Made by a program: the position numbers and the translations under genes. DNA of 64,000 bases from NCBI GenBank assembly GCA_964647565.1, contig CAZYIM010000002.1:32001-96000 (forward strand), written 5' to 3'. How positions within the stretch are numbered: position 1 is the stretch's first letter; every line of letters begins with the position of its first letter. The notes under the pieces were generated by a model. The model was given only the letters and a program-made list of their open reading frames with translations, did no database searches and was not told where the DNA came from. Source of the stretch: an uncultured Methanosarcinales archaeon (GTDB lineage: Archaea > Nanobdellota > Nanobdellia > Woesearchaeales > CAZYIM01). Shown in pieces: positions 1 to 64,000 of this stretch.

Positions 1-984
1 TTCCATTGGATCGAGAGCCATAATGTTTATGCTACGCATGAAGAAGCTCTTGCTCAGGTAAAAGAAGACATGGAAATAACTCTTAAGCTGCTTCAAGATG
101 AGTTTGCAATCCCTGCCATCTTCTTCAAGAGGCCGCAATGGGATAAGTTTGCAGGAGCCCTGAATACCTATGCTGCAGATGCTTTGATGGATTCAGGAAA
201 GGTGCTTCAATTGCCTTCCACCCATGATCTTGGTCAGAACTTTGCCAAGGCTTTTGGTGTTAAGTTTGTGGATAAGGATGGTAGTGAAAAGCACGGTTGG
301 ATTACATGTTATGGCCCTGCTATCAGCAGGATCTATGGTGCTATGATAGCCCTTCTTGGAGATGATAACGGGTTAGTGTTACCTTTTGACCTGGCACCTT
401 TGCAGGCTGTGATTGTTCCTATTCTATTTGATAAGAGTTCGGATGCTGTTTTGAAGAGATGTAATGAGGTGAAGAAGCAGCTGGAGAAGCTTGGCCTTAG
501 TGCCAAGGTTGATACTCGTGATGAGAAACCTGGCTTTAAGTTCCATCATTGGGAGCTAAAAGGCGTGCCTATAAGGATTGAGGTCGGCCCGAAGGACCTG
601 GAAAATAAGCAGGTTGTGTTATGCAGACGGGATATAGGTGAGAAGACTGCAGTAGCTGACAAGGATTTTGATAATGTTGTCAAGGATATTAAGGCGGGCT
701 TTACAGATAATATCAAGAAAAAACATTTCAAGAAGTTTGAGGACAGGATGGTTAATGCAAAAAACACTGCTGACATCAAGAAGGGTCTTGATTCTGGTAA
801 GATAGTTCGTTGCGAATTCTGTTCAGATGGTCTTGACGGCGTTCCTTGCGCAGAGGTTGTTGAGAAAGAATGCGGCGGCTTTGTAAGAGGTACAAGAGCA
901 GACAAGGAAGAGGAACCAAAAGGCTATTGTGCTATCTGTGAGAAGGAATCCAAAGAAATTGTCTATATTGCTAAGAGCTATTAA
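1..984 (+). CDS. proS: Prolyl-tRNA synthetase, archaeal/eukaryotic type (5' end outside the window)
   Basis: Frame is open from base 1 (FHWIESHN, motif-2-like). Also THDLGQNFAKAF, anticodon-binding LAPLQAVIVPI...PGFKFHHWELKGVPIRIEVGPKD, and a C-terminal Zn domain ending IAKSY. Confidence 0.95.
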   Translation, partial: FHWIESHNVYATHEEALAQVKEDMEITLKLLQDEFAIPAIFFKRPQWDKFAGALNTYAADALMDSGKVLQLPSTHDLGQNFAKAFGVKFVDKDGSEKHGWITCYGPAISRIYGAMIALLGDDNGLVLPFDLAPLQAVIVPILFDKSSDAVLKRCNEVKKQLEKLGLSAKVDTRDEKPGFKFHHWELKGVPIRIEVGPKDLENKQVVLCRRDIGEKTAVADKDFDNVVKDIKAGFTDNIKKKHFKKFEDRMVNAKNTADIKKGLDSGKIVRCEFCSDGLDGVPCAEVVEKECGGFVRGTRADKEEEPKGYCAICEKESKEIVYIAKSY

Positions 985-1166
985 AGGATTATTTCTTTTT
1001 TAAGTATGTCAACTTCTAGCTCTCTTTTTTCTATTGAGAAGTTAGCCTGTAATATGAATGTGACTAATATCACATTCTCTATCTCACCATTGTTCTCTTT
1101 AATTATGGTGATAGTCTGCTCTGCCTCAAACTCCGGCAGTTTCTCTAGTTCTTGGAGTTCATTCAT
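981..1166 (-). CDS. Small hypothetical protein (61 aa)
   Basis: ATG-initiated ORF convergent on proS; a TATA-like TTTATATA with BRE-like CGAAA lies upstream at about 1195-1211 on the minus strand. Confidence 0.4.
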   Translation of the reverse strand: MNELQELEKLPEFEAEQTITIIKENNGEIENVILVTFILQANFSIEKRELEVDILKKEIIL

Positions 1167-1315
1167 TCTATATAGGTATACTTATTTGTATACTTATATA
1201 TAAATGTTTCGAAAATATTAATTTTCAAAGCCTCAAAATCTTCGATTTTTTATGTTTCGATTGTTTGTTGTTGGTATATTCGTGCTTACAAATCTATAAT
1301 TTTTCGTTACTTTTT

Positions 1316-1345
1316 AGTAGTAAAATAACCGAAAGTTTTATAAAT
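1316..1345 (+). promoter_or_regulatory. Archaeal BRE/TATA promoter with upstream AGTAGTAAAA box
   Basis: AGTAGTAAAATAACCGAAAGTTTTATAAAT, about 80 nt before the ATG at 1424. Confidence 0.6.
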
Positions 1346-1423
1346 GGAGACATAACCTGGGAATTGATTTTAATTTTTTTTTTTTATTCAGGTTAAATAT
1401 AAACTAGAATATGAGGCGAGAAA

Positions 1424-2095
1424 ATGAAAGAAGATGATTTTTTGATGAAAATATATAAAGACGTACTTGAGATAAGCAGTGGCAATGAGATTGATGAAAA
1501 CTCATTCAACATGCTGAACTCCCTTGGATTGGCAGGACATGTTGATGCTGCTCATTATGAAAAAGGAAAACAAATGAGGTTCCCACATCTGGGTGCTCAG
1601 AAAAATCTATGGTTGAATCCAGAAGGTGCTGCTAAGACTGAAGAAGGCGACAAGTTCACAATAGTAGATAAAACCAATACTGAAGACTTGAAGCTCATTG
1701 TTGAATCTGCAGCTCTTGAATTTGATATGTGTGAATGTAGGGACGGTAAAGACTCTTATCAGGGAATAACACAAGAGTATGGCGCTTTATTGCTTAAGGT
1801 GCAAGATGCATTATTCAATACATTCCGACAGGAAGCAGGCGATGATTGTCCCAGTTTTGCAGGTTTTAGTGAGTTTAAAGAACGCGCATATGATATCATT
1901 GATAGGATGGATCTTGATGATCATAGTACAATGCGCATCAAGTTTGGCGGTATGATCATGCCCACTATGACTGTAAAGACAGTCAGTGATTTTGCTGGGG
2001 AAAGCGTACACAGCAAGTTCACCAAGGCTGTATATGAGAAGCGGCTTGATGGTATGGTTGACAGGATACAAACTGCTTACCAGAATCTAGATTAA
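1424..2095 (+). CDS. Hypothetical protein (223 aa)
   Basis: Clean ORF with GAGG before the ATG, an upstream promoter and a T-rich terminator; no motif recognised. Confidence 0.75.
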   Translation: MKEDDFLMKIYKDVLEISSGNEIDENSFNMLNSLGLAGHVDAAHYEKGKQMRFPHLGAQKNLWLNPEGAAKTEEGDKFTIVDKTNTEDLKLIVESAALEFDMCECRDGKDSYQGITQEYGALLLKVQDALFNTFRQEAGDDCPSFAGFSEFKERAYDIIDRMDLDDHSTMRIKFGGMIMPTMTVKTVSDFAGESVHSKFTKAVYEKRLDGMVDRIQTAYQNLD

Positions 2096-2128
2096 TTCTT
2101 TTCTTCTTTTTTTCTTTTTCTTTTTATT
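2096..2128 (+). terminator. Oligo-T archaeal terminator
   Basis: Pyrimidine/T tract (TTCTTTTCTTCTTTTTTTCTTTTTCTTTTTT) directly after the stop codon. Confidence 0.55.
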
Positions 2129-2171
2129 ACCGTAATATTTTAATAATAGTTAGTTCAGGATTTGTTTTAGG

Positions 2172-3614
2172 TTGAAAGAGAAGAGGTTTGTTAGTTTTTT
2201 GTTAGTTGTAGTTTTATCTATGGCTTTGGCTCTTGTTTTTTTGGATTTTGTTCCTTCTGGTGGTTTGGCGGGTGTTGGTTTGAGTTGTGATTCTGTTTGT
2301 TTTGATGGTGGTTATAGTCGTGGTTTTTGTTTGCCTGAGAGTGCGGGTTGTGTTATTGAGGGTAGTGTTCATGAGGGTGTTGGTGATGTTTTTTGTTCTG
2401 AGCGGTTGTCTGTTGATTCTTTTTGTTGCTGTTTGGGTATTAGTCAGGATACTGATGGGGACCGAAATGTTTTGACTAAGTCTGTTGGTGTTGAGTTTGT
2501 TTATGCGGTTGGTCAGAGGGTTGCGAAGGTTGAGGGTGAGGATGTTTTCTTTTTTGTGAATGATCATTTGGGTAGTCCTAGGCGGGTTTTGGATGTTGGT
2601 GGTGCTGTTGTTTCTGAGTTGGATTTTTTGCCGTTTGGTGGTGAGATGACTGCTAGTGGTGAGGATTTTAAGTATACTGGCAAGGAGTTGGATTTTGATT
2701 CTGGTTTGCATTATTATGGTGCTCGTTTTTATGATTCTGTTCTTGGCAGGTTTGTTACGCCGGATATTGTTGAAAAGTTTCCTAATCCTTATGTCTATGT
2801 TGCGAATAATCCTATGAGAAATATCGATCCTACAGGTGAGCAGGTTGTGAATCTTGCTGGCCGGCAAAAACAATTAGCAGCCGTAACTAGTTGGACCAAA
2901 AAACACATGCCTGAGCCTGTCTATAATGTCCTGAATTTTGTTTTAGGATTCGATGAGTCTATGGAGACTAGAATGAAGAATTCACTGACAGATATGCTCC
3001 TGCCTATGTCTTCAGTTGAAAAGGTTGCTAAGAAGGGGGGTAGCAAGATACTTGACAAGGTGGGATCCTGGTTTCGGAAAAAGTTCAGATCTGCGCCAGT
3101 TAAGCAATATGGTCCTCATTCTAACAGGGAATTCGGAAGGATATACAACCAATTGCGAGAGTGGGGTGCTGATTGGGAGGCGGACGATTTTCTTAAGCTT
3201 CACCAGGCAGACCAGGTTCAATACGGAGATCTGGGATTTAATGTGTTTGTAAGCAAGAATCCGACTGGAGGATACTGGAAGTCCAGTGATATATTTACTG
3301 ACAGGCTAGGTGGTCGAATCAATCTGGGACCTGAGCTTGGTGTCACAATAATGGATATGCCGCGAGTCCCTTACTTTTGGGGGTTTGGTAGAAAACGAAT
3401 GAAAGATGCCACTGCCTTTGAGGCTTCGGTTGTGATGCACGAACTTCAGCATAAGATGAATCCTGGTATGTCTGAAAAAGGAGTGGTTTGGCAGACCATT
3501 CGTCGAAAGCTAGGGTTGGATGTGGACTACATGCGGCCTAGCGAGGATTTTGTGCTGATTAATAACAGGTTAAGTGATAATTATCTAGACATGGCTAAGA
3601 ACGGTATCAAATGA
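2172..3614 (+). CDS. Rhs-core cassette 1: N-terminal TM/signal, Cys-rich domain, RHS-associated core, HExxH-containing C-terminal tip
   Basis: Hydrophobic N-terminus; CxxxC...FC...CCC domain; NDHLGSPR, FKYTGKELD, LHYYGARFYD, NPYVYVANNPMRNIDPTG; VMHELQH in the tip. Confidence 0.9.
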   Translation: MKEKRFVSFLLVVVLSMALALVFLDFVPSGGLAGVGLSCDSVCFDGGYSRGFCLPESAGCVIEGSVHEGVGDVFCSERLSVDSFCCCLGISQDTDGDRNVLTKSVGVEFVYAVGQRVAKVEGEDVFFFVNDHLGSPRRVLDVGGAVVSELDFLPFGGEMTASGEDFKYTGKELDFDSGLHYYGARFYDSVLGRFVTPDIVEKFPNPYVYVANNPMRNIDPTGEQVVNLAGRQKQLAAVTSWTKKHMPEPVYNVLNFVLGFDESMETRMKNSLTDMLLPMSSVEKVAKKGGSKILDKVGSWFRKKFRSAPVKQYGPHSNREFGRIYNQLREWGADWEADDFLKLHQADQVQYGDLGFNVFVSKNPTGGYWKSSDIFTDRLGGRINLGPELGVTIMDMPRVPYFWGFGRKRMKDATAFEASVVMHELQHKMNPGMSEKGVVWQTIRRKLGLDVDYMRPSEDFVLINNRLSDNYLDMAKNGIK

Positions 3615-3720
3615 AATACATTTTCAAAAACTCACAAAACTTGAGGTTTTGCAAGGCTTTTTATTGCGAAAACTAGCAAAACTTTTTGGTGCGTTTTGAA
3701 GTTTTCCCATCTTTGCGATG

Positions 3721-3737
3721 CGAAAACTATTTAAATA
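3721..3737 (+). promoter_or_regulatory. BRE/TATA promoter of the Rhs shell operon
   Basis: CGAAAACTATTTAAATA upstream of a GAGGG RBS at 3761-3765. Confidence 0.55.
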
Positions 3738-3771
3738 ATTTCATCAAGAGGAATATCGAAGAGGGATACTC

Positions 3772-6700
3772 ATAAAAAAAGTAGGTTGGGTTTTAGTTGT
3801 TATTGCATTACTGCTTCTTAGTTCTATCTTCATCTATGCAGATGGTGATGAGGGTGAAGGAGAGGAGAATGAGAATCCTACTGACTTAAACAAGGTCATC
3901 GGCACTCCTGATGACAGGTTTGAGGTTGTGCCTACCAATTTCCAGAACATAGATCTTTTTTCTGGGGAGATTAGCGAGTCAATCCCGCTTTTTAGTTTGT
4001 CTGGCAGATCAGGCATGGGATTTTCGCTCGCTGCAAGCTATACCTCGAATTATGATGCTGAGAAAGAGAACAGCGAGCAGCCTGCTGGCTGGCTTGGACT
4101 TGGCTGGAACTTTGGATTTGGGGCTGTTACTGCGAATACAAAGGGAACCGCTAATTTTGAGGATGACACCTTCTATCTTAATAATGAGAAGCTTATCAAG
4201 ATCCCTGGAACAGAGAACCAGTACAAGCTGAAGAATTATCGTTATGTCAAGATCTTTCGGGTGGTAAAAGACAGCAAGATCAACTATTGGGTTGTCTATA
4301 ATGAGGATGGTTCGATGACCATCTTTGGCCAGGTGCCCAATGCTATTTCATATATGATCGGCAAGGGCGACTGGGTTGGCAATGTCTTTGAGGGTGATAC
4401 TGAGCTTACGCCCACTGCTTGGCATCTCTACCGGCAGTCTGATGGCTTTGGTAATAAAGTGACTTATCAGTATCAGAAGACCGATGAATATCTTAAGTCT
4501 GACAGTTGGCAGTCCAAGTATCCATATACAAAAGCCATCTATCCTAAAAAGGTGATAGATACAATTGGGAGGGAGATTGTGTTTAATCTTGCTAACAAGG
4601 AAATTGATGAATATTACGATCCTTATCCATTTCCAGAGCCAGATTCCTATATAGAGTTTTATGAAGATAAATATCTGGACAACATTGTTGTCTATAATCC
4701 AGATAAGACTCAGTCACAATCTGTGACATTTGAATATGAGCTGGTTGGAAGTGGTCAGTTCAAGAAGAGGCTTTTAAAATCAATAACCAAGTCTATATAT
4801 AATGGCGGCCAATGGAATCCGCTTCCAAAGACAGTCTTTAACTATAATGCTGTTTCTGAGTTAAAGCCTGCGGCTCTTAAGAAGATCGAGCATCCTACAG
4901 GCGGTTCGACAGAGTACCAATATAAGGAACAGGAGTTGGCTTACACCAAGCTTGACGGTTCGCTTCAACAAGATCAGACTCAGGTCGGTTATCTTGGCAA
5001 CAACTATATGGTTGTCAAGCATGGTTCTGTTAAAAGCAATAACTATTATTTCCTTGGGAAATATTCTGTTGCCAGAGACATCAGTGTGTATAACTGGGAT
5101 GGCCATAAGTGGGCGGACAAGCAGGATTTTGCAATTAGCACTGACAAGAGGAATCTTCACATCCATTCAGGCCCTGATTATTTCCTTGTAAGGCCTGTCC
5201 AGTCTGACGAGTTTACTATGTTCCAACGGCATGGGGATAAATGGGAAAAGGAGACAACTATTAAGTTTGATCACCAGTTTGAGATAAGTGGAAACCTTGA
5301 TCTTGCTGAACAGACCTATGTTACAGAGAAAGAGATTTCAGTCTATCCGATGCAGGACAATCTTTTCTTGGTCTATGGTAGGAATCATCATAAGGTCAAG
5401 GCATATCATAAGAAGCTGAATGCTCAGAACAGAGTTGAATGGAGTCAGGTTACTCTTCCTAAGCATCAGTTCTCTGGTTATGTCAGAGTCTGGCCAAGCA
5501 ATAATTTCTTTGTGCTCAGACATGGTTCTGAAGGAAAGAAGATTGATGTCTATAACTGGGAGAATGACAAATGGATCAGGAAGAACAATGCAATGAATAT
5601 CGGTGCTGGAGTCATGGATGTTACTGTCGGAGATGATTTCTTCATAATAACAGATGCAGACAAGAAACTGCATATCTATGAGTTCAAGGGTGATTCATGG
5701 GTTGAGGTCCAAAATAAAAATTTGGCTAATAGCCATCTGGCCAAGGTCTCTGCTGGAAATAACTTTTTTGTATTGGGATATTTTAACGGGGATAATGTAA
5801 AGCTCTTTGAGAGGATTAACAATCATCAGTGGCAGATAGAGTCCTCTGCAAAAACCCTTTTTACATCTTCAAGTGGTCATAAGATCTTTGATGTCTTTGC
5901 TAATAATAAATATATAGCTATTGTCACGAGAAAGAAAACAGATCACAGCCACACATATTATTTTACTGTCTTCAATAAGATCAATAACCAGTGGGTGCAG
6001 AAAAAGACCAATGAGAAAATCGGCAAGGTATTTACTCAGGGTCAGTATCAACTCCAGGAGAACAACTGGAGATATAGCGATATATCTGCCCAGGTCTCTT
6101 TTGGTAAGGATCTGTTGACAGTTTCATTATTGGACACCACGTATCAACAGACAGAGAGTTTTGATGTTATAGCTCCTGATAATCCGATTAATCCTAATTA
6201 TCAGGCTTATCAGAGATGTAATGCTAATTACCAGGCCTGCCTGACACCTTGTGAATCATATAACACCAATTCATATGGTGGTCAGTTCCCATTGCAGGAA
6301 TGCCAGCTTGATTGCGGTTCGTGGAACAATAATACCTTTTGTTTCTCTGTCAATGAATTATACAGCAGTGTTTGTGAAAGTTTTAAGAGCTGCCTGACTG
6401 GATTTGCCAGTTCATGGTCTAATAAGTTATTGAGTTGCCAGAGCCAATGCAAGAGTGATTGCAGCACTGCAGAATCCAACTATGTTCCTGCTGCTAACTA
6501 TCAATATGACCAGTGCAGAAGGGGTTGTGCTGATGCATATGAGTATAACCGGGACGGTTTTAGCTGTGCCAAATGTTTTTGGTCTGATTTAGGTGAAATA
6601 TGTAATTTTGGTGAATGCAGTTGGGATAAATTGGGTGGTGGCGTTAGTGCTGCCAGATGTCATAAGGACCACTATGAGTATCCTCTTTCCAAATATTTGT

Positions 6701-7617
6701 TTAATGTTGGTGGAAGCAAGAAAGCCTATTATTTTGATGGCACTGATTGGCAGGTCCTTGATGACAGTGAGGAGGACATGGCCTTGCAGTTTGAAATAGA
6801 CCAACGGCAAGGAACTTCTGTAGGTTTCTTTGATTCCAGGGTCCTTGAATATGACTATGGTTTTGCTACACCTGAACTTTATTATGATACTATTGCATTG
6901 GCTGGTCCTAAAGTGGATAAGAACAACCTGCCTAAGATGACCAAGTTCTACAAGTCTGCTAAGAACAGGGCAAAGGGCAATGCAGTGACTTATCCAATAC
7001 AATCCAAGATTGTGGATGATGGTATTGGCCAGAAGATTACATATAGTTTTGACTTTGCAGAGGGCAAGCATGACTCAACCTTAAATACTGTTCAGTTCCA
7101 TAAGGCCACTGTTAACATGCCTGCAAATTCAGGTAGGATTGTAAATTATTTCTACAATGGATTGAGCAAGGAGGATGGCAGCCAGTTCCCTGACAAGGTT
7201 GGAGGTCTTAATTTTGAAAAACTAAATGGTCTCACATACAAGTCTGAGACTCTGGCAGCAGACAGCAGCAAGGTTGGAGAGTCCTATAACCAATATGAAA
7301 TTATCAACAAGGGCCACTCGTCTTTCCTTGTACGCGGAACAAAATCAGAGACCAGTGTTGATGGAGTTACTTTGTTTACTGAATACGAGTTTAATGAACT
7401 TAATGGCATGCCTAAGAAGACCATTGTCTATGACGCAAAGAATCCATCTAAGAAGCTCATCACTGAATCAAGATTTGCATTTGAGCAATATCCTGAAATG
7501 AAGGTTTACAATATGCTTACACAGCCCTTTGAGACCAAGACATATATTAATACACAGCTTGTCAGGGTCAATAAGGTTGCATATAAAAATTGGAAAATCA
7601 GCGGAGGCGGTAACTAG
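3772..7617 (+). CDS. Secreted SpvB/TcB-like N-terminal Rhs shell protein with beta-propeller-like repeats and a Cys-rich insertion; probable ATA start
   Basis: IDLFSGEISESIPL...GMGFSLAASY...GWLGLGWNF resembles the SpvB/TcB N-terminus, and YD-type strands are present (DGFGNKVTYQY, HPTGGSTEYQY). The frame is open upstream of the GTG at 3928 and encodes a signal peptide, IKKVGWVLVVIALLLLSSIFIYA|DG. Confidence 0.8.
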   Translation: MKKVGWVLVVIALLLLSSIFIYADGDEGEGEENENPTDLNKVIGTPDDRFEVVPTNFQNIDLFSGEISESIPLFSLSGRSGMGFSLAASYTSNYDAEKENSEQPAGWLGLGWNFGFGAVTANTKGTANFEDDTFYLNNEKLIKIPGTENQYKLKNYRYVKIFRVVKDSKINYWVVYNEDGSMTIFGQVPNAISYMIGKGDWVGNVFEGDTELTPTAWHLYRQSDGFGNKVTYQYQKTDEYLKSDSWQSKYPYTKAIYPKKVIDTIGREIVFNLANKEIDEYYDPYPFPEPDSYIEFYEDKYLDNIVVYNPDKTQSQSVTFEYELVGSGQFKKRLLKSITKSIYNGGQWNPLPKTVFNYNAVSELKPAALKKIEHPTGGSTEYQYKEQELAYTKLDGSLQQDQTQVGYLGNNYMVVKHGSVKSNNYYFLGKYSVARDISVYNWDGHKWADKQDFAISTDKRNLHIHSGPDYFLVRPVQSDEFTMFQRHGDKWEKETTIKFDHQFEISGNLDLAEQTYVTEKEISVYPMQDNLFLVYGRNHHKVKAYHKKLNAQNRVEWSQVTLPKHQFSGYVRVWPSNNFFVLRHGSEGKKIDVYNWENDKWIRKNNAMNIGAGVMDVTVGDDFFIITDADKKLHIYEFKGDSWVEVQNKNLANSHLAKVSAGNNFFVLGYFNGDNVKLFERINNHQWQIESSAKTLFTSSSGHKIFDVFANNKYIAIVTRKKTDHSHTYYFTVFNKINNQWVQKKTNEKIGKVFTQGQYQLQENNWRYSDISAQVSFGKDLLTVSLLDTTYQQTESFDVIAPDNPINPNYQAYQRCNANYQACLTPCESYNTNSYGGQFPLQECQLDCGSWNNNTFCFSVNELYSSVCESFKSCLTGFASSWSNKLLSCQSQCKSDCSTAESNYVPAANYQYDQCRRGCADAYEYNRDGFSCAKCFWSDLGEICNFGECSWDKLGGGVSAARCHKDHYEYPLSKYLFNVGGSKKAYYFDGTDWQVLDDSEEDMALQFEIDQRQGTSVGFFDSRVLEYDYGFATPELYYDTIALAGPKVDKNNLPKMTKFYKSAKNRAKGNAVTYPIQSKIVDDGIGQKITYSFDFAEGKHDSTLNTVQFHKATVNMPANSGRIVNYFYNGLSKEDGSQFPDKVGGLNFEKLNGLTYKSETLAADSSKVGESYNQYEIINKGHSSFLVRGTKSETSVDGVTLFTEYEFNELNGMPKKTIVYDAKNPSKKLITESRFAFEQYPEMKVYNMLTQPFETKTYINTQLVRVNKVAYKNWKISGGGN

Positions 7618-17100: not shown

Positions 17101-17535
17101 ATGTCAGAAAAACCTAAATTAGGCAAATCTTCAAATGGGAAGGAGATGCATTATTCTGCAGGCGCTATACTAAAAAAGGATGGTAAATATTTGCTTGTTG
17201 ACAGGCTCAACCCTCCATTGGGCTTTGCAGGCCTTGCAGGCCATATCGAAGATGGTGAGACTCCTGAGCAGGCTCTTTTTCGGGAAGTGAAAGAGGAGAG
17301 CAATCTGGATGTCAAGAGCTACAAGCTTCTTTTTGTGCAGGAGATTGATGGCAATGTCTGCAGCAGGGGAGTTCCTGTACATTATTGGTATTTCTATGAG
17401 TGTGAGGTTGAAGGGGAGATAAGATTTAATTCTGACGAATCCAAGTCAATTGATTGGTATTCCAAAGACGAGCTTTTGAAGCTAAATCTGGAGCCTATTT
17501 GGGCATTTTGGTTCAAGAAACTAGGCATATTATAG
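17101..17535 (+). CDS. NUDIX hydrolase
   Basis: Nudix box GHIEDGETPEQALFREVKEESNL. Confidence 0.9.
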   Translation: MSEKPKLGKSSNGKEMHYSAGAILKKDGKYLLVDRLNPPLGFAGLAGHIEDGETPEQALFREVKEESNLDVKSYKLLFVQEIDGNVCSRGVPVHYWYFYECEVEGEIRFNSDESKSIDWYSKDELLKLNLEPIWAFWFKKLGIL

Positions 17536-17548
17536 TAATTCTCCATTA

Positions 17549-17695
17549 GGGACTCTGTTCTGAACAGGGGATTTATCCCGCCTAGCGTAGTCAAGTGTTC
17601 AGGATCTGATTAAAATAGAATCGGTTTGCAGTCGATAACATGAGGAGTGCAAAGCGCGGGAAAATTCTCTGCGTAAGCATTCTGGACAGAGCCCC
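17549..17695. mobile_element. Candidate MITE / non-autonomous element (147 bp)
   Basis: Imperfect terminal inverted repeats GGGACTCTGTTCTGAA ... TTCTGGACAGAGCCCC. CCATTAGG is repeated directly at both ends (ATTA as possible target duplication). Interior is GC-richer than its flanks. Confidence 0.5.
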
Positions 17696-17759
17696 ATTAG
17701 GAAAACATTTTTAAATAATATTTATCTCGTTATTTTAACATTTTGAGGGGTGATATTAT

Positions 17760-17978
17760 ATGAAAAAAGAAGTTCTAGAAAAGCTTGCAGCTCTTTTAAC
17801 AGCTGCGTTTGGACTTGTTGCTGCTCTGGCTTGGAATGGTGCGATAAAGGCTATCTTTATTGAGCTATTCGGCACAGCAGATACAATTCTTGGAATGCTT
17901 ATCTATGCTGTTGTTGTTACTATAATCGCTGTTTTAGTGGTTATCCAGATCGGCAAAGCAACCGGAGAAGCAAAATAG
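17760..17978 (+). CDS. Small two-TM membrane protein (DUF5654-like)
   Basis: LLTAAFGLVAALAWNGAIK...YAVVVTIIAV; GAGGGGTG RBS; T-tract after the stop. Confidence 0.8.
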   Translation: MKKEVLEKLAALLTAAFGLVAALAWNGAIKAIFIELFGTADTILGMLIYAVVVTIIAVLVVIQIGKATGEAK

Positions 17979-18004
17979 ACTTTTTTTATTTTTTTTTTAA
18001 TTTC

Positions 18005-20278
18005 TTATGCTAATCCTTTTGCAATTATAGCTAAATTGATATCATCATAGAGTTCTCGAATGGCATTGTATATGTTAGCCTTTTCAGCACCTTCGAGCTC
18101 GCTGATCACAAAGAGCTGTTTCATATCCAAATACATGGCCTTTGCATCCTCGATCTTGCCGTTTTCAAGCAGGTCTCTACAAAGCCGGACCATCTCCTCA
18201 AACTTGGAATGCTTGTCCTTGGGCAGGTGAGCCTTGTCAAGAGGAACATCCTTATGAGGGCTAAGTTGTTTGAGCTTTTCATTGAGATAAACTTCGAAAC
18301 CCTTTTCCTCAATAGCCTCTTTCTTCTTCTCTAGTTTTTTCTCTGCAGATGCCATTTTCCTGGCTATTCTCTTAGATTCCGCGTAGTCGTGGCTTACTTG
18401 TTTCTTCCTTTCTTCAAATTTCGTAAGCTTTTCTTCGTACTTATTCTCATCTCTCTCGAGCTTATGTTGATCGATCAATAGTTGTTTAGCCTGTTTCTCA
18501 AGCGCTTTCTCCCTTTCCTTTAAGAGAACATATCTTCTTTTTACATCAGTTTCCAGATCCATTACTTCAGTACCTACCTTTGAGAGCATCTTTTCATCAT
18601 GCTTGACCTCTTTTTCAAGGGCACGCTCAGCTTCAAGTCTAAGTGATAGCTTTTTTGACAATCTGGTGAATTCTGCCTTCTTCCTACCTGCTTCCTTCAC
18701 CTTTTGGTCACAAACAAGCTTTAATTTATCTGCCTCTTCTTTCATGGCCTTTATGGTTTCAGCCTGTTTGAGTAGTTTGCTTGCAGCCTTTTTGTCTTTA
18801 TTGAAGGTGGCTAGCTCTTCATCATATTGTGCCTTTAGTTGATCATACTCAGCGATCTTCTTGTCCCTGAGCGCAGTTTTCCTGGCAAGTAGCTCTTTTT
18901 GATTGGCCAATTTTATAGCGAGTTCCTTCTTAACCTTTTCATTTATTGTTATGTTTAACCTCTTATTCCTCTTGACCAGTTCCTTCATCTTCTTATTGAA
19001 TCGAAGTGTAAGTTCCTTGAATTTTTTATTGTATCTTGCATTGAGTTCCTTATTCTTTTTCGCATATTTGGCTCTAACATTCTTATTGACGACATTATCG
19101 AATTTTTTCCTCTCAAGAGCCAGCTTGTTCTCACCTTGAGTAAGAGCTCTCTTTTTCTTGGCCAACTCCCTTTTGAGCTTCTGGATATCATCTAATGCAA
19201 CCTCCAGATCCCTTTCGACATTAGGATCAAAAGGCATATCGTATGATTCGTTTAAGACCTTTTTTATATCCTCAGAATAATCCTTAGGAATAAGATCCTG
19301 GACAGCTACATCAGGTTTAGGAGGTTCAGGTATCTCGTGTTCTTTAATTGGTGGTGGAGGCAAATCAATTTTTTTAGGTTTTATTGCCTTTTTGAGTTTG
19401 TGTAATACACCTTTTTTCTCAGGTTCTGGTGGTGGAGGCGGAGGAGGCATAGGCATATTGGATTGAGGTTCTGGGGGTTCACTGATTGTTTCTCCTGTAG
19501 CATCAAAAAGTTCATTTTGCAGGTCGGATTTCTCTTTTTCCAAGTCATCAAAATGTTCTTCTGGAGCTTTTTCCTTTTCTTCTGCCACCTTTACTTCTTC
19601 CTTATGATTAAAATCAGCCCACCCACTATCTTTATTGGATGAGGTCGTATCTGCTTCAATCCAAACATTCTTTTTTGAGGTTTTTTTCTTTCCTTTGGTT
19701 TTTGTTTTAGCTTTTTTGACCTCTTTTTTCTTTTCAATAGGTTTAGCTTGCGCAATTGACTGTTGGCTGAAATCATCTGCAGGTTCAGAGAAATCTATAT
19801 CCTCTGCCATAGGAGCTGGTTCTTCTGGTAAAGGAGGTTCTTTAGTATCTGGAACATCAGATTTTTCTTCTTCAGGCTTAAAATCCTGATCCTTATCAGG
19901 CAGTCTCCTGAATTCGTCAAAACCAGTGAATACATCATCCATTGAATCTGGCAATACAGTATCCTTTGAGGGGTCCTTAGGTTCGTCTGCTATTGAATCA
20001 AGGATAGAATCATCTATCGGTTCTTTAGGCTGTTTGCTCTCTTCCTCTATGGGGATGTCAAGTTTTGCTCTAAGTTCTGCCAAGTCAGGATCTATTGGTG
20101 GTCCTATATCCTTCTCAGCCTTAGAAACCGCTTCGCTTTTCTTCTCTTTTTTACTAAAAAGCTTAGAAAATATACTTTTTTTGTCCTCTTCTTTTTTCTT
20201 TAATTGTTCACCTAATGATTCACCCGCACTTATTTGTGGTGGCGTAGGTGGCAAAATACCCTCGTCAACCATCGTCAC
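18005..20278 (-). CDS. Large acidic/Pro-rich plus coiled-coil protein
   Basis: 757-aa ORF; low-complexity N-half (PPPPPPPEPE), K/E-rich heptad C-half, short helical C-terminal domain; GGGGGAG RBS. Confidence 0.8.
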   Translation of the reverse strand: MTMVDEGILPPTPPQISAGESLGEQLKKKEEDKKSIFSKLFSKKEKKSEAVSKAEKDIGPPIDPDLAELRAKLDIPIEEESKQPKEPIDDSILDSIADEPKDPSKDTVLPDSMDDVFTGFDEFRRLPDKDQDFKPEEEKSDVPDTKEPPLPEEPAPMAEDIDFSEPADDFSQQSIAQAKPIEKKKEVKKAKTKTKGKKKTSKKNVWIEADTTSSNKDSGWADFNHKEEVKVAEEKEKAPEEHFDDLEKEKSDLQNELFDATGETISEPPEPQSNMPMPPPPPPPEPEKKGVLHKLKKAIKPKKIDLPPPPIKEHEIPEPPKPDVAVQDLIPKDYSEDIKKVLNESYDMPFDPNVERDLEVALDDIQKLKRELAKKKRALTQGENKLALERKKFDNVVNKNVRAKYAKKNKELNARYNKKFKELTLRFNKKMKELVKRNKRLNITINEKVKKELAIKLANQKELLARKTALRDKKIAEYDQLKAQYDEELATFNKDKKAASKLLKQAETIKAMKEEADKLKLVCDQKVKEAGRKKAEFTRLSKKLSLRLEAERALEKEVKHDEKMLSKVGTEVMDLETDVKRRYVLLKEREKALEKQAKQLLIDQHKLERDENKYEEKLTKFEERKKQVSHDYAESKRIARKMASAEKKLEKKKEAIEEKGFEVYLNEKLKQLSPHKDVPLDKAHLPKDKHSKFEEMVRLCRDLLENGKIEDAKAMYLDMKQLFVISELEGAEKANIYNAIRELYDDINLAIIAKGLA

Positions 20279-20402
20279 TCCCCCTTTTTTTCTTTATAAT
20301 TAAGAATTAGAATGAATTTATATTATCACCTATAAAAATCTTTTGTTTTTATTATTGTGAACTTTAATAAAATTTATATAATGGTAACTCTATTTCTTAA
20401 TT

Positions 20403-20765
20403 ATGAAAGGGCCTGTTCTTACTGATCTTCAGATTTATTTTGATAGGATAGAGGGAAGAATCTCTGTTTTGGAAGCAGATTCTTTGACCATTGAGAATGA
20501 GATGGCAAGCAGGGATGAACGACTTTTGGAGCATTATGAAAATACATCTGCTAAACTTAACAGGATTCGTGGGGAAATTGCCAATCTGAACTCAGATATT
20601 AAGAACATGATGCATACTATTAAGATTGTGATTGGTAGCCTGAAGCAGACTGTTAAAAAAGATGTATTTAATGCATTTCAAGAAAAAGTTGATGACTGGA
20701 GTCCAGAAACATTTATTTCACGCGAAACCGCCAAGAGAATGATCAAAGAAGCTAAGAACGATTAA
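20403..20765 (+). CDS. Hypothetical coiled-coil protein
   Basis: 120-aa ORF preceded by TTTATATA; heptad pattern. Confidence 0.7.
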   Translation: MKGPVLTDLQIYFDRIEGRISVLEADSLTIENEMASRDERLLEHYENTSAKLNRIRGEIANLNSDIKNMMHTIKIVIGSLKQTVKKDVFNAFQEKVDDWSPETFISRETAKRMIKEAKND

Positions 20766-21641
20766 CTATAAGATCTTTTCTTTCTTTAGGACAGCTTTCA
20801 ATGATGTTAGTGCAACTTCTATTTGCTTATCATCTGGCGGATTGGTTGTTAAACTCTGTAGCCAGAGCCCTGGTGCTGCTATTATCCTGAAGAGCAGAAA
20901 ATGGTGAAATTTACTTGTTAGCTTCATGAATTCGTACGAGACTCCCATGATTACAGGCAATAATAGGATTCTGAGCAGATATTTCTGCCAAAAGCTGACT
21001 GTGAATGGGATGAAGATATAGATGATTATGCTCAAGACCAATACGCTTAAGATAAAGGTTGTTCCGCACCTTGTGTGTGCTGTAGAATATTTCTTTACGT
21101 TTTTCACATTGAGCTCTTTACCTGTTTCAAAACAATGGATTGTCTTATGTTCTGCTCCATGATATGCAAATATGCGTTTCATATCTTTAAGTTTGGAGAT
21201 TATGGCTAGGTAAAGTACGAAGATGGTAGCTTTTATGATGCCATCAATCAGATTGTATAGGAGATTGTTCACTCCTAACCCTTTTTTAAAGAGTTCGGCA
21301 ATACCTAGGGGCAATAGCTTAAACATGACCAAAGCAAAAAGTACTGCAAGCGCTAATGATATTACGAGCTCCCATGTTGAGAATTTATCATCTGATTCGT
21401 CTAAAGCCTGGTTGCTTGACCAGGTAAGTGATTTTAAGCCTGTGGAGAGCATCTCGATCATTGAGACCACACCTCTTATGAATGGCCATTTGAGCACTGG
21501 TTTTTTGGTCCAGGAAACATGTTTTTTTACTGTTGTAATGATTTTGCCATTGGGTTTTCTAACAGATGTTGCAATGTAATTAGGGCTTTTCATCATAACT
21601 CCCTCAATTACAGCTTGGCCGCCAACAAGGATCTTCTTCAT
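20766..21641 (-). CDS. DUF1385 (YqhQ-like) membrane protein
   Basis: VGGQAVIEGVMM, FAYHGAEHKTIH, HTRCGTTF, PGLWLQSLTT. Confidence 0.9.
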   Translation of the reverse strand: MKKILVGGQAVIEGVMMKSPNYIATSVRKPNGKIITTVKKHVSWTKKPVLKWPFIRGVVSMIEMLSTGLKSLTWSSNQALDESDDKFSTWELVISLALAVLFALVMFKLLPLGIAELFKKGLGVNNLLYNLIDGIIKATIFVLYLAIISKLKDMKRIFAYHGAEHKTIHCFETGKELNVKNVKKYSTAHTRCGTTFILSVLVLSIIIYIFIPFTVSFWQKYLLRILLLPVIMGVSYEFMKLTSKFHHFLLFRIIAAPGLWLQSLTTNPPDDKQIEVALTSLKAVLKKEKIL

Positions 21642-21738
21642 AGCAAAATAATTTTATTATTCTTTTTATAAATTTTGTGGGTATAGAACAAGTATATGTT
21701 ATGAATGAAAAATAAAAAAAATAAAAAAAGGAAAAGAT

Positions 21739-22224
21739 TTACGATGCTTTTCCTGCAATGCTTCCAAGGGCTTTGTTGGGTAATCCGTTTTCAAGATTCT
21801 TATATAAAACCTGCATCTCTCCCTTGAATCTTCCTGCTGTAATGCCGTTAGAACAGTTAAAACGTATTGTTACTTTTTCATTGTTGGCAATTGTTACAGG
21901 TACAGCAGCTAATGTACAGCCTGCGCCAGCACATGCAGCGATTCCGCTTGTTGTACAGTCGTCACCAGTCACATCTTCATAGCCTGTTATGTTTATTGAG
22001 GCACCGTTGTTGTTGGTTAATACAACTGATACTGTGTTTGAGTCTGCTGCTACAGATGCCTTACCTACGCAGTCCATTCCAGAAGGAAATGCACATCTTT
22101 CTGGAAGCAGGCTTGCCGTATCTAATACTCCGAAATAAGCCAGAGCGCCTATGGCTGCTAATACTACTAGAATAGCCCATCCATAGGTCATAAGAAATTC
22201 CATTGCGGCTTGACCTTTTCTCAT
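21739..22224 (-). CDS. Archaeal type IV pilin (class III signal peptide), probable major pilin
   Basis: MRKG|QAAMEFLMTYGWAILVV; has its own BRE/TATA (22285-22301), a GAGGTG RBS and a T-rich terminator. Confidence 0.85.
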   Translation of the reverse strand: MRKGQAAMEFLMTYGWAILVVLAAIGALAYFGVLDTASLLPERCAFPSGMDCVGKASVAADSNTVSVVLTNNNGASINITGYEDVTGDDCTTSGIAACAGAGCTLAAVPVTIANNEKVTIRFNCSNGITAGRFKGEMQVLYKNLENGLPNKALGSIAGKAS

Positions 22225-22425
22225 ACTTACACCTCTTTTATTTTTTTATTATTAATATACTTTTTTATATATTAGTTGCCTTTAATATATAAAGCTTTCG
22301 GTTTTTATATAATGAAAGTCGAAACTTGGCAGACTCTGCTGCGCTACGTCTCTCAGGTTCAATTTTTTAAAAAATTAACTTCGAGGAACGGTTTTTTTGT
22401 GAGAAATCTAAGATTTGTCTCTTAC

Positions 22426-24126
22426 TCATAGGAAAACACTCAATAGGCCTCCAATTAAGGCATTTGAGACAAAGTATAGAAGGACAGTGACAATTATGAA
22501 AACAGGGATAAATTTGATGCCCTGCTTGATATTGCCCTTCTTGATTGTAGCGATTATGCAGGAAGAGAAAAATGAGGTTATTGTCAGTGAAACAATAGCA
22601 AATATGGTCAATGATTGTATACTTATAGAATCTCCTGACATGTTCAGGCTGATCAGGCTACCGCTCGTGGGTAATGTACTCATATCAATACCACCGACAA
22701 TCTGGGTTATGATAGCTACCAATTGGGTTGCAAGGCCTAATAAGACAGGCGCACCTACAATAGTTGCAAAACCAATGAAGATTACATAAGTGGTGACATT
22801 GGCAGCCATCTCCTTTTTTAGCAACCTGGTTTCTTGGATGTCTGTCGCGATCTTTGAAAGGAGCTCAGCAAGCTCTCCTCCTGCTTCCAGACCCTCTAAT
22901 AATATGTTGATAGATCGTTTTAAAACCTTTGAATCAAACTTATTAGCAAAATTACGTAGTGCATTCTGCAGGTTCTCTCCTGCAATAGTGGCTTTGGCCA
23001 CCTCTTGTATCTCAAGGGCCAGTATGCCAAATCGAGGCCTTACAGCCGCCCACATTGCCTTTTCAATGGTCATGCCTGCGCTGATATTTGCAGATGTTAG
23101 CTGGAGGAAATCTGGCAGCACATCTTCAACCTGCAGTCTTCTGTGGAATATACGAAGGTCTACAACTACATAAATAAATAACCATGTAATGAGCAGTAAA
23201 AACACAAATACAAAGGTCCATAAAATAACAATAAACAACAATACCTTTAGAACATTAGTGTTATTTAGTCCGAAAATGACTAGGAAGAACGCTGTTGCTG
23301 CAAGGCAAAGTATGAGTGCGATCTTGAATGTCTTGGCCTTAAGGGAGGTTTCATCTGTTTGAGTAAGACCTGCCTTTTGGAAATATTCTTTGACAATCTT
23401 CTTTTTCACAGACTTTTTTTGGTGTTTGAGCTCATCTTTGGACTTTACAGCTTTTTCTATTTTATACGATTTGTTCTTTCTTAATATAGTTCTGACTCTG
23501 ATATCAACAAATAAATAAAACAAGCCCCATCCCACTAAAAAGATTAATGCAAAGACCAGAGTCCAAAGGAGTCCGATGAATATCAGTAGCTTCATTACCG
23601 AATTGTGGGAGATGGCAGAACTTATCAGGGAAACTATAGATATGATTAAGCATATTGTTACTGATATCCTGAAAATCAATCTTTGCATAGACTGCTCGTT
23701 TAAATGTCTGAGACCTGCTTTCTCAGCATAGTTTTTGAAAATAAGCTGCTCCTTATGCAAAAGCCGTTCAAACAGGTTTACTGGTTTTTTCAAGGGGAGG
23801 TGATGCTTTTCATGCTTTTTTTCTTTTATGGTGGGAGTTTTTGTTTCGAGTGGTTTCTCTTCTTTTTGTTCTGGTTGGCTTAGTTTTAGCTTCTTTAATC
23901 TAAAACTTGGTCTGGAAGGGCGGATTTTAGAGAATAATGTGCTTAAATGTTCTTTTATATTAAAGGAAGGTCTTGTCTTTTTTGGTTCTGGAGTTTTTGT
24001 ATCTGTCTTTGGAACTTTTTGTTTCTGAGGTTTAGCAGGGCTCTTCTTTTCTGTAACCGCCTGCACATTATCTTCACCCATAATTTTATCATAATCATCC
24101 AGCATGTCTTTGATGTCTTTTGTCAT
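22426..24126 (-). CDS. Type II secretion F-domain pilus platform protein (TadC/ArlJ-like) with duplicated N-terminal membrane module
   Basis: LPDFLQLTSANISAGM...FGILALE...GGELAELL; multiple TM segments. Confidence 0.88.
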   Translation of the reverse strand: MTKDIKDMLDDYDKIMGEDNVQAVTEKKSPAKPQKQKVPKTDTKTPEPKKTRPSFNIKEHLSTLFSKIRPSRPSFRLKKLKLSQPEQKEEKPLETKTPTIKEKKHEKHHLPLKKPVNLFERLLHKEQLIFKNYAEKAGLRHLNEQSMQRLIFRISVTICLIISIVSLISSAISHNSVMKLLIFIGLLWTLVFALIFLVGWGLFYLFVDIRVRTILRKNKSYKIEKAVKSKDELKHQKKSVKKKIVKEYFQKAGLTQTDETSLKAKTFKIALILCLAATAFFLVIFGLNNTNVLKVLLFIVILWTFVFVFLLLITWLFIYVVVDLRIFHRRLQVEDVLPDFLQLTSANISAGMTIEKAMWAAVRPRFGILALEIQEVAKATIAGENLQNALRNFANKFDSKVLKRSINILLEGLEAGGELAELLSKIATDIQETRLLKKEMAANVTTYVIFIGFATIVGAPVLLGLATQLVAIITQIVGGIDMSTLPTSGSLISLNMSGDSISIQSLTIFAIVSLTITSFFSSCIIATIKKGNIKQGIKFIPVFIIVTVLLYFVSNALIGGLLSVFL

Positions 24127-24129
24127 TTT

Positions 24130-24924
24130 TTACATTTCCATAGGAGGTCTTGATGACTTGATTATCGAGAGGAACATGAACTGCACAAAGCCCAGGAATC
24201 CTGCAAATAACAGTAATACTGTAAGGGATATCTTAATTCCGATAAAGAGGGACATGACAACCATAAAGGCTGTGCCTAATGAGGGAACAATGACTGCGAT
24301 CATCATGTAGAACATAGCTAATGGGTTAAGTTTTCTTCCATATTCCTTGACAGCGATCTGCTGCTGTCTGATAACCTGTGAAATGACTGTGTTTAAAGAG
24401 TTTGCAACATTGGCGCCAGTTCTCATGGAGTTGAGGATCTGCCACAAGATCTTTCTGAAGTTGGTTGAAGATGTGGTTGTGATCATCTCATTCAATGCAT
24501 CTTCAAGAGGTGTTCCAAGATCAACCTTCTGTACTACCTCATTGAAATATGGGCCGACAATATCATAGTTCTTGGCCAGGTTCTTGAATACCTGGTATAG
24601 CGGTACTCCTGATTCCAGCTCGATTATAAGGAATCTGCCTGCAAAGACCAACTCCTGGTCAATCTGCATATTGATCTTATCTATCTTAACATCTGCATAC
24701 CTAAGGAAGTACATGAATGCTATAAAGAAGACTATGGGCACGAAGAAGATCACCCCTATAGACTTTAAGAATGTGAAGAAGATGATAAGCAGTCCTACTG
24801 AAAGAAAAAGGGAGCTCATAAAGGTTCTTCTGACATATTGTTCAGGTGTATATGGCAGCCTTGCCTGTTCAAGTTTCAGGGCTAATCCTGGAATCTTCCT
24901 GGCAATATTTTTATAGAGCAGCAT
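24130..24924 (-). CDS. Type II secretion F-domain pilus platform protein (TadB/C-like)
   Basis: IELESGVPL, VDLGTPLEDAL, KEYGRKLNPLAMFYM. Confidence 0.88.
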   Translation of the reverse strand: MLLYKNIARKIPGLALKLEQARLPYTPEQYVRRTFMSSLFLSVGLLIIFFTFLKSIGVIFFVPIVFFIAFMYFLRYADVKIDKINMQIDQELVFAGRFLIIELESGVPLYQVFKNLAKNYDIVGPYFNEVVQKVDLGTPLEDALNEMITTTSSTNFRKILWQILNSMRTGANVANSLNTVISQVIRQQQIAVKEYGRKLNPLAMFYMMIAVIVPSLGTAFMVVMSLFIGIKISLTVLLLFAGFLGFVQFMFLSIIKSSRPPMEM

Positions 24925-24925
24925 T

Positions 24926-26497
24926 TTAAAAATCAAAGGGTTTGTTGTTTTTCACATATTCCATCAGATTTTCCCTGTCTGTGTAGTATTCTGCCATGAT
25001 TCTTCCAACAGCATCAACATTTTCAATATTTTGGTTCACGAGATATCTTAGAATTTGTTCCTTATCCTTGATGTGTGAATCAATCTCTTTGACAGAATAT
25101 CCTGTGTATAAAGAAAGGTTCTTGTACAGGTTCATAGATGGAAAGAGCTTGACCAGTTTATCCTGTTTTGCATTATACTGCATAAGTACATTTACTTTAG
25201 CGTCTGCAAGCACCTCAGCTACCTGGAAGGTTCTCCTTGTGCCAGTTCTTCTGTTTCTGAACTGTACGATGATTAAGGAGATTGCAGGTACCAGGATCTC
25301 AGGAACATCAATAGGAGGATTGGTCAGTCGTTTTATTGTCTCATCAGCAGTATTGGCGTGGATGGTTGCGTAGACTGAATGGCCTGTGTGGATAGCCTCG
25401 AACAAGGTTTCAGATTCCCTTTTCCTCCTGACTTCTCCAACAATGATTCGGTCAGGCCTCATTCTTAGTGAGTTTACCAGCAGGTCTCCCATGGTGATCT
25501 CGCCCCTGCCTTCAGGATTTGGCAGACGGGTGGTCATGGGCACCCAATGCAGAAACTTTGGTAGGGTTATCTCTCTTGTGTCCTCTATTGAGATGATTCT
25601 TTGGTTAGGCGGGAAAAAGTTGGTCAATACATTGAGCATGGAAGTCTTTCCAGATGCAGTTCCTCCTGCGATTAGGATACTCATCTCATACTGTATTGCC
25701 ATCCAAATTAAGGCTGCTGCGGCAAATGAGATAGATCCTGCTTTCAAGAAACGGGTGATGGTCCAGGGGTCTCTTGAGAATTTTCTGATGGTGAATGTGT
25801 TGCCTGCTGTTGAGATCGGCATGATAGTTGCATTCACTCTGTCTCCCTCAGCAAGGTGGGCGTCAAGCAGGGGCTGGAGCACAGTGATCTGCCTTCCTAC
25901 TCTCCTGGCAACAATACTTGCATAATGCCGGGTCTGGTCTTCATTTAGGATGTTGACATTGGTTTTCACCCAACCGAAATTCTTATGGTATACCCAGATA
26001 GGCTCATCCACGCCATTGATGACTATCTCCTCAAGATTCACATCAGCATTCAGGATCTCTATGCTTCCAAGTCCCAGGCTTTTCTCAACCAGATAACTGG
26101 TCAGAAAACCCTTGGTCTTTTCATCCTCGTCGGGGAAGTACTTTCGTATAAGTACAGCAATAGTCTCCTTGAATCTTTCCTCCACTACATCCTTTTTCTT
26201 CACAGTGGTCAGGTCTATCATCTCAAGCTTGGATTTCTTGATAAGTTCCTGGCGTATCTTTTCAAGGATAAACTCTGTTGTTGTGCTTAATTTGGAGATA
26301 TTAACTTCATAGATAGGCACAAACTCCCCTTTTTTCATCGAGATCTTGACATGGATAGGAATATCTCCTGCATCATAATCATAACTGTCCAGGATTTTTT
26401 CCCGGGATTTAACCTTAGGTACTATTGCGGGCTTTTTATTAATGATTTGAGTCTTAGAACTGTCTTTAGATACCTTTTTTTTACGGCTTTTCAACAA
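24926..26497 (-). CDS. Pilus assembly ATPase (CpaF/TadA/VirB11 family)
   Basis: Walker A GGTASGKT, SIEDTRE, LRMRPDRIIVGEVR, TGH..ATIHA; GAGGTG RBS before the TTG start. Confidence 0.95.
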   Translation of the reverse strand: MLKSRKKKVSKDSSKTQIINKKPAIVPKVKSREKILDSYDYDAGDIPIHVKISMKKGEFVPIYEVNISKLSTTTEFILEKIRQELIKKSKLEMIDLTTVKKKDVVEERFKETIAVLIRKYFPDEDEKTKGFLTSYLVEKSLGLGSIEILNADVNLEEIVINGVDEPIWVYHKNFGWVKTNVNILNEDQTRHYASIVARRVGRQITVLQPLLDAHLAEGDRVNATIMPISTAGNTFTIRKFSRDPWTITRFLKAGSISFAAAALIWMAIQYEMSILIAGGTASGKTSMLNVLTNFFPPNQRIISIEDTREITLPKFLHWVPMTTRLPNPEGRGEITMGDLLVNSLRMRPDRIIVGEVRRKRESETLFEAIHTGHSVYATIHANTADETIKRLTNPPIDVPEILVPAISLIIVQFRNRRTGTRRTFQVAEVLADAKVNVLMQYNAKQDKLVKLFPSMNLYKNLSLYTGYSVKEIDSHIKDKEQILRYLVNQNIENVDAVGRIMAEYYTDRENLMEYVKNNKPFDF

Positions 26498-26580
26498 AAT
26501 ACACCTCTTTTTTTAAATGTGCCAATCCCTTCTTCTAGATAATTCATGCTTGACTATTTAAATATTGCGTAAGAAATTAG

Positions 26581-27726
26581 TTAGTCTTTAAGAAAACTCA
26601 ATAAGTCAAAGATTTTCTTTCTTAAAAAAGTCTTTTTCTTTTCCAGAGAATCCATGTGTGTCTTGAGATCAGACATCTGCTTGTTGATTGTTGCGGATTT
26701 AGAAATGATATTGAATCCCTTTGCACTCTCTATTAATTCTTTGAATTCCTTCTCCAGGTTTAGCCTCAGATCATCTATGTCATCAAGTTTTTTCTCGATA
26801 TTGGTCTTATAGTTCAGGAACTTCTCAAAGTTCTTTATGATGTGTTTGCTTTCCTCTGTGTATTTCTCAACAGATTCCTTTTTTTTGCTGATATTCTTGA
26901 GCATACTTTTCTGGAGTTCCTCAATTTTTTTCTTGTGTTGTGCACTTTTCTCAATCAAGGGGTTTAGGAAGCTCTTTTTGTTGCTAAGATCGGTCTCAAT
27001 CCTTTCCGCCAGATTTTTCAACTCATCCATTCTGACTTTTGAGAGATCTACGTCTTTTTCTTCTTCAGCTATCTTATCCTCAATTAGTTCGAGCTCTTCC
27101 ACAAGTTTATTGATTCTTGATTTGACCTTGTCCTCGTCAGAAAGCAATTTCTTGATCTCGTCAGTTTCCTTGGAGATGTTTTCCCTTTCAATCTTGATGT
27201 CTGAAATCATGGATGCGTACTTCTGCTCATGTTCCTTTATCTATAGTGCTGCTTTTTCAACGAGATCTTCATATTCTTTCTTCTGGTTCTCAATCTCTGT
27301 CCTGAGATTCTTCTGAGCATCCTGATATTCATGGATTTTCTTAAGATCATCTTTCATGTCTGAGATTTCAGGGCCCATTCTTGACTGCAGGTTCTTGAAC
27401 TCATCCTTGATTGTATTAAATGATTCAGTCTCGCTGTCTAAAACCCTGATTGCAGATTCTACTTTCCTGATAAATGCATCTTTTTTGGATGAGTACTCTG
27501 TCTGTTTTACTGCTATCTCTTTCTTGCTCAACCTTCTTTCAACCAGGAAAACCTTTGAAAGAGAGTATTCGATGCTTATCAGACCCTGTTCTTCAAGAAA
27601 GTTAGCCCATTCCTGGACTACCATTGGGCTGACGTTTAGCTCTTTAGCAGCTACATTGAGTTCAAGCTTCTTTTCCTTGGCTACCAGAGCAACAAGCCTG
27701 TCCACACCCGTTTCAATCTTATCCAT
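26581..27726 (-). pseudogene. wHTH-like plus coiled-coil protein interrupted by one in-frame TAG (27241-27243)
   Basis: The two listed ORFs share a frame: ...EKAAL*IKEHEQKYASMISDIK...; N-terminus MDKIETGVDRLV...VQEWANFLEEQGLISIEY. Confidence 0.7.
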
Positions 27727-27789
27727 AGTTATTCTGAAGAATGAGCAGTATAAAAAGATTTCTATTTGATGATGCTGCATTAAAGATAG

Positions 27790-28011
27790 AAAATAAGTAT
27801 TCATCTCTGGCACAGATGGACTTTCTGCGAAAGTCCTACCCTCCCAAGGGTTACGCCCCTTGAGGACGTGTGCGGCTTTCGCCTTTGGCTCAGTCCCACT
27901 CTTTAACTAGCCCTTCGGGAATGCATATTGTCGGCTCGCCCGGCCATGGTTCGCAAGCCTCTTTGCGAACCCGAGAACGAACGAAGTGAAGTGACCATGA
28001 ATGCTTATTTT
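27790..28011. repeat. Structured interspersed repeat, copy 1 (MITE-like element or ncRNA)
   Basis: Inverted ends AAAATAAGTATTCAT/ATGAATGCTTATTTT; several internal hairpins; homologous to 45739..46018. Confidence 0.8.
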
Positions 28012-28030
28012 ATGATACTAGAACTTGTCT

Positions 28031-28987
28031 TCAACAACTTGTGTAGTTCAGTTGGTTGATCTCGTAATCATTTATATGTGCGTCATCTATCTTGAACCAG
28101 TCTGGCATGGTGTCTATTTCGCAGTTGAGGTTGGTAGTGGTGTTGCCGAAGTATAGGTAGTCTACAACACTCAGTTCTGTGTCGATGTCAATGTCCTGGC
28201 TTTGGAGCAGATCAAGATCCACAAAGCTCTCAATACCGTTCGGATTATCTGAGAAGTTGCCTGAGAATCGCATAATGAAACTAGGTGCCTTATCTGAGCT
28301 CTTATAGTAGGATTGATTCTGGAATAGCTGCAGGTTGCTTGAGTCCTTAGTGACATTATCTACAAAGTCAGTTGTGTTGAATTGGCTTATTGGATTTTTT
28401 AATCTTCCGAGAGTTCCTACACTATAGAGAGGATCAAATAGATTGTCTATTGGGACAAACGTATCGTAGTCTTGGATAAAATCCCATCTGGCACTGTTAG
28501 ATGCATCTGTGAGATTCACTTCGAGGGTGATGACAACCTTTACAATCCAGGGGGTTTCTTGTGTGAAGTTGATCGAACTTACTGATAACTCAGTTTGCAT
28601 GTTCCGTCTGTTTGCGTTTTGGTTTACCCTGTTTAGGTATTCCTCCAGACTAGCATTTTCCATTATAGATTGAGATGTTCCATTGATAGTGCCGTTATAG
28701 ATTATCTCTGTGAACATGCTTTCGAGGTTGGGCAGGTAGCTTCCTTGCTCAACGATATGGTTTTCAAGAGCTAAAAATGTCCTGAAGGTAGCGATGAATA
28801 CAGCACGATCCAGGTCCCTGTCAAAGTCATCGAGAAAATCATTCATAGCCATAACCCTTGATACAACTACCTCTTTGTTGTTGCCTATAAACTTGGTCTT
28901 TTCAGAGGCGTAGATTGAGAAAAGCACAGCTATAAGAAGTATGACGATGAATGTGTACATGAATCCTTTCTTGCTGCCTAATACCAT
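28031..28987 (-). CDS. Pilus-associated class III signal peptide protein
   Basis: SKKG|FMYTFIVILLI; GAGGTG RBS; many N-x-S/T sequons. Confidence 0.75.
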   Translation of the reverse strand: MVLGSKKGFMYTFIVILLIAVLFSIYASEKTKFIGNNKEVVVSRVMAMNDFLDDFDRDLDRAVFIATFRTFLALENHIVEQGSYLPNLESMFTEIIYNGTINGTSQSIMENASLEEYLNRVNQNANRRNMQTELSVSSINFTQETPWIVKVVITLEVNLTDASNSARWDFIQDYDTFVPIDNLFDPLYSVGTLGRLKNPISQFNTTDFVDNVTKDSSNLQLFQNQSYYKSSDKAPSFIMRFSGNFSDNPNGIESFVDLDLLQSQDIDIDTELSVVDYLYFGNTTTNLNCEIDTMPDWFKIDDAHINDYEINQLNYTSC

Positions 28988-31674
28988 ACATTCACCTCTG
29001 TTAGTGATGGCCCCCAAAGGTATGGCACACCAGGTACAACCACAACCACAACCTCTAAGTCTGCCTGGTTTATGTTGATGAGCAGTCTTCCATCATTATC
29101 ATAGTCAAACTGGCTAATCAAGGAATATACCGCAAAGTCATATGCATCATCACTATCGTAGCTGATGCTTGCTGCTGTGTATTCACAGTTGTCGCTTCCG
29201 CTGTAAGTTTGTGGGATTGTGAAGTTGAGGAAATCTCCGTCTTCGAATTCAACCCTCCAATGACAGCCAATGGCAGTTGGTTTGACGTCTGTGAACACAG
29301 TTGAGGAATTGGCAAGTGCTGTGTATATGACTGAGTTGTTCATTGAACAACCTGTTATGTTATCAGGCGTGTCTGCAGTATTGAATGTTATGTTGTTGAT
29401 GCCATGGATCAAGAGGTTGACTGGTATCTGGACATAGAAGGGATCTCCTAGTCTTGGATAGGGCACTAGGTATTCTGACATGTTGAAGACTGTGATGTTG
29501 TTTACAACCAAGGTATTGGTCCAATGGGAGCCAGAATATGAAGTGAGTTTAGCATCAACAACCCTAAGGCCTTCGAATACCTCAAAGTTGGTGTCGCAGG
29601 AGTCAAAGGTGTTTGTCTGGAAGACAAGGGATATCTCTCCGGATTCAGGAGGATCTACAATAGGCGTATAGTTGAACTCGATAAAGGAGTCGTCATAGAG
29701 CATAGCAGGTGTGTAATCTCCCTGGACATTAATCAGCTGGCTTGATTGGTTGATTCGTGTTAGGATGTCGTATGCTATCTCTTCATAGATCTCTTTTAGT
29801 CTTGTTGTATTGCTGCTGTTCATGTATGTGCCGTTGCCAATAGTTGCAACCTGCTCTAAGAGGGCGACTGCGCTTGAGCATTCTGAAATAAGGCCGAATC
29901 CTACAGAGAAGACTGTTGTATTGAGATCGTCTACAGCTCTTTGGACGCTGAAGATGGTGTGGTTGATTGCCTCTTCACAGGCATTATCATTGCAGCCCTC
30001 AAAATCACATGATCCCCCTCCTCCCTGGGTATCGCAATACCCTTCACAGATTTCAGGTGTTAAGTAGTCATCAGATGTGCCTGAGGTACAGTTGTCCTCT
30101 GCGCAGTGAGTAGGCACGCCATCTGTCATGAACACGATGAATTTTGCCCTTGATGAATTGCTGAATGAATCAAGGATATCATATGCTCTGTTGACTGCAC
30201 ATGAAAGGCAGGTCTGGTCTTTTCCCTGGGGACCGAAATTGGAAATATAGCTCTTGATTGCATCTTTATCAGAAGGATTATTGTACCATTCGATTTCGTC
30301 TGAATGCAAAAAGACAGGCCAAATACGATTGCCTGTATAATTCATGACTATATCTACTAGTTCATTGTCAACGCATCTTGCCAGGTGGCTCTTCCTGGCA
30401 TCATCATATCCGTAAAGTTCATCACAATCTTTCACTCCTGTTCCAAGAGCAGTATTGTCGCTGACTGCCTTTTTCATGCTTCCTGAGAAGTCTGTTATTA
30501 AGACGATATCTGCATTGCCTCCTGTAACAATCTCTGATGTGTAGTTGTATGATGCGAACCTGATCGGGATGGTCTTGTTGCTCAGGAAGACATAGTCCAG
30601 GTTCTGCGGTGCTTGTTGAAGATAGGTGCTGTTTAGATATGCTTCGATGTCTGTTCCATTGGCAACATGTTGATATGCTGTCTTCTCACCAATCGTGATA
30701 TATGTTGTTGAGTTGGAGTTGTAATGCAGGTAGATGCCCATGCTGTTTAGGGTTCCTGGAATGTAAAAGGAATCATAGAGATTAGGTATACCCTCGATCC
30801 TGGGGAAATAATAGCGCAGGGTTCCTGGTGTTGAAGCATCCTGTATCTGTTCTGTATGATAAGTGAGCTTAACATATCCTCCTGCGATGTATGAATTGTT
30901 GATACCTTCAAAGACAAAAGTAAAATTGTTCTGCCCGGGTATTATTGAGCTATTGCATCCTGTTATATCCCATCTGTCTGCGCTCATGTTGAAATGAGCA
31001 GGTTCAAATTCGCTGTTGCATTGATCGCCATTGATGTACAAGGTGAAGTTAGATGCGACATCTAGCTCCAGTATGAGTTCCTGGATGGATGAGCTGTTTA
31101 CATCGTCAGGTATATCCCGAATTGAGCCTGTGATATTGCCTTGGCCTACAAAGCCCCCGAAATATAGGTAGGATGAGAACGGTTTGTTCCTGATCTTCCT
31201 AAGATAAGCTGAGGATGCGGATCCGGTTGTAGGAAGGCCTTGGGCAATTCCCGATATCATTCGCCTTGCAGTGACCAGGTTGTTGACATTTGTTATGTTC
31301 TTGCTGTATACTGTCTCATCACCTATCTTGAAGCTGAATCCAAAACGATCTGGAAGGGAGTCGTTAACCACTATATCTAACAATCGGTCGATGTAGACAT
31401 AATTGCCATTCACCCAGTAGTTTCCTACTTGTACAAGTATTGAAACGTTTGGATCTGATATGCTGCCGTTGGATATTTGTGCCTGTACCCAGCTATTGTT
31501 GAGTTCGTTTATCTTTATCTCGCTTATTGCATTTGTTATGTCCTTTGAGACATAGTCTATCTGCCTGATATCTGGTTTGGAGTCAGTAAACTGGAAGATC
31601 ATGTAAGCTGCTGTTATCAATAGCACTGAAGCTAGGAATGCGTCAATGCTGAAATATAGTGCTTTCCTGTTCAT
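28978..31674 (-). CDS. Large pilin-like adhesin with von Willebrand A domain
   Basis: MNRKA|LYFSIDAFLA class III-like N-terminus; ADIVLITDFSGSM (MIDAS DxSxS), FIVFMTDGVP, VFSVGFG; Cys-rich insert. Confidence 0.85.
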   Translation of the reverse strand: MNRKALYFSIDAFLASVLLITAAYMIFQFTDSKPDIRQIDYVSKDITNAISEIKINELNNSWVQAQISNGSISDPNVSILVQVGNYWVNGNYVYIDRLLDIVVNDSLPDRFGFSFKIGDETVYSKNITNVNNLVTARRMISGIAQGLPTTGSASSAYLRKIRNKPFSSYLYFGGFVGQGNITGSIRDIPDDVNSSSIQELILELDVASNFTLYINGDQCNSEFEPAHFNMSADRWDITGCNSSIIPGQNNFTFVFEGINNSYIAGGYVKLTYHTEQIQDASTPGTLRYYFPRIEGIPNLYDSFYIPGTLNSMGIYLHYNSNSTTYITIGEKTAYQHVANGTDIEAYLNSTYLQQAPQNLDYVFLSNKTIPIRFASYNYTSEIVTGGNADIVLITDFSGSMKKAVSDNTALGTGVKDCDELYGYDDARKSHLARCVDNELVDIVMNYTGNRIWPVFLHSDEIEWYNNPSDKDAIKSYISNFGPQGKDQTCLSCAVNRAYDILDSFSNSSRAKFIVFMTDGVPTHCAEDNCTSGTSDDYLTPEICEGYCDTQGGGGSCDFEGCNDNACEEAINHTIFSVQRAVDDLNTTVFSVGFGLISECSSAVALLEQVATIGNGTYMNSSNTTRLKEIYEEIAYDILTRINQSSQLINVQGDYTPAMLYDDSFIEFNYTPIVDPPESGEISLVFQTNTFDSCDTNFEVFEGLRVVDAKLTSYSGSHWTNTLVVNNITVFNMSEYLVPYPRLGDPFYVQIPVNLLIHGINNITFNTADTPDNITGCSMNNSVIYTALANSSTVFTDVKPTAIGCHWRVEFEDGDFLNFTIPQTYSGSDNCEYTAASISYDSDDAYDFAVYSLISQFDYDNDGRLLININQADLEVVVVVVPGVPYLWGPSLTEVNVWY

Positions 31675-31675
31675 C

Positions 31676-32176
31676 TTAGTCCCAAACATATAGGATCATA
31701 GACACGATGGTCGCATCATGTACAACAAACCTTTCAATCTTGATTAAGTTCTTATATGTCTCTGTGATATTCACTGAGTTATTGGTTATTGATGCTGCGG
31801 GATGTCCTTGGCCCAGTTCGCCGCTTATGTTCAATATGCTGTCATTCTTAGTGAAAAAGTAAAAATAGTCGGATTTGATGCCCAATAGGCCTTTTGACCT
31901 GTCGTAGCTAATCTTCCTGAATTCGTCAAGTTTGGTAAGATTCAGTCTTGAGCTGTCAACAATACCTGGAGTGAAGACTGAGCTGTTGGTCCAGTTCCTT
32001 GGAAATCCTGATGTCATCAAAAGCTCTGATAATTCTTGTCCTTCTGAATAAACTACTTCAAATGAGTCATCAAGGAATGTGTTGAATATGAGTTTTGTTA
32101 TCAGAATCATAGCTATCATGAATATCAGAAAACCTACGATGAAATCCGTCGTCCACGCCTGGGCTTTAGCTGACAT
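31676..32176 (-). CDS. Minor pilin-like protein
   Basis: MSAKA|QAWTTDFIVGFLIF. Confidence 0.8.
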   Translation of the reverse strand: MSAKAQAWTTDFIVGFLIFMIAMILITKLIFNTFLDDSFEVVYSEGQELSELLMTSGFPRNWTNSSVFTPGIVDSSRLNLTKLDEFRKISYDRSKGLLGIKSDYFYFFTKNDSILNISGELGQGHPAASITNNSVNITETYKNLIKIERFVVHDATIVSMILYVWD

Positions 32177-32546
32177 AGACCTCACCACCAATATTTCTTA
32201 ATGTATTGGTTCCCTTGGATAGGGTACCATTGATCCTGGGTATCCTGTAGTAAAGTGCGCCTCTAGAATATTCCAGTTGGAAATAGTTATTTCCATTCGA
32301 GATGTTGAATGATACAGTTGTTATCTCATCAGGTATTTCAATATCCCGTTGATAACCAGGACTGACAGCTGATGCAAGCCCAATCTCCCTTTGCAGGTTT
32401 TTCCCAAAAGTTTCTAATTCTAGCTCTTTTTGATCCAGTGAGTAGTCTTTGTAATAATCGAGAATGATCATCAGAGACATGGTTGTGAGCAATATAGCTA
32501 TTCCTATGTATGTCATGAATTCGATAGCTACTTGTCCTTTCTTCAT
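32166..32546 (-). CDS. Minor pilin (class III signal)
   Basis: MKKG|QVAIEFMTYIG. Confidence 0.85.
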   Translation of the reverse strand: MKKGQVAIEFMTYIGIAILLTTMSLMIILDYYKDYSLDQKELELETFGKNLQREIGLASAVSPGYQRDIEIPDEITTVSFNISNGNNYFQLEYSRGALYYRIPRINGTLSKGTNTLRNIGGEVYVS

Positions 32547-32950
32547 GATTCCTGGATCAGCACGTTGTCAAGCTGTGCTGTGACTGTGATGATGTGCAGA
32601 CCTGCTTCAGTAGATAATGAACCTGTGAGATTTGCTTTGGATGTCTTGTCCATTGTATATTCTACTGTTCCCTTGCTTATGTTGAAGGTGATGGTCTGGT
32701 TCTCTATTGCGATGTTGTTAACCTGTTTTGGCATATAAAGTCTCAATTGCTGCTGGGCAGGAGGTCCCTGGTAATAGACAGTATCTGCAGCTCCAACAAC
32801 AGTTTCTAGTATCTTATGTACTTGCGAGTCTGTGATATCCTCGTTAAAATTCCTGCTTTGCGTTAGGAATAATATTATGGTTGGAATAAGCATAAGAAAG
32901 ATCAGACCTGTAATCATAAGGTATTCCATAGCTACCTGTGCTTTAGACAT
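32543..32950 (-). CDS. Minor pilin (class III signal)
   Basis: MSKA|QVAMEYLMITG...ADTVYYQG. Confidence 0.85.
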   Translation of the reverse strand: MSKAQVAMEYLMITGLIFLMLIPTIILFLTQSRNFNEDITDSQVHKILETVVGAADTVYYQGPPAQQQLRLYMPKQVNNIAIENQTITFNISKGTVEYTMDKTSKANLTGSLSTEAGLHIITVTAQLDNVLIQES

Positions 32951-33054
32951 AATCTGGTTTGGGGTGTTGAATATTTAAAATGATGTTACTATTTCTGTGT
33001 AAAGATGCTGCTTGTTTGATAAAGCTTATAAATAGTTTGACCTTACGTAAGTAA

Positions 33055-33645
33055 ATGATAATTACAATATCTGGGGCAGAAGGCTCTGGGAAGAGTTCTG
33101 TTGGGAAGTCGTTGGCTTTGAAATTAGGTTTTGAGAGTTATTCTGTGGGTGACTTTAGAAGAGCGCTTGCCAAGAAGCATGGAATGACTCTGGTTGAACA
33201 GAATGAGATTGCTAAAACAGAGGACTGGGTTGACAAGGCAGCTGATCAGCTGTTCATTGAGCATACACAGCAGCATGATGATTTTGTGATAGATGGAAGG
33301 TTGGGTTTCTATTTTGTCAAGAAAGCTATTAAGGAGTTTGATCTGGACAAGAAATCTCTTCATATATATCTTGATGTTGATGAGGTTGAGGCTGCCAAAA
33401 GAATATGGAAGTCTGTCTCTTCTGGTGTTGAAAGGAATGAAGGTACTTTCCATAGTCAGATGGATGTGCTGCATGAGATAAGGCAAAGGAACAAGAATGA
33501 CTGCGAGAGATATCTTAGATATTATGGGTTAGATACTAAGAAAAAAGAGCACTATGATCTTGTATTGGATACGACTTCGAAGAGTGTTGAGGAGGTTGTT
33601 GAACTGATTCTGGGGATATTGAAGGGAAAAGGATTGTTGAAGTGA
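33055..33645 (+). CDS. cmk: Cytidylate kinase, archaeal type (copy 1)
   Basis: MIITISGAEGSGKSS, GDFRR, VIDGRL, RYLRYYG, YDLVLDT. Confidence 0.8.
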   Translation: MIITISGAEGSGKSSVGKSLALKLGFESYSVGDFRRALAKKHGMTLVEQNEIAKTEDWVDKAADQLFIEHTQQHDDFVIDGRLGFYFVKKAIKEFDLDKKSLHIYLDVDEVEAAKRIWKSVSSGVERNEGTFHSQMDVLHEIRQRNKNDCERYLRYYGLDTKKKEHYDLVLDTTSKSVEEVVELILGILKGKGLLK

Positions 33646-33705
33646 GTTGGTTTTTCAGAAAAGTAGATTCTTAATTGATTTTGACAGGTATAGAAGTTCT
33701 TGTCA

Positions 33706-34173
33706 TCACCAGGGTGTGTTCTTGAACTTGACGTCCTTGTCTGTGGTCTTTGTCCTTACGATGTGATATGGTTGTGAGAGTGCGGTGGTAGTTCCTTCTC
33801 CTGGACCTGGCTGTTTTTCAGCAACATAGACATCCAGTGTGTTTTTTCGTTCTAAGATCTCACTGACTTTGATCTCATAGCCGCCTGAAGACTGCTCTCC
33901 CATAAAGACCCCTATCAGCATGTCTTTTTGAAAATCTACATCTGCAGGACCCACTATAGGCAGCCGTCCGTCAATCACCTTTACCCAGAGGGTGTTCCAT
34001 GCAGCCTCATCCTTTACCACGTAGTTCTTCCTTTCGGTGTGGCCGCAATGATATCCCTGTTCGATTGTATTGAACTCTTTTTCAATACTTGGTTGGGGTT
34101 CGGTTACCCTGCTGCAGCTGCAGACAATGGCCAATAGGCTAGCAGTCATGATCAGTTTTGAGCGTATTGTCAT
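33706..34173 (-). CDS. Lipoprotein with PrcB C-terminal domain
   Basis: Lipobox-like IVCSC; VDFQKD...VFMGEQSSGGYEIKV...TALSQPYHIV. Confidence 0.8.
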   Translation of the reverse strand: MTIRSKLIMTASLLAIVCSCSRVTEPQPSIEKEFNTIEQGYHCGHTERKNYVVKDEAAWNTLWVKVIDGRLPIVGPADVDFQKDMLIGVFMGEQSSGGYEIKVSEILERKNTLDVYVAEKQPGPGEGTTTALSQPYHIVRTKTTDKDVKFKNTPW

Positions 34174-34348
34174 CTTAAGAATATAGTTAAAAAAAGATAT
34201 ATAAATTTTTTCAATAGGATTGTGCTTTGGGATTCTTTTTTTAGTATCTGCTTCGGGCTTTATATTGAGATCATAGTTTATATTTTGTTTACCCTTATTC
34301 AGTGGTAAAAAACAGAAACTTTATAAACGGTGAGCCGGTTGCAAGCAC

Positions 34349-35233
34349 ATGGCTCCGCAAGATAATCCGCTCTATGATGCATTATTGAAGAATCCTGAAA
34401 AAGAGCTATTGAAATTAGAGGGTTCTTTTCAATGCAATATTGGCAGGGAGAGAAAGTTTGACCTACATCCACTGCATATCATCAGGATACCAGAGAGAAA
34501 GATCTTACGAGAACAGATTTATGAGCGCTATGGCATTGAGAATATTGACAGCTATTACATCCCTGTCATCCTGGATACAGTCAGTTACAGGCTCATCTCC
34601 AGGAATGAAGAGCCTGATTGGATCAAGGATATGTGGGATTTCGATGAAAAGGAAAAGAGCAGGGAAGGCATACTTATGCATAGGCAGAACTGTCTTATCG
34701 GCTATATGTCTGTGTATTTTCCAAGTGCTGAAGCTATAGAGCATGAAGCCATACACGCGTATTTTTTCAACAACCCTAATTATAAGAAATATTCAGGCAA
34801 ATGGAACGTCTACAAAATACCTCCTGAAATTCGTGGCTGGACAGAAGCAATATCATACACAACCACCCGCAAACGTGAAGAGCTGGATGCAGAGGCGATA
34901 ATAGACAGTTATGTCGGATCTGCAGTGCCCGAAGAGGACATAACCAGATTTACAGATGTAAAGGTTTTATTGAATATTATTCGACAAACTGCCAAAGCCT
35001 CGTTCAAGGATATAATCGATGGGCGTATATCCCGGCTGCCATTGAAGCTGGCAGCAGTTCCATTAATATTTGCTTACCAAATCGTTAATCCTGTCAGCAA
35101 GAGAAACAAGATCAGGCAAAGCTGGAAAGAGTCTTTTGATCTTTCACAAAACCTGATAGAGAAATATGGCAAGAAAGAGTTCTTAAGGTTTGCAGGCCAG
35201 TATACAAGGGAAGACCTGCTCAGGAGGCTATAA
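34349..35233 (+). CDS. Hypothetical protein with HExxH motif
   Basis: EHEAIHAY...WTEAIS resembles a zincin; preceded by BRE/TATA at 34313-34327. Confidence 0.65.
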   Translation: MAPQDNPLYDALLKNPEKELLKLEGSFQCNIGRERKFDLHPLHIIRIPERKILREQIYERYGIENIDSYYIPVILDTVSYRLISRNEEPDWIKDMWDFDEKEKSREGILMHRQNCLIGYMSVYFPSAEAIEHEAIHAYFFNNPNYKKYSGKWNVYKIPPEIRGWTEAISYTTTRKREELDAEAIIDSYVGSAVPEEDITRFTDVKVLLNIIRQTAKASFKDIIDGRISRLPLKLAAVPLIFAYQIVNPVSKRNKIRQSWKESFDLSQNLIEKYGKKEFLRFAGQYTREDLLRRL

Positions 35234-36600
35234 TGCTTCAGGAACAGATCGACAAGGCATTGACAGTGTTCTCGCCAAAAGAGCTGAGAATGCTTGCGAA
35301 AAAAACAGGACAGTTTGCAAAACAAATTGCAGGGGACAGGAATAGCCCTTATTTTTATGTTGACACTTATCCTACTCCTGATTTTAAGGCAACCCATCAA
35401 AGAGAAGGCATTGTTCTGGGATATGTTCTTGAAGACCTTGTTTGCCAGCCAATAATCAATAAGGTAGTTGAACTGCTTGACATGCCTGTCCACAGGCCTA
35501 AAGGCCCATATCATATATCTATCGCCTTCCAGAGACGTGCCTATATAGAACATCTGGATAACATGCCATCCAGGGCAGCTATTGATTCAGATGTGGACTT
35601 TACAAGGCAGGCCAAAATGATTATTAAAAAGATTGAAAAGATCCGAAAAGAGTGTGATGAAAATAAAGAATCACGAGTCCTGGATATACAAAATCAAGAT
35701 AAAAGTTATATTGGTATTGATATCGATGATCTGCTCAGAGGCACAATAATAAGCAAGATCGAAGATGCCATATGCGGCCATCTGGAAGAGAGCATCAATA
35801 CTCTTCAGGGTGATTATTTTTATGAAGAACCGTTGAAGGTTGGAAAAACACAAAATTTAGGCGGGGATATCTATCTATATGGCCATCTCAAGTCTGTAGG
35901 TTATATGCTGGGTCGCCATCTTGGATGCCTAACAGGCCCAGAGGATAAAAGACCATTAGTTAGGGAAACATTAGATACAACAAAAACACTTCCAATCATT
36001 GAGAAAATTACACATGCACTGGCGGCTTTGGTCAATCAGGAGGTGCAAAAAGCATTTAGTGATCCTGGTTATGATTCGAAATATGTGCAGAGGGCTGAGC
36101 AGCAAACAACTGTATCTTATCGCGACATAATATATGCTGCGTCACCTTTTAACCTGATGAGACGAGAGCTTGAATCCTGGGTCAGTGGTTTATATTTTAC
36201 CGAGCCAGGAATATATCAAAACCATAAAAGGACTGTTTTGGTTGAAGAGACGAAAAGAGAGTCTCGCTTAAAGATTGTAAGCGCTGATCAGATGCAGGCC
36301 TTGGCAGAGTATACATGGAACTCAACGACAGATTGGATTAACCAGCGGCAGGGAGATTTCAGTATGATGTATCATGTTGGTTGTTCGAGTTCATTCTTAA
36401 TGCAGCAGATCATTGATAATCCTCACAGGCCGCACCAGATGATAGTTGTGAACAAATATGCTGACGGAATAGAAGAGTTGACTCGGCAGTGTGCAGAAAC
36501 TTTAGTGAAAAAGCAATATCCTGTTGTGGAATTGTGCCAAAAACCCAGGAATCCTCAAAAGCCCTATCTTAAGATGGGCGAGATTACCTGGCAGAGATGA
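35233..36600 (+). CDS. Hypothetical protein (455 aa)
   Basis: Long ORF coupled to the upstream gene (TAATG) with an AGGAGG RBS; no motif recognised. Confidence 0.75.
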   Translation: MLQEQIDKALTVFSPKELRMLAKKTGQFAKQIAGDRNSPYFYVDTYPTPDFKATHQREGIVLGYVLEDLVCQPIINKVVELLDMPVHRPKGPYHISIAFQRRAYIEHLDNMPSRAAIDSDVDFTRQAKMIIKKIEKIRKECDENKESRVLDIQNQDKSYIGIDIDDLLRGTIISKIEDAICGHLEESINTLQGDYFYEEPLKVGKTQNLGGDIYLYGHLKSVGYMLGRHLGCLTGPEDKRPLVRETLDTTKTLPIIEKITHALAALVNQEVQKAFSDPGYDSKYVQRAEQQTTVSYRDIIYAASPFNLMRRELESWVSGLYFTEPGIYQNHKRTVLVEETKRESRLKIVSADQMQALAEYTWNSTTDWINQRQGDFSMMYHVGCSSSFLMQQIIDNPHRPHQMIVVNKYADGIEELTRQCAETLVKKQYPVVELCQKPRNPQKPYLKMGEITWQR

Positions 36601-36658
36601 TTTATCTCCTTGGAAATTCTCCAAAAGTGTTTTATATTAGTTTTGACAATATGTCATT

Positions 36659-37039
36659 ATGAGCAGTGGAAAAGGGATTCCTGCTGGCTGGCTGGGTATT
36701 ACTGAGCTGATAAAGGAAAGGCTTGAAAATGAGAATCGGATCAGGAATAAAGGCGGCAATAAGTTTCTGCAGCTAGAGGCCCGGTTGACTGACCAGGCGT
36801 CTGGTAAGCTGATGGAGGACATTGTCATCTACGCGATTAGGACCATAAAGGATAAGTCTGAAGCAGAGGATTTCCTAAATGGCTATATAGAGAATATCAA
36901 GAGCCATCCAGCCAAGTATGATTTGAAGCAGGATGCTATGGATTATGCAAAGAATGACATCTATCTTGCCCTGAACATGCATTTTGCCTCCAAACAGACG
37001 CACAGGCTTTGGAATGATGTGCTTGGTGGGCCCAGGTGA
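36659..37039 (+). CDS. Hypothetical protein (126 aa)
   Basis: ORF after TTTATAT; ends 3 nt before the JAB gene. Confidence 0.65.
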   Translation: MSSGKGIPAGWLGITELIKERLENENRIRNKGGNKFLQLEARLTDQASGKLMEDIVIYAIRTIKDKSEAEDFLNGYIENIKSHPAKYDLKQDAMDYAKNDIYLALNMHFASKQTHRLWNDVLGGPR

Positions 37040-37042
37040 TCT

Positions 37043-37501
37043 ATGATAGAAAAGATCATTCTTAGACAATGTTATGCTCATGGCATCGATACGTATCCTG
37101 AGGAGGCGTGCGGATTGATCAGCGGGCCGGCTGATCAGCAGGAGCTGTTGTCAAAAGTACATCGCATGCGTAATGTGCTGGATGAATTCCACGCAGAGAT
37201 TCCTGTACAGTTCCCCCGAACCAATCTCACTGGATATATCATTGATCCAATGGAACACAGGGATCTGGAGAACCAGCTTAAAACGCAAAACCAAAGCATA
37301 AAGATCATTTATCACAATCATGTAGATAAGCATGCCTATTTCTCAGAAACTGACATAAAGTATGCCCTTTGGCATGGTGAACCAACCCAGCCAGGCGTCC
37401 ACTATCTGGTCTGCAGTATCAGGAATATGATGCCTGCTGGTGCTGTTTTAGCCATGTTCAATTCAGTTTCAGAGGTTTTTGATGTTGTAAAGATTGAATG
37501 A
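37043..37501 (+). CDS. JAB/MPN+ (Mov34, M67) metallopeptidase
   Basis: YPEEACGLI and IYHNHVD...FSETD (E...HxH...SxxD). Confidence 0.88.
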   Translation: MIEKIILRQCYAHGIDTYPEEACGLISGPADQQELLSKVHRMRNVLDEFHAEIPVQFPRTNLTGYIIDPMEHRDLENQLKTQNQSIKIIYHNHVDKHAYFSETDIKYALWHGEPTQPGVHYLVCSIRNMMPAGAVLAMFNSVSEVFDVVKIE

Positions 37502-37656
37502 TTGGTGGCCTAAAGAAAAATATTTAGATTTTCGGAGATCTTCTGATTTTTTTGGGTAAACACTTATTAAGATATTTTCTCAAATGTTGATGGTGGTAAG
37601 ATAGAATAAGAATCTTTATATATAAGCTGTTATATACAGACTATAGGTGATATATA

Positions 37657-37881
37657 ATGGCATCAACAACAATCCAGCTTGAGAAATCGCTTGTCGATTC
37701 GCTAAAAGAGATTCGACAATATCCTAGGCAGACATATAACGAACTTATTGAACAGATGATTAAAGTGTTTAAGGCTGTAAAGGAAAGAAACCAGTACGAT
37801 GAATTCCTGCATAAGGTGCAGAGCGCAAAGATGAAGGAATTATGGGATAACAAGGAAGATGAGGTTTGGGATGACGCTTAA
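37657..37881 (+). CDS. Putative antitoxin (RHH-like)
   Basis: TTIQL...TYNELI and acidic tail LWDNKEDEVWD; overlaps the toxin gene. Confidence 0.75.
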   Translation: MASTTIQLEKSLVDSLKEIRQYPRQTYNELIEQMIKVFKAVKERNQYDEFLHKVQSAKMKELWDNKEDEVWDDA

Positions 37882-38185
37882 ATCTGGTGATGTAGTACTG
37901 GCCAGGGTCCAATTCACAGACACTTTCGAGATCAAGAAGAGACCTGTCCTCATATTGTTTGAGGAATTTGATAATGTAGTTGTTGCAGGTATTACTAGCA
38001 ATCTGGGCATGAAGGGAATTCGGTTGACTAAAAAAGAGGGTGCGCTCAAAGATAGTGTTATTAAACTGAACTATATATTCACTGTTTCGAGTGTTATGAT
38101 CGAGAAGAAATTGTTCTCATTATCTCCAGAAAAAAGAAATATTGTTTATAAAGGTTTGAGGACTAAGATTGATGGCCTGAAATAA
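37871..38185 (+). CDS. PemK/MazF-family toxin
   Basis: GDVVLARVQFTD...KKRPVLIL...VVAGITSN...LKDSVIK. Confidence 0.85.
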   Translation: MTLKSGDVVLARVQFTDTFEIKKRPVLILFEEFDNVVVAGITSNLGMKGIRLTKKEGALKDSVIKLNYIFTVSSVMIEKKLFSLSPEKRNIVYKGLRTKIDGLK

Positions 38186-38193
38186 AGAAAAAG

Positions 38194-38622
38194 TTATTTT
38201 GCTTGGCCTACTATGAACGGATCTGTGTTTAGTTCTTTTACACTGAACAGTGGTTTGTGATTGTAAGCGTTGTAGAAATCCATTCTCCATCCATATGCTG
38301 AGGGTTGGATGTGGGAGATGAGAAGACCGCCTGGTGTGACTCCCTGGTTTTCAATATGGATGAGATATGCCCTTGAATTAAGGAATATGTCGCTTACTGG
38401 TTCATTTTTTTGTTTTTTTTGAAGTTGGGCCTTTCCTCTGGCCGCATAATCTGCAAGCTCGTTATAGACAAGGTTGCTCTCGTTGATTTTCTTGATAGTC
38501 TTTTCAAGAACATCCAAAGGATAATTTTTTTGATGGACTTCAATTTTAAACTTCCATTTTGGAAAGTTTTCTTTTATGATCAATGTTAGTTCATCTTTCA
38601 TTCGTTGTTTTCTTGTGCACAT
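38194..38622 (-). CDS. Hypothetical protein (142 aa)
   Basis: ORF with an AGGCGG RBS-like site, directly downstream of 38634..39212. Confidence 0.6.
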   Translation of the reverse strand: MCTRKQRMKDELTLIIKENFPKWKFKIEVHQKNYPLDVLEKTIKKINESNLVYNELADYAARGKAQLQKKQKNEPVSDIFLNSRAYLIHIENQGVTPGGLLISHIQPSAYGWRMDFYNAYNHKPLFSVKELNTDPFIVGQAK

Positions 38623-38633
38623 ATTTACCGCCT

Positions 38634-39212
38634 TTATTGTTTACTTCTTTTCATCAATTGTTTGTGATTTTGACTGATATATTGGTTGATCGGGTCGAAG
38701 ATTACATCCAAAGGGACTGTTTTTGGATCTATATTCCTTCTTTGTAACCTTGTTGTAAGGTAATCTAAATAGTCCTGGCCATGAGACTTGCCTGCCAGTG
38801 CAGTGCGCCACACGCTGTCTCTTGAACTTGTTGCCTTTACACTCCAAAGACGTTTTTTCCAAAATTTATTCTCGTCAATGTTCAAACTTAACTTTAAATC
38901 CTTATTTTTATAATGTAATGATTTTATTGGTTTTAAAAGATATTTAGTCAGGCTTGCATCCCCGTATACCTGATCCCCATACCATATGTCAAAGTCAAAT
39001 ACTCTGGCAATGTAAAGAACTTTTTGATTACCTTCAGTTGTGTAGTGATCGTAACGTTGATTGCTGAAATATCGTTGCTTGTTAACAGTTGCGCGTCGAT
39101 CGAATAATTTGTGGCCTTCATCCTTTAGTTCGAGGGATGGACTGGGTGTTTTCTTTGGAATGCGTCTGGGTTTCCTTCCAGATGTATCGTTAAATATTAT
39201 TGTTGATTTGAT
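38634..39212 (-). CDS. Hypothetical protein (~192 aa); probable ATC start
   Basis: The frame stays open for 109 codons upstream of the TTG at 38885 with no ATG/GTG/TTG. GAGGA lies 6 nt before ATC at 39212, and there is an in-frame TGA at 39222-39224. Confidence 0.55.
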   Translation of the reverse strand: MKSTIIFNDTSGRKPRRIPKKTPSPSLELKDEGHKLFDRRATVNKQRYFSNQRYDHYTTEGNQKVLYIARVFDFDIWYGDQVYGDASLTKYLLKPIKSLHYKNKDLKLSLNIDENKFWKKRLWSVKATSSRDSVWRTALAGKSHGQDYLDYLTTRLQRRNIDPKTVPLDVIFDPINQYISQNHKQLMKRSKQ

Positions 39213-39477
39213 TTTAGTTCCTCAGTAACTTTTTTTGAGGAAGAGTTGATCGGATTCTTGCCAGACAAAAATCCGATCCGTTTTTTCCTCATTTTCTCGG
39301 GCGAGAAATTATGAATGTGATATCAAGAAAGCCAGATCGGATCCTGGTTTCCTTGGATATCCGATCTGTTTTCTTCTCAGTCGATATTTTGATGTTAACT
39401 ACTTATATGTAAGTACTTGTTGATATTTAAAAGTTTGTACCGAAAACTTTAAATATTATTATAAATATAAACATATT

Positions 39478-40443
39478 ATGGATAAAATTCAGAAACTTGA
39501 TAAGAAAAATCAGAAGCTGTTATTGGGGCTCTTTAAGTCTGGCAGGGCGTCGTTTAGAGAGCTCGGCAGGAAGATTGGTGTCTCGACAGAGATGGCTCGC
39601 TATCGTCTTGAACGCCTGGAAAAAAACTGTGTGTTAAGAAGGGTGACGCCGTTAATAGATTTTGCATGCCTTGGCTTTGTTACTTATCGATTGCAGCTGC
39701 AGTTTGGAACGTGTACAAAAGAGGAGAAAGAGGATTTTTTTAGGACAGCCTCTGGAATAAAGCAGTTCAGATGGGTGGTGAGGTTGACTGGCAATTGGGA
39801 CATGCTGATGTATTTTCTTGTAAAGGACCATACGGAGTTCTCAAAAATTTATGATGTGTTGATGCATAAGCATGGACGTATTGTGAAGGACAGGATAATA
39901 AGCACAACCACCCGGCTCTATCATCTAGCTCCAGAATATATACGCAGTAATAAGGCTGCTGAAAGACGTCTATATATAACACATCAAAATTTTGATAAGG
40001 TTGAAATAGATGGGCTTGACGTAAAGATCATAAATGCTCTGCTAAAAGATGGCAGGGTTTCGTTATCAGATATGGCTAGTACTCTTAAGATGCCTTTTTC
40101 TACAATAAGGCGAAGATTTGAAATCCTGAAGACAAAAGGTATAATCGTTGGCTTTGTTCCTATGATAGAGAATGAAACGATTGGATATCATCATTTTAAG
40201 ATCATGATACGGCTTGCGAATTATGATGATAAGAATAAGTTGCTTACAAGATTGTCACAGCATCCTAACGTTACCTATATATTTGAGTCCATGGGGAAAT
40301 ATGACCTTGAGTTTGATGCAAATTTTAGGTCGGAGTTTATGGTGCAGAAATTTGTTAGGGAGCTTTCAGATGAGATTGCTGTCAGTGAGTTTGATGTCCT
40401 ATACTTTGAAGAAGAGAAAGTTGTTAATGAGCCTCCATTCTAG
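39478..40443 (+). CDS. Tandem (duplicated) Lrp/AsnC-family transcription regulator
   Basis: Two HTH plus RAM-like units (LDKKNQKLL...GRASFRELG...; IDGLDVKII...DGRVSLSDMA...GKYDL). Confidence 0.88.
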   Translation: MDKIQKLDKKNQKLLLGLFKSGRASFRELGRKIGVSTEMARYRLERLEKNCVLRRVTPLIDFACLGFVTYRLQLQFGTCTKEEKEDFFRTASGIKQFRWVVRLTGNWDMLMYFLVKDHTEFSKIYDVLMHKHGRIVKDRIISTTTRLYHLAPEYIRSNKAAERRLYITHQNFDKVEIDGLDVKIINALLKDGRVSLSDMASTLKMPFSTIRRRFEILKTKGIIVGFVPMIENETIGYHHFKIMIRLANYDDKNKLLTRLSQHPNVTYIFESMGKYDLEFDANFRSEFMVQKFVRELSDEIAVSEFDVLYFEEEKVVNEPPF

Positions 40444-40465
40444 GAGATTCTTCAGATGCATATTG

Positions 40466-40981
40466 TTAATCAATTATTTCGTTAATCTTTGCAATAAACT
40501 TTTTTGCTTTTTCGTATATTTCTTCAACTCTTCTTTGCGTGTATATTTTTGTGGCACTGTATCTGCTCACTGAGCTTTCAGTTCTTGCTTCCTTGAAGTA
40601 GTCTATGTAATCATCTTCAAATATCTTGTGAGCTTGGTCTAGAAGCTCTAAGTCTTCTTTTTCAATCTCATCTGGCACAAGAAGATGGCTGAGAGCGATT
40701 TGTGTTGAGTAGTGATCATCTGTTTCATATCCTTTTGTTAGAATTATAGCTTTTGCTAGATATAACATGGAGTAATAGCAGATAGTGATGGTCCAGTAAT
40801 CCCTTGCAGGCTCATCAGATTCTTTGATGGATCTTGCCAGATCAAAACTATCATTTCCTTTTTTTACAAACTTTTTTATCTTAAAGCTGGCGTTGCTTTC
40901 TCTTATGAAAAACTTGTGTGCTTCTGACTCTTTCAAGAGTTTATTAAATTCTTTTTCATATGTTTCTTTGTTAAATTCCAT
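40466..40981 (-). CDS. HEPN-domain protein (toxin of a HEPN-MNT pair)
   Basis: WTITICYYSMLYLAKA...KGY..DH; overlaps the MNT gene. Confidence 0.8.
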   Translation of the reverse strand: MEFNKETYEKEFNKLLKESEAHKFFIRESNASFKIKKFVKKGNDSFDLARSIKESDEPARDYWTITICYYSMLYLAKAIILTKGYETDDHYSTQIALSHLLVPDEIEKEDLELLDQAHKIFEDDYIDYFKEARTESSVSRYSATKIYTQRRVEEIYEKAKKFIAKINEIID

Positions 40982-41555
40982 TTTTATTCTTCCAGATAAT
41001 GTTCCAGAAATATTCTTCTCCGTGCAGTATTATATGTTTTTTTAGTATTTCATTTGTAAGATTATGTTCTTCTTCATTTAACATGGCTTTGAATTCTTTT
41101 CTTGAAAAGAATAAGGGATTTACTTTTACATCATATAGGTGCTCGAATTGTGAAAAATTAATATTGTTTTTTCCATCTTTATTTACGGCGCAGATATCAA
41201 CATCACTTTTCTTCCTGTGTGTTTCATTTGCTCTTGATCCAAAAATTATTAAAGTATATTCTCCCTCAGGTAAATTCTTTTTAATTAACTTGAATTCAGG
41301 GTATTTTGTTAAGAAGGAATCTGTCATTTTCCGTTCAGCTAGGATGAGATAGTTTTTTGTGATGTTATCATCCTTCTTTAATGATACAAGCTTGATGTTT
41401 CCTTTCTGATTGATTCTGAATAATTCCTTATTTGCTTCGATAAGTCTGTGTGTTGTAGTATTTGGTACACTTGATTCTATTGAAAGCTGTCTGATTGGTA
41501 TATCATCATTCATGTGTTTTCCTAAAAAATATATTAATCTAAAAAGATTTCCCAT
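40971..41555 (-). CDS. wHTH plus minimal nucleotidyltransferase (MNT antitoxin)
   Basis: IIFGSRA......SDVDI motif; IILHGEEYF. Confidence 0.85.
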   Translation of the reverse strand: MGNLFRLIYFLGKHMNDDIPIRQLSIESSVPNTTTHRLIEANKELFRINQKGNIKLVSLKKDDNITKNYLILAERKMTDSFLTKYPEFKLIKKNLPEGEYTLIIFGSRANETHRKKSDVDICAVNKDGKNNINFSQFEHLYDVKVNPLFFSRKEFKAMLNEEEHNLTNEILKKHIILHGEEYFWNIIWKNKNGI

Positions 41556-41625
41556 TTTTGGTAAATATTTACCATATTTAGTATTTAAGTTTTTCGGTTT
41601 TGTGGTAAAATAGAGACGAATGATC

Positions 41626-42237
41626 TTATCTGAATAGGTTGGCGATAAGATTGTAGATTTTCTTTAATGGGATCTCTGCCTGTGTCTGATAGTACAGTCT
41701 TCTTCCAAATAGGAGGCTATTTTTTGAGGTCAGGCCAACATTGAGATTAGCGAAGCTGGTGTTGTAACCTATCTTGCCGCCGATGTTGCCCAGGTATTCG
41801 GTATTCATGCTTGCAGAGCCGCTCAGGCTGAACTTTTTTAGGAACGTGGTGCTTAAAGCAGTTGAGAGATTATTCATTTGCTGATCTAAATCTGCTTGGT
41901 TCCTTGCAATGCCTGAGGTAAGCTTATAAGGTTGGAATGTTACACTTGCATTTACTTTGCCAATACTTTTATTGTATTTGAGCTTAAAAGCAGTGTAGCT
42001 GTTGGCCTTTCGAAGTGTGTTTTCTTCTCCGAGATAACTTGCCTTGTTCATATCAAGATTATCTGTTCCTGCCTCTGCAACTATTTCCAATGCTCCGATT
42101 CTAGCTGCCCGATAGCTTAGATAAGTCTTTTGACCAACAGTTGTGCCTGAACTCTTGTTGAGCTTAAGCTTGGTCTGTGCAAAACTAGATGTTGTCAATA
42201 AGATTGCTAACATAGTGATAAATCTTTTTCCTTTCAT
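41626..42237 (-). CDS. Secreted beta-strand-rich hypothetical protein
   Basis: Signal peptide ending TSSFA|Q; alternating amphipathic strands. Confidence 0.65.
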   Translation of the reverse strand: MKGKRFITMLAILLTTSSFAQTKLKLNKSSGTTVGQKTYLSYRAARIGALEIVAEAGTDNLDMNKASYLGEENTLRKANSYTAFKLKYNKSIGKVNASVTFQPYKLTSGIARNQADLDQQMNNLSTALSTTFLKKFSLSGSASMNTEYLGNIGGKIGYNTSFANLNVGLTSKNSLLFGRRLYYQTQAEIPLKKIYNLIANLFR

Positions 42238-42332
42238 TAGACCTGGGGAGTGAGAATTCTTATTTATTCTTTTTGGTGTTTTCGCAGTAAGATTTATATA
42301 GTTTATTCCTTTTTTTTCTTATGGGTGGTTTG

Positions 42333-42938
42333 ATGATTGTGACTATTTCAGGATTGGCTGGTTCTGGTAAGAACAAGCTGGGTGATTTTCTATCAGAGGA
42401 GTTTGAGAAGCATACAGGCCATAAGCATGAGCGGTTTTCGGCAGGTGATTTTAGGAGGGCGCTTGCTGACAAACATGGCATGTCCATTATTGAATTGAAC
42501 AAGATCGGCGAGACAGAGTCTTGGACTGATCTTGAAGCTGACATGATGCAGATGGAGTATGCCAAGAAGTACGAGCACATGGTTGTTGATGGTAGGCTTA
42601 GCTTTTATTTCATGAAGAAGGCGATTGACCAGTTTGGTCTTGACAGGCAGTTGTTGAACATATATATAGATGTCTCTGATGAAGAGGCTGCCAACAGGAT
42701 ATGGAAAGATATCTCAATTAAGGGTGCCAACAGAAATGAGGGTGAGTTCGGCTCTAAGGAAGAGGTGCTGAAGAGCATCAGGGAAAGGAAGCAGTCTGAC
42801 ATAGTGAGATATGGCACGCATTACCGCGGCCTTAATCCATACCAAAAACATCATTATCATTTCTATCTTGACTCATCTGATCTAAAAGAAGCTGCAGTAA
42901 AAGATGCTGTCCTTGAATACGTCAAGACGCATTTTTAG
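42333..42938 (+). CDS. cmk: Cytidylate kinase-like protein (copy 2)
   Basis: MIVTISGLAGSGKN, GDFRR, VVDGRL, RNEG; paralog of 33055..33645. Confidence 0.72.
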   Translation: MIVTISGLAGSGKNKLGDFLSEEFEKHTGHKHERFSAGDFRRALADKHGMSIIELNKIGETESWTDLEADMMQMEYAKKYEHMVVDGRLSFYFMKKAIDQFGLDRQLLNIYIDVSDEEAANRIWKDISIKGANRNEGEFGSKEEVLKSIRERKQSDIVRYGTHYRGLNPYQKHHYHFYLDSSDLKEAAVKDAVLEYVKTHF

Positions 42939-43091
42939 CAGTATCTGACTTTATGTTTGTCTTGGATCTACTGTCTTTTCTATTTGACCCTGGTTATCTT
43001 ATATTGTGGATGTTATCTTCTTTATAATCTTCACTCTTTTAAAGTAGTGTATTGGACAATATTTATATATCTTCTTCACTTTCCCTTTCAG

Positions 43092-43511
43092 ATGATAGAG
43101 CTTGAAAATGATGTCCGCACTTTTGTAGAGGAAAAAGGACTCCGGGATTTATATTCTGACTTAACTGAATGTTTTGACAAGTTCAGCAAAGAAAATGAAA
43201 ACTTTCCCTACAAACTTTGCAAGCCTGGCAGTATCTATGTTGCGAATGGCAGCAGATTCCTGGTCAGGATCTGGGGGGATGAATTCTATATACCTGATTA
43301 TTTCAAGAGCGGAAAACCCCTTAGACAGGTCCATTATTTCAACTACTATGAACCTCCTGATGCCATAATTGATATTGCAGTATCCCAATTTGATGTACAT
43401 TTTGAAGATATCAAGATACCCGAAGTATTGTTATTAGCAAGAGACCATTGGTTTGTCAAGAAACACTACAGTCTGAATAGGAAGAACCTGCTTCCTTCAG
43501 ATACATTTTAA
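43092..43511 (+). CDS. Hypothetical protein (possible Cys-His-Asp fold)
   Basis: ATG at 43092 after TTTATATA; LC...HYFNY...IIDIAVSQF. Confidence 0.55.
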   Translation: MIELENDVRTFVEEKGLRDLYSDLTECFDKFSKENENFPYKLCKPGSIYVANGSRFLVRIWGDEFYIPDYFKSGKPLRQVHYFNYYEPPDAIIDIAVSQFDVHFEDIKIPEVLLLARDHWFVKKHYSLNRKNLLPSDTF

Positions 43512-43535
43512 AATACATAACTATTTCTGATAAGA

Positions 43536-43844
43536 ATGGCTGACGAAAAAATTTTGGAGATTTCAGATGACAAGCTTGACAAATACTTTAAGATAACAGG
43601 CGAGGCCTTGGAGATGGCAAGAGCAGCCCCTAAAAGAAAAGACATGCCTGATGAGGCAGAAGATTTTCTGGACATGGCCAATAGATATTACGAGGATGCA
43701 GGACATTTCAGAGAAAAAGGTGATTATGTCAATGCCTTTGCAGCGCTCAACTATGCGCACGGCTGGCTGGATGCAGGTGCCAGGATAGGCTTGTTTGAGG
43801 TCAAGGACAGCAGGTTGTTCACTGTCGATGATGTCGATGACTAG
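43536..43844 (+). CDS. DUF357 family protein
   Basis: DMANRYYEDAGHFREKGDYVNAFAALNYAHGWLDAGARIG. Confidence 0.9.
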   Translation: MADEKILEISDDKLDKYFKITGEALEMARAAPKRKDMPDEAEDFLDMANRYYEDAGHFREKGDYVNAFAALNYAHGWLDAGARIGLFEVKDSRLFTVDDVDD

Positions 43845-44731
43845 AGATGCATCATAAGTGCTAAGTGAGTCAGGTCTGCGGCTTCTTCTACAATCTTTAG
43901 TGCCTGCATCGAGAATCTTGCGCTGGCTGCGTCAAGGTCTTGGATCTTAAGCTGCTTTTCCCTGAGTTTGCTTTTATACGTTATCAGCTCCCAGACCTTT
44001 TTTTGGTTGTTCTGGAAATAGACTTCAAAGGCAAGTTCCAATCCTTTTTGGGACAATAGAAAGAGTTCTTTTATCTGCTTGTCTCTTTTCACATCATATT
44101 TTACACTGGTCCTCCAGGCCCTGAAGATCTCATCGCCGATCTTTTCAAGTGCAAATGCATAGGCAAAAAGTATCTTGCCGCCTGTTGAGTCTGCATAGGC
44201 ATGCTTGACTATCGACCTTTCAAGAAAAAGCGCGAACTTGTTGATCTCCATGTCCCGCTCCCTTAACTTGTCCATGCTGGCCTTGTTCTCTCCGAATATG
44301 TCCTCGATTGCAGAGTCATAAAACCTGAGTATCATCTGGAAGACCTGCTTAAAGATGGTGTCAAGATTCTCGATTGATGTTCCGCTTATATCCCTTATTG
44401 TATATTTATCCCCTTTCTGCGAGATGACTGCATAGCCGATATTTGTATTGAGGTTCTTGTAGAGCTCGCCGTCAAATTCCAGCTTCATCTCATCAATGCC
44501 TTTTGCATATGCAGCGTTTACATAGGTGTAGGCCATCCGCCTGTGGAATCCCATCATGTTGAGTTTTGTTGAGTCTCCCTTGGCTCTTTTGCCTGACCTT
44601 AGTATCAGGTCTTTTTCATTGATCTCTACATCTATCTCATCGCCCGCCTTTAGGCTGGTCTCCCTTATCCATTGGATGGGCAGGGTTATGGTTATCGCTT
44701 GGTTTGCCTGTTTGATTAGTTTTCTTTTCAT
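43841..44731 (-). CDS. AbrB-domain PhoU-like regulator
   Basis: RKLIKQ...TITLPIQWI...LKAGDEI (AbrB); AAYAKGIDE; LEKIGDE PhoU-like helices. Confidence 0.8.
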   Translation of the reverse strand: MKRKLIKQANQAITITLPIQWIRETSLKAGDEIDVEINEKDLILRSGKRAKGDSTKLNMMGFHRRMAYTYVNAAYAKGIDEMKLEFDGELYKNLNTNIGYAVISQKGDKYTIRDISGTSIENLDTIFKQVFQMILRFYDSAIEDIFGENKASMDKLRERDMEINKFALFLERSIVKHAYADSTGGKILFAYAFALEKIGDEIFRAWRTSVKYDVKRDKQIKELFLLSQKGLELAFEVYFQNNQKKVWELITYKSKLREKQLKIQDLDAASARFSMQALKIVEEAADLTHLALMMHL

Positions 44732-44871
44732 TGGAAATCTCCAAGATTTACAATGTCCCAGAAATGCAGAAATTCTAATTGAATTTCTGAGGACATTTTT
44801 ACTCTCTATTGATATAATTTATATAAATTATATACGAAATATATAAATGTTTCCTTGACCAATGGTTAATT

Positions 44872-45693
44872 ATGAAAAAACACATCGATCTGCACATTCA
44901 TTCCATCTACTCAGATGGGGTTCATACGCCCAAAGCCCTGGTTGTTGAAGCCGCTACAATCGGATTGGATGCAATCGCCATATCAGACCATGATATAACA
45001 GATTCATGGCCCGAGCTAAAAGAAGAGGCAGATAAATGGGGCCTGAATGTGATGACAGGAGTTGAGATATCCACGCCAGACTACCACATTCTCGGCTATG
45101 GTTTTGATATTAAGAATACTGATTTACAGGATGCGCTATCTTTTTCAAGGGATATCCAGGAAGACACCTGCAAGAAGCGGATTGAGAAACTGGTTGGCAT
45201 TGGCATTCCGATAAGCTTTGATATGGTCAGAGGATATTTTCCAAAGTCCCGGCTCGGCAAGGGCAACCTGTTCATGACCATGCTTCGGGATCCTGGCTGC
45301 AGGTATTTTATCCATGAGCGGCAGGGCATGTATGATCCTGCAAAGATATTCCTGCATTACTTTGGCGATAATGCTGCGGCGTCGCATATTGACTATCTTG
45401 AAGAGTTGAGCCCTGAAGAGGCCATTGACTTGGTGCATGGCGCTGGTGGCAAGGCTTTCCTGGCGCATGCTTTTAAGGATGTCAAGGACATGTCAGAAAT
45501 GGATGTCCTGTTAGGTTATGGATTGGATGGTCTTGAAGTGCAGCCCAACTACAACGGCAACAACGGTCCTTTCAAGAAATATGCCAAGGACAATAACATA
45601 TTGGTCTCATATGGTTCTGATTTTCATGGTTTAAGATTAAGCCACAGGCCAATGCTGCTTCGAAAAGGCAATGCGATTGAGCCGTTCTGGTAG
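44872..45693 (+). CDS. PHP-domain phosphoesterase (TrpH-like)
   Basis: IDLHIHSIYSDG, AISDHD, GVEIS, HILGY, LAH, GSDFHG. Confidence 0.92.
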   Translation: MKKHIDLHIHSIYSDGVHTPKALVVEAATIGLDAIAISDHDITDSWPELKEEADKWGLNVMTGVEISTPDYHILGYGFDIKNTDLQDALSFSRDIQEDTCKKRIEKLVGIGIPISFDMVRGYFPKSRLGKGNLFMTMLRDPGCRYFIHERQGMYDPAKIFLHYFGDNAAASHIDYLEELSPEEAIDLVHGAGGKAFLAHAFKDVKDMSEMDVLLGYGLDGLEVQPNYNGNNGPFKKYAKDNNILVSYGSDFHGLRLSHRPMLLRKGNAIEPFW

Positions 45694-45738
45694 CTTCTGA
45701 TGATGTAAAATTAAGAACCAGATTTCTTTTAATGATAT

Positions 45739-46018
45739 AAATAAGCATTCATCCACGGCACAGACGCCCTCCTTTCAGGAGTGCTACCCGCCCAAGGGTT
45801 ACGCCCCTTGAGGACGTGTGCGACATCCTTAAAAATATGCTTTGCGTATTTTTGGGACACCAAAAATCTTAAAGATTTTTCAGTGTTCGCCTTTGGCTCA
45901 GTCCCACTCCTTATCTAGCCCTGCGGGAATGTATATTAACGCCTCGCCTGGCCATGGTTCGCAAGCCTCTTTGCGAACCTGAGAACGAACGAAGTAAAGT
46001 GACCATGAATGCTTATTT
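45739..46018. repeat. Structured interspersed repeat, copy 2, with ~60-bp hairpin insertion
   Basis: Perfect 14-bp inverted ends AAATAAGCATTCAT/ATGAATGCTTATTT; homologous to 27790..28011. Confidence 0.8.
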
Positions 46019-46124
46019 CTTATTAAGGCTCTTATGTGTATAGGGGCCTTGTATGGAAAAATTTAAATATATGTTCATATCTATTTGTTACATATATGTA
46101 CCAATCTGATACAAAGGTGTAACA

Positions 46125-46436
46125 ATGAAGCAAAAACAGGTTCACTCTCCCACTCTGAAGACAGTTATGATGGTTGAGGATGTGCTTAAGAACATGGATG
46201 AGAGTGTTATAACTGTCGCTGAACTGAAACGAAGATTGCCCAGGCAGGTGAATCATAATACTCTAAAAGAGATACTGGATTACCTGGACAAGAGCAATAA
46301 AATATATATGAATGTTAAGGGTATAACATGGTTGGTCAATGATAGTCCCAAAATGAGAGAAGCTATACGGAAAGGAGTCAAGTATGATCCAGAAAAATTC
46401 CGTAAAAAGTTAGGCAATTCTTATAAATCCATTTGA
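46125..46436 (+). CDS. Small wHTH-like protein, putative antitoxin
   Basis: SPTLKTVMMVE...LKRRLPRQV...ILDYLDKSNKI; immediately upstream of a RelE-like gene. Confidence 0.65.
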   Translation: MKQKQVHSPTLKTVMMVEDVLKNMDESVITVAELKRRLPRQVNHNTLKEILDYLDKSNKIYMNVKGITWLVNDSPKMREAIRKGVKYDPEKFRKKLGNSYKSI

Positions 46437-46470
46437 TGCTGGCTAAGATATGCGATAGGTCACTTCAATA

Positions 46471-46794
46471 ATGTTTTCTGATGAAGCATCACAAGCATAT
46501 GATGCCTTGGTTAAACATGCAAAAAACTCCAAGAAAGCAAGGATGATCCTTGCAGCCCTTCTTAATAAGCTGGACTTGATATTGGAGAATCCTAGATATG
46601 GGAATCCGTTAGCCAAAAGGTTGATCCCCAAAGAATATAAGCTAAGGTATAAAGCTAAAAATTTATTTCGTGTTGAATTGCCCTGTTTCTGGAGGATGCT
46701 CTATTCCTTAACCAATGATGAGATCGAGATAATAGCTCTTGTGGTTGATGTTGTCGATCATAAGGATTACAACAAGAAATTCAGCTATGACTAA
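46471..46794 (+). CDS. RelE/ParE-like toxin
   Basis: LENPRYG...NLFRVEL..FWRMLYSL...VVDHKDY. Confidence 0.65.
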   Translation: MFSDEASQAYDALVKHAKNSKKARMILAALLNKLDLILENPRYGNPLAKRLIPKEYKLRYKAKNLFRVELPCFWRMLYSLTNDEIEIIALVVDVVDHKDYNKKFSYD

Positions 46795-46797
46795 CTA

Positions 46798-47262
46798 TTA
46801 CTCAGTTCCTTTCTTGATATCTTTCATGGTGTCCCATTTTGCATATGTAAGGGACTGGTCCTGCTCACATTGGACCTCTATAGAATTAAGCAGCATCTCA
46901 GCCATTGGATTATCAGGCAGGCTTTTTTTGATGGCTTTTTTCAGTGCTGCACTAAACTTCTTGGCAGTTTTCTCCTTGATGAAATGGGCATTCATTGCCA
47001 GCGGCGCCTCTGTCATTATCTCAAAGAAGCCTTCTTTCTCAAAGATGAATCTCTCATAGCTCTTGGACTCAATGATATCCATGCCCATGTAGAAGATGCC
47101 TTCTTTGTACTGCTTCTCCAGATGTGTTATGAACTTGACCAATTCCTGTTTGGCCCTGTCCTGCTCTGTGAGGTTGTCCTGCAGGCTTTCCTTTGCCTTC
47201 ACAACAAAGGGCAGAAGTTCGCCGACATCCAGCAAAGGCACAAATACGTGTTTTGTTTTCAT
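46798..47262 (-). CDS. Hypothetical protein (154 aa)
   Basis: ATG ORF with TTTAAA and BRE-like sequence upstream; codon usage typical of the window. Confidence 0.65.
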   Translation of the reverse strand: MKTKHVFVPLLDVGELLPFVVKAKESLQDNLTEQDRAKQELVKFITHLEKQYKEGIFYMGMDIIESKSYERFIFEKEGFFEIMTEAPLAMNAHFIKEKTAKKFSAALKKAIKKSLPDNPMAEMLLNSIEVQCEQDQSLTYAKWDTMKDIKKGTE

Positions 47263-47345
47263 TTGATATTAAGTTTCTTATTATTCTTGCATTTAAATCT
47301 TTCGGAAAGCGAAGCTTTAGAAAAACTAAAGTTTTTCTTTTGTTT

Positions 47346-48125
47346 CTATTTCCAATGATGGACCAATAGGTCTATCTCTTTTTTTAACTGCGATGTGATC
47401 TTCCTGACAGCTGCTTTGTCCTTATGTTTACCCCAGAGTTTTTCAATATCCAAGGGATTTCCGAAACGTATATGTATTGTTCCAGGGTGTAATTTATTTT
47501 TTTTGGGTGTTATTACCTTATCTGTTTGTGTAAAAGCGCCTGGAACCAGTGGGACTCCGGCTCCCAGGGCAATCCTGACTGCACCAGTCTTGAACTTGAG
47601 CAGGCCTTTGTGTCTTTCATGATGTGCTTCAGGATATATGACTAGGGTTTCTCCTTTTTTTACCCGTTCAATACATGCCTCGACTACATATTTCCTGTCC
47701 ATACCGACCTTGAAAGCCTTTTTGTCCTTTTCATCCCTGATTACCGGAAAATATCCCAGGTTGGAGACCCATGCCTGCAAAAAAGGATGTGGGATAGCAT
47801 CAAAGGGTTCTGTAATCACAAAGAAATACCTGTCAAGTGTGGCGATCAGTGAAAGGGTATCGCTAAGGCTTCTATGATTCATTGCAATAACGCAAGGCCC
47901 TTTTGGCAGGAGTTCTTTATTCTGGGTTTTGACCTTGATAAAGCAAAAGGCAAAAGATATTGTTAGACATAGTTTGCCAAGCTTCTTCCAGATATAATGT
48001 TTATTTTTTGTTTTATAAAACAGAGTTACAATATATCCGAGAAACAGAAACAGTCCAAGAATTAATCCTGTAATTATTTTTAGATATGAATTTTGCAGGT
48101 GTAATAGGAATTTTGAGTGTTTCAT
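47346..48125 (-). CDS. plsC: 1-acyl-sn-glycerol-3-phosphate acyltransferase (PlsC family)
   Basis: NHRSLSD (HX4D), FPVIR, IYPEA, KFKTGAVRIA..AGVPLVP; N-terminal TM segment. Confidence 0.85.
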   Translation of the reverse strand: MKHSKFLLHLQNSYLKIITGLILGLFLFLGYIVTLFYKTKNKHYIWKKLGKLCLTISFAFCFIKVKTQNKELLPKGPCVIAMNHRSLSDTLSLIATLDRYFFVITEPFDAIPHPFLQAWVSNLGYFPVIRDEKDKKAFKVGMDRKYVVEACIERVKKGETLVIYPEAHHERHKGLLKFKTGAVRIALGAGVPLVPGAFTQTDKVITPKKNKLHPGTIHIRFGNPLDIEKLWGKHKDKAAVRKITSQLKKEIDLLVHHWK

Positions 48126-49264
48126 TTTTTGAAAAACAGTTCAATCACATCTTTTTCAGATGGAGGGCATTCGTCCAAATGCTTATAGTGGTTTTTTTCT
48201 GCAAATTCCTTTGTGCAATGACCGATGCAATAAACATTCTTAAGATATTCATCCGGGATGTTGGCTTTATTTACTTTTCCAATTATTATGGCTGTCTTCT
48301 TAAAAAAGTACCTATTCAGAAGCTTGGCAAGATAGATTGGATTTTTCATTGCACTCTTTTTAATGAATTCGACTGCCCTGCCGCAGCAATTGCAGGGTTT
48401 GCCTTTTTCCATATAGACAAACAGCTTGCCAAAGTGGAAGCTTACTTCGCTCGAAGGCTCATAAGGCGTTTTGAATTTATTGATAAGTGCATGTTGGGTA
48501 TAGAATTTGCCGGCACCTATGTCTTTTGCAAGTTTTAAGTGTTTTACAGTGCTTGGATCAATACCTATTAAAGCGCTGGTAATTGAGTCTGTTTCCACTA
48601 TGTTGGTGCCTGCTATTAAGATGTTGCTTTTTTTGCTCTTGCCCCAGTGCGGCCCTTTGCCTTCCATACCCACAATGCCGTCCACAATGCAGAGATCTGG
48701 CTTTAAAACTGTTGATAGATAGGCGATGTTCTTGTCCAGATCCTCTCTATGATACCTCATTCTCTCAGGCTCAGGTACTATGCCCATCTGGTTTTTTAGG
48801 CAGAGGGATACTTCTGTGACAAAATGGGTTTTTATCTTTGCAATGTTAATATAATGGTCAACACTATTCATCAGGTCCGGAATCTCCAGTGTCACACCCC
48901 TGATCTTTTTTTTGATTATCGGGCCTTTTTCAAGATCTACAATAGTAACATTTTCATATTTTTCAAAGCGTCTGTATCCTGAGTTCCTGATAATATCATC
49001 AAATGTATAAGATTTGTCAGAAGGACCAAGATTGTTGGTCTCTGCTATTATTATTTTGCAATTGAATCCTTTTAAGAAATTTATAATCGCTTCAATTATT
49101 AGTGGCTCGGTTATTTCAGACTCATTTTTAGGTTTGATGGCGCATAGATTTGGCTTTAGTAAGACTGTAGAGTTTTTTTTCGGCTCCCAGCCTACAAAAT
49201 TTATTAGTTCTGAGATCTTTTTCTTTATTTCCCTCTTTTTACAACTAACTACAGATATAGTCAT
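48122..49264 (-). CDS. DUF362 family protein with C-terminal Cys cluster
   Basis: VLLKPNL, INIAKIKTH...SLCLKNQMG, IVDGIVGMEGKGP..G; PCNCC, IGHC, ECPP. Confidence 0.88.
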   Translation of the reverse strand: MTISVVSCKKREIKKKISELINFVGWEPKKNSTVLLKPNLCAIKPKNESEITEPLIIEAIINFLKGFNCKIIIAETNNLGPSDKSYTFDDIIRNSGYRRFEKYENVTIVDLEKGPIIKKKIRGVTLEIPDLMNSVDHYINIAKIKTHFVTEVSLCLKNQMGIVPEPERMRYHREDLDKNIAYLSTVLKPDLCIVDGIVGMEGKGPHWGKSKKSNILIAGTNIVETDSITSALIGIDPSTVKHLKLAKDIGAGKFYTQHALINKFKTPYEPSSEVSFHFGKLFVYMEKGKPCNCCGRAVEFIKKSAMKNPIYLAKLLNRYFFKKTAIIIGKVNKANIPDEYLKNVYCIGHCTKEFAEKNHYKHLDECPPSEKDVIELFFKK

Positions 49265-49390
49265 CGTTTAGAGCTAATCCTTTTTTTGAGTATATAAATA
49301 GTTTTCTGTTTGATTGGAAAAACATACAATTATTGAAAAAGTATTTATATCAATGCTTTTTATCACATTTAAAAGGTAACAGGATTTAAA

Positions 49391-51412
49391 ATGAGTGTAA
49401 ATCAGGAAGTAAAGGATGTAAAATCTATCAATATAAAGAATTTTATAACTGCTCTTGAACATATGCATCCTGACATCTCTTCAGTTGTGGATCCTGTTTA
49501 TGCGCTTTACACAAAAGAGTATATTGACGATCCAAATACCTGGACTGGAACTCAGCCAGTATTAGACCTGTTTACCAGGTATAAAGAGTTTGTGAATGTC
49601 AAGCATCCTAGTGTGATATTTGATGTTGGCATTAAGACCTCTAAATTAAGGGCTATTGGTAAGCTGGAAAACTTAGTTCGATTTGTGGGCCGACCGAGAG
49701 TGGCTTTCTCTCAGATCCCCAATTATAACAAGCACTTTAACAACATCTTTGATATGGAAGTACATAACCTGACTGGCAGTTCTGCAACTTTAATTGTAAA
49801 CTATATTCCCAGAAAAGAAAATATCTGGACTTATGAACAATGCTGGTGGAACAGGGGCATCATTGCCTCGATTCCGCAACTTTGGAATCTTCCCAATGCA
49901 GAGTATAAGGAAGTATTATGTTTCTATACCCCTGAGAAGATTGCACAGAGCACAGGCCTCAATATCCATACTCAAGGGACTGACCTATTTATTGATGATA
50001 AAAAGATCGGAGAAAAGGTACTGCTTAAGAAGGATATGGTCACTACCAAACACCTTCCTTTTCGATTGACTAAAAAATCAGACAGGCCAAAGTTATTTGG
50101 TAGTGAATATGAGATGTTTGATGCATCAGTCCACACCAATGAGCCTTCTGGCTATTTGATTACTGAGGATGTGGAACTTGAAGACAAATTATTGCTTGAA
50201 AAGGGTGTGATCATTGGAGCACCTTATTGCCGATATGAATTCACCTGGAAAAACAAGAACTTCTTCAAGAACCTTTATGATTTGACCATAGGAAAATTTA
50301 AAGAATTAAAAAAGACCAGTTTTGCACTTGAAGAGCAATTGAATTATTCTCAGCAGCAATTCTTCCAGATTGAGAACTTGCTTAACAAGGAGAAGGAATT
50401 GACAGCCGAACTGACTGAGCATAAAGAACATTTGGAGGAGATGGTTGAAAAACGCACCGATCAGTATAAGTCTGAGAAAGAGCGTGCCGAAAATGCACTC
50501 GATGAGTTGAAGGCGGCTCAAGATCAGATCATCAAAGCAGAGGTTTCTGCGGCTGAGAAGGCAGAACAGTTAAGGACTTCAGAGATCCTATCAGGAGGTA
50601 TTGCACATGAGTTGGGTAATGCCCTTACCGGCGCAAATCAATTGTTGGATCATGTCTTGAACTATAAAGGAGATAAATCCATGGTCCAGGTCATCTATGA
50701 CCAGATATCTCAATTCGCTAGTGTAATCAAGAAACTGACTAAGGACTATAATGTTCCAAATGAGGTTATATCTTCAGAGATCATTCCTGGATTGATGGAG
50801 ATAGTAAATATTATTGATCCTTCCCAAAACAATAAGAAGAACAAGAAACCTTTGGAGAAAGTTCTTGAGACAGTCAAAATGGGTGTTGAAAGGTCTTTAA
50901 GGATAAAAGAGCAGTTCAAGGATTATTCATTATTGCAAAGACAGGTCAAAGGCACTACGCCTGTTAATATGCGGGACTTGTTGAATTCTGTAATTGACAG
51001 TTGTTCACCACAATTAGAACAATATGACATAACATATCTTGTTCATGCCATTGAGGAAAATTATACTATGATCGGTGATCGTGACCAACTTTATTCAGTG
51101 CTCTCAAACCCGGTCTTGAATTCAATCTATGCTGTAAGAGACACAGAAACAAGAAAGATTGACCTAACTCTAGAATCTGAAAAATTTAATGGTGACACAT
51201 TCTTGAAATATATTGTAGAAGATACTGGCTGTGGTATCCCTCAAGATAAGCAAAAAAGGATTTTCGATCCATTGTTTTCAACCAAGGGTGTTGAGGGTAC
51301 TGGTCTGGGCCTGAGCATTGTCAAGAGGATTGTTGATCTTTACGATGGTGTGATAGAGTTCGATTCAAAAGAAGATGAAGGCAGCAAGTTCACTTTCTAC
51401 CTAAAACAATAA
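49391..51412 (+). CDS. Soluble sensor histidine kinase with V4R/HNOB-like N-terminal domain
   Basis: H-box GIAHELGNAL; N-box SNPVLNS; G-boxes DTGCGIP, IFDPLFSTK, GTGLGL. N-terminal CWWNRG...EVLC...GAPYCRYEFTW. No TM segment. Confidence 0.88.
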   Translation: MSVNQEVKDVKSINIKNFITALEHMHPDISSVVDPVYALYTKEYIDDPNTWTGTQPVLDLFTRYKEFVNVKHPSVIFDVGIKTSKLRAIGKLENLVRFVGRPRVAFSQIPNYNKHFNNIFDMEVHNLTGSSATLIVNYIPRKENIWTYEQCWWNRGIIASIPQLWNLPNAEYKEVLCFYTPEKIAQSTGLNIHTQGTDLFIDDKKIGEKVLLKKDMVTTKHLPFRLTKKSDRPKLFGSEYEMFDASVHTNEPSGYLITEDVELEDKLLLEKGVIIGAPYCRYEFTWKNKNFFKNLYDLTIGKFKELKKTSFALEEQLNYSQQQFFQIENLLNKEKELTAELTEHKEHLEEMVEKRTDQYKSEKERAENALDELKAAQDQIIKAEVSAAEKAEQLRTSEILSGGIAHELGNALTGANQLLDHVLNYKGDKSMVQVIYDQISQFASVIKKLTKDYNVPNEVISSEIIPGLMEIVNIIDPSQNNKKNKKPLEKVLETVKMGVERSLRIKEQFKDYSLLQRQVKGTTPVNMRDLLNSVIDSCSPQLEQYDITYLVHAIEENYTMIGDRDQLYSVLSNPVLNSIYAVRDTETRKIDLTLESEKFNGDTFLKYIVEDTGCGIPQDKQKRIFDPLFSTKGVEGTGLGLSIVKRIVDLYDGVIEFDSKEDEGSKFTFYLKQ

Positions 51413-52804
51413 CTATTTTTGGTTGTAGACTGGATCTGAGAATTCCCTGACAATATAGATGCCTTGGTGCGGTATTAGAAGGTCGAAGTCGTGTGTCGGT
51501 ATGTTGCTTTTCACGATATAGGTTTTCAATAATGGCCGGACCTCTTCTATCTTCTTATTTGATTTTGAGATTACAGATGTGACCAGGTTCTTCTGCATCT
51601 GGTTGTCTTTTAGATCCCTGTCGATCAAGGATTCAAGTTCATCTAAGTCTGAGTATGATCTTACACCAACTATTGGCCCGGGATATTCCATTGTTGTGTC
51701 ATATTTGTTCAAAGGAATTATGGAGGTATGCAGCAGCTCTCTTTCACCTTCGACACTTAGATTAAGATATCCGCTCTTGCCTCTCTTGACCAGCTCGCCT
51801 TTGATGAAATCAATGTTTCCAGAATCCACTAATCCGATTTTGGACTCATCAAAAGGATCGCCTGATCGATATTTTAATGCTTCCTTATTCAATCTGTCCA
51901 AAAGCTTATCATATTTCTCTTCATGCGCATATATTATATCAGTTGATTCACATTCATTTCCTGCGTTGACAGTTATTGACTCCATCAACAATTTCATATT
52001 CATCTCATCAACATCTGCATCATCAAGAAGAACACTAATGCTCAAACCAGTACCATAACCAATTACCCTTCTTGGAGTACAGTTTTCCCTTATCTCTGCC
52101 TCTACTTTTTTCACAGTATTGTCATCTCCAAAGAAGATGTAGTTCCAACCATCAACGCATAATTTTTCTAGAAAACCACTATCTGCAGGAGTATTTATGA
52201 CTGAAACTGCATTCTTTAATGGATATAATTCTTTTTGATTCAGCTTGTCTATAGTCTTGTTGAGAGCTAGGACAAATTCATTAGAGTTATATGCGCCTGC
52301 CCCTTTGCTTGAGGGTCTTAGTATTGTGGCGTTCCTTGACAATAGGTTTTGAGCAACAACATAAAGCATGACTTGTTCTGAGTTGCTGGGCAGAATTGTT
52401 ACAATTGGTGCAGTGTTTCGATAAGTGATATTACCTTTTTCTAAAGCTCTGCCCAAAAATCCCTCCGCGCAAAAACACCAATTTTTTACAAAATCCATGC
52501 CCTCCCTAACAAAATTAATTGGGCTTCCATTTAGTTTTACAATAGTTTCATATTTAGTTTTATTATGGAAATAATTATGCATGGTGTCTTCCAATAATCT
52601 ACGTACATTTGCCATAGGTATCTTTCCTAACTCTCTTTGGACTTTGTTAGCATTCTTAATTGCAGACATCAGTTCATAGTCATTGACATCATGTACTTCG
52701 AGCATTGGATTGCCATTGTAATCATTGAGAATTCTCCTTAACGCTTTAGGAGACTTCCTGAATTCTCCGTTGACATAGCTTGGGATTTGTTTGAGTCGTA
52801 TCAT
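51413..52804 (-). CDS. Aldehyde-dehydrogenase-fold acyl reductase (LuxC-like)
   Basis: SYVNGEF, ILPSN, ILRPSS, FFG, NAGNECES (catalytic Cys position), EYPGP. Confidence 0.7.
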   Translation of the reverse strand: MIRLKQIPSYVNGEFRKSPKALRRILNDYNGNPMLEVHDVNDYELMSAIKNANKVQRELGKIPMANVRRLLEDTMHNYFHNKTKYETIVKLNGSPINFVREGMDFVKNWCFCAEGFLGRALEKGNITYRNTAPIVTILPSNSEQVMLYVVAQNLLSRNATILRPSSKGAGAYNSNEFVLALNKTIDKLNQKELYPLKNAVSVINTPADSGFLEKLCVDGWNYIFFGDDNTVKKVEAEIRENCTPRRVIGYGTGLSISVLLDDADVDEMNMKLLMESITVNAGNECESTDIIYAHEEKYDKLLDRLNKEALKYRSGDPFDESKIGLVDSGNIDFIKGELVKRGKSGYLNLSVEGERELLHTSIIPLNKYDTTMEYPGPIVGVRSYSDLDELESLIDRDLKDNQMQKNLVTSVISKSNKKIEEVRPLLKTYIVKSNIPTHDFDLLIPHQGIYIVREFSDPVYNQK

Positions 52805-52805
52805 C

Positions 52806-54032
52806 TTAGTTTATCTGGCAGCCGTGCAGGGCTTTGCCTTTGTGAAATCCTAATCGCTTGATATCATATAATATAGGTGTATTTCTGCCGCATTTACATT
52901 CAAGGCCATTCTTGCTAAGCTTTGCACCATCTCCAGTCATGTAGTTGATGAAGTACATTCCTGAGGGCACCACATTGTTGCCTTTTTTGTCTGTTCCTGC
53001 AATCTTTGAAGTTAGAGTATAACCTGATTCATTGGGTTTGGCTAATCCTGGTTTTTCCAGGCTCTTAATCAGCACGAGCGATTGGCCCAGGGTCAGATGG
53101 AAATTCCTCATCTTCGCAGAACATGTTGCTGCTGTAGGACAAACTTCTGTACTTCCGAAATGGCCTTTGATATAAGGGACCTGCAGATCATCTTTAAGAT
53201 AATCCAGCAATCCTTCTGAGATTGGCATGCTTGACCAGTAAGCGAACTTAAAATCTGGATTATGTTTGTGGCTTAAATCCCATTCGGGATTTCTGTTTTT
53301 GGCATCAAGCTCTAAGATGTCAACAAGGAAGGAACCTTTTTGACGATATTCTCCTTCGGGGGGTGCCAATATTCCATTTACTTTGAATGTTTGAGACATA
53401 TCATATAGATCTACAATATCTGCTGTTGCAGAGGGTCTTCCAAAAATCTGGCCTCCCAGTCTATGAAACATGTTGCCGTAAATGTGATTAGTTATATGGT
53501 CTCCGTGATATGCTCCAAGAATTCTCATTCCCACCATCGGAGTCTTCCTTGCTTCAATGCCTTCGAATTTGAACTTGCCTTTCTTGAATTCGATATCAGG
53601 TGTTTTGGGATCCATATAGAAGTCAAACTCTATATGCCTGTTGGCAGTTATTGACATTCCCCGCCAGTCTTCCATGGAGTGGAATATCTTGATTGGCTTT
53701 CCAGTACTGCCACCTGTGCCAAAAGACCAGAATTCGCCATGGTTTGGATCTATCTCTCTTTTTACCTCTGGCACAAATGCAAACTGGCTGTTCTTTGACA
53801 AGTGTTCCTTAGTCAGATATGGGATCATGTCCGCGAACTCGTCCATTGAGGATATCTTCTGGATATCTGCTTGGGATAGGTGCTTGTAATGCTCCTTGAA
53901 GAAAGGCACATTTTCCTTAGCAAAGAGCACTGTTGGGATTACTTGTTCATTTAGAATTACTTTATCTCTATCTTCTGGTTTGGCAGTATCCCACCAAAAA
54001 TCACTGAACTTGGGCGAGTTTAGTTTTTCCAT
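52806..54032 (-). CDS. Acyl-adenylating enzyme, LuxE/PaaK-like
   Basis: FAKENVPFF, PYLTKEHL, GTGGSTGKP, FGSTEV, NYMTGD, CKCGR; ends ...ALHGCQIN. Confidence 0.75.
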   Translation of the reverse strand: MEKLNSPKFSDFWWDTAKPEDRDKVILNEQVIPTVLFAKENVPFFKEHYKHLSQADIQKISSMDEFADMIPYLTKEHLSKNSQFAFVPEVKREIDPNHGEFWSFGTGGSTGKPIKIFHSMEDWRGMSITANRHIEFDFYMDPKTPDIEFKKGKFKFEGIEARKTPMVGMRILGAYHGDHITNHIYGNMFHRLGGQIFGRPSATADIVDLYDMSQTFKVNGILAPPEGEYRQKGSFLVDILELDAKNRNPEWDLSHKHNPDFKFAYWSSMPISEGLLDYLKDDLQVPYIKGHFGSTEVCPTAATCSAKMRNFHLTLGQSLVLIKSLEKPGLAKPNESGYTLTSKIAGTDKKGNNVVPSGMYFINYMTGDGAKLSKNGLECKCGRNTPILYDIKRLGFHKGKALHGCQIN

Positions 54033-54033
54033 C

Positions 54034-55311
54034 TTATTTCTTGGTGATATTTATCCTTTGAGATAGTTTATAATCCAGATAATGCGGATGCGGATCCTTT
54101 GATACTATCTCTCTGTATTCAGGCTGTCGTTTTAAGAATGAAAAAACTTTATCAGGATGAGTCACTGAATATTCAATAGTATCCCCGAATTGATCCAAGA
54201 CTTCAGATAATTCCTCTTGTGTCAATGAAGCTTGGATAGTATTGACCAGGTCTTGTCTAACATGCTTGTTGGTTGCCAATAGTCTTTGGCTTAAGTAGTT
54301 GTCATCAATATCTTCTCTTCTGTAATCAGATATATACATGGAGCCGCCAGGTTTCAGACAGTCAAGACCAGATTTAAAGAATGCTTTCAATGTTGCATCT
54401 TTAAAATGATGCATAGAGTTTTGGCAGACCACGAGATCTGCATCTTTTAAGGTTTCCAGTGATTGCCCAAGATTTAAAAGATCGCATATTTCAAAGCTTA
54501 AACTTTTTTCTGAGTGTTTATTCTTTGCAAAATCTATCATATAATTTGATCCGTCAACACCTATGACACTAGAGGATTGATATTTTGCTAAATTCAATGA
54601 AAGGTCTCCTGGGCCTGAACAGAAATCCAATATTTTTTTACCTTTCAATCCAAAAAGATTATTTATTTCCATTGCAAAAAGGATATAGTCTGAGTTTTCT
54701 GGATAGCTGCAGCCATAGGCATATCGTACAGCCTCTCCCAGGTCTGCGATGGAGTGATCTTCTAACACTCGTTTAATGTCATCATCTATATCGAATTGCA
54801 TGGAAAAATCAAGTAGATTGTTTTTTTCATTCGGATCAGACACATATTCAAAGAACCGTTTTCGTCTTAGTTCAATGAACTTGTCATATGCACGCTTGAC
54901 TTCTTTTTTTAAGATTGCATCATCGCCTTTTTCTACAAACGAGAACAGTCCGTGTTCAGATGTAAGGATCTCCTTGGTCTTATAGTCTGCAGGATGTGCA
55001 GTGTATAGGATCTTTATAGAATTAGGGCTTTTTTTCTGGAGCTCTTTGGTCAGCTGGATTCCATCCATACCAGGCATCCTGACATCGATGATGATTACAC
55101 CTTTGTTATCATCAAGCTTTTTTAAGGCCTCTTCTCCGCTGATGGCATATTCAATCTTGTATTCTGGTAATATGACGCCTATACTGTCTCTTATGATCTG
55201 GTCATCGTCAACCACTAATATCTCTGGCTCTTCATTGATATCATGAATTTCCTTTTTTTCAACTTCTTCTGCATCGGACAGCAATTCAGCTAAATCTTTA
55301 TTCATTTTCAA
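54034..55311 (-). CDS. Response-regulator receiver fused to a class I SAM methyltransferase
   Basis: REC: ILVVDDD, IIDVRMPGMDG, YTAH, VEK. MTase: ILDFCSGPG, GVDGS, SMHHF, LKPGG...SDYRR. Confidence 0.85.
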   Translation of the reverse strand: MKMNKDLAELLSDAEEVEKKEIHDINEEPEILVVDDDQIIRDSIGVILPEYKIEYAISGEEALKKLDDNKGVIIIDVRMPGMDGIQLTKELQKKSPNSIKILYTAHPADYKTKEILTSEHGLFSFVEKGDDAILKKEVKRAYDKFIELRRKRFFEYVSDPNEKNNLLDFSMQFDIDDDIKRVLEDHSIADLGEAVRYAYGCSYPENSDYILFAMEINNLFGLKGKKILDFCSGPGDLSLNLAKYQSSSVIGVDGSNYMIDFAKNKHSEKSLSFEICDLLNLGQSLETLKDADLVVCQNSMHHFKDATLKAFFKSGLDCLKPGGSMYISDYRREDIDDNYLSQRLLATNKHVRQDLVNTIQASLTQEELSEVLDQFGDTIEYSVTHPDKVFSFLKRQPEYREIVSKDPHPHYLDYKLSQRINITKK

Positions 55312-55403
55312 CCACCTTTGCCATTAAATATTGTACTTAGATAAACCGGATTAGTTTATAAACATTTCTATAGATAGTCACTTGAGAGTGGTTTTTAATA
55401 GAA

Positions 55404-64000: not shown

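Follow-up and report, generated by a model that had tools for sequence, protein, structure and literature searches.

Mosaic three-way-junction repeats in Woesearchaeota: a probable REP/BIME-like family folding as single-stranded DNA

Background

Among described systems, those closest to the repeats reported here are the bacterial REP/BIME/REPIN sequences with TnpA-REP (RAYT), which, according to the sections of the sources cited, are extragenic and multi-copy, form a hairpin that has mismatches in its stem and a tetranucleotide resembling GTAG at its 5′ foot, occur as inverted doublets and mosaics, insert into other palindromes and have no detected target duplication (PMC3333891, PMC3733652, PMC3116915, PMC6006769). 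A REP is a hairpin of 20-40 bases, for which one of these sections gives the criterion of GT[AG]G 0-2 nt 5′ of the hairpin foot (PMC6006769), and CGTC REP families are presented in another as having no known transposase (PMC3733652). Strand-specific DNA hairpins are also a property of the subterminal hairpins of IS200/IS605 and their non-autonomous derivatives, as far as the cited section describes them (PMC6006769). Two further points of reference, taken from parts of the respective papers, are the presence of integron attC sites in Nanoarchaeota (PMC9668308) and the mini-hairpins GCGNAGC and GCGNNAGC, which are far more stable as DNA than as RNA and are found at the origins of the ssDNA phages G4, St-1 and alpha3 and in ssiA (PMC13037366).

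The Woesearchaeota element has the traits first listed in common with REP/BIME/REPIN, its GTAG-like foot being an unclear fit to the GT[AG]G criterion. Set against REPs as characterised in the sections cited, it differs in its unit, a three-way junction of 85-280 bases with a long bulged stem, in pairing the last G of GTAG, in often having ATAG instead, in a CGTC behind the same hairpin and in its archaeal host. No repeat-flanked RAYT gene was found here, and for this reason we do not file the repeat as a member of REP/BIME/REPIN.

Results and discussion

Two mosaic copies in the window

The window, that is the whole 64,000-base stretch of DNA analysed here (G000:C2:32001-96000), belongs to a host genome (G000) of 2.68 Mb, 38 % GC and 87 % completeness and contains two large copies of the element (Table 1). 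Copy 1 has the same sense as its two neighbours, minus-strand genes of a pilus/T2SS-like cluster. Copy 2 is antisense to the genes on either side, both of them on the plus strand: a PHP gene and a small gene, the latter followed by a ParE-type gene. The genes flanking the copies are archaeal in type, and since nearly all named records with the element are Woesearchaeota or Nanoarchaeota MAGs, the host is called Woesearchaeota-type here. The small gene and the ParE-type gene directly after copy 2 (46125-46794) are likely a toxin-antitoxin pair, and a MazE/AbrB-like domain protein is encoded upstream of copy 2 (43841-44731). The window also holds large, secreted-looking ORFs with RHS/YD repeats (3928-11520) and a cluster encoding a histidine kinase, a LuxC-like reductase, a receiver-methyltransferase, two FIST proteins and a KaiC-like ATPase (49391-59364).

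The original prediction had described a two-copy element without an ORF, based on a shared closing stem, the CAAGGG and GGTTCGCAA hairpins, hairpins of different sequence at one equivalent position and a GGC-GAAA-GCC tetraloop. The closing stem, both shared hairpins and the GAAA loop lie exactly where they had been placed, with a 60-base insertion in copy 2. The differing hairpins are both real but represent two alleles, each of which recurs in other copies. The tetraloop of copy 1 is found neither in copy 2 nor in the homologous C31 module and is therefore not a conserved RNA signature. As to coding potential, copy 1 is touched by a single ORF, which extends the gene at 27241 from a GTG start.

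Table 1 Parts of the two window copies, and hairpin inserts elsewhere in G000 (window positions unless a contig is named)
Feature	Position	Strand	Remarks
Copy 1, whole mosaic element	27790..28011	-	94 % identity over 223 bases to the large copy G000:C11:14903-15125
Copy 1, closing stem	27790-27804/27997-28011		one T.G pair
Copy 1, 3′ arm of AT-rich outer stem (27790-27803) and 4-base bulge (27804-27807)	27790..27807	-	
Copy 1, conserved GC-rich inner stem, 3′ half	27808..27817	-	single bulged T
Copy 1, hairpin P2 and GTAG foot	27818..27839	-	GNA triloop on minus strand; unpaired TA is the invariant junction
Copy 1, differing hairpin	27818-27836		position equivalent to 45766-45784 in copy 2
Copy 1, nested module M1, tip of P3	27845..27899		homologs between tRNA-end duplications and inside tRNA genes
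Copy 1, CAAGGG hairpin	27845-27862		
Copy 1, GGC-GAAA-GCC loop	27874-27883	-	
Copy 1, companion-type mini-repeat (TAG foot and short hairpin)	27903..27923	+	sense opposite to core; unscored pattern resemblance; 13 look-alikes in G301/G302 tiles
Copy 1, inner stem 5′ half and P3 base	27935..27946	-	
Copy 1, module M2 (27949-27994) between 5-base repeats (27944-27948 and 27995-27999)	27944..27999		
Copy 1, GGTTCGCAA hairpin	27948-27971		
Copy 1, outer stem 5′ arm	27998..28011	-	
Copy 2, whole mosaic element	45739..46018	-	
Copy 2, closing stem	45739-45752/46005-46018		perfect
Copy 2, 3′ inner stem, P2 second allele (45766-45784) and GTAG foot	45756..45787	-	
Copy 2, module M1	45793..45907		
Copy 2, CAAGGG hairpin	45793-45810		
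Copy 2, two-hairpin module M4	45823..45882		60 bases, nested within M1
Copy 2, companion-type mini-repeat	45911..45931	+	
Copy 2, 5′ inner stem (45943-45954), M2 (45957-46002) between 5-base repeats and 5′ outer arm (46006-46018)	45943..46018	-	
Copy 2, GGTTCGCAA hairpin	45956-45979		
Hairpin inserts in G000	C1:106914, C2:23195, C8:9924, C19:49902, C21:33982, C22:32672, C48:14440, C63:5533, C64:4365		

A covarying three-way junction

On the minus strand of the window, the core of the element reads as a long bulged stem that opens into a three-way junction. The stem starts with an AT-rich outer part of some 11-15 pairs, followed by a bulge of 4 bases, a short GC helix, one bulged T and four further pairs. 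In the junction, hairpins P3 and P2 are separated by an unpaired TA, and P2 is followed by a single unpaired G. A net excess of 4 bases on the 3′ outer arm is usual in the family.

That secondary structure is under selection, as had been proposed from the two window copies, is strongly supported. In a structure-blind MAFFT alignment of 34 copies from G000 and other MAGs, pairing holds in 92 % of cells, and at 23 of the 30 pairs both sides have changed in compensatory fashion; none of 500 shuffles, a control that ignores the relatedness of the copies, equalled the real value, and slid registers gave 40-51 %. The structure test was also made with 12 of the host genome's own copies. Variation at individual positions was tallied in 106 pattern matches from 103 loci, which come mostly from two genomes and so are not independent. 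Although the search pattern imposed no pairing, one inner pair is A-T in 74 and G-C in 32 of these, and the closing pair of P3 is C-G in 81, T-A in 22 and other in 3. The hairpin foot reads GTAG in 82/106, the last G pairing within the stem, and ATAG in the other 24/106, and the outer arms pair while their sequence differs freely among subfamilies.

Whole-copy folding energy picks no strand, since shuffles are beaten on both strands, with z scores of -4.3/-3.5 and -5.9/-6.4 for the two copies folded as RNA and of -4.3/-4.5 for copy 1 folded as DNA.

Family size and host range

Rather than the two copies first described, G000 contains about 39, found by BLAST, motif and descriptor searches together with a covariance model (29 covariance-model matches and 10 more from descriptor searches and inspection). 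Most family copies in G000 are 85-130 bases long, the two window copies and one at C11 being the largest, and 13-15-base terminal inverted repeats are common to one subfamily. The Woesearchaeota genomes G301 and G302 have at least 116 and at least 80 covariance-model matches respectively, which in G301 is one copy per ~13 kb. Across element-positive genomes copy number ranges from 1 to >100, and a split-P3 subfamily occurs at low copy in many genomes.

Relatives were found in 22 of 150 genomes of the order by covariance model, the other 128 having no match, in a tally of 28 candidates scored per genome with G131 counted in. A second covariance model matched none of the 131 genomes outside the order within a class sample of 150 (131 being counted from family tallies). 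An exact degenerate pattern run against the genome collection gave 108 loci, of which 100 belong to records titled Woesearchaeota or Nanoarchaeota and 4 to records titled Methanosarcinales; the remaining 4 (L049, L067, L116, L130) are chance matches in bacteria. These four and the duplicate L073 were removed before counts were made; L082 was additionally left out of the flanking-repeat test below. We do not accept the Methanosarcinales-titled loci (L098, L099, L140, L147) as spread beyond the order. Over its 653 bases, L147 shares 76 % identity with a locus of Woesearchaeota and has the appearance of mis-binned DNA from that group, and L098 and L099 are of low GC with protein matches in G000.

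Relatives of copy 1 were reached only by pattern and covariance searches, BLAST against 40 genomes of the same order having returned none. In viral contigs the full pattern had no match and a shorter pattern had 11, none of which folds as the element, those whose ORFs were examined lying in coding DNA. The Infernal search of Rfam suggested in the original prediction matched no family at gathering and E-value thresholds, giving only the flanking tRNAs and sub-threshold chance matches. Comparison by eye with consensus features led us to reject tRNA, hammerhead, K-turn, BHB, RNase P, SRP and group II intron. In the openly available literature we found no description of such repeats in Woesearchaeota, though subscription papers and the supplementary motif tables of large ncRNA surveys could contain this motif. 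The element is a real, order-restricted structured repeat, apparently not described before.

Nesting and possible exchange of modules

The window copies are mosaics with smaller modules nested in them. Five copies have M2 in the outer stem, flanked by 5-base repeats, and a related module occupies the opposite arm of the C28 copy; a module related to M4, with the same linker, is present in the family member G000:C7:42423-42586. The P2 alleles of copies 1 and 2 each recur in other family copies, and this suggests that modules were exchanged rather than altered step by step between copies 1 and 2.

A free M2-like module (G000:C43:11290-11352) ends at the start codon of what we take from its translation to be a secE-like gene, behind a presumed ftsZ. 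In G301, tandem arm remnants lie beside intact copies, upstream at L075, L083, L085, L086, L129 and L134 and downstream at L048, L053 and L129, a pattern suggestive of copies recombining with older ones, or inserting into them, close to the inner stem.

Restriction to spacers and gain and loss between species

None of 94 copies lies inside a long ORF, though such ORFs cover 82 % of the DNA. To follow individual sites we compared 737 kb of G301 with 786 kb of G302, roughly half of either genome, at a median protein identity of 70 %. Of 156 syntenic spacers 132 are empty and 15 are filled in one species; both species carry the element in matching orientation in 7 and in opposed orientation in 2; one of the four filled in G302 only is doubtful, its genes being merely 26-31 % identical. 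Genes abut at several of the empty orthologous sites, from which it follows that the gained block, of ~130-290 bases, takes in linkers and the companion repeat described below. At the 7 sites shared in the same orientation the fold is intact across 70 % protein identity and the hairpins have mostly changed, which fits continuing selection or conversion. Such old intact sites suggest host selection and not selfish spread alone.

Flanking direct repeats show no excess in 104 copies (mean 3.78 compared with 3.60 +/- 0.11 in shuffled sequence), in agreement with the earlier report of no clear target-site duplication; a 2-base TA duplication is still compatible with these data, the ends being AT-rich. 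The flanks hold a companion mini-repeat, consisting of a TAG foot and a short hairpin, with 37 and 48 matches against 4 and 2 in reversed controls. In 40 cases it is found no more than 150 bases from an element, 33 of them with the two on opposite strands, and the side on which it lies is species-specific. A dif-like motif in the element flanks was dropped as a candidate because the flanks hold these companion repeats. Back-to-back element doublets are seen and, like the companion on the opposite strand, recall the inverted doublets of REP/BIME; most cores have no second core nearby. Contigs from four of eight DNA runs contained no joint, at a depth mostly <7 and in fragmentary cover, and are uninformative as to excision or inversion within the population. 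Enrichment among neighbouring genes was limited to orthologs and one XerA-like pair.

Probable folding as single-stranded DNA

The loops of the element assign its fold to one strand. On the sense strand 51 of 106 P3 loops are GNA triloops, 27 are GNYA and 2 are GNRA; GNA also forms 49/106 P2 loops, the commonest single P2 loop being gCUUGc (13/106), a known RNA tetraloop. The opposite strand offers 1 GNA loop, and cUUCGg is possible in only 8/106 P3. The hairpins of the element match the DNA mini-hairpins GCGNAGC and GCGNNAGC (PMC13037366). G.T oppositions in P2 and P3 likewise number 75 on the sense strand as against 2 of A.C.

Orientation relative to genes is random and placement is indifferent to transcription, the four classes of gene arrangement around elements numbering 31/26/21/19 (covering 97 of 105 sites). 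A TATA-like pattern that peaks before 81 of 326 genes has 7 and 0 matches at the matching distances per 94 elements, and thus gives no promoter signal at the element start. Strand polarity along contigs was not seen either, neighbouring copies being on the same strand 40 times and on opposite strands 35 times.

The DNA-type loops, random orientation, missing TATA signal and filled or empty orthologous sites taken together fit a ssDNA element better than a structured RNA gene. The original prediction had proposed a structured RNA or a ssDNA-mobilised element rather than a simple MITE; its case against an ordinary target-duplicating MITE and its ssDNA alternative agree with these data, and its RNA alternative does so less well. 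Our preferred reading, which we consider probable while leaving real room for doubt, is that the window copies are mosaic members of a non-autonomous REP/BIME-like repeat that folds as ssDNA, is recognised by its structure and exchanges modules. The fold would form on transiently single-stranded DNA, for example the lagging-strand template. Its TAG-footed hairpin and its bulges would be read by a nicking-and-joining enzyme, in the way that TnpA-REP reads REPs, and this enzyme would also swap hairpin modules among copies. Copying into new spacers is likely carried out by such a structure-reading enzyme encoded elsewhere, and as a first guess the mover of the core may be of HUH/Y1 type, acting in trans or since lost.

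Several points count against this reading. GTAG varies to ATAG in about a fifth of copies, and the 106 copies tallied are not independent. Perfect inverted repeats can be homogenised by template switching without selection, and the folds at the 7 old orthologous sites have remained intact. The gCUUGc loops, one pair in the outer stem of copy 1 that favours the plus strand and the occurrence of M1 in tRNA genes tell against folding as DNA.

M1 at tRNA ends and inside tRNA genes

M1 homologs lie in G000 between tRNA-end direct repeats of 33 (C26), 21 (C31), 18 (C36) and 22 bases (C8), and elsewhere between ~45-base tRNA-end repeats (L355) and between 15-base repeats at the start of a protein gene (L448). 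L355 was the sole convincing case among 108 loci from a metagenome scan for M1, the others being judged chance. M1 turns the same end toward the intact gene in 6/6 duplication sites, lying upstream on the gene strand or downstream on the other strand, and this constant facing on either strand points to insertion at the DNA level. In G061 and G102 the motif stands between tRNA halves and was taken by eye as an intron, the G102 gene being pieced together from two contig ends; M1 homologs inside tRNA genes are thus at least transcribed.

ARAGORN found only 18 tRNA genes in G000, 17 with introns, and the tRNA-Val at C31:10730-10860 appears to hold two non-canonical introns. More hairpin inserts of 40-100 bases are present in G000 between direct repeats of 14-19 bases that are mostly tRNA-end-like (Table 1), and the one on C1 has 13 bases in common with module M2.

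Integrase elements leave attL/attR scars in the form of tRNA-end duplications, and M1 likewise lies between tRNA-end direct repeats, of 18-45 bases. The M1 inserts however are only 70-110 bases long and gene-less, their duplicated sequence depends on the target and includes a protein-gene start (L448), and either tRNA end, 5′ or 3′, can be the site, with the orientation mirrored between the two. The Y1 reaction is not known to leave duplications of 15-45 bases, so that a second or different mechanism would be needed for M1. A broader idea, which we offer tentatively and consider doubtful, is that gene-less ssDNA mini-elements share the TAG-footed hairpin, nest in one another and are moved by an enzyme other than Y1, RT or GIY-YIG that also inserts M1 at tRNA ends and into tRNA genes, in which case tRNA introns would be born at the DNA level.

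The same tRNA genes bear on an RNA explanation, by which the element would act as a processing signal, stabiliser, terminator or ribozyme in read-through transcripts, or as a small RNA, and would perhaps have spread as RNA in the manner of tRNA introns. The M1 homologs inside tRNA genes of G061 and G102 and the intron-rich tRNAs of G000 speak for it, as do the strong covariation with its invariant junction and G.T wobble bias, the folds kept at the 7 old sites and the 13 gCUUGc loops. We regard it as unlikely nonetheless, given that GNA triloops and GNYA dominate and GNRA is rare, that co-directional gene pairs show no sense bias (31 vs 26), and that there is no promoter peak, no RT in the five element-rich genomes and no Rfam match. 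Two particular RNA structures were rejected. An archaeal BHB has a 4-bp helix with 3-nt bulges on opposite strands, whereas both bulges of the core are on one arm, and the ends of M2 fail to form a BHB; the core letters of the hammerhead are absent.

Search for a mobilising enzyme

A search for linked HUH or RT genes had been suggested, and searches for Y1_Tnp among the HUH families, for reverse transcriptase and for GIY-YIG found no partner. Y1_Tnp is absent from G000 (87 % complete), G020, G147 and G302, present once each in G080 and G301, and carried by 56/150 genomes of the order. It does not co-occur with the element: 10 of the 22 genomes with the element and 46 of the 128 without it carry Y1_Tnp (Fisher p 0.48, in a table which assumes that the element and Y1 tallies cover identical genomes, with G131 counted in). 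None of 49 Y1 loci has an element; one element lies 1.1 kb from the IS200-like gene of G301. Apart from this lack of linkage and co-occurrence, the element differs from IS200/IS605, as portrayed in the section cited (PMC6006769), in having no left-end/right-end architecture. The short P2 allele, all 14 occurrences of which are within elements, has a 12-base match to the end hairpin of the order's IS200-like elements; this is a weak hint and possibly convergence. The IS200-like elements L494, L498, L499 and L502 have clear left and right end hairpins, one hairpin being the short P2 allele. Reverse transcriptase is missing from all five element-rich genomes and GIY-YIG is present in one of the five. 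Y1, RT and GIY-YIG are not supported as partner genes, and this lack of a partner gene counts against our preferred reading as well.

Tyrosine recombinases were considered in the same way. The folded strand of an attC site combines an outer box and an unpaired spacer with an extrahelical T and a tip that varies, and its R box contains an invariant AAC/GTT crossover triplet. The element resembles these in having an outer box and a variable tip, in its bulged T and 4-base bulge on the 3′ arm and in keeping structure over sequence, and could be an attC-like or folded-attP-like ssDNA site for XerA/IntI-like recombinases in which the bulges mark orientation. XerA-like genes occur in 105/151 genomes; an element lies directly upstream of one in L087 and L168, another lies among attC-looking spacers 2 kb from a XerA-like gene, and M1 between tRNA-end duplications resembles integrase scars. 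The triplet is however absent in the CATTCA, CAGCC and GAT arm types, the junction is invariant where attC tips vary, and copies are scattered in both orientations among housekeeping genes with no cassette arrays. None of 35 other recombinase loci has an element, and two adjacencies per ~300 copies is, by rough estimate, near chance. Taken as a whole this makes the recombinase-site explanation quite improbable. XerA/IntI-like genes of ~270 aa stand beside attC-looking spacers and small genes at L215 (G147:C8:500-8500) and L168/L217 (G015:C25); they fall under the NCBIfam integron-integrase cut-off where tested, and the loci are possible integron-like arrays.

It is very improbable that the element is a domesticated host ssDNA signal, a primase or SSB-excluding site like ssi and the phage G4 origins, spread for replication restart. 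The mini-hairpins at the G4, St-1 and alpha3 origins and in ssiA are, by the part of the source cited, the same as those found here (PMC13037366), and the density in G301 and the intactness of old copies would suit such a role, but strand polarity is missing, 128/150 genomes of the order have no match and copy number varies from 1 to >100. No more credible is an ordinary MITE, dsDNA moved by a DDE transposase reading terminal inverted repeats, which would account for the inverted repeats of the G000 subfamily and for presence and absence between species but not for the lack of flanking-repeat excess, arm sequence that varies freely with pairing kept, wobble and loop biases specific to one strand, or the finding of no ORF-bearing version among descriptor matches up to ~300 bases and only ordinary genes between elements on both sides.

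Conclusions

REP-like repeat systems have been described from bacteria, and the hosts here are archaea, for which our literature search found no account in Woesearchaeota. Genomes of 1.5 Mb that are otherwise thought streamlined carry >100 copies, and a precise three-way junction is kept while arms and hairpins turn over. The copy-richest genomes mostly lack the expected Y1 enzyme, which makes the identity of the mover a testable question. The window copies link the family to modules at tRNA ends and inside tRNA genes and so bear on the origin of archaeal tRNA introns. For ncRNA screens the family is also a caution, in that the strong covariation seen here probably reflects folding of DNA.

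Follow-up and report, generated by a model that had tools for sequence, protein, structure and literature searches.

The question raised by this locus is whether a tightly spaced operon encoding a receiver (REC)-methyltransferase fusion, an adenylate-forming enzyme and an aldehyde dehydrogenase (ALDH)-fold protein, which converges on a histidine kinase gene, is a small-molecule signalling circuit, as proposed by a sequence-only reading, and where the limits of the gene set lie. Nine genes of the window (the whole 64,000-nucleotide stretch of DNA that was analysed) were considered:

49391..51412, plus strand: soluble histidine kinase (HK), 673 aa; open reading frame (ORF) with Pfam HATPase_c
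51413..52804, minus strand: ALDH-fold, LuxC-like putative acyl-thioester reductase, 463 aa; Pfam Aldedh and LuxC
52806..54032, minus strand: truncated PaaK-like adenylate-forming enzyme (adenylase), 408 aa; weak Pfam AMP-binding match
54034..55311, minus strand: fusion of REC and class-I SAM methyltransferase, 425 aa; Pfam Response_reg and class-I methyltransferase
55404..56726, minus strand: FIST_N + FIST_C protein, copy 1, 440 aa; Pfam
56796..58115, minus strand: FIST_N + FIST_C protein, copy 2, 439 aa; Pfam; tandem duplicate of copy 1
58144..58617, minus strand: probable stand-alone V4R-like ligand-binding protein, 157 aa; no Pfam match
58666..59364, minus strand: single-domain KaiC-like ATPase, 232 aa; Pfam PF06745 (3.8e-52)
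59366..59740, minus strand: small membrane protein, 124 aa; KD19 maximum 3.09

The ORF check confirmed the 1-nt spacing between the ALDH, adenylase and REC-methyltransferase genes and the convergence of this operon with the HK gene at abutting stop codons (0 nt). The motifs picked out earlier, namely the HGCQIN end of the adenylase, NAGNEC in the ALDH-fold protein and C..E..C..C.Y...W in the kinase, were all present in the translations. The REC-methyltransferase gene starts at TTG, with an ATG two codons later. Upstream, and on the same strand as the enzyme operon, lie the two FIST genes and those for the V4R-like, KaiC-like and small membrane proteins, the last of which is separated by 1 nt from the KaiC-like gene downstream. 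The host had been described as a reduced archaeon, but its genome is not especially reduced; at 2.68 Mb (87% complete), it is the largest among the 41 genomes sampled in its order, the remainder of which measure 0.6-2.1 Mb.

Gene neighbourhoods were compared across the 17 related loci with enough DNA around them. The adenylase and ALDH genes were adjacent in 16 of these and belonged to one cluster in all 17, which upholds the co-conservation of a pair with LuxE/LuxC-like architecture. The same could not be said of the four-gene set as originally drawn, as a methyltransferase gene was present at 4/17 loci and an adjoining HK-type gene at 3/17 (a PAS-HisKA fragment lies near the module at a further locus, L001). 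Because they are missing from most related loci, the methyltransferase and HK are not essential to the core; they are accessories of one sub-clade, shared with sulfate-reducer metagenome-assembled genomes (MAGs). That four-gene boundary also missed a larger unit, in which the commonest partners are FIST (nine loci, the most frequent of all), V4R-like (four) and KaiC-like (four) proteins. Homologues of the V4R-like protein were found inside the module in L007, L026, L028 and L029, and those of the KaiC-like ATPase in or near it at the same four loci; a homologue of the small membrane protein lies upstream of KaiC in L029 (67% identical) and in L007 (56%). The same genes are found together in other genomes, so their grouping is more than chance. 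The conserved cluster joins a pair built like the aldehyde-making LuxE/LuxC enzymes of luminous bacteria to several sensor-type proteins, with a kinase and a switch-controlled methyltransferase added in the window. No description of this gene cluster was found in the literature searched.

The evidence tilts slightly towards one joint reading, in which the minus-strand cluster from 59740 to 51413 and the convergent kinase gene constitute a single module whose core, two proteins of LuxE/LuxC-like build, would reduce carboxylic acids independently of CoA and be tied to a signalling layer. The ligand-binding or signalling proteins to which the core would be tied are the FIST proteins, the small V4R-like protein, the KaiC-like ATPase and the small membrane protein.

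Both FIST proteins scored above cut-off for FIST_N (PF08495; 64.5 and 57.9 bits) and FIST_C (PF10442; 44.1 and 38.0 bits). They are sisters (98/98 support) with 62% identity, and theirs are the only FIST genes in the assembly. Residues H245, C376, R379, R380 and E411 were invariant in the FIST alignment. The 157-aa protein had no Pfam match at E<=5; in an Atlas feature search (score 0.92), 17 of 30 matches were clusters with the V4R domain (PF02830), which is a lead only, and the protein is probably a stand-alone V4R-like ligand-binding protein. The KaiC-like ATPase matched NCBIfam KaiC_arch_3 (137.9 bits). Proteins of this type have been presented as archaeal signalling hubs (Makarova et al. 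2017, as cited in PMC5847659), and the one described here resembles them, as far as that citation goes, in being a single-domain KaiC-like ATPase beside sensor-type domains. A full-text literature search returned no paper joining KaiC-like proteins, FIST and archaea.

These partners might also be read as parts of a plain biosynthetic or salvage pathway, in which FIST and V4R-like proteins would be substrate-binding, carrier or catalytic accessories and the kinase and REC would tune methylation; this is the best surviving alternative, although we consider it unlikely. At five loci (L008, L010, L011, L012 and L027), FIST, adenylase and ALDH genes sit amid housekeeping genes, with no kinase or KaiC gene in the fetched flanks, and at the bacterial loci L001, L002 and L004 the pair lies beside transporters or unrelated genes, accompanied in L001 and L002 by a methyltransferase. 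The FIST fold of FBXO22, as outlined in bioRxiv 10.1101/2024.06.03.594717, consists of three repeats of the YjgF-like type and has a likeness to chorismatases and cyanuric acid hydrolases, and the five invariant residues of the archaeal FIST proteins could be catalytic. Against this, the KaiC-like and V4R-like proteins recur with the module, at four loci each, and a kinase and a REC domain are further additions in the window; moreover, FIST proteins so far known are sensors (NosP) or recognition domains. For a chorismatase-type role there is no visible substrate supply, since no chorismate synthase was found in the 87%-complete genome, in which 14/14 controls were detected. Two further observations count against a signalling role. 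With a fold shared with enzymes, as far as the same preprint describes it, FIST need not be a sensor. The 60%-identity clade includes bacterial loci such as L002 that have no signalling genes nearby, which is just as compatible with a plain metabolic role.

The adenylase carries the P-loop (105-113), GSTE (293-296), GD (367-368) and GR motifs named for ANL enzymes, the last within CxCGR (379-383). Only 25 residues follow the hinge R383, the protein ending in K400...G404-C405-QIN with Cys405 close to the terminus at residue 408. All 21 aligned homologues stop about 25 residues past the CxCGR hinge, and C304, C379, C381 and C405 are each invariant in this alignment. A near-terminal Cys was also kept in 15/15 adenylase sequences from the loci, and four divergent relatives from the same order retain CxCGR together with a Cys placed 3-6 residues or less from the end, with a tail whose length after the hinge Arg varies across relatives from 22 to about 50 residues. 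In the AF2 model (pLDDT 88), residues 404-408 scored under 50, which is what a mobile arm would be expected to give. The conservation of the terminal Cys on which the original proposal depended is therefore established.

The fold, as judged by Foldseek with the AF2 model, is that of a PaaK-type adenylation domain, the best matches being ClxA, BT_0428 and PaaK1 (E 6e-20 to 1e-16; ClxA, at 6e-20, has 399 residues and is short too). The N-terminal adenylation fold is the same as that of the PaaK-family ligases PaaK1 (2y27), BT_0428 (4r1l), ClxA (9s3l), NatL2 (6tm4) and HCL (6hdw), with TMq 0.61-0.67 and a lowest E of 6e-20; the P-loop, GSTE, GD and GR are shared as well. Unlike the PaaK type, however, the adenylase has no C-terminal subdomain, which in those ligases spans about 100 residues and holds the catalytic Lys for adenylation and CoA thioesterification, and it has two features of its own, an invariant Cys near the terminus and a CxC directly ahead of the hinge Arg. 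Sequence matches were to PaaK-type ligases over the N-terminal ~130 residues only, namely DVU_1553, FlxY and F390-synthetase in NCBIfam (residues ~25-126) and HCL and PaaK in the PDB. Pfam LuxE (PF04443) matched 0/21 family members at E<=1 and was absent from the whole genome at E<=0.01 in a profile search. The family profile recovered PaaK-type ligases and no LuxE chain from the PDB at E<=1, and no LuxE structure was present among the 50 Foldseek matches listed. The proposed LuxE identity was thus retained for architecture (an ANL domain without C-terminal subdomain and with a short tail bearing a conserved Cys) and lost for family, the suggested comparison of LuxE and PaaK models having come down on the side of PaaK.

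The ALDH-fold partner exceeded both cut-offs when the LuxC and ALDH models were compared, with 65.5 bits for Aldedh and 40.0 bits for LuxC (PF05893; cut-off 21), the LuxC match being limited to residues 126-294 and lower than that of Aldedh. Residues N141, C285, E373 and H446-Q447-G448 were invariant in an 11-sequence alignment, Cys285 of the NAGNEC motif being present in 11/11. A profile alignment to the PDB ALDH 5j77 paired 'igyGtG' with 'ilELG-G' and 'naGneC' with 'NAGQSC', and Tyr250 (GYGTG) was aligned to the Glu of 5j77, the general-base position of ALDHs; this position was Tyr in at least 90% of the 11-sequence alignment and Glu in no row. The general-base Glu of the ELGGK motif is needed for thioester hydrolysis in hydrolytic ALDHs (PF00171). 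Judged by its residues, the protein would not belong with the hydrolytic ALDHs so defined, and with no general-base Glu, thioester hydrolysis by this partner is unlikely.

A complex of the two enzymes was predicted with an ipSAE of 0.32 (runs 0.32, 0.36 and 0.10; best of three controls 0.00); the runs had at least 93% of contacts in common, and partner pLDDT was at least 85. The mark applied was reached by 116/157 solved complexes and 2/215 mismatches, and scores of 0.60 or less were found for only 18/157 solved complexes, yet for both passing mismatches; the prediction therefore lends weak support to an ALDH-adenylase complex. A LuxC-LuxE complex has already been solved, and likeness to it may contribute to this score.

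In the LuxE-LuxC system of Photobacterium phosphoreum, as summarised in PMC9157457, LuxE is without the C-terminal subdomain, and Cys364, in a motif (TRxxKGCxLS) some 20 residues long, transfers to Cys296 of LuxC. The pair in the window resembles that account in its ANL-type adenylase with a short Gly-Cys tail in place of the subdomain, in the neighbouring gene for an ALDH-fold reductase with a catalytic Cys, and in a predicted CoA-free route from acyl-AMP through acyl-S-tail and acyl-S-reductase to aldehyde. It differs in its PaaK-type sequence and fold neighbours and lack of a LuxE match, in a tail (K-x3-G-C-Q-[VI]-[DN]) placed at the very end, in the absence of luciferase and LuxD, in its archaeal host, and in its partners, which are FIST, V4R-like and KaiC-like proteins plus the REC-methyltransferase and kinase. 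The LuxE/LuxC reading of the pair is thus supported by architecture rather than by family membership.

Under this reading, a carboxylic acid, which may be small or aromatic, would first be adenylated by the truncated PaaK-like enzyme and then bound as an acyl thioester to Cys405, in the flexible tail at the C-terminus of the same protein. From this tail the acyl group would move to Cys285 of the ALDH-fold protein, whose reduction of the thioester by NAD(P)H would yield an aldehyde, the reactions presumably running in this direction. The output might be a signal or a metabolite. In the sub-clade of the window, two layers would be added: the SAM methyltransferase may modify the substrate or product, and the kinase with its H-NOX/V4R-type sensor, together with the fused REC, may put methylation under phosphorylation control.

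The invariance of all four Cys residues counts against Cys405 as an acyl carrier, as a metal site is possible. A structural or redox metal site is also part of an improbable alternative in which the adenylase would join the activated acid to a nucleophile from outside the enzyme (an amine, hydroxyl or thiol) and the ALDH would act on free aldehyde or acyl-CoA. Its sequence similarity to PaaK-type ligases only and its best folds (ClxA, BT_0428, PaaK1, NatL2 and AjiA1) agree with this, since the PaaK-family ligases ClxA, NatL2 and AjiA1 act in this way. However, a variable tail with a Cys fixed in the last 3-6 residues and a predicted-disordered end fits a swinging arm better than a metal site, and a hand-off of thioesters predicts just such strict pairing with an ALDH that has the Cys but lacks the Glu.

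The signalling layer added to the acid-reductase core in the window begins with the kinase. Beyond its N-terminal sensor, which takes up residues 1-310 (nt 49391-50320), come a coiled coil, the H-box His406 and HATPase_c (562-672). As no hydrophobic 19-mer exceeded KD 1.15, the protein has no transmembrane segment and is soluble. Foldseek with the AF2 model (pLDDT 90.8) matched the sensor to H-NOX domains (E 1.3e-4, TMt 0.57-0.64, probability 1.0) and the MopR sensor 5kbe_B (E 0.06). The sensor falls in the same fold superfamily as H-NOX domains, the V4R/XylR_N phenol sensors DmpR, MopR and PoxR and, as described in PMC5847659, the MetOD1 domain of archaeal response regulators. Its residues C151...E174..C177...C280.Y282...W286 include a Cys/Glu/Cys(/Cys) cluster (C151 in 30/42, E174 in 32/42 and C177 in 29/42 homologues). 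This resembles the zinc site of DmpR, whose ligands Cys151/Glu172/Cys177/Cys185 are placed next to the phenol pocket in PMC7264223. In contrast to DmpR-type sensors, it is fused to a kinase and not to a sigma-54 activator, and it carries an extra beta-rich subdomain (190-290). Pfam V4R (PF02830) gave no match in this HK at E<=0.1 and sub-threshold matches in 6/42 homologues (best 7.5e-5, all below the 31-bit cut-off), which places the sensor beyond the reach of that model. It also differs from H-NOX in being without the proximal His, as H115, equated with that position by secondary-structure order, was unconserved in the 42 homologues (Lys in 12, Arg in 8). A V4R-like kinase N-domain had been proposed; its fold and its conserved Cys/Glu/Cys cluster bear this out, but a Pfam V4R match does not.

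The REC domain has D35-37, the acceptor Asp D76, and intact T104 and K128, facing His406 and HATPase_c in the kinase, and the methyltransferase has the SAM motif LDFCSGPG (228-235). Among the 120 matches listed for the fusion, only three other full-length relatives and two with the methyltransferase alone stood out. An HK gene adjoins the fusion at all three loci that have it (the window, L006 and L007). Only two REC domains and about three HK-type HATPase genes were found in the assembly, a scarcity that fits pairing of this REC with the adjacent HK. Circumstantially, this adjacency and the two REC domains suggest that phosphotransfer from HK to REC may occur. The earlier proposal that the kinase senses the product of the pathway stays a conjecture.

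The window also recalls NosP-NahK signalling in that genes for stand-alone FIST_N + FIST_C proteins (about 440 aa) lie close to that of a soluble histidine kinase, but the NosP model (NCBIfam NF041558), which has a cut-off of 450 bits, scored only 39.8 (copy 1) and 51.9 bits, there is no sign of haem, and FIST is tied here foremost to the enzyme pair, usually kinase-free. Gas or redox (NO/O2, haem) sensing by NosP-like FIST proteins and an H-NOX-like kinase, with the enzymes as unrelated neighbours, is highly improbable, as the weak NosP matches (2.8e-10 and 6e-14), the H-NOX domains as best folds of the kinase sensor and the partnership of NosP with co-cistronic histidine kinases, as far as described, are set against those low bit scores, an H115 position unconserved where V4R-type C151/E174/C177 are kept in 29-32/42, and linkage of the enzymes to FIST at 9/17 loci.

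A doubtful extension of the acid-reductase reading, drawn by analogy, is that the module might be a self-contained aldehyde-signalling device. The FIST domain of human FBXO22 binds aldehydes at Cys326 as a reversible hemithioacetal, with Glu362 nearby, as reported in the preprint bioRxiv 10.1101/2025.08.29.673087. The LuxCE-like pair would make a reactive aldehyde inside the cell, and FIST would sense it as a reversible hemithioacetal at Cys376 (with Glu411 35 residues later), a putative equivalent of the FBXO22 Cys. The KaiC-like ATPase, and here also the H-NOX/V4R-type kinase, would relay this state, and the REC-gated methyltransferase would close a feedback loop on the ligand. If this were true, FIST would be an aldehyde-sensing domain by ancestry and an aldehyde would be an archaeal second messenger.

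To our knowledge, FIST and V4R are widespread 'sensor' domains for which almost no ligands are known, and no inputs are known for the KaiC-like ATPases that have been put forward as signalling hubs in archaea. Their clustering around a pair with predictable and assayable chemistry (acid, ATP and NAD(P)H to aldehyde) offers a concrete route to a ligand, and the close bacterial relatives of the enzymes (60% identity to a Desulfobacterales MAG) should be easier to express. The window's version adds a kinase and a REC-gated methyltransferase to the module. If the pair works as predicted, CoA-independent acid reduction of the LuxE/LuxC type would be a general design, arising from a PaaK-like lineage and extending beyond bioluminescence.

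Prediction of open reading frames, translation and Pfam/NCBIfam searches recovered the four genes, with their spacings and domains, that a sequence-only reading had assembled into a signalling circuit. One base separates the successive minus-strand genes for the REC-methyltransferase, the adenylase and the ALDH-fold protein, and the ALDH and kinase genes meet stop codon to stop codon with no base between them. The motifs quoted in that reading were also located, namely Cys405 in the HGCQIN end of the adenylase, Cys285 in the NAGNEC of the ALDH-fold protein, and C151, E174, C177, C280, Y282 and W286 in the kinase, which lacks a membrane segment and is soluble, as had been stated. The unit is larger than these four genes, as five further minus-strand genes lie upstream of the REC-methyltransferase, with gaps of 1-92 nt. 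The module comprises the following genes.

49391-51412, plus strand: histidine kinase, 673 aa
51413-52804, minus strand: ALDH-fold protein, 463 aa
52806-54032, minus strand: adenylate-forming enzyme, 408 aa
54034-55311, minus strand: REC-methyltransferase, 425 aa
55404-56726, minus strand: FIST_N+FIST_C protein
56796-58115, minus strand: FIST_N+FIST_C protein
58144-58617, minus strand: 157-aa protein, no Pfam match
58666-59364, minus strand: KaiC-like ATPase
59366-59740, minus strand: 124-aa membrane protein

No tRNA or Rfam family was found when the window was scanned. The eight sequencing runs listed as containing window 51413-56726 were all DNA; they came from two studies and carried the label marine or seawater metagenome, and no RNA run was listed. 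Divergent from the module, at 59856-61567, are two genes that share 13 nt, one for a 386-aa radical-SAM protein ending in a helix-hairpin-helix and one for a 187-aa DUF4130 protein. The minus strand directly upstream of the plus-strand kinase gene (47346-49264) encodes a 380-aa DUF362 protein and, with a 4-nt overlap, a 259-aa glycerolipid-type acyltransferase, for which no homologues were seen in the related loci. At 46125-46794 a 103-aa ORF is followed by a ParE-toxin-like ORF of 107 aa, possibly as a toxin-antitoxin pair, and nearby a 296-aa protein with a MazE/AbrB-like N-terminus is encoded at 43841-44731. Three consecutive long ORFs (1229, 836 and 469 aa) occupy the plus strand at 3928-11520.

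Gene content was compared, by blastp with the window proteins and by Pfam, across 17 related loci with usable flanks from species genomes (L001-L004), metagenomes (L006-L014) and genomes of the same order (L026-L029); L015 and L016, which both end inside the adenylase gene, were left out of the counts. The adenylase and ALDH genes were adjacent in 16 loci and in one cluster in all 17. FIST was present in nine (L007, L008, L010, L011, L012, L026, L027, L028 and L029), several of the others being short-flanked. The 157-aa protein, without a Pfam match even at E≤5, fell among V4R-domain clusters in an atlas feature search (score 0.92, 17/30 matches), a lead on which it is tentatively called V4R-like; it occurred in four loci (L007, L026, L028 and L029), as did the KaiC-like gene (L007, L026, L029 and, more distantly, L028). 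Methyltransferases were also found in 4/17 loci, without REC in L001 and L002 and with REC in L006 and L007, and a histidine-kinase-type gene stood beside the module in 3/17 (L006, L007 and L028); in L001, a PAS-HisKA fragment was seen two genes upstream of the methyltransferase. The window's full gene order was repeated in L007, and the order in L029 was membrane protein-KaiC...V4R-like-FIST-adenylase-ALDH, without methyltransferase or kinase. From these counts and gene orders, therefore, the conserved archaeal core is (KaiC)-V4R-like-FIST-adenylase-ALDH; within the four-gene set proposed earlier, the adenylase/ALDH pair is conserved, but the methyltransferase and kinase are an elaboration of a sub-clade.

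Two related modules contain an ORF of unclear family, 152-154 aa long, that has no counterpart in the window; it was seen between the adenylase and FIST genes in L026 (8332-8790) and between the KaiC and V4R-like genes in L007 (2765-3229). On the metagenome contig L006, an rve-type integrase/transposase gene (9757-10728) ends the REC-methyltransferase/adenylase/ALDH/kinase block, which is consistent with a mobile enzyme-plus-kinase block.

On balance, the adenylase/ALDH pair probably reduces a carboxylic acid to an aldehyde, the acid being loaded as an acyl-S-Cys405 intermediate on the adenylase and then reduced by the ALDH-fold partner. The FIST, V4R-like and KaiC-like proteins would couple this chemistry to sensing. 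An invariant Cys376 and Glu411 were found in the archaeal FIST proteins (alignment A4), with nearly the spacing of Cys326 and Glu362 in human FBXO22, to which they may correspond. In FBXO22 the FIST domain forms a covalent bond with aldehydes through Cys326, and Glu362 is next to this residue (bioRxiv 10.1101/2025.08.29.673087). A search of the PDB with the A4 profile returned no FBXO22 chain at E≤10. The best-surviving rival explanation is an ordinary metabolic pathway with FIST as an accessory or enzyme, for which it speaks that chorismatases and cyanuric acid hydrolases have folds similar to that of FIST (bioRxiv 10.1101/2024.06.03.594717). Its specific version, in which FIST would be a chorismatase-like enzyme supplying an aromatic acid, was dropped as unsupported because no chorismate synthase was found in the 87%-complete genome; 14/14 control genomes gave a match. 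Among the papers listed by full-text literature searches, partly judged by title or abstract, no link between FIST and LuxE/LuxC-type enzymes and no description of the cluster were found, and no paper combined KaiC-like proteins, FIST and archaea.

The adenylase family is rare, with 45 proteins at E≤0.001 in an index of 5.8 billion proteins, and its similarity to known proteins in sequence searches is restricted to the N-terminal part of PaaK-type ligases. In a 21-member alignment the invariant positions include T106-G107-G108 (P-loop), G293/T295/E296, G367-D368, C304, C379 and C381, and T110 and P113 of the P-loop and R383 are nearly invariant. The chain stops 25 residues past R383, and within this tail K400 and G404 are nearly invariant and C405 is invariant. 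Both CxCGR and a Cys located 3-6 residues before the C-terminus are retained in four very divergent archaeal relatives of the same order (22-28% identity), whose tails vary in length, so that the conservation expected of the near-terminal Cys was borne out. An AF2 model (pLDDT 88; residues 404-408 below 50) matched the folds of ClxA, BT_0428, PaaK1, NatL2/AjiA1 and 2-hydroxyisobutyryl-CoA ligase (E 6e-20 to 1e-15, TMq 0.61-0.67). A second rival explanation is that the four invariant cysteines bind metal instead of carrying an acyl group. In LuxE the C-terminal subdomain is absent, and the protein ends in some 20 residues that include a conserved Gly-Cys; this tail is proposed to move between the adenylation site and Cys296 of LuxC (PMC9157457). 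The window adenylase has this same architecture, but membership of the LuxE family was dropped, as Pfam LuxE matched 0/21 family members, PF04443 had no match anywhere in the genome, and a family profile search found no LuxE in the PDB. The earlier comparison with LuxE thus stands for architecture and not for family: the adenylase is read as a LuxE-like design placed by sequence in a PaaK-like branch, with LuxE-like working predicted and family membership not demonstrated.

The ALDH-fold protein exceeded the Pfam cut-offs for both Aldedh and LuxC and kept the catalytic-type Cys, in agreement with the proposed LuxC likeness. N141, C285 and E373 were common to eleven homologues, as was an H-Q-G motif close to the C-terminus. 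In a profile alignment with a solved ALDH, 'naGneC' fell on 'NAGQSC' and Tyr250 on the general-base Glu of ELGG; an ALDH with the Cys but without the Glu is what a thioester reductase would need. A predicted complex of adenylase and ALDH scored an ipSAE of 0.32 (runs 0.32, 0.36 and 0.10), graded 'weak support' by the prediction tool, and none of three controls scored above 0.00; the mark applied is reached by 116/157 solved complexes and 2/215 mismatches, few solved complexes are as low as 0.32, and a LuxC-LuxE complex is already among the solved structures. At least 93% of contacts agreed between runs, with a partner pLDDT of at least 85.

For the kinase sensor (residues 1-310), a word-index search returned 2 relatives, but a full HMMER search yielded 195 homologues, located N-terminally in signalling proteins of various kinds. 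The AF2 model of the sensor (pLDDT 90.8) aligned with H-NOX domains across some 175 residues (E 1.3e-4, TMt 0.57-0.64); the MopR phenol sensor was a weak match. Of 42 homologues, 29-32 retain each of C151, E174 and C177; the segment with C280 is present in 30, and 18 of these have the Cys. This cluster compares with the zinc ligands Cys151/Glu172/Cys177/Cys185 beside the phenol pocket of the V4R sensor of DmpR (PMC7264223), and an HNOB/V4R-like domain with three conserved Cys has been described in archaeal response regulators (PMC5847659). The description of the domain as V4R-like is fair for fold and motif, but not for family, because the Pfam V4R model reached just 6/42 homologues, below threshold. 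The weakest rival, a haem/NO sensing system, meets the result that the H-NOX proximal-His position is not conserved among the 42 homologues, by which a canonical H-NOX haem sensor was rejected.

The kinase H-box His406 and REC residues D76, T104 and K128 are intact. A kinase adjoins the REC-methyltransferase fusion in all three loci having it, and the fusion is uncommon, with three further full-length examples among the 120 matches listed. Searches of the assembly, which is 87% complete, gave just two REC domains and about three HATPase genes of kinase type. The only other REC, outside the window on contig C77 (~278-1799), belongs to a REC-HATPase hybrid (379-aa frame); ahead of it, where the contig ends, is a further HATPase_c gene. 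This arrangement resembles that of the REC and REC-HATPase genes which follow the kinase downstream in L006 (7777-9731), so that the C77 hybrid may be part of the same signalling system.

In a maximum-likelihood tree, the adenylases of the window, L006 and L007 and those of two MAGs of Thermodesulfobacteriota, one from Desulfobacterales (60% identity) and one from Desulfovibrionaceae (51%), formed a clade (support 97/99) that is exactly the methyltransferase-bearing set. Those of the same-order archaea L026 and L027 were on a separate branch (99/98), and those of L028 and L029 were long branches of unsure placement. The tree was midpoint-rooted, and therefore no direction of transfer between the archaeon and Thermodesulfobacteriota is claimed. 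In the FIST tree L007 grouped with the window, followed by L026/L027, and the window's two FIST genes were recent tandem duplicates (98/98). Together the trees point to a mixed history of the module. The host genome (2.68 Mb, 86 contigs, 86.9% complete, 1.85% contaminated) was the largest of the sample, forty other genomes of the order being 0.6 to 2.1 Mb, so that 'reduced', as the archaeon had been called, suits the lineage more than this genome.

Fold neighbours that bind aromatic acids and the phenol-sensor-type kinase domain hint, by analogy, at a small aromatic ligand. What this window adds is the layer of REC-methyltransferase and H-NOX/V4R-kinase, a duplication of FIST and an enzyme block with close relatives in bacteria. 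The methyltransferase, under kinase/REC control, would there modify the substrate or product of the acid-to-aldehyde reaction.
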